The notes beneath the pieces were generated by a model. That model made no database searches. It was given only the letters and a program-made list of their open reading frames with translations, and was not told the origin of the DNA. From contig JBGAQA010000016.1 of the NCBI GenBank assembly GCA_044220955.1, positions 38,286 through 102,285 on the forward strand: a stretch of 64,000 nt of DNA. Direction: 5' to 3'. Positions 1 to 64,000 of the stretch are shown piece after piece (within the stretch, counting starts at the first letter, position 1; the number at the start of each line of letters is the position of its first letter). Origin of the DNA: Sandaracinaceae bacterium (lineage in GTDB: Bacteria; Myxococcota_A; Polyangia; Polyangiales; Sandaracinaceae). A program made the translations under genes and the position numbers.

Positions 1-303
1 CTCATCTATCTCGGCGCCGAGAAGGGGCAGCGCCACAGCCTCCCGAACGCGCGCTTCCTGCTCCACCAGCCGTCGACGATGGTCCGCGGCCAGTCGAGCG
101 ACATCGACATCGCCGCGCGCGAGATCGTGAAGCTGCGCCGCCGCTACAACGAGATCGTCGCCGAGTCGACCGGCAAGGACATCGCGCTCGTCGAGAAGGA
201 CAGCGACCGGGACTTCTGGCTGGTTCCGGCGGAAGCCAAGGAGTACGGCCTCGTCGATCGCGTCGTGAAGACCCGCGCCGAGCTCGACGCGAAGTCGAAG
301 TAG
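1..303 (+). CDS. clpP: ATP-dependent Clp protease proteolytic subunit, 5'-truncated by window edge
   Basis: Frame 1 is open from base 1: ...LPNARFLLHQPS...GQSSDIDIAAREI...STGK...DSDRDFW...EAKEYGLVDRV; catalytic His (HQP) and Asp (DRD) motifs of ClpP. Confidence 0.93.
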   Translation, partial: LIYLGAEKGQRHSLPNARFLLHQPSTMVRGQSSDIDIAAREIVKLRRRYNEIVAESTGKDIALVEKDSDRDFWLVPAEAKEYGLVDRVVKTRAELDAKSK

Positions 304-314
304 CGACGCAGGAG

Positions 315-362
315 CCCTCTTCCCGCGTGCGGAGAGCGCGGGGAGGGGGGTTGGGTCAGGGG
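315..362 (-). repeat. REP-like palindrome (CCCTCACCC..CCCTCTCCC-loop-GGGAGAGGG type); may also terminate the convergent genes
   Basis: Stem 315-327/337-349 followed by TTGGGTCAGGGG; the reverse complement resembles the copy at 22143-22180. Confidence 0.6.
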
Positions 363-2219
363 CTACTCGAGCAGTGAGATCACCCGGTCGAGCAGCGCGC
401 GAGCCAGTGCCCGCCGATCCTCGCTCGCCGCGATCCACGCCGCCGCCCGGGGTCCCACCGCGTAGTACGCGCTCACGAGCGCGCGGCCCGCGTCGTTCGA
501 CATCAGGTGACGGTCTCGGAAGCGGCGCAGGACGCCGATGCGCGCGTCGAGCGGGGTGCCGTAGGCGGCTGTCGCGACGAAGCAGGGCGACACCGTCGTG
601 AAGTGGATCGTCGTCGTCGTCACCTCGCTCGCGGCGACCTCGCCCGCGGCGTTGCACTCGTCGAAGGCGCGAACGCCCACGTAGTAGTGCGAGCTCGGCG
701 CGAGCTGGCCCAGCTCCACGCTCACCGTCTCGCCAGGCGCGGCCGTGATCGGGATCGTCACGCCCTGGTCCTCGATGGTCGCGGCCTTGGCCGGGCGCGC
801 TGCGCGGAACGACGCCGCGTCCACGATCGGCTGGGTGCTGACGCGGATCTCGTAGCTCGCGAGGCCGCGCACGACCTCGGGCGCCCTGAACTCGAAGTGC
901 ACCCACTCGTGCGAGTGGTGGATGTCGTCGACGGGCTCGGCGACGAGGTCCGTGGGCGCGGGCGGGTGCATCGCGATCGTGCAGCGCCCGACGCACTGAC
1001 CATCCGGACCGCAGAGCAGGCCCGACGCGCAGCCCGCGTCGTCCGCGCACTCGCGCCCGCACTCGGGCGGGGGCATCGCCGAGACGCAGGGGTCGACCAC
1101 GGGCACCCGCACGCGCACCCGAACGCCGTCGGAGCCCGCGCGCAGTCGATCGGCACCGCTGCCGGGGCGTCCCGTCGGATCGTCGATGATGCCGCTTCCG
1201 TCCATCGCGCGTCGATCGCCGCTGAGGCCGTGGATGTCGCCGTGCGCGACGGGCGTGCTCGCGGTGAACACGCCGTCTCCGGAGGTCGGCCCGATGCGCA
1301 CGTTCACGGCGTAGAGCACCGAGGGCTGTCCCCGGTACGCGTAGCCGTCGTTGATCGCGTACCAGTCCCACTGGCCGCTCGGCGCGGTGGGCGTCGGTGC
1401 GTGCCAGGTCGGCTCCGCGTAGTCGCCCTCCGTGTTCGCCTCGACGTAGACGACGTAGTCACCGTCGGGCCAGTCGCTCGGCACGTCGTAGGTGAACGAG
1501 AAGGGCATGTCGTGGGGCGGCGTCGCCATCGTCACGGCGTCGAGCTCGGGCATCACGCGTGCGCGCTCGGCGGGGAACGTTCCGACGTCGGGCTCGTCGA
1601 GGCAGCTCGCGCCGCAGACCACGTCACCGCGCGGCGGGTAGAGCGACTCGGCGGAGAGCATGCGCATGCGCCCCACGCCCGGGCTGTCCTCGAAGGGCTC
1701 CGCGTAGCCGGCGGCCACGTCGGCCTCCGTCACGAAGCGGCCTTTGTTGCTCATGAACACGCTGGCGCACGACACGGCGTCGAGCGTCTCGTGCCCGGTG
1801 AACGAGAGGCAGTAGTAGGGGTCGGCCGTGTTGGTCGCCTCGGCCGACCCGGCGCGCGAGGCGTCGCCTTCCGAGGTGCGTCTGGCGAAGATCACGCGCC
1901 GCCACGTGACGCCCGTGACCTCGTAGCGGCGGTGTGCCCAGAGCGGGAGCACGCCCTCGCGTCGGCCGTAGGGCCAGTGGTAGCCGCTGTTCATCTGGAG
2001 CGCGCCGGGCCGGTTCCCGAGCCCCCTGAACGCGACGGCGTCGGTGAGGCGCAGCGTCTGGAACATCGCCCCGTCCGCGCTCTCGATCCAGACGGCGAGC
2101 TGGGTGCGGATCGTCGGCGTCATCTCGACGGTGATCGTGCGCTGCTGCGCACCCGCCGGGACCGACCACCAGGAGACGAAGAGAAGGAGCGCTAGCGCAG
2201 ACGCCGAGCCCAGGCGCAT
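363..2219 (-). CDS. Secreted protein with Cys-rich segment, fibronectin type III-like domain and C-terminal CFI-box-CTERM domain
   Basis: Signal peptide (..PAGA|QQ); FN3-like YEIRVS..YYVGVRAFD; C-terminal CFVATAAYG..LRRFRD..GRALVSAYY..GPRAA. Confidence 0.8.
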   Translation of the reverse strand: MRLGSASALALLLFVSWWSVPAGAQQRTITVEMTPTIRTQLAVWIESADGAMFQTLRLTDAVAFRGLGNRPGALQMNSGYHWPYGRREGVLPLWAHRRYEVTGVTWRRVIFARRTSEGDASRAGSAEATNTADPYYCLSFTGHETLDAVSCASVFMSNKGRFVTEADVAAGYAEPFEDSPGVGRMRMLSAESLYPPRGDVVCGASCLDEPDVGTFPAERARVMPELDAVTMATPPHDMPFSFTYDVPSDWPDGDYVVYVEANTEGDYAEPTWHAPTPTAPSGQWDWYAINDGYAYRGQPSVLYAVNVRIGPTSGDGVFTASTPVAHGDIHGLSGDRRAMDGSGIIDDPTGRPGSGADRLRAGSDGVRVRVRVPVVDPCVSAMPPPECGRECADDAGCASGLLCGPDGQCVGRCTIAMHPPAPTDLVAEPVDDIHHSHEWVHFEFRAPEVVRGLASYEIRVSTQPIVDAASFRAARPAKAATIEDQGVTIPITAAPGETVSVELGQLAPSSHYYVGVRAFDECNAAGEVAASEVTTTTIHFTTVSPCFVATAAYGTPLDARIGVLRRFRDRHLMSNDAGRALVSAYYAVGPRAAAWIAASEDRRALARALLDRVISLLE

Positions 2220-2249
2220 CGGGCGAAGGTAGCATCGCCGGGACTGGCG

Positions 2250-2900
2250 TCAGGCCGGAACGTGGGGTGCCGCGAGGTAGTTCTCGATCGAGCCCAGATC
2301 CAGGAACGAGGCGACGTGGCGCCCGATGCGGACGGCACCGGCCACCGCGCCGAGCCCCCGGCCGAAGAGCCGCAGCGTCGTCGCGTCGCGCGCGTCGGCG
2401 AAGTCCTCGGTGACGATCCCGTCCCAGGCGGCCGAGCCAGGGAGCAGGATCGCGCGCACCTCGTTGCGCACGTAGCCGACGAGCGGATGGATCGCGATCG
2501 CCATCGGCGTGTGCTCGTCCTGCCAGCGCGCGAGGAAGGTCGCCCGGTCGACGCGCGGGCTGCGGCGGAAGAGGGTGACGAGCGAGACGCGCGCCGAGGC
2601 GGCGGGCGGGACCGGCACGCTCTCGTCGACGAGGTAGCCCTCGAGCCGACCCGGCAGGTGCGCGAGCGCGGCCCGCGCGGCGGCCAGCGTGTCGTCTGCG
2701 CCGCGGAGCGAGACGAGCGCCATCGGCGTACGCCGGAAGGGGACGAGCGAGAGCCGCGGCGGCGTCACGTGGGTGACGTGGACGCTCGCCTGCGCGAAGG
2801 ACAGACCGTCGAGGCGGCGCTCGACGGCGTCGCGGCCGGCGCGCGCGAACACGCCGATGTCCGACTCGGGCGGACGCCACACGAAGACGTGCTTGTCCAC
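2250..2900 (-). CDS. EthD/Dabb-like domain protein
   Basis: RR.P..DRATFLARWQDEHTPMA..GYVRN..WDGIVT pattern typical of EthD domains; 1 bp from the mutY stop. Confidence 0.65.
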   Translation of the reverse strand: MDKHVFVWRPPESDIGVFARAGRDAVERRLDGLSFAQASVHVTHVTPPRLSLVPFRRTPMALVSLRGADDTLAAARAALAHLPGRLEGYLVDESVPVPPAASARVSLVTLFRRSPRVDRATFLARWQDEHTPMAIAIHPLVGYVRNEVRAILLPGSAAWDGIVTEDFADARDATTLRLFGRGLGAVAGAVRIGRHVASFLDLGSIENYLAAPHVPA

Positions 2901-2901
2901 G

Positions 2902-3954
2902 TCACGAGCTTCGCACGGACCCGTGGCGATCGGCGAGCCGCAGGATCTTGCGCGTCAGCGTCGCGATGCCGACGTCGGGCAGGGCGTCGAGCGCGGCGAG
3001 GCGACGCGCCTTCGTGGCGCGCGCCGTGCGAGTCGTCGCGGCCACGACGTGGACGGTGAGGCGACGGTGCGTCAGCACGTGCTCGACGACGCCGAGCGGC
3101 CGGCCGACGCGACCCGAGAGCCCGTGCGCGGCCAGCGCGCCGCGGGCGTCGTCGCCCTCCGCGGTCGGCAGGCCGAAGAGCCCGCCGAAGAGGCCTCCGG
3201 CGCTGCGCACGAGCCAGACGCGCGCGTCGCCCGCGGGGCCTGCGATCACGGCGGTCATCGTGACCGGGCGGGGCGCGCGCCTGACGCGCGGGAAGGGAAG
3301 CGCGCTCGTGCGACCCGTGTCGCGCGCTCTGCACGCGAGGCGCACGGGGCACGCTTCGCAGCGCGGCGAGACCGGTGTGCACACCGTCGCCCCGAGCTCC
3401 ATGAGCGCCTGGTTCAGTGCTCCGGGTCGGGGGCCGCGCGCGAGGTGCGTCGCCTCGTCCCAGAGGCGCGCCTCCGTGCGCCTCTCGCCGAGCGGCGTCT
3501 CGATCGCGTGCAGCCGGGTCAGCACGCGGGCGACATTCCCGTCGACGATGGGCTCGGGGAGATCGAAGGCGATCGAGCCGATCGCGCCCGCCGTGTAGCG
3601 GCCGATCCCGGGGAGCGCCGCGCGCGCTGCCGCGTCCTCCGGCATGCGGCCTCCGTGCTCGGCGACGACGGTCTTCGCACCCCGGTGCAAGAGGCGCGCG
3701 CGCCGGTAGTAGCCCAGGCCACTCCACATCGAGAGCACCTCGTCTTCGTCTGCGCAGGCGAGGGTGGCCGCGTCGGGGAAGCGCGCGAGGAATCGCTCGT
3801 AGTACGGCACGACCGTCTCCACGCGCGTCTGCTGGAGCATGATCTCCGAGATCCAGATCGCGTAGGGGTCGCGCGTGCGCCGCCACGGTAGCTCCCGCGC
3901 GTGCGCGTCGTACCAGGCGAGCAGTCGCGCACGGATCGAGCGGCCCGAGGGCAC
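2902..3954 (-). CDS. mutY: A/G-specific adenine glycosylase MutY
   Basis: LPWR..DPYAIWISEIMLQQT, WSGLGYYRRAR, HhH LPGIGRYTAGAI, VDGNVARV, NQALMELGA, FeS motif C-x6-C-x2-C-x5-C. Confidence 0.96.
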   Translation of the reverse strand: MPSGRSIRARLLAWYDAHARELPWRRTRDPYAIWISEIMLQQTRVETVVPYYERFLARFPDAATLACADEDEVLSMWSGLGYYRRARLLHRGAKTVVAEHGGRMPEDAAARAALPGIGRYTAGAIGSIAFDLPEPIVDGNVARVLTRLHAIETPLGERRTEARLWDEATHLARGPRPGALNQALMELGATVCTPVSPRCEACPVRLACRARDTGRTSALPFPRVRRAPRPVTMTAVIAGPAGDARVWLVRSAGGLFGGLFGLPTAEGDDARGALAAHGLSGRVGRPLGVVEHVLTHRRLTVHVVAATTRTARATKARRLAALDALPDVGIATLTRKILRLADRHGSVRSS

Positions 3955-4001
3955 GCGCCACGTCTAACACGAAGCGTCGAGACGCAGGTAGGCTGCCCCG
4001 C

Positions 4002-5885
4002 ATGTCCGATCGACCCGGCGACATCGAGCCCACCCTCCGCGCGCCCGGCGCGTTCGAGTCGGCGCCCACGTGGGCGGTCCCATCCTCGGGCGGCGCTCCC
4101 TCGCTGCCGCCGGAGGTGGACGCGTCGGCGGTGGACCTGCGCGACGCGGCGTTCGAGCGTCGCTACGAGCCGCGCTCGCTGCTCGGCGAGGGCGGCATGG
4201 GCGAGGTCGTGCTCTGCCGCGATCGACACGTGGGCCGCGACGTCGCGCTCAAGCGCATCAAGGGTGCGAGCGCGAGCACCGACGTCGTCGAGCGCTTCGT
4301 GCGCGAGGCCCGCGTCCAGGGACAGCTCGAGCACCCAGCGGTGGTGCCGGTGCACGACCTCGGCGTCGCGCCCGACGGACGCACGTTCTTCACGATGAAG
4401 CGCGTGCGCGGCGAGACGCTCGACGACGTCGTGGGGATGCTCGCCAAGGGCAGCGCCGAAGCGAGCGCTCGCTTCGGGCGGCGGCGCCTGCTCGACGCGT
4501 TCCGCACGGTGTGTCTCGCGATCGACTTCGCGCACGCGCGCGGCGTGCTGCACCGCGACCTGAAGCCGGCGAACGTGATGCTGGGCGAGTTCGGCGAAGT
4601 GCACGTCCTCGACTGGGGGCTGGCGAAGATCCGCTCGCTGCCCGAGGACGGGGCACGGGGCGATGGATCGCGGGTGGAGATCGACGCGCCGAGCGGCGCG
4701 ACGCTCCACGGCTCGCTCATGGGCACGCCCGGGTACATGGCGCCCGAGCAGGCGCGCGGCGAGATCGAGAAGCTCGACGCACGGACGGACGTGTACTCCC
4801 TCGGCGCGATCCTCTTCGAGCTGCTCTACCTCGAGCCTCTGCACCGCGGGAACGCGACCGGACGCCTCGCGAGCACGCTGATGCCGCCGGTCTTCGAGGG
4901 GCGCGCGCGGCGCGCTGACGTCGCGCCGGAGCTCGAGGCGATCTGCAGGCGTGCGTGCGCGCTCGAGCCGGCGGAGCGCCATGTGAGCGCTCGCGAGCTC
5001 GCGGAGGCGCTCGAGCGCTATCTCGACGGAGAGCGCGACGAGGCCCGCAGGCGGGAGCTCGCGCGAGAGCACGTCGAGCGCGCCGAGGCGATGACGAGGG
5101 ACGGCGGGCGCTCCGCGGAGGCGATGCGGGAGCTCGGCCGGGCGCTGGCGCTCGATCCGACGCACCCCGGCGCGCTCGCGGCGCTGCAGCACTTGCTCAC
5201 CGACGTGCCCGCGGAGCTGCCCGATGGCGCGCGGGCGGAGCTCGAGGAGCAGGCGCGGACGCGCCGTCGCGCGGTCCTGCGCGCGACCGCGATGCGCACG
5301 CTGACCTGGCTCGTCGCGATGCCCGTCGTGGTCGCCTTCGGGGTCACGCACTGGGGCTTCGCGAGCGTCGCGATCGGCGCGGTCGTCTCGACGACGGCGC
5401 TCGCCGTCTGGATCTGGCGGACGGGCCGGACCAGCGAGGGAGCGCTCTTCGCGTTCTACGGAGCGAGCGTGCTGACCATCGCGACCTTGAGCCTGATCTT
5501 CGGGCCGCTGCTCCTCGTGCCGGGCTTCGTCGTCACGAACGCGATGTTCTTCGCGCTCGACGCGCCGAGGCCCGCGCGCAAGTGGATCATCGCGCTCGGC
5601 CTGCTCGCGATCGTGGTCCCATACGCGCTCGAGCTCGCGGGTCTCTTGCCCATGCCCTACGCGCTGGCCGAGGACGGCGCGCTCGTGATCCGCTCGCCGA
5701 TGGTCCGGTTCGACGCCGTGCTGACGCCCTTCTTCTTGCTCGCGACGAGCATCTCGCTCGTCGTCACGCCCACGCTCTTGATCGGCCGCTTCAAGGACGA
5801 GCTCGAGCGTGCCGAGCGCCGCGTGATCGCGAGCGCATGGCACCTGCGTCAGCTCATCCCGCGCGAGAGCGACCCGTCGCCGTGA
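4002..5885 (+). CDS. Hanks-type Ser/Thr protein kinase with C-terminal multi-pass membrane domain
   Basis: LGEGGMGEV, VALK, HRDLKPAN, DWG, GTPGYMAPEQ, DVYSLG; about 5-6 hydrophobic helices in the C-terminal third. Confidence 0.93.
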   Translation: MSDRPGDIEPTLRAPGAFESAPTWAVPSSGGAPSLPPEVDASAVDLRDAAFERRYEPRSLLGEGGMGEVVLCRDRHVGRDVALKRIKGASASTDVVERFVREARVQGQLEHPAVVPVHDLGVAPDGRTFFTMKRVRGETLDDVVGMLAKGSAEASARFGRRRLLDAFRTVCLAIDFAHARGVLHRDLKPANVMLGEFGEVHVLDWGLAKIRSLPEDGARGDGSRVEIDAPSGATLHGSLMGTPGYMAPEQARGEIEKLDARTDVYSLGAILFELLYLEPLHRGNATGRLASTLMPPVFEGRARRADVAPELEAICRRACALEPAERHVSARELAEALERYLDGERDEARRRELAREHVERAEAMTRDGGRSAEAMRELGRALALDPTHPGALAALQHLLTDVPAELPDGARAELEEQARTRRRAVLRATAMRTLTWLVAMPVVVAFGVTHWGFASVAIGAVVSTTALAVWIWRTGRTSEGALFAFYGASVLTIATLSLIFGPLLLVPGFVVTNAMFFALDAPRPARKWIIALGLLAIVVPYALELAGLLPMPYALAEDGALVIRSPMVRFDAVLTPFFLLATSISLVVTPTLLIGRFKDELERAERRVIASAWHLRQLIPRESDPSP

Positions 5886-5895
5886 GCCTGTCCTC

Positions 5896-6411
5896 GTGAC
5901 CTTGCTCGCCGCGATGGTGCTGGTGCCCGCGTTCGTGGCCTTCGGGCTCGCGCCGCTCCTGGTCTACCTCTGGGGCCGCCGCCTGCCGGAGAGCCACGAG
6001 ACGCGGCGCAGCGTCCACGTCCCGGCCACGCCGCACGAGGTGTTCACGCTGCTCGCCGACGTCCGCGCGATCCCGCGCTGGCGCAAGACCGTCCGCCGCG
6101 TGACGATCCTCGGCACCGAGCCGCGGCTGCGCTTCCGCGAGCATGGAGCGCAAGGGGCGCTCGAGCTCGAGATCGAGAGCTCGCGATCGCCCGATCGGCT
6201 GGTCGTGCGGGCGATCCCCGCGAGGCCGATGGCCTTCGAGGGGAGCTGGACCTACGAGCTCGAGCCCGAGGCCGACGGCACGCGCGCGACGCTGACCGAG
6301 CGGGGACGGATCGGCCATCCGATCGCCCGCGTCTTCGCCGTCCACGCGCTCGGGCGCGCCACGCACGCGGAGCGCACCCTCGCCGCGCTCGCGCACCACT
6401 TCCGGCGCTGA
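5896..6411 (+). CDS. SRPBCC (polyketide cyclase/START-like) family protein with N-terminal anchor
   Basis: VPATPHEVFTLLAD..PRWR..GSWTYELEPEADGTRATLTE. Confidence 0.75.
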   Translation: MTLLAAMVLVPAFVAFGLAPLLVYLWGRRLPESHETRRSVHVPATPHEVFTLLADVRAIPRWRKTVRRVTILGTEPRLRFREHGAQGALELEIESSRSPDRLVVRAIPARPMAFEGSWTYELEPEADGTRATLTERGRIGHPIARVFAVHALGRATHAERTLAALAHHFRR

Positions 6412-6491
6412 ACGACTCCACCTCCCTACATCCCGCTCCCGGCGACCCCATTGACGCGCGCCGGGTCGTGCTGGACCCTCGTGGACGGGCG

Positions 6492-7394
6492 ATGACACGC
6501 GCGTCGAGAACGGTCGCATCGTGGGCGGCGGCGGGGCTCGCATGCCTCGTGCTCGTCGCTGCCCTCCCGGGCGGCGCGCAGGATCGCAGCACCGTCGTGC
6601 GCGTGCTGGAAGAGGGCTCCGACTTCCGCGCGCGGGTGCGGGCGGCGGCCGCGCTCGGGTCGAGCGGAGACACCGCGATGGCCGCGCCGCTGGCGCGTGC
6701 GCTCGGCCGCGACGAGAACGCCGCCGTGCGCGCGGCGTGTGCCGAGGGTCTCGGGCGGCTGGGTGCGGCGAGCTCGCGCAGCGCGCTCGAGCGTGCGACG
6801 CACGACGAGTCCTCGAGCGTCCGCGACGCCGCGACGCGGGCGCTGCGGATGATGACCGCGTCGGCGCCGCCCTCGCCCGCACCTGCGCCCGCGCCGGTGC
6901 CGTCCTCGCCCTCCGGCTCGGGGCACGTCGACTGGTCGCAGACGAGCTCCGTCGTGTTCGTCGGCTCGCTCAGCGATCGCAGCGGCTTCGCGCACGCCCG
7001 GCTCGTGACCGTGATGGGCACGGAGGTCCGGCGTGCGCTCGGCGGCGTGCGCGGGGTCGTCGTCCTCGGGCCGAGCGACTCGCGCACGGAGGCCGACCGC
7101 GAGGCGGCCGCGCGGCACCTGCCCGAGTACCGCATCGAGGGGTCGATCAGCCGCGTGCGCGGCGAGACGGCCGGCCGCGACCTGCGCGTTCGCGCCGAGG
7201 TCACGCTGGTCCTCATGGACGAGCCCACGCGCAACATCCGCGCCTCGCTGAACGGCGCCGCCACCGGCTCCGAGCCCGCGCCGTCGAGCGCCGCGCGCGC
7301 CGCTCGCGAGCGCTACCTCGCCGAGCAGGCCCTCACGAGCGCGACGCGCAGCGCGATGACCGGCGTCCCGCGCGCGATCGCCAGCGGGCACTGA
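6492..7394 (+). CDS. Secreted HEAT-repeat protein
   Basis: Signal peptide; repeats FRARVRAAAALG, AAVRAACAEGLG, SSVRDAATRAL; Pro-rich linker. Confidence 0.75.
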   Translation: MTRASRTVASWAAAGLACLVLVAALPGGAQDRSTVVRVLEEGSDFRARVRAAAALGSSGDTAMAAPLARALGRDENAAVRAACAEGLGRLGAASSRSALERATHDESSSVRDAATRALRMMTASAPPSPAPAPAPVPSSPSGSGHVDWSQTSSVVFVGSLSDRSGFAHARLVTVMGTEVRRALGGVRGVVVLGPSDSRTEADREAAARHLPEYRIEGSISRVRGETAGRDLRVRAEVTLVLMDEPTRNIRASLNGAATGSEPAPSSAARAARERYLAEQALTSATRSAMTGVPRAIASGH

Positions 7395-7430
7395 CGCGCC
7401 CGACGATCTCGCCCGGGCCGCCCCGCGCGA

Positions 7431-9488
7431 TCAGGGACAGGTGCGGCCCATCCCCTCGAGCGTCTCGCGGACCTCCGCGATCGCCGGGTGGTCGGGCGCG
7501 ATCCGACAGAAGCGCTGGTAGTCGGCGATCGCCTCCTCGCGGCGTCCCATCCTCATCAGGCAGTCGCCGCGGCGGCGCAGCGCGATGGGCGTGCCGCCGC
7601 CGGTGATCAGGCCGCTGAGGATCTCGACGCACTCCGCCGCCGATCCGTCGCTCAGCGCGCGCTGCGCGGCGCCGAGCGGATCGGTGTGCGGATCGGGAGC
7701 CGGGGTGGTGTGCGTGACCGCGGTGGTCGTGGTCGGAGGCGGCGTGGTCCCGTCAGGGCGCGAGTGATGCGCTCCGTGATGGTGCGCGCCGGTCGTCGTC
7801 GGCGGCGGGTCGGTGGGTGTGACCTCCGCCGTGCCGGGCGTCCCGGCGTCGGCGATCGCGTCGTCGTCGTCGGCGTCCGTGCCCGCGCCGGCGTCGGAGG
7901 ACGCGAGCGGCGGCGGAGGCGGGGCGTGCGTCCCACCCCCATGGCTCGTCACGCCCATGAAGCCGAGGACGACCACCGCGATCCCGGCCGAGAGCGCGCC
8001 CGCCGCGAGCCCGATGAACGCGAGCACGACGGTCCCGCGCCGGCGTGGCCGCGGCTCGAGCAGCTCGCCCGGCGCGCTCGATGGCACGGGCGCCCGCACG
8101 GGCGGCCCGATCGGGCTCGTGTTGCCAGGCAGGTCCGCCGGCGGTGGTTGCACGCGCCGCGCCTCGGCGACCGGCGGCGGGACGGGCTCGATCGTGGAGA
8201 TCGCGGTGCGGGGAATCTCTCGCGCGCGCGGCGCGACGTCGGTCGCGGGCGCCGTGGCCACGGCGCGAGGCGCGGCCGGGCCGCCGAGCCCGTCCAGCGC
8301 GCCTGGCGAGGGCGCGAGCGCGGTCTGCGCCATCGCGCGCGCGATCGCGGGATCGACCCCGCTGCCCTGGGGCGAGGTCGTCACGCCCGGCGCGGCGCCC
8401 GCGGCGCGTCGGATCTCGTCCTCGTCGAACGCCGGCATCGCGGAGAACGTGCCGGGCGTGAGCGCGTCGTCCGGCGCGGCGGACGGTGCCGGGCGCGCGG
8501 GCGCCGGGGGGCTCGGCTGCGGCGCGGCGGCCAAGGCAGGGTCGAGCGTGCGCAGGCTCCCGAGCGGCGTCGTCGCCATCCCCGCGCGCGGCCGCGCCAC
8601 CGCGCCGGGCGCGACGCCCGCGGCGTCGAGGAACGCGTCGGCCATCTCCGTCGCCGCGCGGAAGCGCGCGTCGCGCACGCGCGCCATCGCGCGCATCACC
8701 ACGGCCTCGATGGCGGCGGGCAGGTCCGGCCGATGCGATCGCAGCGGCGCCATCTTGCCGTGCAGGATCGCCACGATCAGATCCGTGGGCGTCCCGGCGA
8801 GGAAGGGCGGCTTGCCCGCCAGGGCCTCGTAGACGATCACGCCGAGCGAGTAGATGTCGACGCGGTGGTCGACCTCCGGCTCCGCGCCCAGCTGTTCCGG
8901 CGACATGTAGCGCGGCGTCCCGAGGACCTGCCCGGTCTGCGTCAGGCGCTCGCCCCCGAAGACCTTCGAGACGCCGAAGTCGAGCAGCTTGACCTGCACG
9001 CGTCCGTCGGCGCCCGCGCAGAGGAAGATGTTGTCGGGCTTGAGATCGCGGTGCACGACGCCGTTGGCGTGCGCCGTCGCGAGCCCGGCCGCCGTGCCGG
9101 CCACGATCGGGGCGAGCTCGGCCGGCTCGAGCCGCCCGCGGCGCATGCGCGCGCCGAGCGTCTCGCCGCGCAGCATCTCCATGACGAGCATCACGCGGCC
9201 GCCCTCGATCTCGGTGACCTCCTCGATGGCGACGATCGCCGGGTGCTTGAGCGAGCGCAGGACCTGGCCCTCGCGTCGCAGGCGGGCCGTCGCCTCGGGG
9301 CTCTGCTCGGGGCTCGTCCGCAGCACCTTGACGGCCACGCTCCGGCCCGAGCCCAGCTCGACCGCGCGGAACACGTCGGCCATGCCGCCCGATCCCAGCG
9401 ACTCCTCGATGCGGTAGCGCGATGCCAGCACCGTCCCGGGCGTGGGCGGCGTGTACGTCGAGGGAGCGAGCTCGGGCATCGGGTGCAT
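7431..9488 (-). CDS. Membrane Ser/Thr protein kinase with Pro/Ala linker, TM helix and C-terminal TPR
   Basis: LGSGGMADV, VAVK, HRDLKPDN, DFG, GTPRYMSPEQ; TM VVLAFIGLAAG..; TPR-like RRGDCLMRMGRREEAIADYQRF. Start codon uncertain (9479-9497). Confidence 0.92.
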   Translation of the reverse strand: MHPMPELAPSTYTPPTPGTVLASRYRIEESLGSGGMADVFRAVELGSGRSVAVKVLRTSPEQSPEATARLRREGQVLRSLKHPAIVAIEEVTEIEGGRVMLVMEMLRGETLGARMRRGRLEPAELAPIVAGTAAGLATAHANGVVHRDLKPDNIFLCAGADGRVQVKLLDFGVSKVFGGERLTQTGQVLGTPRYMSPEQLGAEPEVDHRVDIYSLGVIVYEALAGKPPFLAGTPTDLIVAILHGKMAPLRSHRPDLPAAIEAVVMRAMARVRDARFRAATEMADAFLDAAGVAPGAVARPRAGMATTPLGSLRTLDPALAAAPQPSPPAPARPAPSAAPDDALTPGTFSAMPAFDEDEIRRAAGAAPGVTTSPQGSGVDPAIARAMAQTALAPSPGALDGLGGPAAPRAVATAPATDVAPRAREIPRTAISTIEPVPPPVAEARRVQPPPADLPGNTSPIGPPVRAPVPSSAPGELLEPRPRRRGTVVLAFIGLAAGALSAGIAVVVLGFMGVTSHGGGTHAPPPPPLASSDAGAGTDADDDDAIADAGTPGTAEVTPTDPPPTTTGAHHHGAHHSRPDGTTPPPTTTTAVTHTTPAPDPHTDPLGAAQRALSDGSAAECVEILSGLITGGGTPIALRRRGDCLMRMGRREEAIADYQRFCRIAPDHPAIAEVRETLEGMGRTCP

Positions 9489-9585
9489 GAGGATCACTGG
9501 CCCGAGCCGAAGGCGTCAACGGCCGTGGCCACACCTACGACCCGGTGCGTGCCGATCTCCCTGGGTCCCTGGCATGCTCGGGCCC

Positions 9586-10995
9586 ATGCGAGGCATCCAG
9601 CGCCTGAGCCGGCGGCAGCTCCTGCAGGGCGGTGCGGCCCTCTCGGCCTACGCCGCGCTCGGCGGGTGCGGGGTGCCGGTCGATCCGGGACCGCCCCCCG
9701 GCAGCGTCGGGGCGCGCCCCTTCCGCGACCTGCCCGAAGGGACGGACACGCTGCCCCAGATCGAGCACGTGGTCGTCGTGATGATGGAGAACCACTCGTT
9801 CGACAACTACTTCGGCATGCTCGATCCGAGCGTCGGCTTCGCCCTCGACGCCGCGGGCCTGCCGACGGCGAGCTGCCCGGACGGGATGGGCCACCGCATC
9901 CGCGCGTTCCACATGCCGAGCGCCTGCCAGCTCGACGCGCAGCCGAGCCAGGCGTGGGACGCGAGCCACACGGCGTACGCCGACGGCCGGAACGACGGCT
10001 TCGTGCTCGGCAGCGGCCCGGTCGCGATGGGGTACTGGGACGAGCGCGACATCCCCTTCTACTACTCGCTCGCGCGCTCGTTCACGCTCTGCAGCCGGTG
10101 GTTCGGCTCGACGCTCGCCCAGACGTACCCGAACCGCCGCTTCCTGCTCGCGGGCACCGCCGCCGGGATCATCAGCACGGACGCGAGCGCGATCTCGGCG
10201 CCGCCGCCGCCGAACGGCACCCTCTTCGAGCGCCTCGACGCGCACGGGATCACGTGGCGGGACTACGCGTCGGACCTGCCGGGGATCGCGATCCTGCCAC
10301 GCATCCCCCGCAACCGGGCGACGCTCGGGACGATCGCGGGCTTCATGGCGGACGCGGCGGCCGGGACCCTGCCGAGCGTGTCGCTGGTCGATCCGCCCTT
10401 CACGTCGGACGGCTCGGAGGAGAACCCGCAGGACATCCGGCTCGGCGAGCGCTTCGCCGCGCAGGTGATCCGGGCGGTGACGAGCGGTCCGGGGTGGCCG
10501 CGCACGCTGCTCGTGTGGCTCTACGACGAGCACGGCGGCTACTACGATCACGTGCCGCCTCCCGACGCGATCCCGCCCGACGCGATCCCGCCCACGCTGC
10601 CCGCCGGGCACCCGCCCGGCGCCTACGACCGCTACGGGTTCCGCGTGCCGGCCGTGATCGTGTCGCCCTACGCGAAGCCGGGCTACGTGTCCTCGACGGT
10701 CCGCGACCACACGTCCGTGCTGCGCTTCATCGAGCGGAAGTGGAACCTCGGGGCGCTGACGCTACGCGACGCGGCCGCCGACGATCTCTCCGACTGCCTC
10801 GACTTCGACGCGCCGCCGCGCCTGCTCGTGCCGCCCGTGCTCGCGCCGGCGGCGCTCGAGGCGGCGAGCCCTGCCGCGTGCACGCCCGGCATGCCGGGGA
10901 CCATCCCGCCGCCCGAGGCCGTGCTCATGGGCCGGAGCGAGCGCGTGCTCACGCCGATGGGGCGCGCGCTCAGCGCGCTGATGCGCAGCGCGTGA
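9586..10995 (+). CDS. Phospholipase C / acid phosphatase (Phosphoesterase family), putative Tat lipoprotein
   Basis: IEHVVVVMMENHSFDNYFG, TYPNR, YDEHGGYYDHVPPP, GFRVPAVIVSPY, DHTSVLRFIE; twin-Arg LSRRQLL plus lipobox LGGC. Confidence 0.92.
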   Translation: MRGIQRLSRRQLLQGGAALSAYAALGGCGVPVDPGPPPGSVGARPFRDLPEGTDTLPQIEHVVVVMMENHSFDNYFGMLDPSVGFALDAAGLPTASCPDGMGHRIRAFHMPSACQLDAQPSQAWDASHTAYADGRNDGFVLGSGPVAMGYWDERDIPFYYSLARSFTLCSRWFGSTLAQTYPNRRFLLAGTAAGIISTDASAISAPPPPNGTLFERLDAHGITWRDYASDLPGIAILPRIPRNRATLGTIAGFMADAAAGTLPSVSLVDPPFTSDGSEENPQDIRLGERFAAQVIRAVTSGPGWPRTLLVWLYDEHGGYYDHVPPPDAIPPDAIPPTLPAGHPPGAYDRYGFRVPAVIVSPYAKPGYVSSTVRDHTSVLRFIERKWNLGALTLRDAAADDLSDCLDFDAPPRLLVPPVLAPAALEAASPAACTPGMPGTIPPPEAVLMGRSERVLTPMGRALSALMRSA

Positions 10996-11695
10996 CGAAC
11001 GCCGCGAGCTCGGTCGACACGACCGGCGTCGCGACGTGACCGCCGTCGAAGGTGGTGAAGCGGACGTCGAGCGCGTGCGCGCGCATGACCTCGACGAGGT
11101 GCGCATCGCCCTCGTACGCGAGCACCGTGTCGCGGGTGCCGTGGGCGACGTAGACGGGGAGCCCGCGGCGCGCGTCGAGCCGGGCCGTGGTGGCCTCCTC
11201 GTCGATCATCGTCCCGCTCAGCAGCACCAGGCCGGCGAGCGGGCGCGGATCGCGGAGCGCGAGGTCGAGCGACACCATGGCGCCCTGGGAGAAGCCGCCG
11301 AGGATCAGCGCGCGCCCCGGGTGGGCACGGCTCAGCTCGTCGAGGAGCGCGGTCACCCGCTCGCGCGCCTGCACGGCGCCGGGCATGCGGTCGCTGCCGA
11401 GCGAGCCGAGAGGGTGCGGCAGCGCGAACCACATCGTGCCGTGGCCCTCGTGGCCGGGGATCCTCAGGGGCGCGCGTGGCAGCACGAGCAGCGTCCCGCG
11501 GGGCAGATCGCCGCGGTCGGCGAGCCCGAGGAAGTGCTCCGGCGCGGAGCCGTAGCCGTGCAGCATCACCACGATCGGCCCCTCGCCCCGCCCGATCGTG
11601 CGCTCGAGCGTCTCGAGCGGCGCCGCCGCCACCGCCTGCGCGCACCCCGACGCGACGAGCGCGAGGACGAGCGGGAGCACGCAGCGGAGCTTCAC
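10970..11695 (-). CDS. Phospholipase/carboxylesterase (alpha/beta hydrolase), lipoprotein
   Basis: MLHGYG, GFSQG nucleophile elbow, HGTRD, GGH; lipobox ASGC. Confidence 0.88.
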   Translation of the reverse strand: MKLRCVLPLVLALVASGCAQAVAAAPLETLERTIGRGEGPIVVMLHGYGSAPEHFLGLADRGDLPRGTLLVLPRAPLRIPGHEGHGTMWFALPHPLGSLGSDRMPGAVQARERVTALLDELSRAHPGRALILGGFSQGAMVSLDLALRDPRPLAGLVLLSGTMIDEEATTARLDARRGLPVYVAHGTRDTVLAYEGDAHLVEVMRAHALDVRFTTFDGGHVATPVVSTELAAFVTRCASAR

Positions 11696-11777
11696 CGATG
11701 GAGTGTACGCCTCGCCGCGCGCCGCGCCGCTCGACCCGGTCGATCGGTGCGGCGGGAGTGTTCGCTCGCGCCCGTCC

Positions 11778-13025
11778 TCAGCTCTTGCCCGAGAGCAGGG
11801 CGCGCGCGATCTGCGAGATCTGGATCTCGTCGGTGCCGCCGTAGATCTGGAGCACCTTGCAGTCGCGGCAGAGCTGCTCGACGCGGTACTCGGCCATGTA
11901 GCCGTTGCCGCCGAAGAGCTGCACGGCCTCGAGGCAGACGTCCATCGCCGCCTGTGCCGAGTAGAGCTTGCAGGCGCTGGCCTCGGCGAGCGAGAGGCCC
12001 TTGCCCCAGCCGGCGAGCTCGATCTGCTTGAAGAGCAGGTTCTGGATGTTCATGCGCGCGACCTCCATCTTCGCGAGCTTCAGCTGCACGAGCTGGAACT
12101 CGCCGATGGGCTTGCCGAACTGCACGCGCATCCCCGCGTACTGCGTGCAGAGCTCGAGGCATCGCTCGACGATGCCGAGGGCCATCGCGACGACGCCCGA
12201 GCGCTCCGAGCCGAAGGTCTCCTTCGCGTCGCCACGCGCGCTCGCGTCCTCGCTCTCGCCGATGAGGCGGTCGCGCGGCACGCGCACGTTCTCGAGGAAG
12301 AGCTCGCCCGTGGGTGAGCCGTGCAGGCCCATCTTGCGCAGCGGCTTGCTCTGCACCAGGCCGGGCGTGCCCTTGTCGAGGATGAACGAGACGACCTTGC
12401 GCTGCTCGGGCGCCGTGACGCCGTCGTCGAGGCGGCAGATGAACACGATCGTGTCGGCGTAGGGGCCGTTCGTGATGAACGTCTTCTGGCCGTTGAGCAG
12501 GTAGTGGTCGCCGTCGCGCCGCGCGGTGGACTTCATCGAGCCGAACGCGTCGCTGCCGGAGCCGGGCTCGGTGATGGCCCAGGCGCCGATCTTGTCGAGC
12601 GTGAGCAGCGCCGGAACGAACTTCTCCTTCTGGGCGATCGTGCCCTTGCGCTGGATCGCGCCGGCGGTGAGGCCGACGCTCACGCCGAGCGCCGTGATCA
12701 TGCCGGGCGAGTACTTCGAGAGCTCGATCGTCGGGATCGCGCGCATCGCCGCCGCGTCGGCGGCCTCCTGCGAGAAGCCCTCGCGCTTCTTCTTCTCGGG
12801 CGGAGGCTCGCCCGTCTCGGCGCGCTTCTTCTCCTTGGCGAGGTCCGACTCGAACTTGGCCTTCGCCATCTCGCCCGCGCCGAAGGTCGCGAACATCTTG
12901 CGAAGGACCTCGTAAGGCGGTGTGTCCCCGAGCTCGATGTCGTCGATCCTCGGCGCGACCTCCGCCTGGACGAAGCGCTGGAACATCTCGCGGATCTGCA
13001 GGTGTGTCTCGTTCCACTCGATCAT
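11778..13025 (-). CDS. Acyl-CoA dehydrogenase
   Basis: WAITEPGSGSD, LNGQKTFITNG, RVQFGKPIGEFQ, QLFGGNGY, QIYGGTDEIQ. Confidence 0.95.
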   Translation of the reverse strand: MIEWNETHLQIREMFQRFVQAEVAPRIDDIELGDTPPYEVLRKMFATFGAGEMAKAKFESDLAKEKKRAETGEPPPEKKKREGFSQEAADAAAMRAIPTIELSKYSPGMITALGVSVGLTAGAIQRKGTIAQKEKFVPALLTLDKIGAWAITEPGSGSDAFGSMKSTARRDGDHYLLNGQKTFITNGPYADTIVFICRLDDGVTAPEQRKVVSFILDKGTPGLVQSKPLRKMGLHGSPTGELFLENVRVPRDRLIGESEDASARGDAKETFGSERSGVVAMALGIVERCLELCTQYAGMRVQFGKPIGEFQLVQLKLAKMEVARMNIQNLLFKQIELAGWGKGLSLAEASACKLYSAQAAMDVCLEAVQLFGGNGYMAEYRVEQLCRDCKVLQIYGGTDEIQISQIARALLSGKS

Positions 13026-13087
13026 GGGGGGAGACGGTACCGGATCGCGCGCTTGCTCGATACGCGCGAGGTGGCGAGCATGGGAGG

Positions 13088-13582
13088 ATGATCACGATCC
13101 GCCCCGCGAGGCCCGATGACGCCCCCACGCTGCTCGCGCTGGTCCGAGCGCTCGCCGCGTACGAGCGGGCGCCCGACGCGGTCGTCGCGACGGAGGCGGA
13201 CTTCGCGCGGGGGCTCGGCACGGAGATGGACGCGCTCGTCGCCGAAGAGGAGGGCGCGGCCCTCGGCTTCGCGCTCTTCTTCTCCACGTGGAGCACGTGG
13301 CGGGGGCGACCGGGGGTCCACCTCGAGGATCTCTTCGTCGTCCCGGAGGCGCGCGGACGCGGCGTCGGCGCGGCGCTGCTCTCGGCCGTCGCCGCCGAGG
13401 CCGTGCGCCGCGGCTGCGCGCGCCTCGAGTGGCAGGTGCTCGACTGGAACGAGCCCGCGCTGGCGTTCTACCGGTCGCTCGGCGCCGCGTCGCTCGACGA
13501 GTGGGTGCCGATGCGCGTCGACGGCGAGGCGCTCGCGGCGCTGGCGAAGCGGCACGAGGGCCGCGTGCAGTCCGATCGCTGA
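13088..13582 (+). CDS. GNAT N-acetyltransferase (diamine acetyltransferase-like)
   Basis: WSTWRG..LEDLFV.PEARGRGVG..RLEWQVLDWNEPALAFY; start at MITIRPA. Confidence 0.9.
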   Translation: MITIRPARPDDAPTLLALVRALAAYERAPDAVVATEADFARGLGTEMDALVAEEEGAALGFALFFSTWSTWRGRPGVHLEDLFVVPEARGRGVGAALLSAVAAEAVRRGCARLEWQVLDWNEPALAFYRSLGAASLDEWVPMRVDGEALAALAKRHEGRVQSDR

Positions 13583-13684
13583 TCGCCGCCCGAAATTGCA
13601 TCGGCTCGCCTCTTCGGCCCCTACCGTCCGCGGGCTGCGCCCGCTCCCGTCCGGGACCTCCGCGGCGAGCACTCCTCTCGGCGA
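13583..13684. repeat. REP-like imperfect palindrome between convergent genes
   Basis: Nested arms TCGCCG/CGGCGA and GCTCGCC/GGCGAGC around a central GCGGGCTGCGCCCGC. Confidence 0.4.
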
Positions 13685-14203
13685 TCAGGCCCCGTTGATC
13701 GTGACCTTGATCATCTTCACGGGGGTGACCGGGCGGTCCCCGCCGTCCGTCTTCGTGTTCTCGATCTTCGTCACGACGTCCATGCCCGAGATCACCTTGC
13801 CGAAGACGGGGTGCTTCGACTGACCGGGCGTGAAGAAGTCGAGGAAGGCGTTGTGCTTGGTGTTGATGAAGAACTGCGAGCTGCCGCTGTTCGGCGCGCC
13901 GGTGTTCGCCATCGAGAGGGTGCCGGGCTCGTTCGAGATCTTCGCGTTCGCCGGGTGCTCGTCCTGGATGCAGCCGTCCGGGCCGTTGCCGGTGCCCGCG
14001 CGCGGGCTCTTCGGGTCGCGGCTGTGAGGGCAGCCGAACTGGCACATGAAGCCCGAGATCACCCGGTGGAAGTGCAGGCCGTCGTAGAAGCCGCTCTTGG
14101 CGAGCTTCACGAAGTTGCCCGCCGTGATGGGCATCTTGTCGGTGAAGAGCTCGACGGTGAAGGAGCCGAGGGAGGTCTCACAGGTCGCGGTGGGGTTCGC
14201 CAT
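13685..14203 (-). CDS. Cyclophilin-type peptidyl-prolyl cis-trans isomerase
   Basis: [45 protein letters not shown]; real start MANPTAT at 14203, upstream ORF extension is shadow. Confidence 0.95.
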
Positions 14204-14582
14204 GAGGCGCGTTGGTAGCAGGCGACCGGCCGCACGGGAAGGGCGATCGAAGCGCCGGACACCAGCGTCCGGAGGTCCAGATGGGGTCGCGGGCTCTTCT
14301 TGCCGCCGGCCCCAACGTCGGGTCATGACGCCGCCCGCGATCGCGGTCGGTCTCGGGCTCCGCCGCTCGGGCCACGCGTTCGCGATCGCAGGGTCGGTCG
14401 CGCCGTTCCTCGCCGCGCCCGCGCTCGGTGCCGCCGTCGCGCGCGACCGGCGTGCGTGATGGTGCGTGTCGTCTCGGCGGAGGCCGCGCGCGAGCCAGCC
14501 GATCGAGGCCGACGTCCAGGCCGGTTGTAACTCCGGCGCGGGGCACCCGTCGTGCTCGCGCTGAGCTACCTTGCCGCCGGGG

Positions 14583-16952
14583 ATGGTCAACGCGGCGCCG
14601 TCTGTTCCGCCTGCTCCGGCGAGCACGATGATCGTGCTCGTCGCGCGCGATCTGGCGGCTGCCGACGCGCTGATGACCGCGCTCGAGGAGCGCGGGGCCA
14701 CGGTGGAGCTGACGAGCACGAGAGAGGTCGCGCGCACGGCGCGGGCGGTGGCGCCCGACGTCGTCGCGGTGCTGGACGAGCAGGGCGCGGAGGTGCGCGC
14801 GGCCCTCGCGCGCGACCCGCTCGTGTGTACGGTCCCGGTCGACGACACACCCGCCTCGGACGCCGGGCTGCACGCGGCCGCGCTGGTCGAGCTGGCGTCA
14901 CGTGGGCCGGAGCGGGCAGGGCTGGGCCTCGCGCCCGCGGGAGACACGCTCGGCGCGCGCATCGGGCACGCGCTGGCGCCGCACGCGTCCGGGGTCTTCT
15001 CGGTGCGCGACTCCTCCCGCGCGGGCGGCGTCGCGGTGCTGCCCTCCCCGCGGCAAGACGCGCTCTCCGCGCTGCTCGAGCGCATGCGCCCGCTGGCGGC
15101 GCGCGGTGAGCGCGTGACGGTGTCGTTCCTCGAGACGACGGGCGGCAAGCTCCACTCGCTGCCGCCGGCCGCGCCGGTCGCGCGGGGCATGCCCGACGGA
15201 ACGCGCATCGTCCTTCTCTCTCTCTCGGGCGCGAACAACGACCCGCTCGTCGAGCGCCTCGCGCTCGCCGGCGCCGAGGTCGTCGCGGTCGAGGCGGGGG
15301 GCACCGGCGTCGGTCGGGCGCGCGCGCTCGCGCCCGACGTGATCCTCGCCGACGAGGACGTGCTCGACGACCCGGAGGCGCCGGCGCTGACGGCGCTGCT
15401 GAGTGACCCGCGGCTCTCCTGGTCGACGGTCGTCGCGCTCCCACACACGCTGCTCGCGGGGACGGTCGACGCGCGGGCGCTCGCGCGCATCGAGGCAGCG
15501 GTCCACGACGCCGTCGCCGCGGACCACGAGATCACGCGCCTCGCCGAGCGGCGCGACGCGTTCCACGTGCGCCTCGATGCGACCGGTCCGCTCCGGCTCC
15601 TGCGCGCGCTCGCGCGCGCGCGGACGCATCTGCGCGCGAGCGTGACGGCCGAGGCGATCCAGGTGGACGTCGAGCTCGACGACGGGCTGGTCGTCGGAGC
15701 GCAGGCGCGGGGCGCCGCGGGCGAGGTCGCGCAAGGCCATGCCGCGCTCGCGACGCTGTTCACCCTCCCTTCCGGGCGCGTCCGCGTCGCACCCTGGAGC
15801 GGCACGCGCTCCATCGACGTCATGGCGCCGGTCGAGGACGCGGTGCGCGTGGCGATGCGCGAGCGCCCGCGCATCCGCTCGTCCTGGCGGCCGCGCACCT
15901 CGGACCGTCCGGCGGTCGTCGCTCCCGCGAGCGAGGTGGTCGCGCAGCTGGAGGCGCGCCTGTCGAGCCGGCCCGACCCACCGCCGCCGCCGACCTCCGA
16001 GCCGGTGTTCGCCGGGCCCACGCCGAGGCCGCGCGAGCGTCGGTCGAGCCCGACACCGGCCACCGTCGAGCACCGCTCCGTCGACCGGGACTCCTCGCCC
16101 CCGCAGCCGGCGTTCTTCTCCACCGCTTCGTCGCCGCGGCCTCCGAAGCCGGTCGACGATCCGAGCGCGCCGCTCGACGTCGCGGCGCTCGAGGCCTCCG
16201 CGCTCGAGGCCCCCGCGCTCGAGGCCTCCGCGCTCGAGGCCTCCGCGCCGTCGACGCAGGCCGCGGCTCCCTCGCTCGCCGATCGGCTCGAGCCCGCCGC
16301 GCCGTCTGCCGTGTCGTCGCCGCGGCCGCGGGCCTCGTCGTCGCGGGCCTGGGCGTACGTGGCCATCCTCGCGGGGCTCGCGCTCCTGGTCCCCGTCGCG
16401 CTCCGGCTCCGCTCGCCGCCCCCGCCCTCGAGCGCAGCGATCGACGCTCGCTCGCTCGAGGCCGCCTTCGAGCGCGCCGAGGCGGAGGCCGAAGTGTATG
16501 CGCCCGCGGCCGCGGCGCGCGCGGCCGAGCGCGCGCTCCAGGCCGCGCCGCCCGCGACGACCGATACCGCGTCGGCCGCGCCCCGTCCGGCGCTCGACGC
16601 CGCGACCCTCGAGGGGATGATCACGCGCGGCAACTTCGCCCGGCACCGCGGCGCGCTCGATCTCGCGGCGCGCTACTACGGCGACGTCGTCGCCGCCGAC
16701 CCGGCCAATGGCCGCGCGCTCGCGGGCCTGGCCCGCGTGCACCAGCTGCGCGGTGACCTGCCGGAGGCCACGCGCTGGGCGCGCGTGCTGCTGGACGCGC
16801 ACCCCGATCATCCGGCGAACTACGTGCTGCTCGCGGACCTGCTCATCGCGGCGGGCGACACGCTGGGCGCGCGCGCGATCCTCGAGGACGTCACGCGTCG
16901 CTATCCTCGCAACGAGGCGGCGAGGGCGCGCCTCGACTCGCTCGATCGCTGA
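14583..16952 (+). CDS. Membrane signalling-type protein: degenerate receiver-like and DUF4388-like region, Pro-rich linker, TM, C-terminal TPRs
   Basis: [12 protein letters not shown] receiver-like strand; [21 protein letters not shown]4388-like; [22 protein letters not shown] helices at the end. Confidence 0.6.
16185..16244 (+). repeat. In-frame 15-bp tandem repeat x4 ([10 protein letters not shown])
   Basis: GCGCTCGAGGCC(T/C)CC four times. Confidence 0.9.
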
Positions 16953-16992
16953 CGCGCCTGGCAGCGGAGCCCACGGGGCGTAGATTCGGCCT

Positions 16993-17445
16993 ATGACCGC
17001 GTCGTTCGACGTCAAGCGCATCCTCTGTCCGACCGACTTCTCGCCCGCGTCCGAGGGCGCCATCCGCGCCGCCGAGACGGTCGCGGAGCGCTTCGGCGCG
17101 CGCCTCGAGCTCCTGCACGTCTGGTCGCCCCCGGTGATGGTCGCCCTCGACGCGGCCGTCCTCCCCTCGCCCGCCGAGATCGTGCAGCTCACGGCGGGCC
17201 TCGAGCAGGCGCTCGCGGGGGCCAGCAAGAAGCTCTCGCTGCCCGCCGATCGCGTCGATCGACACCTCGTGCAGGGCGTGGCGTGGCGCGAGGTCACCGA
17301 GTTCGCGAGCGCGAAGGGCTTCGATCTGATCGTGATGAGCTCGCACGGTCGCTCGGGCATCGCGCACTTCGTGATGGGGAGCGTGACCGAGCGGGTGGTG
17401 CGTACGTCCAAGGTGCCGGTGCTCGTCGTGCCCGCCGTCGGCTGA
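16993..17445 (+). CDS. Universal stress protein (UspA family)
   Basis: RILCPTDFS, LLHV, DLIVMSSHGRSG..MGSVTERVVR...PVLVV. Confidence 0.93.
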   Translation: MTASFDVKRILCPTDFSPASEGAIRAAETVAERFGARLELLHVWSPPVMVALDAAVLPSPAEIVQLTAGLEQALAGASKKLSLPADRVDRHLVQGVAWREVTEFASAKGFDLIVMSSHGRSGIAHFVMGSVTERVVRTSKVPVLVVPAVG

Positions 17446-17595
17446 GCCGTCAGGCCGGCGGGACGCCCAGCTCCGCGCGGACCTCGTCGACCCGCGGGCC
17501 GCCGTGATCTCTCGCCGCTCCGTGGAAGGGTGACGCTCGACGTCCGGCGCGCAGGACGCGGGTGTCCGGCGATCCGACGCCGCGGAGCGGGGGCC

Positions 17596-18393
17596 TCAGC
17601 GCTCGGGAGCGAGCACCGCGTCGTCGAGCTCGACCTCGATGGGCGCGTGGTCGCTGCCGAGGACGGCCGCGTGGATGCGCGCGCCCCGCAGGAACGGCGC
17701 TGCGCCGGGCGAGACGAGCGCGAGGTCGATCCGCCAGCCGACGTTCTTCTCGCGGACGCCGTAGCGCTGGCTCCACCACGAGTAGCGTAGAGGAGCGGGG
17801 TCGAACACGCGAAGCGAGTCCACCCAGCCGCGCGCGAGCCAGCGCAGGAGCTCCTTGCGCTCGTTCGGCAGGAACCCGCTCGTCTTCTCGTTCTCCTTCG
17901 GACGCGCGAGGTCGATCGGATAGGGCGCGGTGTTGAAGTCGCCCATCACGACGATCCGCTCGCCCCGCGCGAGCCCGTCCTCCAGCTTGTGGAACAGGGC
18001 ACGGTAGAAGCGCAGCTTGTAGGGCACGCGGGAGTTGTCGCGGTCCTTGCCGCTCCCGTTCGGGAAGTACCCGTTCACGAGGGTGAGCGCGCCGACGCGC
18101 ACGATCTGAAGGCGCCCCTCGACGTCGAAGCTGCGCGCGCCGAGCGAGCTCTCGGCGTGGTCGAGCGGCCGGTTCGAGTACACGGCGACGCCGCTGTACC
18201 CGGGCCGCTCCGCGTGGACGAAGTGGGTGTGCGGGTGGCTCTTCGGCGCTCGCATCCTCGGCGAGAGCTGCTCGGGTCGCGCCCGGGTCTCCTGCACCCC
18301 GATCAGATCGGGGCGGGCCTTCGCGAGGAAGCGGGTCCAGCCCTTCTTCTCGATCGAGCGGAGCCCGTTCACGTTCCACGAGATGATTCGCAC
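17596..18393 (-). CDS. xth: Exodeoxyribonuclease III (AP endonuclease)
   Basis: ISWNVNGLR, QETR, GYSGVA, YFPNG, GDFN, GWRID, SDHAP. Confidence 0.95.
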   Translation of the reverse strand: MRIISWNVNGLRSIEKKGWTRFLAKARPDLIGVQETRARPEQLSPRMRAPKSHPHTHFVHAERPGYSGVAVYSNRPLDHAESSLGARSFDVEGRLQIVRVGALTLVNGYFPNGSGKDRDNSRVPYKLRFYRALFHKLEDGLARGERIVVMGDFNTAPYPIDLARPKENEKTSGFLPNERKELLRWLARGWVDSLRVFDPAPLRYSWWSQRYGVREKNVGWRIDLALVSPGAAPFLRGARIHAAVLGSDHAPIEVELDDAVLAPER

Positions 18394-18462
18394 CGACGGA
18401 TCCTAGCGCGGGCGAGCCGACGACTCTTCTCCACGGCACGCGGGGCGTCGTACCGTGTGGCG

Positions 18463-18969
18463 ATGGCGCTCCTGGCTCCGTTCCCCGTCCAGTGGTCGAT
18501 CGTCGGCGAGGTCGCAGTGTTCGACGGTCGGCTCGACGCGATCGGCGAGGCCGGCGCGAGGCTCGAGGCCGACGTCGTCGCCGCGCCGGGCGACGAGCTG
18601 CGCATCGACATCCGGCAGGACGACGGGAGCGAGGTCGCGATCGGGCTCGTACGCGTCGAGTCGGCCGATCCGATCACCGGGATGGAGGTCGCCTTCGTCG
18701 CCCTCGGGATCGATCTCGAGCTGCTGTCGATGCTCGCCGGGGCGACACGCCGCGCGAAGGACTCGGTGGTGCCCAAGATGCCGCCGCTCCCGGGCGCCGG
18801 TGATCCCGGTGACGCCGGGCGTCTACGAGACCGGTGGCGTCACGCTGCGCCTCGATCGCGCGCGAAGCGCGTCCACGGAAAAGCGAAGGGCGACCAGGCC
18901 TCTCGGCGGTCGCCCTTCCAGCGGGTGTCACCCCGCTGCGGTCAAGCGGTGGGAGGGGTCAGGTGGTAA
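18463..18969 (+). CDS. Hypothetical protein, PilZ-like beta domain; probable +1 frameshift near 18792
   Basis: GRLDAIGEAGARL...GMEVAF resembles PilZ; GC3-rich codon usage shifts to another frame after CTCCCGGGCGCCG. 3' end uncertain. Confidence 0.45.
   Translation: MALLAPFPVQWSIVGEVAVFDGRLDAIGEAGARLEADVVAAPGDELRIDIRQDDGSEVAIGLVRVESADPITGMEVAFVALGIDLELLSMLAGATRRAKDSVVPKMPPLPGAGDPGDAGRLRDRWRHAAPRSRAKRVHGKAKGDQASRRSPFQRVSPRCGQAVGGVRW
18878..18918 (-). terminator. Intrinsic-terminator-like hairpin (minus-strand T-tract)
   Basis: Perfect 11-bp inverted repeat GAAGGGCGACC (18885-18895) / GGTCGCCCTTC (18908-18918), followed on the minus strand by GCTTTTCC. Confidence 0.5.
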
Positions 18970-19403
18970 CGACCTCCGTATCGAAGACCTTCGAATCACC
19001 CTGACGACGTTCGGTACAGTTCACTGTCACGATCCTCCCCCGGCCATGCCGGCGTCTCCGGGCTTCTGGCTCTGTGGGCGAAGGATGACTCCTCCGCACA
19101 CGGCCAGGCTCGCGTCGAGACGTTCCTGGGTGCGGGGCGCACCATTGCGCCACGCGGTTGAGACACGGCTCGATCCGTCCTTCGTGCGCGACGCGCGGCA
19201 CCCTCTTTTCAGGGAGGGGACCTGCGGCGTGAAGAATCCACCATTCGCGTAGCGAATCGCGGTTTCGCACCATTGCGGGGTCGGGCCCATCCGCCGTGTC
19301 AGTCCGGACCAAAGCCCGGACTCCTCGGATCATACGGACGCACACACCAAAGTAAAGATCCGTGCGAGAAGAACGCACCCGCCTGGAACTGGAAGGACGG
19401 CCG
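18907..19403. ncRNA. Candidate large (~500 nt) highly structured non-coding RNA, unassigned class
   Basis: Lower GC, no GC3-biased frame; closing long-range helix, more than 10 nested hairpins and three long-range complementarities read by eye (see findings). Confidence 0.55.
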
Positions 19404-19434
19404 GGGCGTTCGGCATGATCGCCTCGCAGCGCAC

Positions 19435-21858
19435 GTGAGCGAGCCCGAGAGCGAAGAAAAGGCCCAGAAGGCCGGGTCCCACGGGCCCGACTCGGAGATG
19501 TTCTCCGTCCCGCGCCCCCGCAAGGCCATCCCCCAGCTCAAGGACGTCCCTCTGACGAAGGAGGAGATCCGTCGGCGCAAGATGGTCCGCACGGCGATGA
19601 TCGCCTCGGTCGTGATCGCGGCCCTGACCGCGGCCTTTCTCCTCTACCGCGCCAACCACCGACGCGAGATCGAAGCGGCGCGCGACGAGGCGGAGCGCAC
19701 GGGGCGGATGGCCGCGATCGAGCGCGCGATCGCCCTGCTCGACGGAGAGAACGGCGCTGCCGACGTCGCGCTCTCGGCGCGCCTGCACGCGATGGCGGAG
19801 CTGGCCGGTGCGGAAGGGCACCGCGCGCCGGCCGAGGCCCTGCTCGGGCAGCACGATCCTTCCGGTGACGGCGCCTCGGATCACCGGATCGCCGAGACGT
19901 ACCTCGCGCTCGCGCGCGGCGACGCCGGCGAGGCGTCGCGCGTGGCTGCGCTGCTCGTCCCGGGCCGAGGGCCGCGCGCCGCCGAGGCGGGACACGCCGT
20001 CGCACGTGCGCAGCTCGCGATCGGTAGCGTCGTGCAGGCGCGGACGGCGGCGGACGCCGCGCGGGCGGGCGCGCCCGACGCGCCGCGGCACCTCGCGCTC
20101 GTGGTGGAGATCGCCGCGCGCGGCGGCGGGGAGGCGCCCGAGGCCCGGGGCGACGAGACGGTCGTCCGCCTCGCGCGGGCGCGCGCCGCGATCGAGGCGC
20201 TCGGGCCGGCCAGCGACGTGCGCCCCGACGCCGAGGCGGTGCTCGCCGCGGGCGACGCCACGCCGGCCGAGCACGGCTGGGCCGAGCTCGCCCTCGGGAT
20301 TTCGGACGCGATCGACGGCGACACGCTGCACGCCTCCGCGCACCTGGCCGCCGCTTCGGAGCACCGGCCGCCTGGCGACGAGCTCTTCACCATCGAGCTC
20401 GCGGAGGCGCTCTTCGACGTCGGCCGCCGGCTCGACGCCGCGACCGCGATGGAGCCGCTGACCGGCCACGTCTCGACCGACACGTCGCGACGCGCGCTCC
20501 TGACTGCGCGGCAGGAGCTGCTCCGCGGGGACGCCGAGGCGGCGTCGCGCGCCGCCGAGACGGCCGTGGGCTCGCCGCGCCGCACGCTGGTGCAGGCGCG
20601 CATCGCGCTCTTGCGAGACGACTTCGCCCACGCGCGTCCCTGGCTGGAGGAAGTGACGGACTCCGCGGCGCTCGGCTCGTACGCCCACCTCGAGCTCGTG
20701 CAGCTGCTGGTCCTGACCGGAGACACCGCCGGCGCGCTCGCGTCGGTGCAGAGCGCGCTCGACGCGGCGCCGACGCACCCGCGCCTCGCGGCGGCAGCGG
20801 CCCACGCGCTCAGCGCATCCGGGCAGCACGACGAGGCGCTCACCGTCCTGGGACGCGCGGGTGACGCGCACGAGGGCGAGCCGCTGGTGCTCGTGGCGCG
20901 CGCGCGCGTCCATGCCCGCGCGGCCGAGTGGAACCAGGCGTACGAGGCCTTCCAGGCGGCACAGGGCGCGACCGAGGGCGAGCCGCAGATCAACACGGAG
21001 CGCGGGCAGGCCGCGCAGATGCTCGGGCACCTCGACGAGGCGCGCGAGGCCTATGCGGCCGCGCTCGCCGTCGATCCGCACCAGCCCACGGCGCTCGTCG
21101 CGCTGCTCGGCGTGCAGGTCGAGACGCACGACCTCGAGGGCGCGATGCAGTCGCTCGCGCGGATCGACGAGGCGCACCTGGTCGATCCGGTGATCGATCA
21201 CCTCCGGGCGCGCGCGCTCGTGGACCGTCAGGCCGGCGAGAGCGGCGTCGCGCGCGTCGAGGAGGCCATCGGCCGCAGCCCCGACGACGGCGAGCTGCGC
21301 TTCGCGCTCGCGCGGCTCTACGCGCAGGCCGAGCGCTGGTCCGACGCGGCCGACGCGTACTACGCCGCGCTCTCGCGGACGACCGACCGCCGCCTCGCGC
21401 TCGGCATGCGCGCGATCGCCCTCGCGCGCGCGCGGCGCGCGCCGACGGTGCAGGCGATGCTCGACCAGCTGCGGGCGACGGTCTCCACGGAGTCGCCGCT
21501 CTTGCCGCGAGACACCGCGATGGTCGCCGTCGCCTCCGCCTGGGTGGAGTGGGACGCCGACGCCTACGGGCGTGTGACGATCTTCGCACGCCAGGCGATC
21601 GACGCGGTGCCGGACGACCCCGACGCGACGCTGCTGCTCGCCTACGTCGACGAGAACGCGCACCGCGACCCGAGCGAGCGCCTGCGCGTCATCCACGACG
21701 CGTCGATCGAGGCGCGCGGCTGGCTCGCCTCGCTCGCGGCGGCGACGCCGCTCGACGCGGCGGGCTGCACGGACGCGCGCGCGTACCTCGCCGCGGCCCC
21801 GAGCGGCCGCTTCGCCGCCGAGCTCGGCCGCCGCGTCGCGAGCTGCGCGGCGCCCTGA
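19435..21858 (+). CDS. Membrane-anchored TPR-repeat protein
   Basis: N-terminal basic patch plus TM (TAMIASVVIAALTAAFLLY), long Ala-rich TPR-like helices; GTG start at 19435 inferred. Confidence 0.75.
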   Translation: MSEPESEEKAQKAGSHGPDSEMFSVPRPRKAIPQLKDVPLTKEEIRRRKMVRTAMIASVVIAALTAAFLLYRANHRREIEAARDEAERTGRMAAIERAIALLDGENGAADVALSARLHAMAELAGAEGHRAPAEALLGQHDPSGDGASDHRIAETYLALARGDAGEASRVAALLVPGRGPRAAEAGHAVARAQLAIGSVVQARTAADAARAGAPDAPRHLALVVEIAARGGGEAPEARGDETVVRLARARAAIEALGPASDVRPDAEAVLAAGDATPAEHGWAELALGISDAIDGDTLHASAHLAAASEHRPPGDELFTIELAEALFDVGRRLDAATAMEPLTGHVSTDTSRRALLTARQELLRGDAEAASRAAETAVGSPRRTLVQARIALLRDDFAHARPWLEEVTDSAALGSYAHLELVQLLVLTGDTAGALASVQSALDAAPTHPRLAAAAAHALSASGQHDEALTVLGRAGDAHEGEPLVLVARARVHARAAEWNQAYEAFQAAQGATEGEPQINTERGQAAQMLGHLDEAREAYAAALAVDPHQPTALVALLGVQVETHDLEGAMQSLARIDEAHLVDPVIDHLRARALVDRQAGESGVARVEEAIGRSPDDGELRFALARLYAQAERWSDAADAYYAALSRTTDRRLALGMRAIALARARRAPTVQAMLDQLRATVSTESPLLPRDTAMVAVASAWVEWDADAYGRVTIFARQAIDAVPDDPDATLLLAYVDENAHRDPSERLRVIHDASIEARGWLASLAAATPLDAAGCTDARAYLAAAPSGRFAAELGRRVASCAAP

Positions 21859-21969
21859 CGCAAGGGCCGACGTCGCCGCACGGGCCGTGTTGTTCGCTGG
21901 TTCCATTGCCGTGCACGCGGGCGGGCTCACCTGGACCTCTGCGCTGCCGGAGGCGATGGGCTCGAAGTG

Positions 21970-22141
21970 ATGCTGGGAGTGAGCGTGAATTACGGCGGGG
22001 CGACTCGTGGTCGATGAGCCAGTCGATCTGCCCGAGGACACCGAGGTCGAAGTCCTCGTCCGCGTGGTCGTTCTTGCGGTCCGGGGCAGCGTGCGGGGCC
22101 TCCTTCCGCGCCTGCGTGCGCGGCTCACCGAGCTGCGCTGA
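21970..22141 (+). pseudogene. Frameshifted remnant of a small antitoxin-like (AF2212/DUF104-like) gene
   Basis: GRLVVDEPVDLPEDTEVEVLV in the frame ending at TGA 22141; upstream ATG 21970 is out of frame by 1 nt across GGGG 21997-22000. Confidence 0.45.
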
Positions 22142-22142
22142 G

Positions 22143-22180
22143 CCCTCACACTGGCCCTCTCCCACGACGTGGGAGAGGGG
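22143..22180 (+). repeat. REP-like palindrome (same family as 315-362)
   Basis: CCCTCACACTGG followed by CCCTCTCCCAC-GAC-GTGGGAGAGGG, a perfect 11-bp stem. Confidence 0.7.
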
Positions 22181-22264
22181 ACCGATGCACGCGCACGTGG
22201 CGGTGGGGCGACGGATCCGGTAGTTTTTCGGGGTGAGGCGCGCGCCTCGGGCGCCTCGGTCGAG

Positions 22265-23362
22265 ATGCAGCCCCTTCCCACCTCTCCGTTCCGCTCGTCG
22301 CAGAGCCCTGCGCTCGGGTACCGCGCCCGCAAGATCCTCTTCGCGGTCGTGAGCGAGTACATCGCGACGGGCGAGCCCGTGGGCTCGCGACGGCTGAGCA
22401 AGCGCTACGGGCTGAACCTCTCGCCCGCCACCATCCGCAACGAGCTCGCCGACCTCGAGGAGGCGGGCTGCGTGACGTCGCCGCACACGAGCGCGGGGCG
22501 CGTCCCGACCGAGGTCGGCTTCCGCGTCTTCATCGACGCCCTGGCGCAGATGCGCGAGGTGGGCGAGACCGATCGCGCCGCGATCCTCGCGCGCATGGGC
22601 CAGCTCCGGCCGGGCGTCGACGACGTGATGCGCGAGGCCGGGCGCCTGCTCGCCTCGCTCACGGGGGCCGCCGCGCTCGTCACGCGCCCGCGGCCCGAGC
22701 TCGACGCGCTGGCGCAGCTGCGGTTCGTGCCGCTCGGCGGCGCGAGCGTGCTCGCGGTGATCGTCACGCGGAGCGGCACCATCCAGAACCGCGTGGTCGC
22801 GCTGCCCGAGGCGCTCGACGCGAGCGAGCTCGAGCGCCTGCAGAACTACGTGACCGAGCTCGCGCAGGGCAAGACGCTCGCGGAGCTGCGCGCGGCGCTG
22901 GCCGAGGCGGTGGCGAGCGACCGTGGCGCCTACGACCGGCTCAAGCGGCGTGCGCGGCAGATGGTGGAGGCCGCGGTGAGCCCGGACGCGCGCGAGGTCG
23001 TGATCGAGGGCCAGGGCGCCCTCTTCGACCGCCCCGAGTTCGAGAGCTCGGAGAAGATGCGGGCCTTCCTGCGCGCCTTCGAGGAGAAGGAGCGCCTCGT
23101 GGGCCTGCTCGACCGCACCATCGCGGCCGCCGGCGTCACCGTCCTGGTCGGGAGCGAGGCCAACCTCGTGGACGTACCGGACATCGGCGTCATCTCGGCC
23201 GCCTACCGTGCAGGCGGGCACGGCGCTGGCACCGTCGGCCTCGTGGGGCCTACCCGCATGGACTACGGCAAGCTGATGCCGCTCGTCGGCTTCATGTCCG
23301 AGGTGATCAGCGACGTGCTCGACCCGGGCGACCCGGACGCTGGCGAGACCGACCCCGACTGA
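22265..23362 (+). CDS. hrcA: Heat-inducible transcription repressor HrcA
   Basis: EYIATGEPVGS, LSPATIRNELADLEE.G, PHTSAGRVPT..GFR, GPTRMDY. Confidence 0.96.
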   Translation: MQPLPTSPFRSSQSPALGYRARKILFAVVSEYIATGEPVGSRRLSKRYGLNLSPATIRNELADLEEAGCVTSPHTSAGRVPTEVGFRVFIDALAQMREVGETDRAAILARMGQLRPGVDDVMREAGRLLASLTGAAALVTRPRPELDALAQLRFVPLGGASVLAVIVTRSGTIQNRVVALPEALDASELERLQNYVTELAQGKTLAELRAALAEAVASDRGAYDRLKRRARQMVEAAVSPDAREVVIEGQGALFDRPEFESSEKMRAFLRAFEEKERLVGLLDRTIAAAGVTVLVGSEANLVDVPDIGVISAAYRAGGHGAGTVGLVGPTRMDYGKLMPLVGFMSEVISDVLDPGDPDAGETDPD

Positions 23363-23410
23363 CTCACGTCGAGACTTGTCCGCGGGCGATCCGGTGTCTA
23401 TTGTCGCGCC

Positions 23411-23950
23411 GTGAGCGACGAGACCAGTGAGCCGCCGGCGGAGACGTCGGCCGAGGCCGCCCCGGCCGCCGATCCGCCCGGGCCCGAGGACGAGGTCGCC
23501 AAGGCCCGCGCGGAGACCGCGCGCGTCAAGGATCAGCTGCTACGGACGGCGGCCGACTTCGACAACTTCCGCAAGCGCGCGCTCAAGGATCTCGCGGAGG
23601 AGCGCCGGCGCGCCAAGGAGGACGCGATCCGCGAGCTCCTGCCGGTGATCGACAACCTCGAGCGAGCGGTGTCGGCGGCGGCGACGGCGACCGACGTCAG
23701 CGCCGTGGTCGAGGGCATCCGGATGGTGCTCAAGCTCTTCGAGGACCAGGCCAACCGCCTCGGTCTGACCAAGGTGAAGGCGGTCGGCGAGCGCTTCGAT
23801 CCCGCGATCCACGACGCGATCCAGCAGATCGAGACCGACGAGCACCCCCCCGGGACCGTGATCGCGGAGGTCGTGGCCGGCTTCCGGCTGGGCGACAAGC
23901 TCGTCCGTCCCGCGATGGTGGTCGTCGCCCGCAAGGCCGCCTCGGCCTGA
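23411..23950 (+). CDS. grpE: Nucleotide exchange factor GrpE
   Basis: LRTAADFDNFRKR, LLPVIDNLERA, GERFDPAIHDA, VRPAMVVV. Confidence 0.96.
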   Translation: MSDETSEPPAETSAEAAPAADPPGPEDEVAKARAETARVKDQLLRTAADFDNFRKRALKDLAEERRRAKEDAIRELLPVIDNLERAVSAAATATDVSAVVEGIRMVLKLFEDQANRLGLTKVKAVGERFDPAIHDAIQQIETDEHPPGTVIAEVVAGFRLGDKLVRPAMVVVARKAASA

Positions 23951-24023
23951 CCGGCCCGCGGCCACGCAAGATGCGTGATCCGGGTGGAGCGCCTGCGCTA
24001 GGATGCGCGGGCTAGCGATCGTC

Positions 24024-25835
24024 ATGGCGCGCGTCATCGGAATCGACCTGGGAACGACGAACTCGTGTGTCGCCTTCGTGGAGAACGGCGAGCCGATCGT
24101 GATCCCGAACGCGGAAGGGGCCCGCACGACCCCCTCGGTGGTTGCGTTCACCAAGGACGGCGAGCGGCGCGTCGGATCGGTGGCCAAGCGCCAGGCCGGC
24201 ACCAATCCGGAGAACACCGTCTACTCGGTGAAGCGCATCATGGGCCGGCGCTTCACGTCGGAGGAGGCCAAGCGCCACATCGCGGCCGTCCCCTACACGG
24301 TGATCGAGGCGCCCAACGGTGACGCCTGGGTCCGCGCCGGGGGCAAGGACCTCTCGCCGCCCGAGATCTCGGCCTACGTGCTCGAGAAGATGAAGGAGGT
24401 CGCCGAGTCGTACCTCGGGCAGCCCGTCGACGGCGCCGTGGTGACGGTCCCGGCGTACTTCGACGATGCGCAGCGCCAGGCGACGCGGGACGCGGGCAAG
24501 GTCGCCGGGCTCGAGATCAAGCGCATCATCAACGAGCCGACCGCGGCCGCGCTGGCGTACGGCCTCGAGAAGCAGCGGGGCGGGAAGATCGCCGTGTACG
24601 ACCTCGGCGGCGGCACGTTCGACATCTCGATCCTCGAGATCGAAGGCGGCGTGTTCAAGGTGCTCGCGACCAACGGCGACACGCACCTCGGCGGCGAGGA
24701 CTTCGACAAGCTCGTCGTGGACTACCTCGCGGACCTCTTCGCGAAGGAGAACAAGGGCATCGACCTGCGCAAGGACCGGGTCGCCCTGCAGCGCCTCAAG
24801 GAGCAAGCGGAGAAGGCCAAGCACGAGCTCTCGAGCGCGCTCGACACCGAGATCAACCTGCCCTTCATCGCGGCGGACGCGACGGGCCCCAAGCACCTGG
24901 TCACCACGCTCAAGCGCAGCGACCTCGAGATCCTCTGTGGCGAGCTCATCGACAAGACCCTCGAGCCGTGCCGCAGGGCGCTCGCCGACGCGCACGTCAC
25001 CGTGAAGGACATCGACGAGGTGATCCTCGTCGGCGGCATGACGCGCATGCCCATGGTGCAGAAGAAGGTCAGCGAGCTCTTCGGGCGCACGCCGCACAAG
25101 GGCGTGAACCCCGACGAGGTCGTCGCCGTGGGCGCGGCCATCCAGGCGGCCAGCATGACCGGGGCGATGGAGGAGGTCCTGCTCCTCGACGTCACGCCGC
25201 TCTCGCTCGGCGTCGAGGTAGGCGGCGGCATCTTCCACAAGCTGATCGCGCGCAACACCACGATCCCCACGAACGCGAGCGAGGTGTTCACGACGAGCGT
25301 GGACAACCAGCCCTTCGTTCCCATCCACGTCCTGCAGGGCGAGCGCGAGATGAGCGCCGACAACAAGAGCCTCGCGCGCTTCGAGCTGTCTCCCATCCCG
25401 CCGGCGCCGCGCGGTGTGCCGCAGGTCGAGGTGAAGTTCGACATCGACGTCGACGGCATCGTCCACGTGAACGCCAAGGATCTCGGGACCGGGCGCGAGC
25501 AGAAGGTACGGGTCGTCGCCTCGAGCGGCTTGACCAAGGAACAGATCGAGCAGCTCGTCGGCGACGCCGACAAGTACAAGGAGGCCGACGCGCGTCGCAA
25601 GGAGCTCGCCGAGCTCAAGAACGGCGCCGCAGCGCTGCTCTACACGAGCGAGCGTGCGGTGACGGACTTCGCGGACCTCGTCTCGCCCGAGCTGCTCGAT
25701 CAGGTCAAGAAGGACATCGAGAACCTCAAGAGCACGCTCGAGGCAGGCGACGCCATCGCGATCCGCGAGGCGCTCCAGACGCTCGAGCTCAGCTCGTTCA
25801 AGATGGCCGAGACGATGTACGGCTCGGTTTCCTAG
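24024..25835 (+). CDS. dnaK: Molecular chaperone DnaK (Hsp70), lacking the acidic C-terminal tail
   Basis: [56 protein letters not shown]; ends [11 protein letters not shown]. Confidence 0.97.
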
Positions 25836-25844
25836 CGGGGCCGG

Positions 25845-26695
25845 GCGGGGTCACTCCACACCCACCCAACCCGTCGAATCCACTTGGAACTGGCGGCTAG
25901 GTGCGCGTTTTGCGGTAGACGGGCCGATCGCCGTCCGCGGCCGACGAGCGATCCGGGCGCTCGATCCGATGTGCGTACTCGAGCGAGACGTCGCCGGCCG
26001 CGGCGCGCGCCGCCTCGTCGCGATGGCGCGCGAGGTCGCGATAAGCCTCGCCGCGCGCTGCGTGGTCGGACGCGAGGTCTTGCCACCACGCGTGCGGCGT
26101 CCACAACTCCGCCACTTCGGGGTCCGCGTCGCCCTCCACGGCGTGGAGCCGGTACGTCGACCAGCGCCAGTCGCTCGGCGCCTCGACGACGCCCGCGCGC
26201 ACCGGGTTGAGCTCGACGTACGGAATGGTCGCGGCCAGCTGACGCTCGCTCGTGATCGGAATCGCCGTGAATCGCTGCTCGAAGAGCTTGCCGCTCGACT
26301 CGCGGTGGCGATTGCGTCGCGCCGCGTAGCGCTGCGCGAAGTGCTTCACCCACCCGGACAGGTGCGAGGCATCATGGGGCGTCGCGACGATGTGCGCGTG
26401 GTTGCGCATGAGCACGAGCGCGTGAACTGGCAGCGCGAGCACGCGAGAGGCGTGCGCGACCAAGCCGAGGAACGCCCGATAACAGCTCTTGTAGGAGAAC
26501 AGGTTGCGGCGGTTGTTGCCGCGGACGATGACGTGGTGCGGATGGTCAGGTAGGACGGTGTCCAGGCGAGGTCGGCGGCTCATGCGCCCTTGTCGGGCCG
26601 TGGGCGGCGCCATTGCGCTCCCACACGTAAAACGCGCACCTAGCCGCCAGAATCCTGTCGATTCGCGGACTTGGATGGGTGTGGAGTGACCCCGC
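25845..26695 (-). mobile_element. RAYT cassette bounded by 67-bp imperfect terminal inverted repeats
   Basis: Left 25845-25911 and right 26629-26695 are reverse complements (GCGGGGTCACTCCACACCCA.CCAA...CTGGCGGCTAGGTGCGCGTTTT) enclosing the transposase. Confidence 0.8.
25897..26583 (-). CDS. REP-associated tyrosine transposase (RAYT, HUH Y1 family)
   Basis: HHVIVRGNNR, LMRNHAHIV (HUH), LFEQRF, YVELNPVRAG, WRWSTY; start MSRRPR. Confidence 0.92.
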   Translation of the reverse strand: MSRRPRLDTVLPDHPHHVIVRGNNRRNLFSYKSCYRAFLGLVAHASRVLALPVHALVLMRNHAHIVATPHDASHLSGWVKHFAQRYAARRNRHRESSGKLFEQRFTAIPITSERQLAATIPYVELNPVRAGVVEAPSDWRWSTYRLHAVEGDADPEVAELWTPHAWWQDLASDHAARGEAYRDLARHRDEAARAAAGDVSLEYAHRIERPDRSSAADGDRPVYRKTRT

Positions 26696-26697
26696 GC

Positions 26698-27168
26698 TCA
26701 GCGCTCGGTGGCGACGTTCACCACGAGGCGGCGGCCGTGGAACTCGGTGCCGTCGAGCTGCTCGATCGCGCGCGGCGCGTCGCGGCGGTTGGCCATCGTG
26801 ACGAAGCCGAAGCCGCGCGGCGCCCGCGTGGAGCGGTCGAGCATGACGATCGCGTCGGCGATGGGGCCGAACTGCCCGAAGAGCTCCCGCAGGTGCTGCT
26901 CGGTGACGTCGTCGGCCAGGCCGCTCACGAAGAGGCGCGAGGGGACCGTCGCCGCCGAGGCGCCGCCGCCCTTGGCCCGGTTCTCGAGGTTGCGCATGGC
27001 CTCCTCGATCGAGGGCAGACCCCGCTGGACCATGTCCGCGGTGGTGACCTGAGGCTCGCTCGGCCCGCGCTCACGCCGCTGGGCGCGGCGCTGCGCCTTC
27101 TCTTGCTGCTTCCGCTGCTGCTCGAGCTCGCGGTTGCGCTTGCCTGGAAAAAAGCCTCCGCCGCTCAC
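26698..27168 (-). CDS. RRM (RNP-1) RNA-binding protein with basic N-terminal extension
   Basis: RNP2 LFVSGL, RNP1 RGFGFVTM, LDGTEFHGRRLVVNVA; start uncertain (27168-27237). Confidence 0.9.
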   Translation of the reverse strand: MSGGGFFPGKRNRELEQQRKQQEKAQRRAQRRERGPSEPQVTTADMVQRGLPSIEEAMRNLENRAKGGGASAATVPSRLFVSGLADDVTEQHLRELFGQFGPIADAIVMLDRSTRAPRGFGFVTMANRRDAPRAIEQLDGTEFHGRRLVVNVATER

Positions 27169-27271
27169 GAGCGACGACCGAGGCGGGAGGGGCGTCCGAG
27201 ACGCGCGAATCGATTCTGCACGCATGGGGCGTACCACGACCGCGGCACTCGCGCCGGAATTTCCGTCGCGC

Positions 27272-29203
27272 CTACGCCTCCGCGTGCGCCCTCGCCGCCT
27301 CGATCGAGCCGGCGAGCAGGTCGGTGAAGCGCCGCGCGAACGCGCCCGGATCCTCGAGCGAGGCGCCCTCGGCGAGCTGCGCCTGCGCGTAGAGGTCGTC
27401 GATGAAGCGCTCGAGATCGGGGTGGATCGGCTTCTCGTCGAGGAGCGCGACGAGCGCGCGGATCGCGGGATGATCGGGGTTGATCTCGAGGATGCGCTTC
27501 TCGGCGGGGAGCGGCTGCTGTGCGCGCGAGAGGAGGCGCCGAACGTGCGGCGGCAGATCGCCCTCCGGCACCACGAGACACGCGGCCGAGCCGACGAGCC
27601 GCGTGCTCGCGCGGACCTCCTTCACGTGCTCCTGCAGTCGGACGCGGATCCGATCGCGGAGGTTGCGCGTGCGATCGTCCTTGTCCTTCTGCGACGCCTT
27701 CTCCTCCTCGCTCGCCGCGCCGAGGTCGAGGTCGGCCGCGGCCGCGTTCACGATCTTGGTCCCTTCCCACTCGCGCAACGCCTCGATGGCGAAGGGGTCG
27801 ACGGGGTCGGTCAGGAGCATCACCTCGTAGCCGCGCTTGCGGAGCGCCTCGAGGTGCGGGCTCCCGAGGAGCGTCTTCTTCGACTCGCCCGTGAGGTAGT
27901 AGATCGCGCTCTGTCCGTCCTTCATGCGGGACTTCAGCTCGTCGAGAGACGCGAGCGCCGCCTCCTCGTGGGTCGTCTCGAAGCGCAGGAGCTTGCCGAG
28001 CTTGGGGGCGAGCTCGGGCTCGAAGTGCAGGCCCTCCTTCAGCACCGGCCCGAAGCTCCGCCAGAAGATCGCGTAGTCCTCGGCCTTCTCGGACGCGAGC
28101 TTGGCCAAGAGGTCGAGCGCGCGCTTCTGGACCTGCTTCTTGATCGTCTTGGTGATGCGCGAGTCCTGGAGCACCTCGCGGCTGACGTTGAGCGGGAGAT
28201 CCTCGCTGTCGACGACGCCGCGCACGAAGCGCAGCCAGCGCGGCAAGAGCTCGTCGGCCTCCTCGAGGACGAAGACGCGCTTGACGTAGAGGCGCAGCCC
28301 CCCCTTCGTGTCGGGGTGGAAGAGGTCGAAGGGCGGCTCGCGCGGCAGGTAGAGCACGCCGCGGAACTCCTGCGTGCCCTCGACCTTGAAGGGGTCGAAC
28401 GCGAGCGGCCGCTCGTGGTCGTGGCTCAGGTGCCGGTACAGCTCCTCCCACTGCTCTTGCGTCACCTCGCTCGCGGGGCGCTGCCAGAGCGGCGCGCCCT
28501 GGTTGACGGTCTTGTACGTCGCCGGCGCGTCCTGCTTCTCGTGCGCCTGTCGCAGCTCGATCGGGAAGTGGACGTAGTCGGAGTACTTGCGGACGAGCTC
28601 CTCGATCCGCCACGTGGTCAGCATGCCGCGATGGTCGTCCTTGAGGTGCAGGACGACGCTCGTGCCGGTCTCGACGCGGGACGCGGGCGCGACCGTGAAC
28701 GCGCTCTGCCCGTCGCTCGACCACCTCCACGCCTCGCGCTGACCGGCCGCCAGGCTGATCACGTCGACGCGATCGGCGACGAGGAACGCGCTGTAGAAGC
28801 CGACGCCGAACTGGCCGATCAGGGACACGTCGCCCTTGTTCTGCTGGGCGGCCTTCAGCTTCTCGGCCAGCTCACGCGTGCCCGACTTCGCGATCGTGCC
28901 GAGGTTCCGGGTCAGCTCGTCCTTCGTCATGCCGACGCCGTCGTCGGCGATCGTCAGCGTACCGGCCTTCTCGTCGGGCTCGATCCGGATCGCGAGCCGC
29001 GCGCCCTCGGGCAAGAGGTCGGGCTCGGAGATGGCGCGGAAGCGGCGCTTGTCGAGCGCATCGGAGGCGTTCGAGATCAGCTCGCGGAGGAAGACCTCGG
29101 GGTGCGAGTACAGCGAGTGGACGACGAGGCGCAGGACGGCCTCGACCTCGGCTTCGAACGCGTGGGTGGACTCGGTGGGGAGCTCGGTCTCTGTCTGGGT
29201 CAT
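27272..29203 (-). CDS. htpG: Molecular chaperone HtpG (Hsp90)
   Basis: SLYSHPEVFLRELISNASDA, NLGTIAKSGT, IGQFGVGFYSAF, GVVDSEDLPLNVSRE, LEINPDHP; start MTQTET. Confidence 0.96.
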   Translation of the reverse strand: MTQTETELPTESTHAFEAEVEAVLRLVVHSLYSHPEVFLRELISNASDALDKRRFRAISEPDLLPEGARLAIRIEPDEKAGTLTIADDGVGMTKDELTRNLGTIAKSGTRELAEKLKAAQQNKGDVSLIGQFGVGFYSAFLVADRVDVISLAAGQREAWRWSSDGQSAFTVAPASRVETGTSVVLHLKDDHRGMLTTWRIEELVRKYSDYVHFPIELRQAHEKQDAPATYKTVNQGAPLWQRPASEVTQEQWEELYRHLSHDHERPLAFDPFKVEGTQEFRGVLYLPREPPFDLFHPDTKGGLRLYVKRVFVLEEADELLPRWLRFVRGVVDSEDLPLNVSREVLQDSRITKTIKKQVQKRALDLLAKLASEKAEDYAIFWRSFGPVLKEGLHFEPELAPKLGKLLRFETTHEEAALASLDELKSRMKDGQSAIYYLTGESKKTLLGSPHLEALRKRGYEVMLLTDPVDPFAIEALREWEGTKIVNAAAADLDLGAASEEEKASQKDKDDRTRNLRDRIRVRLQEHVKEVRASTRLVGSAACLVVPEGDLPPHVRRLLSRAQQPLPAEKRILEINPDHPAIRALVALLDEKPIHPDLERFIDDLYAQAQLAEGASLEDPGAFARRFTDLLAGSIEAARAHAEA

Positions 29204-29270
29204 GTGGGCGCGCGCACCATCGACACGGATGCGTGGCGCGTCAAGCGGTGCCCGCCTACGCTCGCGAGCG

Positions 29271-30290
29271 ATGACGCACCTCGCCGGCTCCCGGGGAAGC
29301 CTCGCGGTCCTGCTCGCGCTGTCCGGCTGCTGCTTCGACGCGCTGAGCCCGCCGCCCACGGCGACGCCGCTCCCGGCGCCTTCCTCGCCGGGCACGGGGA
29401 CCGGCCCGCTCCTGCCGGGCGGCGCGAGCAGCGGCATCGGCGTGCCCATCTCGTTCGGCACCGGGAGCGACGACCCGACCTTCGCGCAGGGCTTCGCCGG
29501 AGGTCCGGTCCAGGGCACCACGTACGACCCGAGCTGCTACGCGGGTCACTACCCGAGCGCCCCCTCGCACGTGCTCACCATCACCTCGGGCCTGCCTTAC
29601 TTCCGGATCATGGCGTTCTCGGCCCGCGGCGGCGACTTGACGCTGCTCGTGCGGCAGCCGAACGGCCTCGTGCTCTGCAACGACGACTTCGACGGCCTGA
29701 ACCCGACGATCGAGATCACCGGTGGCGCGACGGGCGAGTACCAGGTCTACGTCGGCAACTTCAGCGCGCCCGGGCCCGAGCCCTACGAGCTCGGTGTCTC
29801 GACGCGCACGACGGTGTCGTCGTCGTCCATGCACGTCGCGCCACCCGTCACCGTGTCCGCGACGTCCCCCGGCCCTGCCGTCGGCGCGCTGCTGCTCACC
29901 GGCACGGCCACGGTGACGAGCGCGTCGGGCGCTCTGCCGGGGGTGACCACGGGCGCGTCCTGCACGTACACCCAGACCCGCGTCGCGGCGGGCGGCACCC
30001 CGGGCGCGCTCGACTGCCGCTGGCAGGTCACTTGCGGCGGGACCGACCTGTACGGTGGGACGGTGCCCGGTGGGTATCAGCCGTGCGCCGATCCGGCCTG
30101 GGCGCCAGCGACGTACGCGATGGACTCGGCGACCAGCGCCACCGACACGGATCCGACGTTCCTGTTCAGCGGCAGCACGATCACGATCGGCGACGACGCG
30201 AGCGGAACGCACGGCGCGTTCACGGTGACGCTGACGATCGACGGTCCCGCTCCGGCGGTCCCGCCGAGCTCGCCGGCGGCGAGCTCGTAG
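29271..30290 (+). CDS. Lipoprotein with PPC/pre-peptidase-like beta domain
   Basis: Lipobox [32 protein letters not shown] motif. Confidence 0.7.
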
Positions 30291-30339
30291 GCGCCTCGTG
30301 TCGCGCGCGTCCCGCGTCCCGCGTACGCTGCTCGGGTCG

Positions 30340-33300
30340 ATGACGCGTCGCGTGTTGGCATCGCTCTTCGCGCTCGCGGCGGCCTCGCCCGCGGCGGCGC
30401 AGACCGCCGAGCTCACGGGGACCTACGTCCGCTACGTCGCCGTGTCCCAGAACGGCGTGATGGTCGCGAGCGACGCGCCCGACGGACGCGCCTGCATGCC
30501 GAGCTGTCACTGCGACCCGACGAGCACGTCCTGCGTGGAGGGGCGCGGGATGCGCTACTCCGAGGAGGGCAGCGCGAGCGCGGTGACGTGCGACGCGTTC
30601 TACCCTCGCAACCTGGAGACCTTCACCGTCCAGGCGGTCCGCGTCGACGGGTCCAACCTCGTCGTCCACAACTCGTTCGACTCCGGTGCGCTCGGGCCGA
30701 GCGAGGGACCCGCGGTCGCAGACCGCGTCATCCACTGGGCCGGGACGTTCATGGACCACACCGGCGGCGGCTCGCTGCGCATCGACCAGGACTGGAGCTA
30801 CGCGCCCGACGATCGCGTGGTGCGGCTGACGGTCACGCTGACGAACCTCGGGCCCGCGCCGCTCTCGGAGGTTCACTACCTGCGCAACGCCGATCCCAAC
30901 TTCGTCGGGCTCTGCCCGGCGTCGGGCACGGGCAGCGCCGCGACGGCCAACGACGTCCTGAGGCAGCCGCCGACCGAGGGCGACGCGCTGGCCACGGCGA
31001 GCGCCGGCGGCTTCGTGCTGGGTATCGGCGCGCACGACGCGCGCGCGCGCGCGAGCACCGGCGGGCGCGAGAACACCGACGCGGCGGGGGAGTGGATCCG
31101 TCCGCGCGACGCGGAGGGCGCGCTCGAGAACGTCTCCGTCGACGTCGTCTTCCGCGAGCCCGAGCTCGCGCCCGGCGACGCCACGACGTTCGAGCTGCTC
31201 TACGTGTGGGGCACGACGGTGGCGGAGGTGGAGGCGCGCTTCGACGGGACCGGGGCCGGTGGCTCGACGTGCGCGGGCGTCGCCGACGGAGTCGGCTGCT
31301 CTTCGTCGTCCGGCGCGGCCGGGGTCTGCCACGCGTTCTCGTGCTGTACCGGTTGCTGGGACGCGGCGGCGGGCCGCTGCGAGGGCGGCGCCACGGCGGA
31401 GCACTGCGGTCTGGCCGGCGCGGCGTGCACGAGCTGCGACGACCACCTCGACTGCACGTCGGACGTCTGCGGGCTCGGTGTGTGCACGAACCCGCCCGCG
31501 CCCGTGGCGACGCCCTGCGAGGACGGGGCGTTCTGCACCGTCGGTGACGTCTGTGACGGCCACTCGCGCTGCGTCGCGGGGGCGGGCAACGAGTGCGACG
31601 ATCACGCGGCATGCACGTCCGACGCGTGCGACGAGTCGGCGGACGCATGCCTGCACGTGCTCGGCAGCGGCTGTCTCGTCGGCGGCGACTGCGTCGCGAG
31701 CGGCGCGCGACCCCTGGCGTATCCCTGCCTCGTCTGCGACCCGACGCAGAGCGCCAGCGACTGGTCGCCCGCGCCCGTCGCGAGCGCGTGCAGCGACGCG
31801 CGCTGCTCGGCGGGCGTGACGTTCTCGGAGGGGACGTGCGACGCGGCAGGAGCGTGCGTGCGCGCGACGGTGATGGCCTGCGCGAGCGGGGCGTGCCTGC
31901 ACGACGGCAGCGCCTGCGAGCCGCCGTGCACCGCGTCGAGCTGCCCCCCCGGTGAGCGCTGCGGCGAGGCGATGCACTGCGTCTCGCTCGCGACGGACGG
32001 CTCGACGTGCGCCGCCGACGACGAGTGCAGCTCCGGCCACTGCGCGGACGGGGTCTGCTGCGCGGACGCGTGCACGGGGCTCTGCGCGGCCTGCGACCTG
32101 CCCCACGAAGAGGGGCGCTGCGTCGCGATCCCCGCCACGACGGACCCCGCGCGCGAGTGCCCGGGCAGCGCCGTCTGCGACGGCCACGGGGCGTGCGCGA
32201 CACCCGGCGTGCCCGACGCGGGGACGACGGACGCGTCCCGGCTCGACGCGGCCACGACCCCACCGGCACCTCGCTCGAGCTGCCGCTGCGCTGCGGCCGG
32301 CGCCGCAGAGGGCGGGCCGGCGCTCGCGCTGCTCGGGCTCTTCGCGCTCGGCGCCCTCGTGGTCGCGCGGCGGCGCAGGGCGGCGATCGCGCTCGTGATC
32401 GCGGTGCTCCTCGCGCCCAGCGTCGCGCTCGCGACCGTCCTCACCGGCTCGCTCGGGTTCCGTTGGGACGTCGACGACGCGGTGGGCGGGCACGGCGAGA
32501 TCGCCAACGGTACGTCCGACGCGTACGACGCCTGCTACGTGCTCGCCGTCGCCTCGACGCAATACACGCTGCCGATCGGCGGCACGCCTTCGCTCTCGGC
32601 CGCGGGCCGGCAGGTCGATCTGCCACCGGTCGCGCTCGGGACGGACGGCCTGACGGCCGAGCGGCACGTCTACGTCACGCCGACGGGCGACTGGGCGCGC
32701 TTCATCGAGGTGATCGCGAACCCCACCGCCAGCTCGATCAGCGCCTCGGTCGCCATCTCGGGCAACCTCGGCAGCGACTCGGCGACCACCCTCGTCGCGA
32801 CCTCGAGCGGCGACGCCGTGCTCACCACGGCCGACACCTGGTTCACCACCGACGACACCGACCTCGCCGGCGACCCCTCGCTCGCGCACGTCTTGCGCGG
32901 CGCCGGGGCTGCCGTCGACGCGGCCGCGGTGACGCTCTCGGGCGACCAGATCTCGTACGTCTACGGCGTGACGGTGCCCGCGCACGGGCGCGTCGCGATC
33001 ATGCACTTCGCGGTGCAGGCCTCGAGCCGCGCGCTCGCCGAGGCGGGCGCCAGGGCGGTCTCGATGCTGGGCGACGACACGCGCATCGGCGCCGAGCCCT
33101 GGGCGACCGCGATCGTCAATTGGTCGACGGGATGGATGGATCCCTGCGCCGGGCGGCCGGACCTCGCGGCGTGCTCGTCGTGGTCCGGCCCGACGGGCGT
33201 CTGTCACGGCGGGGCGTGCTGCACCGGCTGCTGGGACGGAAGCGCGTGTCAGACGGGCAGCGACGTCGCGGCGTGTGGGCGGCAGGGCGCGGCGTGCGCG

Positions 33301-34266
33301 GAGTGTCGCGACGCCGAGTCGTGCACCGACGACTCCTGCGGCGGGGGCGTGTGCATGCACGTGCCGACGCCGAGCTCGTCGCGCTGCGACGACGGCGCGT
33401 TCTGCACGGCCGGCGATCACTGCGACGGCGCGGGCAGGTGCCGCGCGGGAGCGACGAGCCCTTGCGACGACGGCGTGAGCTGCACCATCGACGACTGTGA
33501 CGAGACCGCCCGCGCGTGCTCGAACGTGTTCTCGACCGGCTGCACGATCGGCGGCGAGTGCGTGGGCGTGGGCGAGCACCACGTGGCCTACCCGTGCCTC
33601 GTCTGCGACCCGACGCGCGACGCGAGCGACTGGTCGACGGAGCCGGCGGGGACGACGTGCGGCGCCACGCGATGCAGCGCGGGCCACGTCTTCGCGGCGG
33701 GGACCTGCGACGCCGCCGGGGCGTGCGACGCCCCGCGACCGACGACGTGCGCTTCGTCGAGCTGCGACCCGGACGGCGTGCGGTGCGAGCCCGTCTGCAC
33801 GGCGACGAGCTGTCCGGCCGGCCAGCGCTGCGGCGCCGAGCTGCACTGCATCTCCGTCCTCGCGCTCGGCTCGGCGTGCACGAGCGACGAAGAGTGCGTC
33901 TCGGACGCGTGTGCCGACGGCGTCTGCTGCGATCGCGCGTGCGACGGCACGTGCGAGGCGTGCGATCTCTCCGGGCGCACGGGGACGTGCCGCACGATCT
34001 CGGCGGGGATGGACCCGGCCGGCGAGTGCGGCCCGATGCGCTCGTGTGACGGCCGGGGCGGGTGCGCCGGGCGCGGCGGCGACGCCGGGCGCGCGGACGC
34101 GGCGAGCGCGGGCGGCGATGCAGGCATGGCGGCAGACTCCGGCGCCCCGGCCCCGCGGGCGGCCGCGTGCAGCTGCCGGGCGCAGGGCCGTCGCGGCGAC
34201 GGGTGGGCGAGCCTCGCGCTGGGCCTCGCCGTCCTGGTCGTGTCGCGCCGGCGCCCTGCGTGGTAA
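30340..34266 (+). CDS. Large Cys-rich surface protein with two MYXO-CTERM-like signals (internal and terminal)
   Basis: Signal peptide; head, Cys-rich stalk and CRC..TM..RRRR; then second signal-like stretch, different head, duplicated stalk and CSC..TM..RRR. Confidence 0.85.
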
Positions 34267-34275
34267 GAGCGCCCG

Positions 34276-34608
34276 ATGCGCACCGTGCACTGCGTGAAGA
34301 TGGGCAAGGACGGCGAGGGCCTCGAGCGCCCGCCGTTCAAGAACGAGCTCGGCCAGAAGATCTTCGAGAACGTCTCGAAGGAGGGCTGGAAGGCCTGGCT
34401 CGCGCACTCGACGATGCTGATCAACGAGTACCGGCTCGACCTCTCCTCCAAGCAGGGCACCGAGTTCCTGCTCAAGCAGGCGGAGGCGTTCTTCTTCGGT
34501 GACGGAGGGGCCAAGCCCGAGGGCTACGTGCCGCCGAAGCCCGAGCACCACCACGGCCACGATCACGATCACGGCCACGATCACGATCACGACCACGACG
34601 AGAAGTGA
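34276..34608 (+). CDS. yggX: Fe(II)-trafficking / oxidative damage protection protein (YggX family) with His/Asp tail
   Basis: MRTVHCVK..GL..PP...LGQKIFENVSKEGWKAW....MLINEYRL; tail HHHGHDHDHGHDHDHDHD. Confidence 0.9.
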   Translation: MRTVHCVKMGKDGEGLERPPFKNELGQKIFENVSKEGWKAWLAHSTMLINEYRLDLSSKQGTEFLLKQAEAFFFGDGGAKPEGYVPPKPEHHHGHDHDHGHDHDHDHDEK

Positions 34609-36431
34609 GCGAGCGCGCATCGCCGGAGCCGGAGCACACGCGCCGCCGTGACGCGTTCGCCGCCGAGGCTTCGCGCCTGGCCGGCGTCGCCGACCGGATC
34701 TCGATGCTGCGGCTGGTGCTCTTCCTGGCGCTCGGCTCGGCCGTGGCGGCGGCGTTCGCCGAGCGATCGCTCGCCATCGGAGCCGGGGCGCTGGCCGCGA
34801 CGATCGCCTTCGCGGCCGCGGTGGTGTGGCACGCGCGCGTGCACGCGGCGAAGGAGCGCGCCGAGGTCCGCCGCGAGATCCACGACCGGCACCTGCGCCG
34901 CATCGCGGGCAAGACCGAGGGCCTGCCCGACGGCACGGGGACGATCCCCGACGCCCATCCGTACGCGTCGGACATCGACCTGGTCGGGCGTGGGTCGCTC
35001 TTCGAGCGCTACGCCGTCGCCCACACGGCGGCGGGCACCGAGACGCTCGGGCGCTGGCTCGGCGCACCGGCCGACGTGGCGACGGCGCGCGCGCGCCAGG
35101 CGGCGGTCGTCGAGCTGGCGGACCGGAGGCTCGACGTGCGCGAGGCGCTCGAGGCGGCCGTGCTCGACTCGGGCAGCGAGTCGATCGACGCGCGGCCCTT
35201 CGTGGAGTTCTGCGAGGGGCCGAAGGCGCTCGCGAACCGGCCGCTGCTCGGCGTCGTGATCACGGTCTTGCCGCTGATCACGCTGGCGACGATCGCCGCC
35301 TCGGGCGTCGTGCTCCCGGAGCTCTCGTGGGTCCCCCTCGCCGCGCTCCAGGGGCTGCTCGCGCGCCAGCTCGAGCGCGACGTGGCGCGGGCCTACGCGC
35401 AGGTGGTGTCGAAGCGGAGGTTCGTGGAGAGCTACCGCGCGATCCTGAAGGTCGCCGAGGAGATGCCCGCGGAGGCGGCGGCGCTCGTGGCGCTGAAGGA
35501 GCGCTTGAACGTCACCGGCGCGCGGCCTTCGGTCGAGCTCGCGCGCCTCGAGCTCTGGGCGTCGCTCTTCGAGGTGCGCGCGCAGGGGCTCGTGCACCTG
35601 GTCGTGAACGTGCTCCTGCTCTGGGACGCCAACGTGCTCTTCCGGCTCGAGCGCTGGGCGCTCCGGGCCGGCACGCGCACGCGCGAGTGGCTCGTCGCGC
35701 TCGGCGAGATCGAGGCGCTCTCGTCCTTGGCCGTGATGCGGGCGACCGACCCCTCGTCGTCGATGCCGGAGCTCTCGGAGGAGGGTGGCCTCGCGGCGGA
35801 GGCCCTCGCGCACCCGCTGATCGTGCGGAGCGCGCGCGTGGCGAACGACGTGCAGATCGCGGGGCCCGGGACGGCGCTGGTGGTGACGGGCTCGAACATG
35901 GCGGGCAAGAGCACGCTGCTGCGCGCGATCGGCGTCAACGTGGTGCTCGCGCTCGCGGGCGGTCCCGTCTCGGCGCGCGCCATGCGCGTCCCGCTCACGC
36001 GCCTGCGCGCGAGCATGCGCATCGCCGACTCGCTCCAGCACGGCGCCAGCTACTTCCAGGCCGAGCTCGCGCGCCTGCGCACCGTGATCGAGGACGCGGA
36101 CGACGCGCCGCCGATCCTCTTCCTGCTCGACGAGCTCCTGCGCGGCACGAACGCGCGCGCGCGCCACAAGGGGGCGCGTGCCGTGGTGCTGCACCTCTTG
36201 GCTCGCCGCGCGATGGGCATCGTCGCCACGCACGACATCGCGCTCAGCGAGCTCGAGGAGGAGCTCGACGGGAAGGTGAAGAACTTCCACTTCACGGACG
36301 TGCTCAGCCCCGAGGGCGAGATGACGTTCGACTACCGGCTCCGCCCGGGCGTCGTGAAGACCAGCAACGCGCTCCGCCTCCTGGCGATGGCCGGCGTCGA
36401 GGTCGAGGCCGACGACAAGCTCAAGGACTGA
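34605..36431 (+). CDS. MutS-related protein (MutS domain V ATPase with N-terminal TM helices)
   Basis: HPYASDIDLVG.GSLF, HPL, TGSNMAGKSTLLR, SYFQAEL, LLDELLRGTN, ATHD, FDYRLRPG..SNA; GTGA overlap with the yggX stop. Confidence 0.9.
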   Translation: MSERASPEPEHTRRRDAFAAEASRLAGVADRISMLRLVLFLALGSAVAAAFAERSLAIGAGALAATIAFAAAVVWHARVHAAKERAEVRREIHDRHLRRIAGKTEGLPDGTGTIPDAHPYASDIDLVGRGSLFERYAVAHTAAGTETLGRWLGAPADVATARARQAAVVELADRRLDVREALEAAVLDSGSESIDARPFVEFCEGPKALANRPLLGVVITVLPLITLATIAASGVVLPELSWVPLAALQGLLARQLERDVARAYAQVVSKRRFVESYRAILKVAEEMPAEAAALVALKERLNVTGARPSVELARLELWASLFEVRAQGLVHLVVNVLLLWDANVLFRLERWALRAGTRTREWLVALGEIEALSSLAVMRATDPSSSMPELSEEGGLAAEALAHPLIVRSARVANDVQIAGPGTALVVTGSNMAGKSTLLRAIGVNVVLALAGGPVSARAMRVPLTRLRASMRIADSLQHGASYFQAELARLRTVIEDADDAPPILFLLDELLRGTNARARHKGARAVVLHLLARRAMGIVATHDIALSELEEELDGKVKNFHFTDVLSPEGEMTFDYRLRPGVVKTSNALRLLAMAGVEVEADDKLKD

Positions 36432-36740
36432 TCGCGCGCGTCGTCGAGGTCGTGACCGAGAGTCTCGATCCCGGCCGCGCAGGGTGTGCTGGCCGCGTCG
36501 CGTGGCCGGTGCCCCCGTTGCTTCGCTCCGTCGGACACGAACGGCGGTGTCCTCGGACGCTCAACAACGGGCGCCCCGGCCCCGCGCCGCTACCGTTGAT
36601 CCGCTTGGCTCTCTTTGTTGAACCAACGCGTCTTCGACACCTTCACACACGAACGCGCTCCGCGCATTCGTGTGGAGGCGAGGGCTCCGCCCCCGCGCCC
36701 CCGCCACGCCCGCGAGACTCGGGGAGCCCGAGCACTCCGG

Positions 36741-38263
36741 TCACGGCAGCGAGATGGCGATCGCCCAGCCCGCGAGGCGCGCGACGAGGAGTGGACCGAA
36801 CAAGAGCGACGCGTTCACGGCGATCGCGAGCGCGAGGCCGAGAGCACGAGCGCGCGCGTCCTCGCGCAGCACCGCGAGATCGCCGGTGCCGAGCACCTTC
36901 GCGCGCGCGACGGTCGCGGTCCGATAGCCCTCCGGTGCCGCTTCGACGAGCACCGCGACGACATCGGCCGACGGTGCGCGGTCGAGCTCGAGCGGCGCGC
37001 CACCGCGATCGAGCGCGAAGCGATCCCCGTCCGGAGCGCGACGCGCGAGGACCGCGGTGGCGAGCGCCGAGAGGCGGAGCATCGTGCGGAGTGAGAGGAG
37101 CGCCGCGAGCGCGAGGACGATCACGCCGGCGGGCCAGAGGATCGCTCGCCACACCGGCACGCGCGGCATGCGAACGAGATCGGTGGCGCTGAGCTCGAGC
37201 GTGTCTTCGCCGGTCGACGTCGAGAGCGCGCTCGGCCGGCCTCGCGTCATGCCGACTCCTTCCGCGACGAGCACGTGGCCCGGCAGCCGGAGCGCGCTCG
37301 TCGGCCCGGTGCGCACGAAGATGGGGGTCCGAGCAGGGAGTCCGTGGAACGAGGGCCGCGCGTCCGTGACGCCGTCGGCGAGCCCCAGCCACCACGCCTG
37401 GAGGCTTCCGCGAGGGGAGCACGTGACGAACAGCCCGTCGCCGAGGTCGCCCATCCGATCGACGCACTCGATCGAGAGCGTGATGGCGCGCTCGTCACGC
37501 CACACCGCCGGCTCGGCGTCCGGGTCGACGACGATCGCCGCTGCGGCGAGCGCGATCGCTACGCACGCGCTGACGGAGAGCCATCGAGCGGGCGCTACGC
37601 GCGTCCTGTGGAGCCGCGAGGCGATCGCCGCGGCGGCGACGGCCGCGAGCGGCGCGGCGAGCGCTAGCAGCAACAGGATCAGCTCGCCCGGGAAGACGGC
37701 CGGCTGCAGCCGGTGGGGGCCGACCTCGACGCGCGCGATCGCGATCATGCAGGACGCGCCGGCCGCCCCCAGCCCGCCGATCCACGCGAGCGCGGCGTGC
37801 GGTGCGCGGCCGAGCGGCAGCGTCAGCACGGTGAGCGCGATCGCGACGACGACGCCGTGGAGACCCACGCCGGGGCCCACCGGCCCTCGGCCAGGGCGAG
37901 CGCGCCCGCGGCGATCAGCCCGGCCGCCGCGATCCGGCCTTGCGGCGTTCCGCGGCCCTCGGGCGCCGGTGCTTGCTCGGGCGTTGCGCCGCCTGCCACC
38001 CCGCGTCGCGTCACGAACGACCACACGAGCGTCACGATCGAGACGATGGCGCCCCCGGGGATCATGAAGAAGATCATCGCGAGCGCGAGCGCGATGTCGC
38101 ACGGGTAGTCTCCACACAGGCGCTGGCCGTGCCCGGTCGACTCCCAGTTCTCGACGTCCACCAGACAGAGGAACCAGCAAGGGACCGACAGCGCCAGCCA
38201 GGCGGCCGAGATCCCTCGCGCCCACCTCGCGCGGGCGGGCGTCCGGGTGTCTGGGCCCGCCAT
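36741..38263 (-). pseudogene. Polytopic membrane protein split by an apparent single-base frameshift near 37885 (or two overlapping ORFs)
   Basis: Hydrophobic ORF from 38263 (..AAGALALAEG) continues naturally in the -1 frame (PVGPGVGLHGVVVAIAL..) to stop 36741. Confidence 0.45.
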
Positions 38264-38344
38264 CGTGCGATGGTGCACGCGGGCGCGGACGTGGTGCCGT
38301 CGGCAGTGGCCAGTGGGTCGGCGCCGCCGTGCTACGTTGACCTC

Positions 38345-38542
38345 GTGAGCGAGTCCAGACGGCAGCCGCAGACGTCACCGAACGACGCCGCGCAGGATGC
38401 ACGCGTTCGCGCGGAGCGCGTTCGCGCGATGCTTGCCCGCTGGGAGCGCGAGGACGTCGCCGACGAGCCCGACTGGAGTGCCGACACGGTGGCGTCGTTG
38501 GCCCTCCGGCCACCGGCGAGCGACGCCCCCCCACGCCGGTGA
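38345..38542 (+). CDS. Putative antitoxin (VapB-like)
   Basis: 65-aa ORF (RVRAMLARWEREDVADEPDW) whose stop overlaps the GTG start of the PIN gene (GTGA). Confidence 0.55.
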   Translation: MSESRRQPQTSPNDAAQDARVRAERVRAMLARWEREDVADEPDWSADTVASLALRPPASDAPPRR

Positions 38543-38967
38543 GGCTTCTGCTCGACACGAGCGTGCTCGGCCGTGTCTGCCACCCGCGGCGGCACGCGGA
38601 TGCGAAGGTATGGCTGGGGCGGGCGGCGCTCGAGCATGACGTGCTCATCAGCGAGCTCGCCGACTACGAGCTGCGTCGCGAGCTACTCCGGATCGGTGCC
38701 TCGCGTTCGCTGGCGCGCCTGGACGAGCTCGGTCGCGAGCTCTCCTACGTTCCGGTGACCACCGCGACGTGGCGGAAGGCGGCGCGGCTGTGGGCAGTTC
38801 TACGCACAGCCGGCCTGCCGAGCGCGGCGCCTGGCGCGCTCGACGGGGACGTGTTGCTCGCGGCTCAGGCCATCGCGGAGGACGCTACGGTCGTGACCAC
38901 CAATGCGAAGCACTTCGCGACACTCGTGCCGGCCTGCGCATGGGAGGAGGTTCCCCTCGCGGGCTGA
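38539..38967 (+). CDS. PIN-domain ribonuclease (VapC-like toxin)
   Basis: LLLDTSVL, ADYELRREL, DGDVLLAAQA, VTTNAKHF acidic PIN motifs. Confidence 0.88.
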   Translation: MRLLLDTSVLGRVCHPRRHADAKVWLGRAALEHDVLISELADYELRRELLRIGASRSLARLDELGRELSYVPVTTATWRKAARLWAVLRTAGLPSAAPGALDGDVLLAAQAIAEDATVVTTNAKHFATLVPACAWEEVPLAG

Positions 38968-38991
38968 GCGCTCCAGGCGCATGCCGAGGAG

Positions 38992-39663
38992 TCACAGCGG
39001 CGTGATGCGCAGGTTGTCGATCCAGAGCTCGACCTCCCAGTCGTTGAACGCGAAGTGATCGTGGCCGCGGCCCTCGAGCGGGCTCGGGTCGTTCATCTGC
39101 GCGAGCTGCACGTCGTCCACCCAGGAGGTGATGGTGTCGCCCTGGCGCTCGACGCGCAGGTGATAGGTCTGCCCGGGCACGACGCGGTGCGCGCCCGTCG
39201 GCTGCATCACGCGATCCTGGCCGTGCTCGTCCATGCGGGCGATGCCGCTCAGCGAGTTGTGCCAGCCGCCGAAGATGATCACGTAGCTCGTCGCCGTGTA
39301 CGACTCGCTCGTCGCGCGCGAGGTGCCGTCGCCCCAGACCTCGCACTTGATGTCGCCGTCGGGGCTCTCCGAGCGGATGTCGAACTCGATGCGCGCGTCG
39401 CGCGGCAGCACGCGCCGGAGCCAGAGCGGGCGGTTGCGAGCGTTGCGGATGTTCAGCTGGCCGTCGACGATCCGCCACGAGGCGCCGGTGTTGTACCAGT
39501 GCTCGCCCAGCTCCTCGCGCTCGAAGTCGTCGGCGTAGCCGTCGGGGCCGACCGAGGGGTCTCCCTGCGGGGTACAGGCCAGGCCCGCGGCGGCGAGCAG
39601 GGTGAAGGCGACGACGAGCGAGGCGAGGGTGGAGGGGCGCACGGTGGGCGCGAGTATAGCCAT
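38992..39663 (-). CDS. Lipoprotein with concanavalin-like beta-sandwich domain
   Basis: Lipobox GLAC; DDFER, WRIVDG, GGWHNS, IDNLRI. Confidence 0.7.
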   Translation of the reverse strand: MAILAPTVRPSTLASLVVAFTLLAAAGLACTPQGDPSVGPDGYADDFEREELGEHWYNTGASWRIVDGQLNIRNARNRPLWLRRVLPRDARIEFDIRSESPDGDIKCEVWGDGTSRATSESYTATSYVIIFGGWHNSLSGIARMDEHGQDRVMQPTGAHRVVPGQTYHLRVERQGDTITSWVDDVQLAQMNDPSPLEGRGHDHFAFNDWEVELWIDNLRITPL

Positions 39664-39715
39664 CGAGCCGCCTCGCGCCTGCTCGCGGAGTGGCATACTG
39701 CGGCCGCAGTCCCCG

Positions 39716-40849
39716 ATGAGCCCGCAGGAGTTCGAGCAAGCGCTCCACGACGCCGAGGTGAAGCTCGCGCGCCTCAAGGCACTCTACGAGCAGTGGTTCC
39801 AGGGCATCGAGCGCCTCGAGCCCTCCGTCGCGCGCAAGGAGCTCGATCGCACGATCGACCTGCTCAAGAAGAGCATCCCGCGGAACACGGCGCTGCGCTT
39901 CCGCACCCAGCAGCTGGTCGCCCGCTACGGGACGTACGGCATCTACTGGGGACGCATCGCGCGCCAGATCGAGGAGGGCACCTACAAGCGGGACATCGTC
40001 CGCGTCACCAAGAAGCGGACCCGTGCCCAGCGTCGGGAGGAGCAGCAGCAGGCGTGGGACCTCGACGTCGACGTCGAGGAGGTGGTCGAAGATCTCGACG
40101 GCGAGAAGACCGATCCCGGGATCGTCGTCGGCGCTCCGGTCGGGGCGCCGAGCCCGCCCCCGAAGGCGGCGTCCTCCCCGCTCGCGTTCGACGAGGGAGA
40201 TCTCGACGCGATCCTCGGGGCGCTCGCGCCCACACCGAGCGCGGACGAGTCGAAGAAGCCGGGGCGCTCGATCTCGCCCTTCGCGATGGGGGCCTCGCGC
40301 CCGCCGGGGGCCGCGAGCGCGACGTTCGGCAAGCCGAAGGAGCGCGCGCCCGCGCCCGCCGGCCCGTCGCTGGCAGCGCCGCTGCCGTCCACGCCCCTGC
40401 CCGTGGCAGCCGCGCCCAGACCGGCCGGGACGCCGGCGGTGCCGCCGACGGTCGCCAGGCCGGCTGCGCCCGCGGTTCCTCTGCCGAAGCCGGCTGCGCC
40501 CGCGCCCGTGGCGATGCCGCGCCCCGCGGCGGTGCCGCCCGCCGCGCTCAAGCCAGCGCCGCTCGCTCCCGCGCGGCCCGCGGCCGCGGCACCCGTCCCA
40601 CCCCGCCCGGCGCCCCCCGCTCCCGCCCCCGGTGACGTGGACGAGGGGCAGATGCGCGCGATCTACTCCCGCTACGTCGACGCCCGGCGCCAGAACAACG
40701 AGCGCACCGACGTCCGCTACGAGGTGCTCGCCGAGAGCGTGAAGAAGATGATGCCGAAGCTGCGCGAGAAGCACGCGGGCAAGGCCATCGACTTCGAGAT
40801 CGTCCTGCAGAACGGGAAGGTCGGCCTCAAGCCCAAGGTCGGAGGATGA
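39716..40849 (+). CDS. MXAN_5187 C-terminal-domain-type myxobacterial protein
   Basis: LKALYEQWFQGIERLEP..RNTALRFR..YW.RI.RQIEEGTYKRD; Pro-rich linker; C-terminal DFEIVLQNGKVGLKP. Confidence 0.75.
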   Translation: MSPQEFEQALHDAEVKLARLKALYEQWFQGIERLEPSVARKELDRTIDLLKKSIPRNTALRFRTQQLVARYGTYGIYWGRIARQIEEGTYKRDIVRVTKKRTRAQRREEQQQAWDLDVDVEEVVEDLDGEKTDPGIVVGAPVGAPSPPPKAASSPLAFDEGDLDAILGALAPTPSADESKKPGRSISPFAMGASRPPGAASATFGKPKERAPAPAGPSLAAPLPSTPLPVAAAPRPAGTPAVPPTVARPAAPAVPLPKPAAPAPVAMPRPAAVPPAALKPAPLAPARPAAAAPVPPRPAPPAPAPGDVDEGQMRAIYSRYVDARRQNNERTDVRYEVLAESVKKMMPKLREKHAGKAIDFEIVLQNGKVGLKPKVGG

Positions 40850-41877
40850 GCGCGGCCGCGCCGACGCACCTGCTCCTCGGCAACCCCAGCGCACAGTCCG
40901 GGCGCGCCGCGGACGCGATCGCCGAGGCGACGACGCTGCTCGAGGGACGCGGGGTCCGCGTCGTGTTCGCCGCGACCGAGCCCGAGGGCCGCACGCCCGC
41001 GCTCGTCGCGCGCTTGATCCTGTCCGAGCGGCCGGACGTCGTGCTCGCGCTCGGGGGCGACGGCACCTTCAACGAGGTCGCGCGCGGCATCCTCGCGAGC
41101 GGGGCGCGCGTCCCGCTCGGCATGCTGCCGATGGGCACGGCCAACGATCAGGGGCGCTCGTTCGGCGTGCCGCCCGGTCGGGAGCACGTGGCCGATCACG
41201 TGCGTACGATCCTCGCCGGCCACCAGACGCAGCTCGACGTGGGCGGGATCGAGGCCCTCGACGCGGGCGGCGCGGTGAGGGCGAGCGCGCTCTTCTTCGA
41301 CTCGGCCTCGTTCGGCCTCGCCCCCGACATCCTCGCCGCGCGCAACCGCGATCGCCGCGAGGTCGCGCGTGTCCCGCTCCTGGCCATGCTGTATCGCGAT
41401 CAGGCGGTGTACGTCGGCGCCGCGCTCGACCGCTGGCTCGCGTCGTTCGTCGAGCCCACGAAGTTCGCCGCGCTCGTGAGCACCGAGCGCTTCGAGCGCA
41501 GCTGGCTCGAGCTCACGGATCTCGTCGTGAAGGCGACGCCGATCTTCGCCGGCGCCTGGGTGCTCGACCGCCGCGCGGAGCCCGACGACGGCCTCTTCGA
41601 GCTCGTCGCCGTGGCGAGCCGCCGCGACTGGGCGGCTCGCGTCGCGACCGATCTCGCTCACGCGCCGGTGCGGCCCGAGGTGCTCGGCATCGAGCCGCCC
41701 GAGCACCTGGCCGCCTCGCGCTTCGACATCGAGCTGATGCGCGAGGGCGAGGCGGGCGTCGCCTCGCAGATCGACGGCGAGGAGTGGGTGCGCGCCAGCC
41801 GATTCCGGATCACGGTGCAGCCGCGGCGGCTGCCGCTCCTCACGCCCGCCGGCTTCCGCCCGCCGTGGAAGGGATGA
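40846..41877 (+). CDS. Diacylglycerol kinase family (YegS-like) lipid kinase
   Basis: NPSA, GGDGTFNEV, LPMGTAND, DDGLFE, QIDGE. Confidence 0.9.
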   Translation: MSAAAPTHLLLGNPSAQSGRAADAIAEATTLLEGRGVRVVFAATEPEGRTPALVARLILSERPDVVLALGGDGTFNEVARGILASGARVPLGMLPMGTANDQGRSFGVPPGREHVADHVRTILAGHQTQLDVGGIEALDAGGAVRASALFFDSASFGLAPDILAARNRDRREVARVPLLAMLYRDQAVYVGAALDRWLASFVEPTKFAALVSTERFERSWLELTDLVVKATPIFAGAWVLDRRAEPDDGLFELVAVASRRDWAARVATDLAHAPVRPEVLGIEPPEHLAASRFDIELMREGEAGVASQIDGEEWVRASRFRITVQPRRLPLLTPAGFRPPWKG

Positions 41878-42137
41878 GCGCGCCGCACTACCTGCGCTTC
41901 GCTCGCGCGATCGCGCTCGTCTCGGCGGTCGCGTCGCCCGGCTGCTACCTCGCGCACGAGCGGACGGCCGACGCGGGCCCCGTCGACGCGTACGTCCCGG
42001 ACGTGCCCGACGAGGGGCCATGCGCGCGCCCGCTCCCGTGCACGTGTCCGACGCTCGGCAACGAGGGCACGTGCGGCGGTGCGTTCGCCGCCTGCTGTCC
42101 GATCGTGGGCCCGCTCGCGCCGCCCTCGCTGCCCTGA
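41874..42137 (+). CDS. Small Cys-rich lipoprotein (87 aa)
   Basis: ATGA-coupled to the upstream gene; MSAPHYLRFARAIALV..SPGC; ends CCPIVGPLAPPSLP. Confidence 0.65.
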   Translation: MSAPHYLRFARAIALVSAVASPGCYLAHERTADAGPVDAYVPDVPDEGPCARPLPCTCPTLGNEGTCGGAFAACCPIVGPLAPPSLP

Positions 42138-42722
42138 TCAGCAGCAGAAGCAGTCGATGCGGATGACCGGCTCGCCGTCGAAGCCGTCGCCGCAGGAGCA
42201 CGACACGCACGCCCCCGGATCGGTGCCGAGCGCGCCGGGCGGCGCATCGCTGCACATGTCGATCGGCGAGGGCGGCACGACGCAATTCTCCGCCGTGGGG
42301 CTCCCCAGCTCGCCCACCGGGACGACGCAGACGCGGCCCGAGGCGCACGCGCCGCCGCCGCAGCGGTGCGGATCGCGGCAGCGCACGCCCGCGCAGTCCT
42401 CCATGAAGCTGAGCGGTTCCCAGCGTCCTTCGCGGCAGCCGATCGGCGGACCGGGCTCGCAGCAGTGGACGCCGCACGTGGCACCCTCGACCCCGCAGGG
42501 GAAGCCGATCGCCAGCTCGGGCGACGCGGGGCACGACGGCAGGCCGCTCCAGAAGTCCTCGCACGCGCGGATCGGACCCACGTCGAGGGGCGCCGGGCCG
42601 GCGTCGGTCGCGATGGGGCCGGCGTCGCGCCCGACGATCGACGCGTCAGAGTCGCGCTCGTGCGCGAGCGCGCACCCGTGGAGCACGGCGAGCGCCAGCG
42701 CTGCCGCGCCCGCGTGCCTCAT
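42138..42722 (-). CDS. Cys-rich lipoprotein (194 aa)
   Basis: ATGA-coupled to the kinase stop; LAVLHGC lipobox; many Cys; ends DCFCC. Confidence 0.7.
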   Translation of the reverse strand: MRHAGAAALALAVLHGCALAHERDSDASIVGRDAGPIATDAGPAPLDVGPIRACEDFWSGLPSCPASPELAIGFPCGVEGATCGVHCCEPGPPIGCREGRWEPLSFMEDCAGVRCRDPHRCGGGACASGRVCVVPVGELGSPTAENCVVPPSPIDMCSDAPPGALGTDPGACVSCSCGDGFDGEPVIRIDCFCC

Positions 42723-44101
42723 CGGCCCTTCGTCGCCGGCGAGGGGCCGGCCACCTTCGCCTTGGCGAGCGTGCTCCTCGCCAGGGCGACGAGCGCCATC
42801 GCGTCGATCGGCTTCACGAGGAAGCCCGCGGCGCCGAGCGACTGCAAGAGGCGCCAGTCGGGCGCGCCTCCGGTCGCCGTCGCCACGATGATGGGCATGC
42901 TCTCGGACTTGGGAGTCGCGCGGAAGGCCGCGGTCAGCTCGATCCCGTTCAGCCCCGGCATGTCGAGATCGATGACGGCGAGCGCGCAGGGCCTCTCGTC
43001 CACCGCCGCGAGCGCGGCCGTGCCGTCCTGGACCACGACCAGCTCCGATCCGGGGAACGCGAACGAGAGCGACTCGGCCACGAGGGACGCGAAGGCCTCG
43101 TCGTCGTCGGCGACGAGCAGGCGCAGGCCACCGCCCGCCGACTGGCTCGCCGTCTCTCGTGCAGCCAGCAGCTCGCGGCGGAACGCGTCCGGGCTCACGG
43201 TGCGCCTCGCGGGGGACTTCTCCATCGCGCGCAAGATCGCCCCGTCGAAGGCGACCGGCAGATCGGGTCGGACCTCGCTCGGCGGGACCGCCTTCTGCTC
43301 GACGTGCATCGTCATCATCTCGACGGCGTCGTCGGTCTCGAAGGGCAGGTGGCCGGTCAGCAGCTCGTAGGCCATGACGCCGAGCGAGTACACGTCCGCG
43401 CGATCGTGCATGCCCGGCGGCACGACGCTGCCGAGGACGATCTCGGGCGCCATGTAGGCCGGCGTGCCGGACACCGTGCCCGGCGAGTCGCGGCGCGGCC
43501 GGTCCAGGATGCGCGCGAGGCCGAGGTCCGCGACCGCGATGCGGAACGCCGGACCGATGAGCACGTTCGTCCACTTCAGGTCGCGATGGATGGTCCCGGC
43601 GCGGTGGATGGCCGCGACGCCGCGGCACACCTGCTCCAGGATGCCGACGGCCTCGTCGATCGCGAAGGGCTGCCCGGCGCGCTGCTCCAGCCAAGCCTCG
43701 ACGTGCATGCCCGGCACGTACTCCATCACGAAGTACGGGGCGCCCTCGAGCTCGTCGAAGGCGAAGATCTCCACGACGTTCTCGTGGCGCACGCGCGCCA
43801 TCGCGCGCGCCTCGTCGAGGAAGCGCTGGTGCGACTCGGGGCTCGCGACGTAGTCGGGGTGGATCAGCTTGATGGCGACGTCGCGCTCGAGGCGCACGTC
43901 CTTCGCGAGCAGGACCACGCCCATCGCGCCCTCGCCGAGCAGCTTCGTGACGCGGTAGTTGCTCGCGAGCATCTCGCCGGGCGCGGGGATCCACTGGGCC
44001 TTGCGCGCGACGTTCGACGAGGTCGGCAGAACCTGCGCGCGCGGCCCCGACGGTCGGTCGGTGACTCGCTCCGCCACCTCGGGTTGCTTGTTCTCAGCCA
44101 C
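42719..44101 (-). CDS. Ser/Thr protein kinase fused to C-terminal receiver (REC) domain
   Basis: LGEGAMGVV, VAIK, HRDLKWTN, DLG, GTPAYMAPE; REC LLVADDD..VIDLDMPG..ATAT..FLVKP. Start uncertain. Confidence 0.9.
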   Translation of the reverse strand: MAENKQPEVAERVTDRPSGPRAQVLPTSSNVARKAQWIPAPGEMLASNYRVTKLLGEGAMGVVLLAKDVRLERDVAIKLIHPDYVASPESHQRFLDEARAMARVRHENVVEIFAFDELEGAPYFVMEYVPGMHVEAWLEQRAGQPFAIDEAVGILEQVCRGVAAIHRAGTIHRDLKWTNVLIGPAFRIAVADLGLARILDRPRRDSPGTVSGTPAYMAPEIVLGSVVPPGMHDRADVYSLGVMAYELLTGHLPFETDDAVEMMTMHVEQKAVPPSEVRPDLPVAFDGAILRAMEKSPARRTVSPDAFRRELLAARETASQSAGGGLRLLVADDDEAFASLVAESLSFAFPGSELVVVQDGTAALAAVDERPCALAVIDLDMPGLNGIELTAAFRATPKSESMPIIVATATGGAPDWRLLQSLGAAGFLVKPIDAMALVALARSTLAKAKVAGPSPATKGR

Positions 44102-44163
44102 CGAGTGCGGACTATAGCAACGGGACTGCATCGCCGCGCGCCTCTCGTGCACAATCTCGGGGG

Positions 44164-44919
44164 ATGTCGGAAGGGAGTGATCGCATCGCCGAGCTCGAGG
44201 CCAGGCTGCGCACGCTGGCCGATCGGGTGCGGCGCGAGCTGCCGGAGCGAGCGGCGGCGCTGCGCGACGCGCTCGGCCGGCTGGACGTCGACGAGGAGGC
44301 GGCCCGCTCGGCGATCAAGCGTATGGCGCACATGGTCCGCGGCAGCGCGGGGAGCCACGGCATGACGGAGCTCACCGAGCCCGCTGCGTGCGTCGAGGTG
44401 GGGGCCCACTCCCTCGCGAGGGCCGAGCTCGGCGAGGTGGTCCGCGCTCTGGCCGACCGGATCGAGCAGAGCGCGCGCGAGGGCTCGAGCGCCGTGCCTG
44501 CCCCCGCGCCCGTCGCGCCCGCAGGCGCTGGTGTCGTGAAGCCGCTCGCCGGTCGGCGCGTGCTCGCGATCGACGACGACGCCCCGACGCGGCGCCTGCT
44601 CACGATGACCCTCGCCAACCTGGGCGGGGCCAGCACCCTCGTCGAGGAGGCTCCCGAGGCGTTCTTCGCAGCGCTCGCTGCGGCGCCCTACGACGTGGTC
44701 ATCGTGGACGCGATGATGCCCGGGATGAACGGTCTGGCGTGCCTCGAGCGCGTCGCGGCCTCGTCGCTCGCGCGTCCCGGGACCCGCTACTACGTCCTGT
44801 CCGCGGCCACGCCCGAGGAGCTCGGCTGGGTCATGCCCGCTTCGCTGGACGTCGCCTGGCTCCGCAAGCCTTTCCGTCCGCGCGATCTGCTCGACGCGAT
44901 CCGCGCCGCGCTCGGATGA
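44164..44919 (+). CDS. Hpt-receiver hybrid response regulator
   Basis: Hpt AHMVRGSAGSHG; REC VLAIDDD..VIVDAMMPG..LSA..LRKPF. Confidence 0.85.
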   Translation: MSEGSDRIAELEARLRTLADRVRRELPERAAALRDALGRLDVDEEAARSAIKRMAHMVRGSAGSHGMTELTEPAACVEVGAHSLARAELGEVVRALADRIEQSAREGSSAVPAPAPVAPAGAGVVKPLAGRRVLAIDDDAPTRRLLTMTLANLGGASTLVEEAPEAFFAALAAAPYDVVIVDAMMPGMNGLACLERVAASSLARPGTRYYVLSAATPEELGWVMPASLDVAWLRKPFRPRDLLDAIRAALG

Positions 44920-45676
44920 CGAGCGCGGCGAGGGCAGCGACGACGAGCGCTGGGTGGAGGGGGACGCTGCGGCTCGCCGCAGCGCAGCTCGCGCCCGCGT
45001 CCAGCGGGGGCCACGTCGTCGGCGTCGGCCGGCCGATCGGGTACGTCTCGCAGACCGCGCGCACGTCGTCGCTCGCGAGGTCGCGCTTGAGCGTCTCGCC
45101 CGCTGCCGCCGACACGAACATCGTCGCCTGCGCATCGCTCACGTGTCCGAAACCGAGCAGGTGCCCGAGCTCGTGCGTCAGCGTGTTCTGCACGTCGTCG
45201 TGATCCAGGGGTGGGGGCTCGCTCGCGGCGAACGCGTGCGAGACCGCGTTCACGTCCGTGTCGGCGTCGAGGATCGCGCCGCTCGTGCGCTCGTAGAGGA
45301 CGGTCGTGATCGCGAGCGTCTCCGGCCCGACGATCGCGGGCCAGCCGCTCTCGCGCACGACGATCCGGTTGTGGCGATCGAGCGGGCCGCCGTCGAGGTT
45401 CGTGGTCGTGCCGAGCGCGTCACCGACGTCGGTCAGGACGACGTCGGTGCAGCTGCCGGCGCGCGTCCACGTCGCGAGCGAGCGATCGAGCGCGACGCGC
45501 AGCAGGTCCGGCGCCACGTCCGACGACGAGCTGCTCGCGAGCTCGACCGGGATCGCGCGGTCCGCCCAGAAGATGGGTCGATCGGGGAAGCCGTCGACCG
45601 TGGTGCGCACGTACGCCTGCGCGGGCGACGCGAGCGCGAGCGAAAGCCAGACCGAAAGGAGGATCGTCGCGCGCAC
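44831..45676 (-). CDS. Matrixin (M10) family metalloprotease with MYXO-CTERM-like tail
   Basis: Signal peptide AQA|Y; DVQNTLTHELGHLLGFGH, Met-turn ATM, DDVRAVCETYP; ASCAA..TM..RARR. Confidence 0.9.
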   Translation of the reverse strand: MRATILLSVWLSLALASPAQAYVRTTVDGFPDRPIFWADRAIPVELASSSSSDVAPDLLRVALDRSLATWTRAGSCTDVVLTDVGDALGTTTNLDGGPLDRHNRIVVRESGWPAIVGPETLAITTVLYERTSGAILDADTDVNAVSHAFAASEPPPLDHDDVQNTLTHELGHLLGFGHVSDAQATMFVSAAAGETLKRDLASDDVRAVCETYPIGRPTPTTWPPLDAGASCAAASRSVPLHPALVVAALAALVIRARRGSRRADRADGKACGARRRPAKRA

Positions 45677-45780
45677 CGACGAGATCGTACGCGAATCTCG
45701 ACGCGGATCGACCGCGTGACGCCGAAATGCGCTTCGCGTGCACGGTCCGGGGGCGATCGCGTGTTAGAGTCCGCGCCGTG

Positions 45781-46665
45781 GTGAGGCGGCGCCGCGGCAT
45801 CCATGTCCTGATGGGGACGCTGGCGTTGGTCGCCGGCTGCAGCACGGGCCGCTCGTACATCGGGCAGCGCGCCGAGGTCAGCGGGGTCGTGCGCGATCGC
45901 GCGACGGGCCGCGCGATCGCGGGCGCGCGCGTGGTCGGCGCGGATGGCTCGCTCGCGGAGACCGACGCCGAGGGGCGCTTCCGTCTCTACGTGCGAGGGG
46001 CACAGGCCGACGTCCGCATCAGCGCCGCGGGCCACTCTCCCGAGCACGTCGAGCTCGAGGGCCTCGAGGCGAACGTCGAGCTCGCGCCGATCGAAGAGCT
46101 CTGGGGCGAGGGCCCGAGCGCGCACGTCGTGGACTTCGTCGAGCAGGCGTGGGCGCTCGGCGGCGATGCTGGCGTGAGCGTTGACGCGTCGATCCTGCAC
46201 GCGTGCCCGGCGCCCGCGGGTGCCTCCTGCGCCACGTGCCACGAGCGGCAGACCGCGGCGGTGCAGGGCGCGATCCTCCCCACGGCGTCGGTCGCGCCGC
46301 ACGACGGCCTCGGCGGTGGCTGTCTCGCGTGTCACGGCGGTGGCCCGGCCTCGTCGTCGTGCGAGCGCTGTCATGGCGCCGAGGCCGGCGCGATGCGAAC
46401 GGAGGTCGCGCACTTCTTCGCGATGGCCGTCAGCCGCACGCCGGATCGCGTCGTCGAGGGCACCGCGTTCGAGGTGCGCTCGACGCTCGAGGTCGGCTCC
46501 GAGTCCGCGATCTCGACCTGGGCCCGCGCGCTCGCCCGCGATCGATCGCGGGGCGCCCACGATCCACGGGCCACGCGCTGGGTCGCGCTTCAGTCGGTGG
46601 GCGCGTCGGAGTCGCCCGCGTCGCCGTCGTCGTCGCCCGCCTCGGCGTCGTCGTCCGTGCCGTGA
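45781..46665 (+). CDS. Lipoprotein: carboxypeptidase-regulatory-like domain plus tri-haem c-type cytochrome
   Basis: Lipobox VAGC; GVVRD..AIAGARV..TDAEGRF; CATCH, CLACH, CERCH; GAHDP. Confidence 0.7.
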   Translation: MRRRRGIHVLMGTLALVAGCSTGRSYIGQRAEVSGVVRDRATGRAIAGARVVGADGSLAETDAEGRFRLYVRGAQADVRISAAGHSPEHVELEGLEANVELAPIEELWGEGPSAHVVDFVEQAWALGGDAGVSVDASILHACPAPAGASCATCHERQTAAVQGAILPTASVAPHDGLGGGCLACHGGGPASSSCERCHGAEAGAMRTEVAHFFAMAVSRTPDRVVEGTAFEVRSTLEVGSESAISTWARALARDRSRGAHDPRATRWVALQSVGASESPASPSSSPASASSSVP

Positions 46666-47534
46666 CCGTGGTAGTCGGGGTGAGGTCTCGCCGAGCGCGG
46701 TAGACACTGGACGCCCGCGGGCGCCCGGCCCCGCCGCCAGCGTGCCTCGGGCGTGTGCGGCCCGATGTGCGGGCGGAACAGCGGCGCGGGATCGCAGTGG
46801 TCCCCGTCGTGGATCAGCATGAAGTGGAGGTGCGGGCCGTGCGAGAGCCCCGTGTTGCCGAGCGTCGAGATCCGATCGCCGCGCGCGACGACCTGCCCTG
46901 CGCTCACCAGCATGTCGCGGTTGTGCGCGTACGCGGTCACGAGGCCGCTGGGGTGCACGATCATGACGAAGTTGCCGTACCCGCTGATCTCGTCGCCCGC
47001 GTACGCGACGATGCCTCGCTCGCACGCGCGGATCGGCTGGCCCGTGCGGCCACGGATGTCCATCGCCAGGTGGTAGCCGCCGGGCCCGGAGCCCCAGCCG
47101 CGGATCATCGCGCCGCCGGCGACCGGCATGAGCAGCGTGCCGGTCAGGCCGCGCGGCGCGCCCGCGGCGACGATCCAGCGACGCTCGGGCGCGTGCACGA
47201 GCAGCGATCGCCCCGTGCGCGCCCGGCCGAGGCCGAGGCGGTCCGCGCGCGCGCGTGCCTGGCGCTGCGTGCGATCGCGGGCGGCGGACGGCGCGGCCTC
47301 GGTCTCCTCGCCCGGCCGCGGCACGAAGAGCTCCTGCCCGTCCCGGACGGAGTCGCCGGTCAGGCCGTTCGCCTCGCGGATGGCGGTGATGGTCGTGTGG
47401 TAGCGGCGCGCGATCCGCGCGAGCGTGTCGCCGGGGCGTACGGTGTACGTGCGCTGCGCGCTCGAGGGGCTGGGCGCGACCGCCGCGATCGCGATCACGA
47501 GGCCGACGAGCAGAGCTGCGACGCGGACACGCAT
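46590..47534 (-). CDS. LysM plus M23 family peptidoglycan peptidase
   Basis: YTVRPGDTLARIA..NGL; HLAMD, YGN, YAH, GNTG.S.GPHLHF. Confidence 0.92.
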   Translation of the reverse strand: MRVRVAALLVGLVIAIAAVAPSPSSAQRTYTVRPGDTLARIARRYHTTITAIREANGLTGDSVRDGQELFVPRPGEETEAAPSAARDRTQRQARARADRLGLGRARTGRSLLVHAPERRWIVAAGAPRGLTGTLLMPVAGGAMIRGWGSGPGGYHLAMDIRGRTGQPIRACERGIVAYAGDEISGYGNFVMIVHPSGLVTAYAHNRDMLVSAGQVVARGDRISTLGNTGLSHGPHLHFMLIHDGDHCDPAPLFRPHIGPHTPEARWRRGRAPAGVQCLPRSARPHPDYHGHGTDDDAEAGDDDGDAGDSDAPTD

Positions 47535-47617
47535 GGGAAGGACGCTTCGTAGCACTCGATCGCGCAGTCCGCCCCGGCGGCTGGCGCCGGGCCCCGCGCC
47601 AGGCGAACCTTCCTCCG

Positions 47618-48967
47618 ATGTTCCGCGCGTGGCTCGTCTTGTCCCGCTCGCTGATCGTGTTCTTCGCGGTCTTCCCGATGTGGCTCGCGTACGCGATCCC
47701 CTTCGTGCGCTCGCGGCGGTTCGGCGCGACGATCCCGCCCGAGCGCTGGAAGGCGCTCCACGTCCGCTTCGCGCCGCGCTTCTACCGCCTGGCCGTGCGG
47801 ATGCGCGGCGGGCTCATCAAGGTCGGACAGATCATCTCGACCCGCGTCGACATCCTGCCGGTCGAGTGGACGAGCACGCTCGCGGGCTTGCAGGATCGCG
47901 TCGACCCGCTGCCCTGGGGCGAGCTCTTGCCTTTCGTGACCGCGGCGTACGGACGCGATCCGAAGTCGCTCTTCCTCGAGATCGACGAGCACGCGACCGC
48001 AGCGGCGAGCTTCGGTCAGGTGCACCGCGCGATCACGCACGAGGGCGAGAAGGTCGCGCTCAAGATCCGCTACCCCGACGTCGACACGAAGCTCGCCGTC
48101 GACCTCGGCGTGATGCGCTTCGTGCTGCCGCTCTTCGGGATGTTCGTCCCGCAGATGAACCTGCGCCCCATTCGCGAGGAGATCTCGCGCGCGCTGACGA
48201 CCGAGCTCGACTACGACGCGGAGGCGCGCTTCACGGAGATCGTCCACAAGAACTTCGGCGGCACGATGTCGGCCGACGCGGGCCGGATCACGATCCCGCG
48301 CGTCCTGCGCGATCTGACCCGGCCGAGCGTGATCTGCACGAGCTGGTTCGAGGGCAAGAAGATCATCGACCCCTCGCTGCTCCAGGATCCGCGCCTCGAT
48401 CGCCGCGCGCTGCTCGAGCTCGTGATCGAGGCGTGGGTGAAGATGATGTACGTCGACGGCGTGTTCCAGAGCGACCCGCACCCGGGCAACCTGCTCGCGC
48501 GCGTCGACGCCGAGGGCAAGCCCGAGCTCTGCATCGTCGACTTCGGGCAGGTGAAGATCCTCACCAAGAGCTTCCACGAGAAGCTGCTGCGCAGCGTGAT
48601 GGCGTTCGTCACGCGCGACGACGAGGGCTTCGCCCGGAGCCTCGTCGAGCTCGGGCTCTTCGCGCCGAAGGATCTCGCCGCGCTGCGCCCGACCATCGAC
48701 AAGATCCTCGAGCGCTACGCGTCGATGTCGCCCGAGGAGATCACCAAGATGGACTTCACGTGGCTGCGCACCGAGGTGCTCGGCAAGATCGCCGAGCTGC
48801 GCGGCATCGTGGTCCCTCAGGAGCTCGTGCTCTACGGACGCACGTTCGCGCTCCTCGCGGGGCTCACGCGGCAGGTCGATCCCACGGTCGACGCGTTCGC
48901 GCTCGCGCGGCCGCACGTGATGCGCGCGATGCTCTCGGGCGGGCCCCCCGAGGCACCTGCCTCGTAG
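47618..48967 (+). CDS. ABC1/UbiB (AarF) family atypical kinase
   Basis: IKVGQIISTR.D, LQD, AAASFGQVH, VALK..YP, ELDY..E, DPHPGN, DFG. Confidence 0.93.
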   Translation: MFRAWLVLSRSLIVFFAVFPMWLAYAIPFVRSRRFGATIPPERWKALHVRFAPRFYRLAVRMRGGLIKVGQIISTRVDILPVEWTSTLAGLQDRVDPLPWGELLPFVTAAYGRDPKSLFLEIDEHATAAASFGQVHRAITHEGEKVALKIRYPDVDTKLAVDLGVMRFVLPLFGMFVPQMNLRPIREEISRALTTELDYDAEARFTEIVHKNFGGTMSADAGRITIPRVLRDLTRPSVICTSWFEGKKIIDPSLLQDPRLDRRALLELVIEAWVKMMYVDGVFQSDPHPGNLLARVDAEGKPELCIVDFGQVKILTKSFHEKLLRSVMAFVTRDDEGFARSLVELGLFAPKDLAALRPTIDKILERYASMSPEEITKMDFTWLRTEVLGKIAELRGIVVPQELVLYGRTFALLAGLTRQVDPTVDAFALARPHVMRAMLSGGPPEAPAS

Positions 48968-49027
48968 AGCAGGCTCCCGCCCCGGCCCCGGAGGGACCTA
49001 TAGTGCGGCCCGCACAGGGGAGACAGC

Positions 49028-49684
49028 ATGAGCACGCAGAAGATCGGTGTCGTCGGGTCGGGGACCGTCGCGCAAGTACTCGCCGCCGGGCTCGCCAAGC
49101 ACGGGCACGACGTCCGGATCGGCAGCCGCGATCCGGGCAAGCTCGCCGAGTTCTCGGCGAAGAGCGGCGTGAAGTCCGGCACGTTCCAGGAGGTCGCGGC
49201 GTTCGGCGACGTGGTGATCCTCGCCGTGAAGGGCAAGGTCGCCGTCGAGGCGGCCTCCATGGTGAGCAAGGAGATCGCCGGCAAGGTCGTCATCGACACC
49301 ACGAACCCCATCGCCGACGGAGCGCCGGTCGACGGCTCCATCGTCCCCTACTTCACGGGCCCGAACGAGTCGCTGATGGAGCGCCTGCAGAAGGCCGTGC
49401 CGACCGCGCGCTTCGTGAAGGCGTGGAGCTGCGTCGGCAACGCGTTCATGATCGATCCGCGCTTCGAGGGCGGGCGGCCGACGATGTTCGTCGCCGGTGA
49501 CGACGACGCCGCCAAGAAGGTCGTCTCCGCCATCCTCGACGAGGTCGGCTGGGACGTCGAGGACGTCGGCAAGGCGGCGGGCGCGCGCGCGATCGAGCCG
49601 CTCTGCCAGCTCTGGTGCGCGCCGGGGTTTCTCCGCAACGACTGGGCGCGCGCGTTCGCCGTGCTGCGCCCCGCGAAGAAGTAG
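49028..49684 (+). CDS. NADP oxidoreductase, F420-dependent NADP reductase-like family
   Basis: IGVVGSG, IGSR, VILAV, VIDTTNP, VKAW, VAGDD..AK, AIEP. Confidence 0.88.
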   Translation: MSTQKIGVVGSGTVAQVLAAGLAKHGHDVRIGSRDPGKLAEFSAKSGVKSGTFQEVAAFGDVVILAVKGKVAVEAASMVSKEIAGKVVIDTTNPIADGAPVDGSIVPYFTGPNESLMERLQKAVPTARFVKAWSCVGNAFMIDPRFEGGRPTMFVAGDDDAAKKVVSAILDEVGWDVEDVGKAAGARAIEPLCQLWCAPGFLRNDWARAFAVLRPAKK

Positions 49685-49930
49685 CGGCGGGGCCGCCGGT
49701 GACGACGAGGCCGCCGAAGATCAGCGCCACGCCCGCGCCGCGGGCGCGACGTACGGCGCTCCGTATCCGTCGGGGACGCTCAGCGCTCCCGTCTGGGCGT
49801 GGGCGACGGCGGGGACGAGCCAGGCGAGCGCGAGCAGCAGCGAGCGGACCACGAGCCACCCGCGAGCATCTCCCATGCCGGGCGCCGATTCCCGCCGGAA
49901 ACGCCATGCGTCTCGCGCGCGGCCCGCGCG

Positions 49931-51622
49931 TCACGGCAGCGTCGGCGTCGTCGTCCCGCTCGCGGTGTTCGCGCTCACGAACGCCAGCACGCGCGCTGGC
50001 ACGGGGTTGCGATCGCTCGCCGGTCCGAGGACTGGGTCGACATGCGTGAGGGCCGTGGCCGAGAGCACGTCGAACGCCCGCGGGTCGCTGCGCGGCGTTC
50101 CCTCCGGCACGACGCGGCCGGGGCCGATCGGCGCGCCCCGCAGCCGGCTCTCCTCGTAGTCGGCCGCCGTGCGCAGCTCCGTCGCCACGGCCAGCACCGG
50201 CGCGTCCATCGCGGCTCCGTCGAATGCCCGGAGCCCCTCCGCCGCCTGCCAGCTCGACGCGTCCTGGTCGAGCCCGCCCACCGCCGCGAGATCGAGCGGC
50301 AGTCGCTGCGGGAAGTACCACTCGGCGAAGTTCGTCGGGCCGTCGATCCACGCGTGCGCGAGCAGCGCGAGCGGCGTCACCTCGGGCGGCGTCGCGTCGG
50401 GGGCGTCCACCCAGGTGTACGTCGCGCTGCGATCCGAGGGATGGAGCAGCATCGGACCCGTGATGCTCGTGTAGGGCTCGAGCGGCCCGCCCGCGCTCTG
50501 CCCCACCGACACCGCGGCGAAGGTGAGGCCGTTCGAAGCGTCGTCGAAGCCGAGGCCGAGCGCGGCCGCGTTCGTCATCGCCGGGACGTTCGCGAGCGGA
50601 AGGCCGAGGAGCGCCGCGAGCAGCATGTTGCGCGCGGGGTCGCGCACGATCGCGTCCGGCGCGAGGAGCGCCTCGAGCGAGAGCACGTCGGCGCGCGCGT
50701 AGGTCGCGACGCCCAGCACGGGGAGCGCGAAGTAGCGGGTGCTCGCGCGGATCGCGTCCAGGCCCGGGCTCGCGGTGAAGCCGGAGCCGCCGCCCGTGCG
50801 GTACTCGCTCTCGCCGAGCGCCGCGCCGCTCTGGCTGCCGTCGATCAGGACGACCCCCGCGAGCTCGCTCGCGCCGCGCGTGCCGTCCTCGAAGCGCCAC
50901 GCGGCGTACGTCTCGGCGAAGGTCCCGCCGAGCGAGTGGCCCATGAGGAACACGTGACCGAGCCGGTCCGCGGCCGGGACGTGCCCGATGAGCGCGTGCA
51001 CGTCGGCGACGAGCGTCGCCAGGCCCCACTCGCTCATGTAGGCGACGTCGCGCTGGTCGACGAACCCGGCGAAGGCGTGGCCGCCCACGGTGTCGTGAGA
51101 GAAGTAGTAGCCGCGCGCGATCTCGGGGTTCCCCTGTGTCTCGGCCGAGTCGGAGCCGCGCAGATCCTCGAGCAGGTTCGAGCGGCGATCGATCGCCCAG
51201 ACCTCGATCGGCGCGCTCGCCGCGATCGACTGTGCGACCAGGTCGCGCGCGAGGCCCTCGAAGCTCGCTGCCCCGCCGAGGAAGCCGGGCATCGCCAGGA
51301 CGACCGCGCGCGGCGCCGCGCCGCTCTGCGCGCGGAAGCGCAGGAACTGGATCCGGTTCAGCTCGGTCGGGGTCGCGGCGCCGGTCGCCGGGTTCGGCGG
51401 CGCCGCGGGCACCTCGATCGAGACGAGCTCACGAAGCACGCCCGGCACGGGCGTCGACGTGGCGGGCGCCGCCATCTCGGGCCAGTCGCGCAGCCCCGCG
51501 TCGCGGCCGGCGTCGGTGGGCGCGTCCGTCCCGGCGTCCGCCGCCGGGGCCGCGTCGTCGGAGGCTGGCGGGGCGCTGCACGCGAGCGCGAGGGTGAGTG
51601 AGACGAGGAGTGAGGCGCGCAT
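49931..51622 (-). CDS. Alpha/beta-hydrolase lipoprotein
   Basis: Lipobox ALAC; PGFLGGA, VWAIDRRSNLLED, GHSLGG, THVD. Confidence 0.8.
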   Translation of the reverse strand: MRASLLVSLTLALACSAPPASDDAAPAADAGTDAPTDAGRDAGLRDWPEMAAPATSTPVPGVLRELVSIEVPAAPPNPATGAATPTELNRIQFLRFRAQSGAAPRAVVLAMPGFLGGAASFEGLARDLVAQSIAASAPIEVWAIDRRSNLLEDLRGSDSAETQGNPEIARGYYFSHDTVGGHAFAGFVDQRDVAYMSEWGLATLVADVHALIGHVPAADRLGHVFLMGHSLGGTFAETYAAWRFEDGTRGASELAGVVLIDGSQSGAALGESEYRTGGGSGFTASPGLDAIRASTRYFALPVLGVATYARADVLSLEALLAPDAIVRDPARNMLLAALLGLPLANVPAMTNAAALGLGFDDASNGLTFAAVSVGQSAGGPLEPYTSITGPMLLHPSDRSATYTWVDAPDATPPEVTPLALLAHAWIDGPTNFAEWYFPQRLPLDLAAVGGLDQDASSWQAAEGLRAFDGAAMDAPVLAVATELRTAADYEESRLRGAPIGPGRVVPEGTPRSDPRAFDVLSATALTHVDPVLGPASDRNPVPARVLAFVSANTASGTTTPTLP

Positions 51623-51692
51623 CGGCCGACGCTACCACGCGCTCCGAGCCGCGAAGCTTTCACGCGCAACGATCTGCTACGCTGCCCGGCCT

Positions 51693-52718
51693 ATGCGCCG
51701 CCTCCCTCTGGTCCCGATCGTCCTGTTCCTGCTCGCGATCGTCCTCTCGCCCACCGACGCGCTCGACGCGCAGGACGCGGGCGTCGCTCCCGCCGGCCCG
51801 GCGCGTACCCTCGGGATCGCGACCCTGGCGCCGGCAGGCTCGACCATCACCGACGGTCTCAACGCGTGGAACCGCGAGATCAGGCGGCGCAGCGGCGGCT
51901 CGCTCCAGTTCCGCATCTACGCTGGCGGCGTGCAGGGCGACGACCCGGAGGTCGTGCGCAAGATCCGCTCCGGCCGGCTCGACGGTGGCACGCTCACGTC
52001 CACGGGGCTCGCCCAGATCTACCGTCCGGCGCTCGTCTTCCAGCTGCCGGCGACGTTCCTGCACTACGAGCAGCTCGACCGCGCGCGCGCCGCGCTCCAG
52101 CCGGAGATCGACGCCGGCATCGTCGCCGCGGGCTTTCGCATGCTCGGCTGGGCCGACGTCGGCCAGGCGCGCCTCTTCTCTCACCGGCCGATCGCCGTGC
52201 CGACGGACCTCGCGGGCACGCACCTCTGGGTGCGCGACGACGACGTGATCCTGCCGGCGTTCGTCTCCCGCGTCGGGACGACTCCGGTCGAGCTCGCGGT
52301 CCCCGAGGTGCTCGGCGCGCTGCAGACCGGGCGCGTGGACACCTTCCTCGCGCCGCCGGCCGTCGCGATCGCGCTCCAGTGGTCGTCCCACGCGACCTAC
52401 GTCAACGAGATCCCGATGTCGATCATCATCGGAGGCATGGTCCTGTCGGAGACGACGTTCCAGAGCCTCACGCCCGAGCAGCAGACGATCCTCACCGAGA
52501 CCGGCGAGCAGTTCCATCGCCTCGGCCGTCGCAACTCGCGCCGCATGGAGCGGCAGTCCATGGAGGCGATCACGACGCGCGGCATCCAGGTCACGACGAC
52601 GACCGATGCGCAGCGCGACCAGTGGCGCGCGCTCGGCCGACAGGTGCGCGACGCGGTCGCCTCGCAGATCGCCTCGCCCGACCTCGTCGCGCGCGCGGTC
52701 GCGTTCGGCGAGCAATAG
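51693..52718 (+). CDS. TRAP transporter substrate-binding protein (DctP/TatP-like)
   Basis: Signal peptide; IATLAPAGS, YAGGVQGDD..VRKIR.G.LDG, EVLGALQTG.VD, LQW. Confidence 0.88.
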   Translation: MRRLPLVPIVLFLLAIVLSPTDALDAQDAGVAPAGPARTLGIATLAPAGSTITDGLNAWNREIRRRSGGSLQFRIYAGGVQGDDPEVVRKIRSGRLDGGTLTSTGLAQIYRPALVFQLPATFLHYEQLDRARAALQPEIDAGIVAAGFRMLGWADVGQARLFSHRPIAVPTDLAGTHLWVRDDDVILPAFVSRVGTTPVELAVPEVLGALQTGRVDTFLAPPAVAIALQWSSHATYVNEIPMSIIIGGMVLSETTFQSLTPEQQTILTETGEQFHRLGRRNSRRMERQSMEAITTRGIQVTTTTDAQRDQWRALGRQVRDAVASQIASPDLVARAVAFGEQ

Positions 52719-52800
52719 GTCAGCCGGAGCGCTCGGAGCCGAGCGGCCACAATCGTGTCGGCCCGCCGGGGGGGCGCTCCGGCGGATCGACGCAAGACGA

Positions 52801-52833
52801 ACGGGCGCGGCCGTCCGGCGACGACCGCGCCCG
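52801..52833. terminator. Hairpin between convergent genes
   Basis: CGGGCGCGG..GTC-CGGC-GAC..CCGCGCCCG stem-loop; a second stem GCCGGAGCGC/GCGCTCCGGC lies just upstream. Confidence 0.45.
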
Positions 52834-52850
52834 CCCGCTCGCCGATCACG

Positions 52851-53129
52851 TCACTGAGGGGTCGTGCCGCCCGAGCTCGAGGGGGTCGAGCTCTCCGAGC
52901 TCGAGCCTGACATCGCGCCACAGCCGCTGGCGCCGCAGCCCGAGCTGCCGGTCGCGCTCCCGCTCGTCGTCGTCGTGTCGGTCGACGCCGAGCTGCCGCC
53001 CGACGTCGAGGACGTGCTCGTCTCCGTCGTCGACGACGAGCCGGAGGCGCTCGACCCGCCGCCGCACGCCGAGAGACCGAGCAGCGCGGATGCTGCGACC
53101 ACGAGCGAAGCCTTCGTCTTGATGTTCAT
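52851..53129 (-). CDS. Small Ser/Thr/Gly-rich lipoprotein with SGCGA-SGCGA repeat (92 aa)
   Basis: Strong SD (GAGGAAGGA) before ATG 53129; lipobox LSAC; GC3-biased frame. Confidence 0.75.
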   Translation of the reverse strand: MNIKTKASLVVAASALLGLSACGGGSSASGSSSTTETSTSSTSGGSSASTDTTTTSGSATGSSGCGASGCGAMSGSSSESSTPSSSGGTTPQ

Positions 53130-53364
53130 CGGATTCCTTCCTCGGTTCTGATTCGAGCCGGCCACCCGCCGGAGCCCGGCATCTTACACGAGGGTCACCT
53201 CTGCCCAGCGCCGGAGCCGGCCGTCCCCCGCGCGCGCGCTGGGGTCGCCGGTTCTCAGCCTGGATTCGCGAGAGATCCAGTGGTGACTCGCGGGCCCATG
53301 CTCCATCGCGGCAGCACGCGGGGCCGCGATCGAGCCGGTACGGACCTTGCGCACGCCGTTCGTC

Positions 53365-55956
53365 ATGACCCTCCGAACGAACCTCGCCCCCGCGATCCTC
53401 GCTCTCGCCGGTCTCGCCTTCGTCGCAGGCTGCCGTGGTCACGCGCCCGCTGCCGAGGCGGCCTGGGCCTCACCCGTCACGATGGACGGCGCGCGCAACG
53501 AGGTGCTCGCGCTGGTCGCGTCGGACACAGGCGTCCCGCTCGAGGTCCTCTACGCCCTCGGCTACCAGCAGAGCCGCTTCGAGGATCCGGACGTGACCTT
53601 CGACAGCACGATGGACGACGCGATCGCCATCACCGACGACGCCGAGCTCGCCGCGGCCGCCGATCCATGGAGCGACGCGAGCCCGGACGAGGAGGGCGAG
53701 CCGCTGCAGACGGTGGACGACGCTTCACCGGTCGAGGGGCTCGAGGACGTGCAGGCCGAGATCGCGGCCGACCCCGTCGGCAACGACTACTCGCTCGGCG
53801 AGGGGCAGGACGCGGCGGATCCGGATCTCGAGCAGACGATCCCGACGCCGGCGCCCGGCGAGCCGATCGACGAGGAGCTCGGCGAGGAGCACCCGGACAC
53901 GGGCGCTTCGAGCCTCTTCTTCCTCACGCCCGACCAGGTGAGCTGGGCGGCGAGCACGCTCTCGCTCGACGAGGAGGTCATCCGCGACGATCTCGAGTCG
54001 AGCGCCCGCGCCACCGCCGCCCTCTTGCTCGCGGACCTGGCCCTCTCCAGCACGGCGCCCGCGAGCGCGTCGCACGCGCGCTGGGTCGAGGCGATGGTCC
54101 GCTTCGTCGGCCTCGATCCCGCCGAGGACGCCGGCCAGCTCGCGCAGAGTGAGCTCGAGGCGATCCTCGAGGGCGGCTTCGACACCGTGACGATCGACGG
54201 TGAGGAGCTGCTGATGCTGCCGGCCAACGGCGTGGCGCTGCCCGACCTCTCCACGATGGAAGATCCCTCGTGGAGCGAGCCGAGCGAGGGCGACACCGGC
54301 GGCGCCGTGGCGATCGAGAGCGCGCTGAGCACCGACTACCCGCGCACCGAGTGGATCTCGGCCAGCTCGAGCAACTTCACGAGCGGCCGCGGGATGGGCA
54401 TCCGCTACGTCGTGATCCACGACATGGAAGGGACGCTCAACGGCGCCATCAGCGTGTTCCGCAACCCGGGCCGCGGCGCCTCGGCGCACTACAACATCCG
54501 CGCGCGCGACGGTCACATCGTGCAGATGGTGCGCGAGCAGGACACGGCCTGGCACTCGGGCAACTGGATCATCAACCACAGCTCGATCGGCATCGAGCAC
54601 GAGGGCTTCGCCGACCGGCCGCGCGGGGGCGGCTACTACACCGCGGCGCTCTACGAGAGCTCGGCGCACCTCACGTGCGCGATCGCGCACCGCTACCACA
54701 TCCCCGTCGACCGACGGCACATCTTCGGCCACGGCAACGTGTCGCCGAACAGCCGCTCGACGGCGCTCTGCAGCGACGCACAGGCGAACCGCGGCGCGTG
54801 CGGCGGCTCCGCGCACCACCACGACCCGGGCCGCTACTGGGACTGGAACCTGTACATGAACCTCGTCGCCCGCTGCGTGAGCGGCCGCGCGCACACGACC
54901 CCGCCGCCCGCGGCGCCGAGGCCGCACCCGGCCGCCTCGCACGAGCAGCGCGCGATCACGACGGGCTGGGCGGGCCAGCGCGCGGTCGTCGACTCGGACG
55001 GAGCGCTGCACGTGTTCGCGACCGACTCGGCGCATCGCCTCGTCGAGCTCGTGCGCGACGGCTCGCGCTGGGGCAGCTACCGCGTCATCGCCTCGGGCGG
55101 CGCCGTGCACGGCTACCCCGCAGCCATCACCGCCGGCGAGCGCATCGTCGTCGCCGTCCGCGGCACCGACGATCACATCCACGTCGCGCGGCGCATCGGC
55201 GGCAGCTGGTCGGCGGTGGAGCTCCCCGGCCTCGCGGTGAACACCATGCCCTCGCTCTTCGTGAACGAGGACGGTCGCGCGGAGATCTTCGTGCGGGGCG
55301 CGTCCGACAGCGCGCTCTACCACGCCGCGGAGCGGAGCCCGGGCGGCGACTTCGGCCAGTGGTGGAACCTCGGCGGCCACCTCCGCACCATGCCGACCGT
55401 CGTCGCCGACGCGCAGCACCGCCCGCACGTCTTCGCCATCGGCGACTCGGACGGACACGTCTGGACGCGCATGCGGACCTCGCCCACCGAGTGGCCCTCG
55501 TGGACGTACCTGAACGTGACGGGCAACGCGCCCGTCTCGCCGGTGCGCATGCCCGACGGCCGCCTCGCGGTCTTCACCCGCAACCACACGGGCGCGCTCG
55601 TCAGCCAGTTCCAGGACGGCGGCGGTCGCTGGTCGATCCATCCCCGCACGGTCGGCGGCGTCTTCACCTCGAACGTCGTCGCCATCGTCGACGGACGCGG
55701 CCGCGTGAACGTGTTCGGCCGCGGCACCGACAGCGCCGTCTACCGCATCGTGCAGAGCACGAGCGGGCGCTGGGGCAGCCACGCGCGCCTCGGCGGCCGC
55801 GCGATCATGGGCCCGGCGGTGGTGCGCACGAGCCAGGGCCTGGAGCTCTTCGTGGCCGGCCGCAACCACGGCCTCTACCACGCGTACCAGTCGAGCGGTG
55901 CGCGCACCGGCTGGGCCGGCTGGACCGGCCGCGGCGGGCGCCTCGGCTGGCTTTGA
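53365..55956 (+). CDS. N-acetylmuramoyl-L-alanine amidase (Amidase_2) lipoprotein with acidic N-region and C-terminal lectin-like beta-propeller
   Basis: Lipobox VAGC; VVIHDMEG, SAHY, AWHSGN..N..SIGIEHEG, IFGH, HHDPG; about 7 repeats of P.....G...VF.RG.D..LY....W..LGG. Confidence 0.88.
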   Translation: MTLRTNLAPAILALAGLAFVAGCRGHAPAAEAAWASPVTMDGARNEVLALVASDTGVPLEVLYALGYQQSRFEDPDVTFDSTMDDAIAITDDAELAAAADPWSDASPDEEGEPLQTVDDASPVEGLEDVQAEIAADPVGNDYSLGEGQDAADPDLEQTIPTPAPGEPIDEELGEEHPDTGASSLFFLTPDQVSWAASTLSLDEEVIRDDLESSARATAALLLADLALSSTAPASASHARWVEAMVRFVGLDPAEDAGQLAQSELEAILEGGFDTVTIDGEELLMLPANGVALPDLSTMEDPSWSEPSEGDTGGAVAIESALSTDYPRTEWISASSSNFTSGRGMGIRYVVIHDMEGTLNGAISVFRNPGRGASAHYNIRARDGHIVQMVREQDTAWHSGNWIINHSSIGIEHEGFADRPRGGGYYTAALYESSAHLTCAIAHRYHIPVDRRHIFGHGNVSPNSRSTALCSDAQANRGACGGSAHHHDPGRYWDWNLYMNLVARCVSGRAHTTPPPAAPRPHPAASHEQRAITTGWAGQRAVVDSDGALHVFATDSAHRLVELVRDGSRWGSYRVIASGGAVHGYPAAITAGERIVVAVRGTDDHIHVARRIGGSWSAVELPGLAVNTMPSLFVNEDGRAEIFVRGASDSALYHAAERSPGGDFGQWWNLGGHLRTMPTVVADAQHRPHVFAIGDSDGHVWTRMRTSPTEWPSWTYLNVTGNAPVSPVRMPDGRLAVFTRNHTGALVSQFQDGGGRWSIHPRTVGGVFTSNVVAIVDGRGRVNVFGRGTDSAVYRIVQSTSGRWGSHARLGGRAIMGPAVVRTSQGLELFVAGRNHGLYHAYQSSGARTGWAGWTGRGGRLGWL

Positions 55957-55981
55957 GCCAACGCGCGGCGACTGCGCTACC

Positions 55982-56859
55982 ATGGCGGCGATGCTGGGAC
56001 GGGTCATCGCTTTCGCCTTCTTCCTCTGTGCTCTGCCTCCGCTGACGGCGCCGCCGCTGGCCGCGGCCCAGACGGACACCGGATCCGACACCGACGCGCG
56101 CGCGCTCTTCGAGCAGGGGCGCGTCGCGTACGACGCCGGGAACTTCGACGAGGCCGTGCGCGCGTTCCGGCGCGCGTACGTGCTCTCCCCGCGCTTCCCG
56201 CTCCTCTACAACATCGGCCAGGCGGAGCTGCGCGCGGGCCACGATCAGCTCGCGCTCGACGCGTTCGAGGGCTTCCTGCGCCAGGCGCCTGCCGAGGACT
56301 CGCGGCGCTCCGAGGTCGAGGAGCGAATCCGCGTGCTGCGGGCGATGGGCGTGGCGCAGCCGACGGCGCAAGAGGTCCACGACGCCACGGCCACCGAGAC
56401 GGCGACGACCGAGACGGCGACGACCGAGACGGTCGCCACGACCGAGACGGCGACGACCGAGACGGCCGAGAGCTCGGCCGAGGCGAGCTCGACGTCGTCG
56501 CAGTCCTCCGCCCCTGCACCTTCTTCTTCGGGGGGTGGAGACGCGGGCGTCGCGCCCTGGATCGTCGTCGGCGTCGGCGGCGCCCTGGCGGTCGTCGGTG
56601 CGGTTCTCATGGGCGTGGGTGCCGGGGACTCGAGCCGCGTCACGGGCGCGGCCCGCGGCACCTCGTGGGCCGACATCTCCGGCGCCGCCGGTGAGGCCAA
56701 CACGCTCTGGGGCGTGGGCATCGCCTGCTTGATCGGCGGCGTCGTCGCGGCGGGCGCCGGCGTGGTCTGGGCCGTCGTCGGCGCGGGCGGCTCGAGCGAG
56801 AGCGCGACCGCCCGCCTGCGCGTGCTCCCGGGTGGCTTGTCGCTCGAGGGGGAGTTCTG

Positions 56860-56860
<1 letters not shown>
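55982..56860 (+). CDS. Secreted TPR protein with C-terminal hydrophobic helices
   Basis: ARALFEQG..YDAG.FDEA..F..AY..P.LLYNIGQA; C-terminal PWIVVGVGG.. and LSLEGEF; coupled to the next gene. Confidence 0.85.
56393..56467 (+). repeat. In-frame tandem repeat (TETAT) about 5 copies
   Basis: ACCGAGACGGCGACG units, one with a 3-bp insertion. Confidence 0.9.
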
Positions 56861-59304
<2,444 letters not shown>

Positions 59305-59318
59305 CGGGCGCGCGCGCC

Positions 59319-60416
59319 GTGCCCACGCGCGACGCGCTCGAGCTGCCCGAGATCGCGGACGACATCCGCGTCGCGCAGGCGCTGCCGGGGGTGCTCTACG
59401 GCGACCCTCGGTTCCACGCGCGCGTGCGCGAGCGCGTCTTCGCGCGTAGCTGGCAGCTGCTCGGTGGGAGCGCGGGCCTCGCGCGCGCCGGGCGCGTCTC
59501 GCCCGTCACGCTGCTCCCGGGCTGTCTCGACGAGCCGCTCGTTCTGACGCGCGATGGAGCGGGCGAGCACTGCCTGTCGAACGTCTGCACGCACCGCGCG
59601 AGCGTCGTGGTCGGTGCCGAGGGCGAGCTCTCGTCGCTCCGCTGCCCCTACCACGGGCGTCGCTTCGCCCTCGACGGACGCTTCCTCTCGGCGCCGCACT
59701 TCGAGGGCGCGGCGGGCTTTCCCTCGGCCGCCGACGATCTGCCGCGCCTGCCGCTCGCGCGCTGGGGCCCGCTCCGCTTCACCGCGCTCGATCCCGCGCA
59801 CGCGTTCGACTCCTGGATCGCGCCCCTCCGCGCCCGCGTCCCCTGGCTCGAGGACGCGCCCTACGTCGCCGCGCCGGCGCGCGCGCGCGACTACGAGCTC
59901 GCGGCGAGCTGGGCGCTCTACTGCGACAACTTCCTCGAGGGGCTGCACGTCCCCTTCGTCCACCCGGGGCTCGCGCGGGCGATCGACGACGACGCGTACG
60001 AGACCGAGCTCTTCGAGCTCGGCAGCCTGCAGATCGGCTTCGCGCGCCCGGGGCAGCCCGCGTTCGCGCCGCCGCCGGGCACGCGCGAGCACGGCCGCCG
60101 CGTGGCGGCCTACTGGTTCTGGCTCTTCCCGAACCTGATGTTGAACTTCTACCCGTGGGGTCTGTCCGTGAACGTCGTCGTGCCGACGGCGCTCGATCGG
60201 ACGCGCGTCGCGTACTCCGCGTGGGTGAGCGACCCCTCGCAGCTCGGCGCCGGTGCCGGCTTTGACCTCGACGAGGTCGAGCGCGAGGACGGCGAGATCG
60301 TGGAGAAGGTGCAGCGCGGCGTGCGCTCGCGTCTCTACGGCCGGGGCCGCTACTCGCCGTCGCGCGAGACCGGCGTCCACCACTTCCACCGGCTGCTCGT
60401 GCGCTCGCTCGCATGA
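59319..60416 (+). CDS. Rieske non-haem iron oxygenase alpha subunit (choline monooxygenase-like)
   Basis: Rieske NVCTHR..CPYH; mononuclear Fe DNFLEGLHVPFVH; ED..IVE.VQRG. Confidence 0.92.
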   Translation: MPTRDALELPEIADDIRVAQALPGVLYGDPRFHARVRERVFARSWQLLGGSAGLARAGRVSPVTLLPGCLDEPLVLTRDGAGEHCLSNVCTHRASVVVGAEGELSSLRCPYHGRRFALDGRFLSAPHFEGAAGFPSAADDLPRLPLARWGPLRFTALDPAHAFDSWIAPLRARVPWLEDAPYVAAPARARDYELAASWALYCDNFLEGLHVPFVHPGLARAIDDDAYETELFELGSLQIGFARPGQPAFAPPPGTREHGRRVAAYWFWLFPNLMLNFYPWGLSVNVVVPTALDRTRVAYSAWVSDPSQLGAGAGFDLDEVEREDGEIVEKVQRGVRSRLYGRGRYSPSRETGVHHFHRLLVRSLA

Positions 60417-60480
60417 GCCGCCAGACGGATGGAGGCCGAGCCTCGCCGCGGGGGGCCTCGATCGAGTAGCTTTGCCGGCC

Positions 60481-60975
60481 ATGCGCGGCGGGAAGCTCTG
60501 GATGGGATGCGCGCTCGTCGTGCTGGGGTGCGCCGGCGAGACGGCCGGGGCGGGGCCGAGCGCCCTCGCACCCGACCCGCGCGAGGGCACACGGCGCGCC
60601 GACGTCGAGGCCCCGGTCGTGCTCGCGCCGTCCGCCGCGGCCGTGGACCGCGCGCGGGTGGAGCTCCACACGCTCGAACCAGGGCTCGGCGAGGATGGCC
60701 AGGGACACAGCGTCCAGGCGCCCGCGCCCGTCGCGATCGATCTCGATGCTCGTACGTTCCCGCCCCGAGCGCTCGATCCCGTGCTGACGATCGGGCAGCT
60801 CCGCTTCACGCACTACACGCACCCCCGGCCCGGCGTGCTGCGCTTCGTGATCGCGGACGCCGCGCTTCTGGCTGGCGGTGAGGAGATCCGCGTCCACCAC
60901 GCGGCGGATGGATCCGACTCGCAGCTCGTCGTGACGATCGGCGAGGCGGAGCTGCGCGCCGCGAGGCAGCCATGA
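60481..60975 (+). CDS. Hypothetical lipoprotein
   Basis: Lipobox VLGC; ATGA-coupled to the next gene; GC3-biased frame. Confidence 0.6.
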   Translation: MRGGKLWMGCALVVLGCAGETAGAGPSALAPDPREGTRRADVEAPVVLAPSAAAVDRARVELHTLEPGLGEDGQGHSVQAPAPVAIDLDARTFPPRALDPVLTIGQLRFTHYTHPRPGVLRFVIADAALLAGGEEIRVHHAADGSDSQLVVTIGEAELRAARQP

Positions 60976-63572
60976 GGCGCGTCGCGCTGGGGCTGGTGCT
61001 CGCGCTCGTGCCCGCGTGCTCGGGCGAAGGGATGCCTGCCCCGTCGCTCTCCGACGCGGGCTGCGGCGCGATGGGCGTCGCGCCCGACCAGCCGACGATC
61101 GGGTGCCCGATGTCGCTCGATCTCGGCTGCATCCCGGCGGCAGGCGCGACCTTGAGCTACAGGGCGAGCGCGGCGAGCTGCAACGGGATCGTGCCCAGCG
61201 TGGTGTGCAGTCCGCCGAGCGGAAGCGTGGTCACCGCGCCCGGGATCGCGACGTGCACCGCCACGAGCCCCAGCGGCGCGCAGGCCTCGTGCAGCTTCCC
61301 GATCACCGGCCGCGTGACGGGCAGCGCCTCGCTCACCTGTGCGCCGACTGTCCACGTGGCATGCGAGCACGCGCTCACCGCCGTGAGCGTGCCCGCGCCC
61401 GTGGTGAGCCAGCCCTGCGAGGGCGGCATGGTGTCGTCGCCGACGAGCGATGCTCCCGCGGGCGGCTTCGCGGTCGGTACGACCCACGTCAGGTTCTCCG
61501 CGACCGGGCCGGACGGCGCTCCGCTGGGCTGCACGACCGACGTCGTCGTCGACGACACGGCGGCGCCGTCCATCACCTGTCCCGCGAGCGGCGGCACGCT
61601 CGTCCGCACCTCGCCGTCCGATGCGCCGACGCCGACGATCACGGCGACCGACGCGTGCGACGCGGAGGTGACGATCGCGATCGCGCCCTCGCCGGTGAGC
61701 GGCCCGAACCACCTCACGGCGACGGCGACCGACGCCGCCGGGCTCACGAGCACGTGCTCGTTCGACGTCGTGGTCGTGGACCTCTTCGCGCCGAGCGGGC
61801 TGCGCATCGTGTCGGCGCGGCTGGCCGTGGACGCGAGCACCGACGTCACCCTCGGCTGGAGCGACGACACGGGCGCGGACGTCACGCAGCTCGCCATCGA
61901 GCGCGCGGATGCGGCGTCCGGCCCCTACACGGAGCTCGCACGCGTCGACCCCACCTCGCTCACGTTCACCGACACGGCGATGCCCTCGCCCCGCGCGTAT
62001 TACCGCGTGGTGGCGCTGGGGGCGGGCGGCGAGCGCGGCGGCGCGAGCGACCCGCTGCGGGTGCTCGCGGTCCACGACGACGGCTACGAGCTCGCGTCGC
62101 AAGCGGTCCCGACCCTGTCCTTCGCGACCACGCTCTACGGCGTCGTGCGCACGCCGCTCGATCTGACGCACGACGGACCGTTCCCGCTCGTCGTGTTCCT
62201 GCACGGCAATCACGGCAACTGTCGCCCGGCCTCGGGCGACGACGAGTGCGTCACGCTCGACGAGCACGCGTGCACCGAGCCCGGCTACACGACCACGCCC
62301 AACGCGCAGGGATACCTCTACCTCATGGAGACCCTGGCCGCGGCCGGGTACGCCACGGTGAGCCTGAGCGCGAACGCGCTGAACTGCCGCGACGACTACA
62401 TCCCGGAGCGCACGCAGCTGATCCTCGAGCACCTGCGGCGCTGGCAGCGCTGGGCCACGAGCGCGGACGCGCCCTTCGGCGGCGCGTACCGGGGCGCGAT
62501 CGATCTCTCGCGGGTCGCGGTGGTCGGGCACTCGCGCGGCGGGGAAGCGGTCTCGCAGGTCTCCGCGGCCCTCGAGGCCACGCCGATCGCCGGCGTCGGC
62601 CTCGCGAGCGTCTTCGCGATCGCTCCGACCGACTACCACCGCAACACGCCGCTCCACGCGCCCTACGCGGTGCTCCTGCCGAGCTGCGACGCCGACGTCA
62701 CGACCCTCGAGGGCCTGCGCATGTACGACCGAGGGATGACGAGCGGTGATCCGGAGGACCGAGCGCAGATCCTCGTCGTCGGCGCCAACCACAACTACTT
62801 CAACACCGAGTGGCGCTACGACGACAACCTCGACCCGATGGGCCACGCGTGCGCGCCGGCGGCGCAGATCGGCGCGCCCGCGCAGCGAGGCCTGCTCGAG
62901 ATCGCGCTGCCCGACTGGCTCGAGGCGACCGTGCGCGCCCGTCCGATGCCGGCCTACCTGCGCGCCGACGCCGGCGCGCCGCCGATCCTCGAGCACTGGG
63001 CCGGGCGGGCGATCGAGCTGCGCGAGTCGTTCTCGTCCACGGAGCGCGTCGTCATCGATCGCTTCACCACCACGACCGAGGACGCGCTGGGCCTGCCGAG
63101 CACCTTCACCGGCTACACGGCCGCCGTCACGTGCACGGGCACCTGCTCGGGGAACTACCCACACCTCGTGCGCGGCGTGCGCCTCGCGTGGATGACGGCC
63201 GCGGCCACGACGCGTCTCGGGCTGGGATCGCTCGACGTCGGCGCCCACAGCGCCATCTCCATGCGCTTCGCGTCGCGCATGGCCACCATCAACGCGTCGA
63301 TCGCCACCCACGACTTCACCCTGCGCGTGGCAGACGCGGCGGGCCGCACGGCGGACGTCCTCGTCTCGACCACGGGCCGCGTCCCGGCGGCGTTCGGGGG
63401 CAACGACGCGGCCGAGGTGCTCTCGACGGTGCGTCTCCGCGTCGAGCGAATCCTGGCCGTCGAGCCCGCCCTCGACGTGCACGCGCTCGCGTCGATCGAG
63501 CTGATCATGCCGGTGAGCGGCCACGACCAGGGCTCGATATGGGTCGCGGACGTCGAGCTGGCCTCCGACTGA
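60972..63572 (+). CDS. Lipoprotein: HYR-like domains, FN3-like domain and alpha/beta hydrolase
   Basis: Lipobox VPAC; F.VG.T.V..SAT..C...VVV HYR-like repeats; PLVVFLHGNH, GHSRGG, CDAD, GANHNYFN. Confidence 0.85.
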   Translation: MRRVALGLVLALVPACSGEGMPAPSLSDAGCGAMGVAPDQPTIGCPMSLDLGCIPAAGATLSYRASAASCNGIVPSVVCSPPSGSVVTAPGIATCTATSPSGAQASCSFPITGRVTGSASLTCAPTVHVACEHALTAVSVPAPVVSQPCEGGMVSSPTSDAPAGGFAVGTTHVRFSATGPDGAPLGCTTDVVVDDTAAPSITCPASGGTLVRTSPSDAPTPTITATDACDAEVTIAIAPSPVSGPNHLTATATDAAGLTSTCSFDVVVVDLFAPSGLRIVSARLAVDASTDVTLGWSDDTGADVTQLAIERADAASGPYTELARVDPTSLTFTDTAMPSPRAYYRVVALGAGGERGGASDPLRVLAVHDDGYELASQAVPTLSFATTLYGVVRTPLDLTHDGPFPLVVFLHGNHGNCRPASGDDECVTLDEHACTEPGYTTTPNAQGYLYLMETLAAAGYATVSLSANALNCRDDYIPERTQLILEHLRRWQRWATSADAPFGGAYRGAIDLSRVAVVGHSRGGEAVSQVSAALEATPIAGVGLASVFAIAPTDYHRNTPLHAPYAVLLPSCDADVTTLEGLRMYDRGMTSGDPEDRAQILVVGANHNYFNTEWRYDDNLDPMGHACAPAAQIGAPAQRGLLEIALPDWLEATVRARPMPAYLRADAGAPPILEHWAGRAIELRESFSSTERVVIDRFTTTTEDALGLPSTFTGYTAAVTCTGTCSGNYPHLVRGVRLAWMTAAATTRLGLGSLDVGAHSAISMRFASRMATINASIATHDFTLRVADAAGRTADVLVSTTGRVPAAFGGNDAAEVLSTVRLRVERILAVEPALDVHALASIELIMPVSGHDQGSIWVADVELASD

Positions 63573-63648
63573 GGGGCCGCATCCGTCGCGTCATGCGTCG
63601 GGCCGGCGCGGGGGAGATCCGGTGAATTCCGTCGTACTCGTCACGGAG

Positions 63649-64000
63649 ATGCGGCGGCTCGCGCTCCTTCCCTGCCTCCTGGCTCTCGGCGCGGCCGCCG
63701 CGCTGGCCCAGCCGCGGGCGCCCGCGCGGGGACCGAACGCGGCCGTCGGCAGCGCACTCACGTTCTGCCTGCCCGGTCACCCGTTCGACGAGTGCGACGC
63801 CGCGCTCACGCTGGGGCTCGCGCCGCACGTCGAGGGCGCGCCGGAGGGCCCGGGGCGTCGTGTCGTCGCCCTGCACGCGCCCTGGCGCGCCGTGACCGCG
63901 CTCGGTACCGCGGGGCGCCCCGATCGCACGCGCGAGCTGCGCTTCGAGGGCTCGCTGCCCGCGGGAGCGGCGCGGCGACGCCTTCTGCGCACGTTCGACA
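63649..64000 (+). CDS. Secreted hypothetical protein, 3'-truncated by window edge
   Basis: ATG 63649 after GGAG; MRRLALLPCLLALGAAAALA|Q signal; frame open to the end of the window. Confidence 0.65.
   Translation, partial: MRRLALLPCLLALGAAAALAQPRAPARGPNAAVGSALTFCLPGHPFDECDAALTLGLAPHVEGAPEGPGRRVVALHAPWRAVTALGTAGRPDRTRELRFEGSLPAGAARRRLLRTFD

What the first reader, a model, noticed from the sequence alone, without database searches (positions are those of the whole stretch)
18878..19403. Candidate new large structured ncRNA (~500 nt, closed multi-domain fold with pseudoknot-type pairings)
Seen: this interval is less GC-rich than its neighbours, has no codon-biased frame and is nearly tiled with complementary segments. 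The ends pair: TTCCAGCGGGTG 18916-18927 with CACCCGCCTGGAA 19376-19388, or alternatively 18907-18921 with 19389-19403. Nested stems: GGGAGG 18951-56/CCTCCC 19034-39; GTCAGG 18958-63/CCTGAC 19000-05; TCGAAG/CTTCGA 18981-94; ACAG/CTGT 19016-27; CCGGC/GCCGG 19040-52; long irregular arm CGTCTC 19053-58/GAGACG 19117-22; multibranch GGGTGC 19128-33/GCACCC 19198-203; ATTCGC/GCGAAT 19243-57; AGTCCGG/CCGGACT 19301-22; CGGATC/GATCCG 19326-62; GTGCG/CGCAC 19362-78. Long-range matches: GACACGGC 19162-69 (hairpin loop) with GCCGTGTC 19293-300; TCCGTAT 18975-81 with ATACGGA 19332-38 (loop); TCCGGGCTT 19057-65 with AAGCCCGGA 19312-20. Knowledge: I find no canonical RNase P, tmRNA, SRP or group I/II intron signatures. 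Inference: an unclassified large RNA in the size range of OLE/ROOL-type RNAs. Strand is unresolved: G-U wobbles mostly favour +, the terminator-like hairpin at 18878-18918 favours -.
Basis: partly seen in the sequence, partly recalled or inferred. Interest (0 to 1): 0.85.

Follow-up and report, generated by a model that had tools for sequence, protein, structure and literature searches.

The report
New folded RNA with built-in mini-gene
The flagged gap holds a real, previously undescribed folded RNA gene of about 445 bases, shared by many relatives of this soil and sludge myxobacterium, which unusually carries its own ribosome landing site and a tiny reading frame inside its fold.

Summary
Window 18876-19322 is a stand-alone RNA gene on the MINUS strand, with a conserved sigma-70-type promoter (19356-19329) and an intrinsic terminator (18918-18879). 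It matches no Rfam 15 family; tmRNA, RNase P and 6S RNA lie elsewhere in the genome. A covariance model of its core found one copy in 71 of 151 genomes of the same order (17 of 24 families) and none in the sampled genomes outside that order. Contigs from RNA libraries of four studies cover it. It is not purely non-coding. Its 3' third holds a strong Shine-Dalgarno, an ATG/GTG start and a 14-24-codon frame. Frame and length are kept in all 55 distinct versions, while the peptide sequence is not. An internal GGAGG and a C/U-rich anti-SD flank the stop codon. Best reading: a new structured riboregulator gated by translation of its mini-ORF. Function is inferred, not shown.

The parts
19351..19356 (-). 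-35 hexamer TTTACT of the RNA's own promoter
   Evidence: Promoter scan, 1 site found against 0.1 expected. The hexamer is conserved in 6 of 6 same-genus sequences while the 16-nt spacer varies. Equivalent TTGACA/TTGGCG -35 boxes sit on the same strand in other genera.
19329..19334 (-). -10 hexamer TATGAT
   Evidence: Other lineages have TATCCT, TACGAT or TATCTT 17 nt after their -35 box.
18876..19322 (-). The RNA gene: inferred transcript of about 445 nt, start near 19322 and end near 18878
   Evidence: Start inferred from the -10 box; end inferred from the terminator. A 412-nt contig from an RNA library is 100% identical to 18874-19285. Fold z-score is -4.65. It occurs once in the own genome.
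19301..19322 (-). P1, 5' terminal hairpin (AGUCCGG/CCGGACU)
   Evidence: Present in the unconstrained MFE. Same-genus homologues have other sequences that still pair. Length and sequence vary between lineages.
19293..19299 (-). P2 5' strand ACACGGC (long-range helix closing the four-way junction)
   Evidence: 5 of 7 pairs change on both sides; pair types include CG/AU/GC, GC/CG/UA and GC/AU/GU.
19163..19169 (-). P2 3' strand GCCGUGU
19264..19288 (-). P3 (GGG/CCC) and P4 hairpin CGCA-AUGG-UGCG, holding the near-invariant CCGCAAUGGUGCGAA (19278-19264)
   Evidence: The 15-mer is exact in 45 of 401 order genomes, and the reversed control in 0. P4 shows one compensatory GC to AU change, in L024.
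19175..19262 (-). P5 arm, expanded in this lineage (a 4-bp hairpin in the short forms)
   Evidence: The model alignment places 82 inserted nt here. The base of the helix covaries, 3 of 4 pairs.
19136..19151 (-). Second GCA-AUGG-UGC hairpin (P7 position)
   Evidence: Read directly from the sequence and seen in the folds. Other lineages have NUGG-loop hairpins at P7 or P8a.
19117..19122 (-). P8 5' strand CGUCUC
   Evidence: 5 of 5 pairs change on both sides.
19053..19058 (-). P8 3' strand GAGACG
19066..19107 (-). P8a (CUGGC/GCCAG) with a lineage-specific inner hairpin
   Evidence: 5 of 5 pairs change on both sides. Coordinates.
19040..19052 (-). P9 hairpin CCGGC-AUG-GCCGG, just 5' of the Shine-Dalgarno
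   Evidence: Sequence-invariant in 25 of 25 sequences, so covariation says nothing for or against it. In the window's MFE an extended SD/anti-SD helix forms in its place.
19033..19039 (-). SD1, GGGAGGA (core GGAGG at 19038-19034)
   Evidence: A purine-rich SD follows P9 in every homologue.
18959..19024 (-). Mini-ORF: GTG start plus 20 further codons, then TGA (MNCTERRQGDSKVFDTEVVTT*). An in-frame GTG at 19030 would add 2 codons.
   Evidence: 55 distinct homologous frames of 14-24 codons, with the frame kept across 8 length classes.
18972..18977 (-). SD2, internal GGAGGU, 8 nt before the last sense codon
   Evidence: Its offset from the start codon is always 2 mod 3 (26 to 53 nt). Its spacing to the stop codon is 11 nt in most, 8 or 14 in others.
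18951..18958 (-). Anti-SD CCCCUCCC directly after the stop codon
   Evidence: Pairs with SD1 in the MFE. A C/U-rich anti-SD lies within 45 nt of the stop in 48 of 54 homologues.
18879..18918 (-). Intrinsic terminator: stem 18918-18885, then GC and UUUU (18882-18879)
   Evidence: Compensatory changes in the same-genus alignment. A terminator is found by a strict rule in 48 of 54 homologues. The RNA-library contig ends at 18874.

Best explanation
Window 18876-19322 (minus strand) is a stand-alone gene for a previously undescribed structured RNA of the order that includes Sandaracinaceae (Polyangiales by the titles of homologous records). It has its own sigma-70-type promoter and an intrinsic terminator. 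The 5' two-thirds fold into a conserved core. That core is a terminal hairpin (P1); a four-way junction closed by a 7-bp long-range helix (P2, with P3, the near-invariant P4 hairpin with loop AUGG, and an expandable arm P5); and a second module (P7, P8, P8a, P9). The 3' third is a ribosome-binding site (SD1) and a 14-24-codon mini-ORF. The ORF's stop codon lies between an internal SD-like GGAGGU (SD2) and a C/U-rich anti-SD, and the terminator follows. Shown: conservation, covarying structure, strand signals, conservation of the reading frame, and presence in RNA libraries. Inferred mechanism: the anti-SD can pair with either SD1 or SD2, and the invariant P9 competes with an extended SD1/anti-SD helix. 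Ribosome access to the mini-ORF would then depend on the state of the structured core (through a ligand, a protein, temperature or a trans RNA). Translation of the ORF would in turn remodel the 3' domain. The peptide itself is probably not the product. The act of translation, or a ribosome held at the stop codon by SD2, is probably part of how the RNA works as a regulator.
For: Not coding overall, and lower GC than the flanks. No Rfam family at gathering thresholds over the whole window, and only chance-level hits at E up to 10. Single copy in the own genome. Found in 5 of 5 genomes of the same genus at 71-83% identity, with colinear conserved blocks in other genera. Model R1 (168 positions, 41 pairs) matches the window at 19030-19299 (-) over its full length, 55 bits, E about 1e-11. 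It matches 71 of 151 genomes of the order, one match each, in 17 of 24 families. In the phylum sample it matches 9 of 151 genomes, all 9 from the same order. Covariation on 25 full-length sequences, of which 9 were not used to build the model: 94.3% of cells paired against 35-48% when partners are slid; 23 of 41 pairs with changes on both sides against 3-10; score 0.320 against 0.06-0.08; 0 of 500 shuffles reach it. An independent MAFFT alignment with a hand-drawn structure gives 92.6% against 42-49%. The unconstrained MFE of the window transcript already contains P1, P2, P4, P8 and P8a, z -4.65. Strand: conserved -35 and -10 hexamers with a variable spacer, a terminator with compensatory changes followed by a U-run, and SD plus start codon, all on minus; 52 G-U cells against 31 A-C cells. 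Mini-ORF: a start codon 6-11 nt after the SD core in 52 of 53 pattern hits and in 10 of 10 model-anchored members. There are 55 distinct ORFs of 14-24 codons. The other two frames stay open as long in only 25 and 14 of 55. The distance from start codon to SD2 takes 8 values (26-53 nt), all 2 mod 3. ATG and GTG interchange at the start. Variable sites are spread evenly over codon positions (9/9/10, 8/6/5, 5/10/5, 14/17/13), so the peptide sequence is not under purifying selection. RNA libraries from 4 studies hold contigs on the element: 18874-19285 at 100% identity, 19034-19305, 18944-19119, and 18928-19174 from a relative.
Against: No transcript ends, translation or function were measured. 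The RNA-library evidence consists of assembled contigs, which cannot show strand, ends or level, and RNA libraries can hold DNA. The model-derived alignment leans towards the modelled structure, and 16 of its 25 rows built the model. P9, P4 and both SD elements hardly vary, so the proposed switch rests on sequence complementarity, not covariation. The G-U against A-C strand count is only 1.7 to 1. The frame argument assumes that the 8 length classes arose independently. Detection is patchy in the two largest families of the order (2 of 23 and 4 of 23), so 'order-wide' overstates it. The 3' domain differs in detail between lineages, so one common switching scheme is an extrapolation.
Confidence: 0.7

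Rival explanations
1. It is simply the mRNA of a micropeptide gene. The 14-24-residue peptide is the functional product, and the structured 5' region is a riboswitch-like or thermosensor-like 5' UTR that controls its translation.
For: Strong SD, conserved start codon, and conserved frame and length. Weak recurring residues at both ends (M-N/D-S/C-S/T at the start, L/P-E-V-x-x-S/T at the end). A four-way junction with invariant junction nucleotides resembles an aptamer.
Against: Variable sites are spread evenly over the three codon positions in all four clades tested. The conserved residues coincide with nucleotide motifs that have RNA roles: E-V is GGAGGU, and Glu is always GAG. In the short forms the conserved residues coincide with a 13-bp helix. 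The peptides are hydrophilic, of low complexity, and rich in codons that are rare in a 73% GC genome. No modifying or partner genes are conserved nearby.
Confidence: 0.15
2. It is a cis-acting leader (a leader-peptide attenuator or riboswitch) that controls read-through of its terminator into the gene downstream on the minus strand.
For: The layout of short ORF, competing hairpins and terminator is that of a classical attenuator. In several genomes a gene follows on the same strand: Exo_endo_phos in the window's genus and a histidine kinase in genus g7.
Against: The downstream gene differs between lineages. It is convergent in many: ABA4-like on the opposite strand in the short forms, Hsp70 and PurH on the opposite strand in two same-genus genomes. 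Synteny to the 3' side breaks exactly at the terminator within the genus. The mini-ORF has no run of one regulatory codon.
Confidence: 0.06
3. One reading: a closed RNA of about 526 nt (18878-19403), possibly on the plus strand, whose ends pair. An ornate non-coding RNA of the OLE/ROOL type.
For: The plus strand also folds better than shuffles (z -2.76 and -3.26), as any strand complementary to a structured RNA would. The complementary segments exist in the sequence.
Against: The promoter, terminator U-run, SD and ORF are all on minus and are conserved. The 3' arm of the proposed closing helix (19376-88) lies upstream of the -35 box. Minus folds better. No Rfam large-RNA family matches.
Confidence: 0.03
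4. It is DNA-level regulation only: a long divergent promoter and operator region between the TPR gene and the minus-strand genes, with palindromes serving as protein-binding sites.
For: Two copies of the palindromic CGCA-N4-TGCG. The divergent TPR gene is syntenic in two genera.
Against: Compensatory changes in helices whose arms lie 130 nt apart, G-U pairs, the terminator, a frame-conserved ORF, contigs from RNA libraries, and flanking genes that change between lineages while the element stays.
Confidence: 0.02

Closest known systems
Dual-function regulatory RNAs with an embedded small ORF, such as Staphylococcus aureus RNAIII (about 514 nt, encodes delta-haemolysin), SR1 and SgrS (recalled from general knowledge; no paper was read here)
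   Same: A stand-alone transcript of several hundred nt with its own promoter and terminator. Many conserved hairpins. An internal ORF of about 20 codons with its own SD. C-rich segments able to pair with SD-like sequences.
   Different: No sequence or structure similarity (no Rfam hit). The peptide here is not conserved and is hydrophilic. The ORF is wrapped by SD/anti-SD pairings at the 3' end. No targets are known. Hfq was not found in 5 of 5 carrier genomes.
Large lineage-restricted structured RNAs of unknown or partly known function (OLE, ROOL, GOLLD, raiA motif; lineage-named motifs such as Bacteroidales-1 and Chloroflexi-1) (recalled)
   Same: Size class, restriction to one lineage, covariation-supported multi-helix fold, recovery from RNA libraries, and no obvious function.
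   Different: As I recall them, those families have no conserved SD, start codon and frame-preserved ORF. None of their Rfam models matches.
Leader-peptide and translational attenuators (trp/his leaders, ermC-type leaders) (recalled)
   Same: A short translated ORF whose translation is coupled to alternative SD/anti-SD or hairpin pairings, with an intrinsic terminator just downstream.
   Different: No conserved regulated gene lies downstream. A 250-400-nt conserved structured domain lies upstream. There is no run of regulatory codons.
tmRNA (Rfam RF00023)
   Same: A structured RNA of about 360-450 nt, found once per genome, that carries a short internal reading frame.
   Different: tmRNA has a tRNA-like domain and no SD or start codon. 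Here there is an SD and an ATG/GTG start, no tRNA-like end and an intrinsic terminator. ARAGORN finds nothing here, and the canonical tmRNA is on another contig.

Membership tests
Any Rfam 15 family (including OLE, ROOL, GOLLD, raiA, riboswitches, T-box, ribozymes) | A covariance-model score at or above the family's gathering score | tested here: not met
   0 matches at gathering thresholds in the whole window. At E up to 10 on 18600-19600 there are only ftsZ-DE (22 bits against 72 needed, lying on the terminator hairpin) and a miRNA model.
tmRNA | A tRNA-like acceptor/T-arm domain and a tag frame without SD or start codon; one gene per genome | tested here: not met
   ARAGORN finds 0 genes in 17000-21000. 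RF00023 matches another contig, G000:C166, at 118.9 bits. The element has an SD plus ATG/GTG start and ends in a terminator.
RNase P RNA (bacterial type A) | A match to RF00010 | tested here: not met
   RF00010 matches G000:C293 at 238.7 bits, not this locus.
6S RNA | A match to RF00013: a long irregular hairpin with a central bubble, about 185 nt | tested here: not met
   The best RF00013 match in the own genome is on C257 (42 bits, just under the cut-off). Two relatives match above the cut-off at other loci.
CsrB/RsmZ-type protein sponge | The cognate CsrA protein is present in carrier genomes, and the RNA has many GGA loops | tested here: not met
   CsrA (PF02599) was found in 1 of 5 carrier genomes. 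Three of the four genomes without it are rated 100% complete.
Hfq-dependent sRNA | Hfq is present in carrier genomes | tested here: not met
   Hfq (PF17209) was found in 0 of 5 carrier genomes.
Leader-peptide attenuator (cis) | A conserved regulated gene directly downstream on the same strand | tested here: not met
   Downstream genes differ and are often convergent.
Dual-function RNA (a kind, not a homology family) | An independent transcript with its own promoter and terminator | tested here: met
   Conserved promoter and terminator on the same strand. An RNA-library contig covers 18874-19285. Transcript ends were not mapped.
Dual-function RNA (a kind, not a homology family) | The embedded ORF is translated | tested here: inconclusive
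   Only evolutionary evidence: SD, start codon, frame and length are kept in 55 of 55 distinct versions, and 8 length classes are all in frame. There are no ribosome-profiling or peptide data.
Dual-function RNA (a kind, not a homology family) | A regulatory (base-pairing or protein-binding) activity of the RNA | not testable with these tools
   No targets could be tested.
Riboswitch | A conserved aptamer fold with invariant junction nucleotides, upstream of the controlled ORF | tested here: inconclusive
   A covarying four-way junction with near-invariant P3, P4 and junction nucleotides lies upstream of SD1. Ligand binding cannot be tested here.

The most novel reading that the evidence does not exclude
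A new class of riboregulator that uses a ribosome as part of its mechanism. A structured sensor core (the four-way junction with two UGG-presenting hairpin loops) gates loading of a ribosome onto a built-in mini-ORF. A perfectly placed internal GGAGGU then holds the terminating ribosome over the stop codon and anti-SD. The RNA would thereby report, or sequester, translational capacity. In six loci of other families it sits just downstream of the ribosome-associated ATPase gene ychF. The UGG loops could even read tRNA 3'-CCA ends as T-box leaders do.
Probability: 0.2. Interest if true: 0.9.

Novelty: new variant of a known kind. Interest (0 to 1): 0.72.

Why it matters
Myxobacteria of this order are major producers of natural products and common members of sludge, soil and sediment communities, yet almost nothing is known about their RNA regulators. 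This element gives a new RNA family of 350-650 nt with solid comparative support, one copy per genome, in at least 17 families of the order. It also gives a clear handle for experiments: a cultured Sandaracinus-type carrier, and defined promoter, helices, SD1, SD2, anti-SD and start codon. Its combination of a covarying ornate core with a frame-conserved but sequence-free mini-ORF is unusual. It makes the question of whether the act of translation is part of an RNA's mechanism directly testable. It also shows that annotation pipelines and Rfam currently miss a conserved gene in these genomes.

Tried and rejected
1. Rejected: one arm lies upstream of the promoter.

2. The 139-residue minus-strand ORF 18959-19378. 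Rejected as a gene: no codon-position GC bias, and it runs through the promoter. Only its last 21-23 codons are the conserved mini-ORF.

3. Rfam, tmRNA, RNase P and 6S. All are elsewhere in the genome or absent here.

4. CsrA sponge and Hfq-dependent sRNA. Their proteins were mostly or wholly not found in carrier genomes.

5. Cis attenuator. The neighbouring genes are not conserved.

6. Repeat or mobile element. The element is single copy.

A 168-position core model was built instead. It splits or misses the longest forms: genus g7 scored 0 of 5, and under the strict filters it missed G000 itself. Prevalence figures are therefore lower bounds.

8. RNA-library contigs gave no long, near-identical cover on the flanking genes in the four runs laid; one run gave only short pieces of 23-35 nt with mismatches there. 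Only one contig stops at the terminator, so this is no more than a hint of a 3' end.

9. RNAalifold on a plain MAFFT alignment of the short forms did not recover P2-P5 as drawn. The structure used was drawn by hand from compensatory changes and then tested.

10. P7 (GUGG/CCAC) is weakly supported: 87-89% of cells paired, with several unpaired departures.

11. Literature searches returned nothing on this RNA. Only search listings and abstracts were seen; no paper was read. Terms searched: Sandaracinus with noncoding RNA; myxobacteria, structured RNA, covariation; Sorangium, small RNA, RNA-seq, transcription start; Sandaracinus amylolyticus with transcriptom; Polyangiales with ncRNA.

12. Earlier findings of this scan held nothing on this element.
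Full report
WHAT IS THERE. The window has 73% GC. Between about 18840 and 19400 the three codon phases have nearly equal GC (0.55-0.73), while the flanks show one phase at 0.9-0.98. GC in this interval falls to 0.61-0.69. The interval folds better than dinucleotide shuffles on both strands, and better on minus: z -3.99 against -2.76 for 18878-19403, and z -4.65 against -3.26 for the redefined transcript 18876-19322. Rfam 15 gives no match at gathering thresholds anywhere in the window. On 18600-19600 at E up to 10 it gives only chance-level hits. The element occurs once in its own genome.

STRAND AND BOUNDARIES. An alignment with the five same-genus homologues (71-83% identical) shows a typical promoter signature on the minus strand. 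TTTACT (19356-19351) and TATGAT (19334-19329) are conserved, while the 16-nt spacer between them varies. The promoter scan finds this as the only site (1 found, 0.1 expected). At the other end, the hairpin 18918-18885 shows compensatory changes and is followed on the minus strand by GC-UUUU. Alignability, and with it synteny, stops exactly there. Other genera carry TTGACA or TTGGCG, then 17 nt, then TATCCT, TACGAT or TATCTT on the same strand. By a strict rule a terminator is present in 48 of 54 homologues. The gene is therefore about 19322 to 18878 on the minus strand, roughly 445 nt. The downstream plus-strand gene (TPR protein, GTG at 19435) has its own conserved upstream motif and is not part of the element.

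RELATIVES. Colinear conserved blocks were first seen by BLAST in other genera. A pattern built from the near-invariant motif found 18 named genome contigs, titled Sandaracinaceae, Polyangiales, Myxococcales and the like. The same approach found 21 metagenome contigs. A covariance model of the core (R1, 168 positions, 41 pairs) matches the window over its full length at 19030-19299 (-), 55 bits, E about 1e-11. It matches 71 of 151 sampled genomes of the order, one match per genome, in 17 of 24 families. In a phylum-wide sample 9 of 151 genomes match, and all nine belong to the same order. These are lower bounds. The strict filters missed the window's own genome and genus g7 (0 of 5), which do carry the element. 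In the two largest families only 2 of 23 and 4 of 23 genomes matched. The exact 15-mer CCGCAATGGTGCGAA occurs in 45 of 401 genomes of the order, and its reversed control in none. One genome used, G026 (locus L009), is unpublished. Its RNA region is identical to the public record behind L038, so no claim depends on it alone.

STRUCTURE. The 'short forms' (about 350 nt) define the core, and the window carries a 'long form' with expansions. The elements are as follows.
- P1 is a 5' hairpin.
- P2 is a 7-bp helix, in the window ACACGGC 19299-19293 with GCCGUGU 19169-19163. It closes a four-way junction that holds P3, P4 and P5.
- P3 is GGG(C)/(G)CCC.
- P4 is CGCA-AUGG-UGCG and is nearly invariant.
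- P5 is an expandable arm, with 82 extra nt in the window.
- P7 follows. Then come P8 (CGUCUC/GAGACG, 19122-17 with 19058-53), P8a (CUGGC/GCCAG) and P9 (CCGGC/GCCGG, 19052-40).

On a plain MAFFT alignment of 16 sequences with a hand-drawn structure, 92.6% of cells pair, against 42-49% when partners are slid. Twenty pairs change on both sides, against 6-11 in the slid controls. On 25 full-length matches aligned to the model (9 of them not used to build it), 94.3% of cells pair against 35-48%. Twenty-three of 41 pairs change on both sides against 3-10. The covariation score is 0.320 against 0.06-0.08, and 0 of 500 shuffles reach any measure. P2 has 5 of 7 compensatory pairs, P8 has 5 of 5 and P8a has 5 of 5. 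The caveat is that this alignment is fitted to the model. P9 is invariant and P4 almost so, with one GC to AU change in L024, so these two rest on sequence conservation. P7 is weak. The unconstrained MFE of the window transcript already contains P1, P2, P4, P8 and P8a. G-U cells outnumber A-C cells 52 to 31, a modest vote for minus.

Confirmed: 19301-22 (P1); 19162-69 with 19293-300 (P2, which is nested, not a pseudoknot); 19053-58 with 19117-22 (P8); 19040-52 (P9); 18951-56 with 19034-39 (anti-SD/SD1); 19243-57 (part of the lineage-specific P5 arm, compensated in L004 and L005). Not confirmed: the closing helix 18916-27 with 19376-88, and also 19326-62, 19362-78 and 18975-81 with 19332-38, because each has an arm in or beyond the promoter. 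Also not confirmed: 19057-65 with 19312-20, which is not kept in the same-genus homologues. Finally, 19128-33 with 19198-203 is incompatible with P2.

THE MINI-ORF. Directly after P9 comes a purine-rich SD (GGGGGAGGA). After 6-11 nt there is an ATG or GTG, followed by a short frame. In the window it is GTG 19024 to TGA 18961-18959, MNCTERRQGDSKVFDTEVVTT. A start codon at that spacing was found in 52 of 53 pattern hits (the 53rd was a false pattern hit) and in 10 of 10 further model-anchored members. The 55 distinct ORFs have 14-24 codons. The other two frames stay open as long in only 25 and 14 of 55. ATG and GTG replace each other, in one lineage through a 1-nt deletion that recreates a start codon. 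The amino-acid sequence is not conserved as a protein would be: variable sites per codon position are 9/9/10, 8/6/5, 5/10/5 and 14/17/13 in four clades. An internal GGAGG(U), which reads as '-E-V-', lies at an offset from the start codon of 26, 29, 32, 35, 44, 47, 50 or 53 nt. All eight values are 2 mod 3. If the eight classes arose independently, chance would give this about once in 2000. The motif ends 11 nt (in some lineages 8 or 14) before the stop codon, which is 5-11 nt before the last sense codon. That is the spacing an SD has to a P-site codon. A C/U-rich anti-SD follows the stop within 45 nt in 48 of 54 homologues; in the window it is CCCCUCCC at 18958-18951. In the window's MFE this anti-SD pairs with SD1, and part of P9 is drawn into that helix. 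In the short forms a 13-bp helix pairs ORF codons 8-12 with sequence after the stop, with one A-U to G-C covariation, and leaves CUCCCCC in the apical part.

EXPRESSION. Seven runs on record as RNA hold part of the stretch. Four were laid, each from a different study. A sludge metatranscriptome has a 412-nt contig 100% identical to 18874-19285. Another sludge run has 19034-19305 and 19000-19063. A sediment run has 18944-19119. An outdoor-sample run has 18928-19174 from a relative, with 14 differences. Contigs cannot show strand, ends or level, and RNA libraries can contain DNA. This is therefore support for presence in RNA preparations, not proof of a discrete transcript. The end of one contig at 18874, next to the terminator, is only a hint.

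CONTEXT. Flanking genes change between lineages.
- In the window's genus and in g7, a divergent TPR protein.
- On the same strand downstream, Exo_endo_phos in this genus and a histidine kinase in g7.
- In g3, a divergent HrcA.
- In the short forms, a Crp-like cNMP-binding regulator and a class II phosphodiesterase upstream, and a convergent ABA4-like gene downstream.
- In six loci of other families, YchF upstream, in three of them followed by YceI.

This argues for a stand-alone gene and against a cis leader. The recurrent ychF neighbourhood may be ancestral synteny and is only a lead.

WHAT IT IS NOT. tmRNA, RNase P RNA and 6S RNA are found on other contigs, and ARAGORN finds nothing here. 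CsrA was found in 1 of 5 carrier genomes and Hfq in 0 of 5, so CsrB-like and Hfq-dependent modes are unlikely.

MECHANISM (INFERRED). The conserved core looks like a sensor or scaffold, with covarying helices around invariant junctions and two hairpins that present NUGG loops. The 3' domain looks like a switch in which one anti-SD can pair with SD1 (closing the ribosome-binding site) or with SD2. The invariant P9 competes with the extended SD1/anti-SD helix. Frame and length of the ORF, but not its residues, are conserved, and SD2 sits at SD-to-P-site distance from the last codon. I therefore think that translation itself, possibly with a ribosome retained at the stop codon, remodels or stabilises the RNA, and that the RNA acts as a regulator whose state couples the core's input to translation.

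NOVELTY. There is no Rfam 15 family. Nothing on it appeared in five literature searches, for which only listings and abstracts were seen. Nothing on it is in this scan's earlier notes. By kind it is nearest to dual-function RNAs such as RNAIII and to the lineage-restricted large structured RNAs, but it is a member of none. I rate it a new variant of a known kind. If the ribosome-using mechanism holds, it would be a new kind.

Noticed in passing
window 18369-18969: Two overlapping candidate frames share the same GC3 phase: plus 17989-18969 and minus 18369-18776 (135 aa). The GC3 signal stops near 18780, and the tail of the plus frame (18878-18969) lies inside the conserved RNA. The minus-strand ORF is therefore the more likely gene. 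It would sit between the RNA's terminator and the Exo_endo_phos gene (17596-18393, minus). Neither frame has a Pfam hit.
   Followed up: partly
window 19385-19437: A conserved motif, GGAACTGGA ... CGTTCGGCATGAT, lies just upstream of the GTG start (19435) of the divergent TPR gene in all six same-genus sequences. It is probably that gene's promoter, which would leave a very short leader.
   Followed up: no
L086, L090, L092, L093, L098, L100 (upstream of the element): The ribosome-associated ATPase gene ychF lies just upstream of the RNA in six loci of other families. In L090, L093 and L098 a yceI-like gene lies between them. In L092 the ychF frame ends about 70 nt before the RNA core, leaving little room for a separate promoter.
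   Followed up: partly
L020, L032, L035, L083, L085, L087 (short-form clade): The neighbourhood recurs across these loci, though not every gene was seen in each. A Crp-like cNMP-binding regulator (L032, L083, L085, L087) and a class II cAMP phosphodiesterase-like MBL protein (L020, L032, L035, L087) lie upstream. An ABA4-like membrane protein is convergent downstream (all but L085).
   Followed up: partly
L044 (contig CAXMND010000133.1): A contig of a MAG labelled 'uncultured Coxiellaceae bacterium' carries a typical short-form copy of this element, cut off by the contig end. The contig is probably mis-binned.
   Followed up: no
G121 (contigs C113 and C269): One genome of the short-form genus has the invariant 15-mer twice, on two contigs. 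This is the only case of two copies among the 45 genomes with the motif.
   Followed up: no
window 19136-19151 and 19266-19277: Two hairpins share the same GCA-AUGG-UGC top. Other lineages also keep two hairpins with NUGG loops (at P4 plus P7 or P8a). UGG is complementary to CCA, so a loop-receptor contact, a shared protein site or a contact with tRNA 3' ends are all conceivable.
   Followed up: partly
window 18854-18919 (+): A weak Rfam match to ftsZ-DE (22 bits against 72 needed, E 0.12) falls on the terminator hairpin. It is judged a chance hit.
   Followed up: yes
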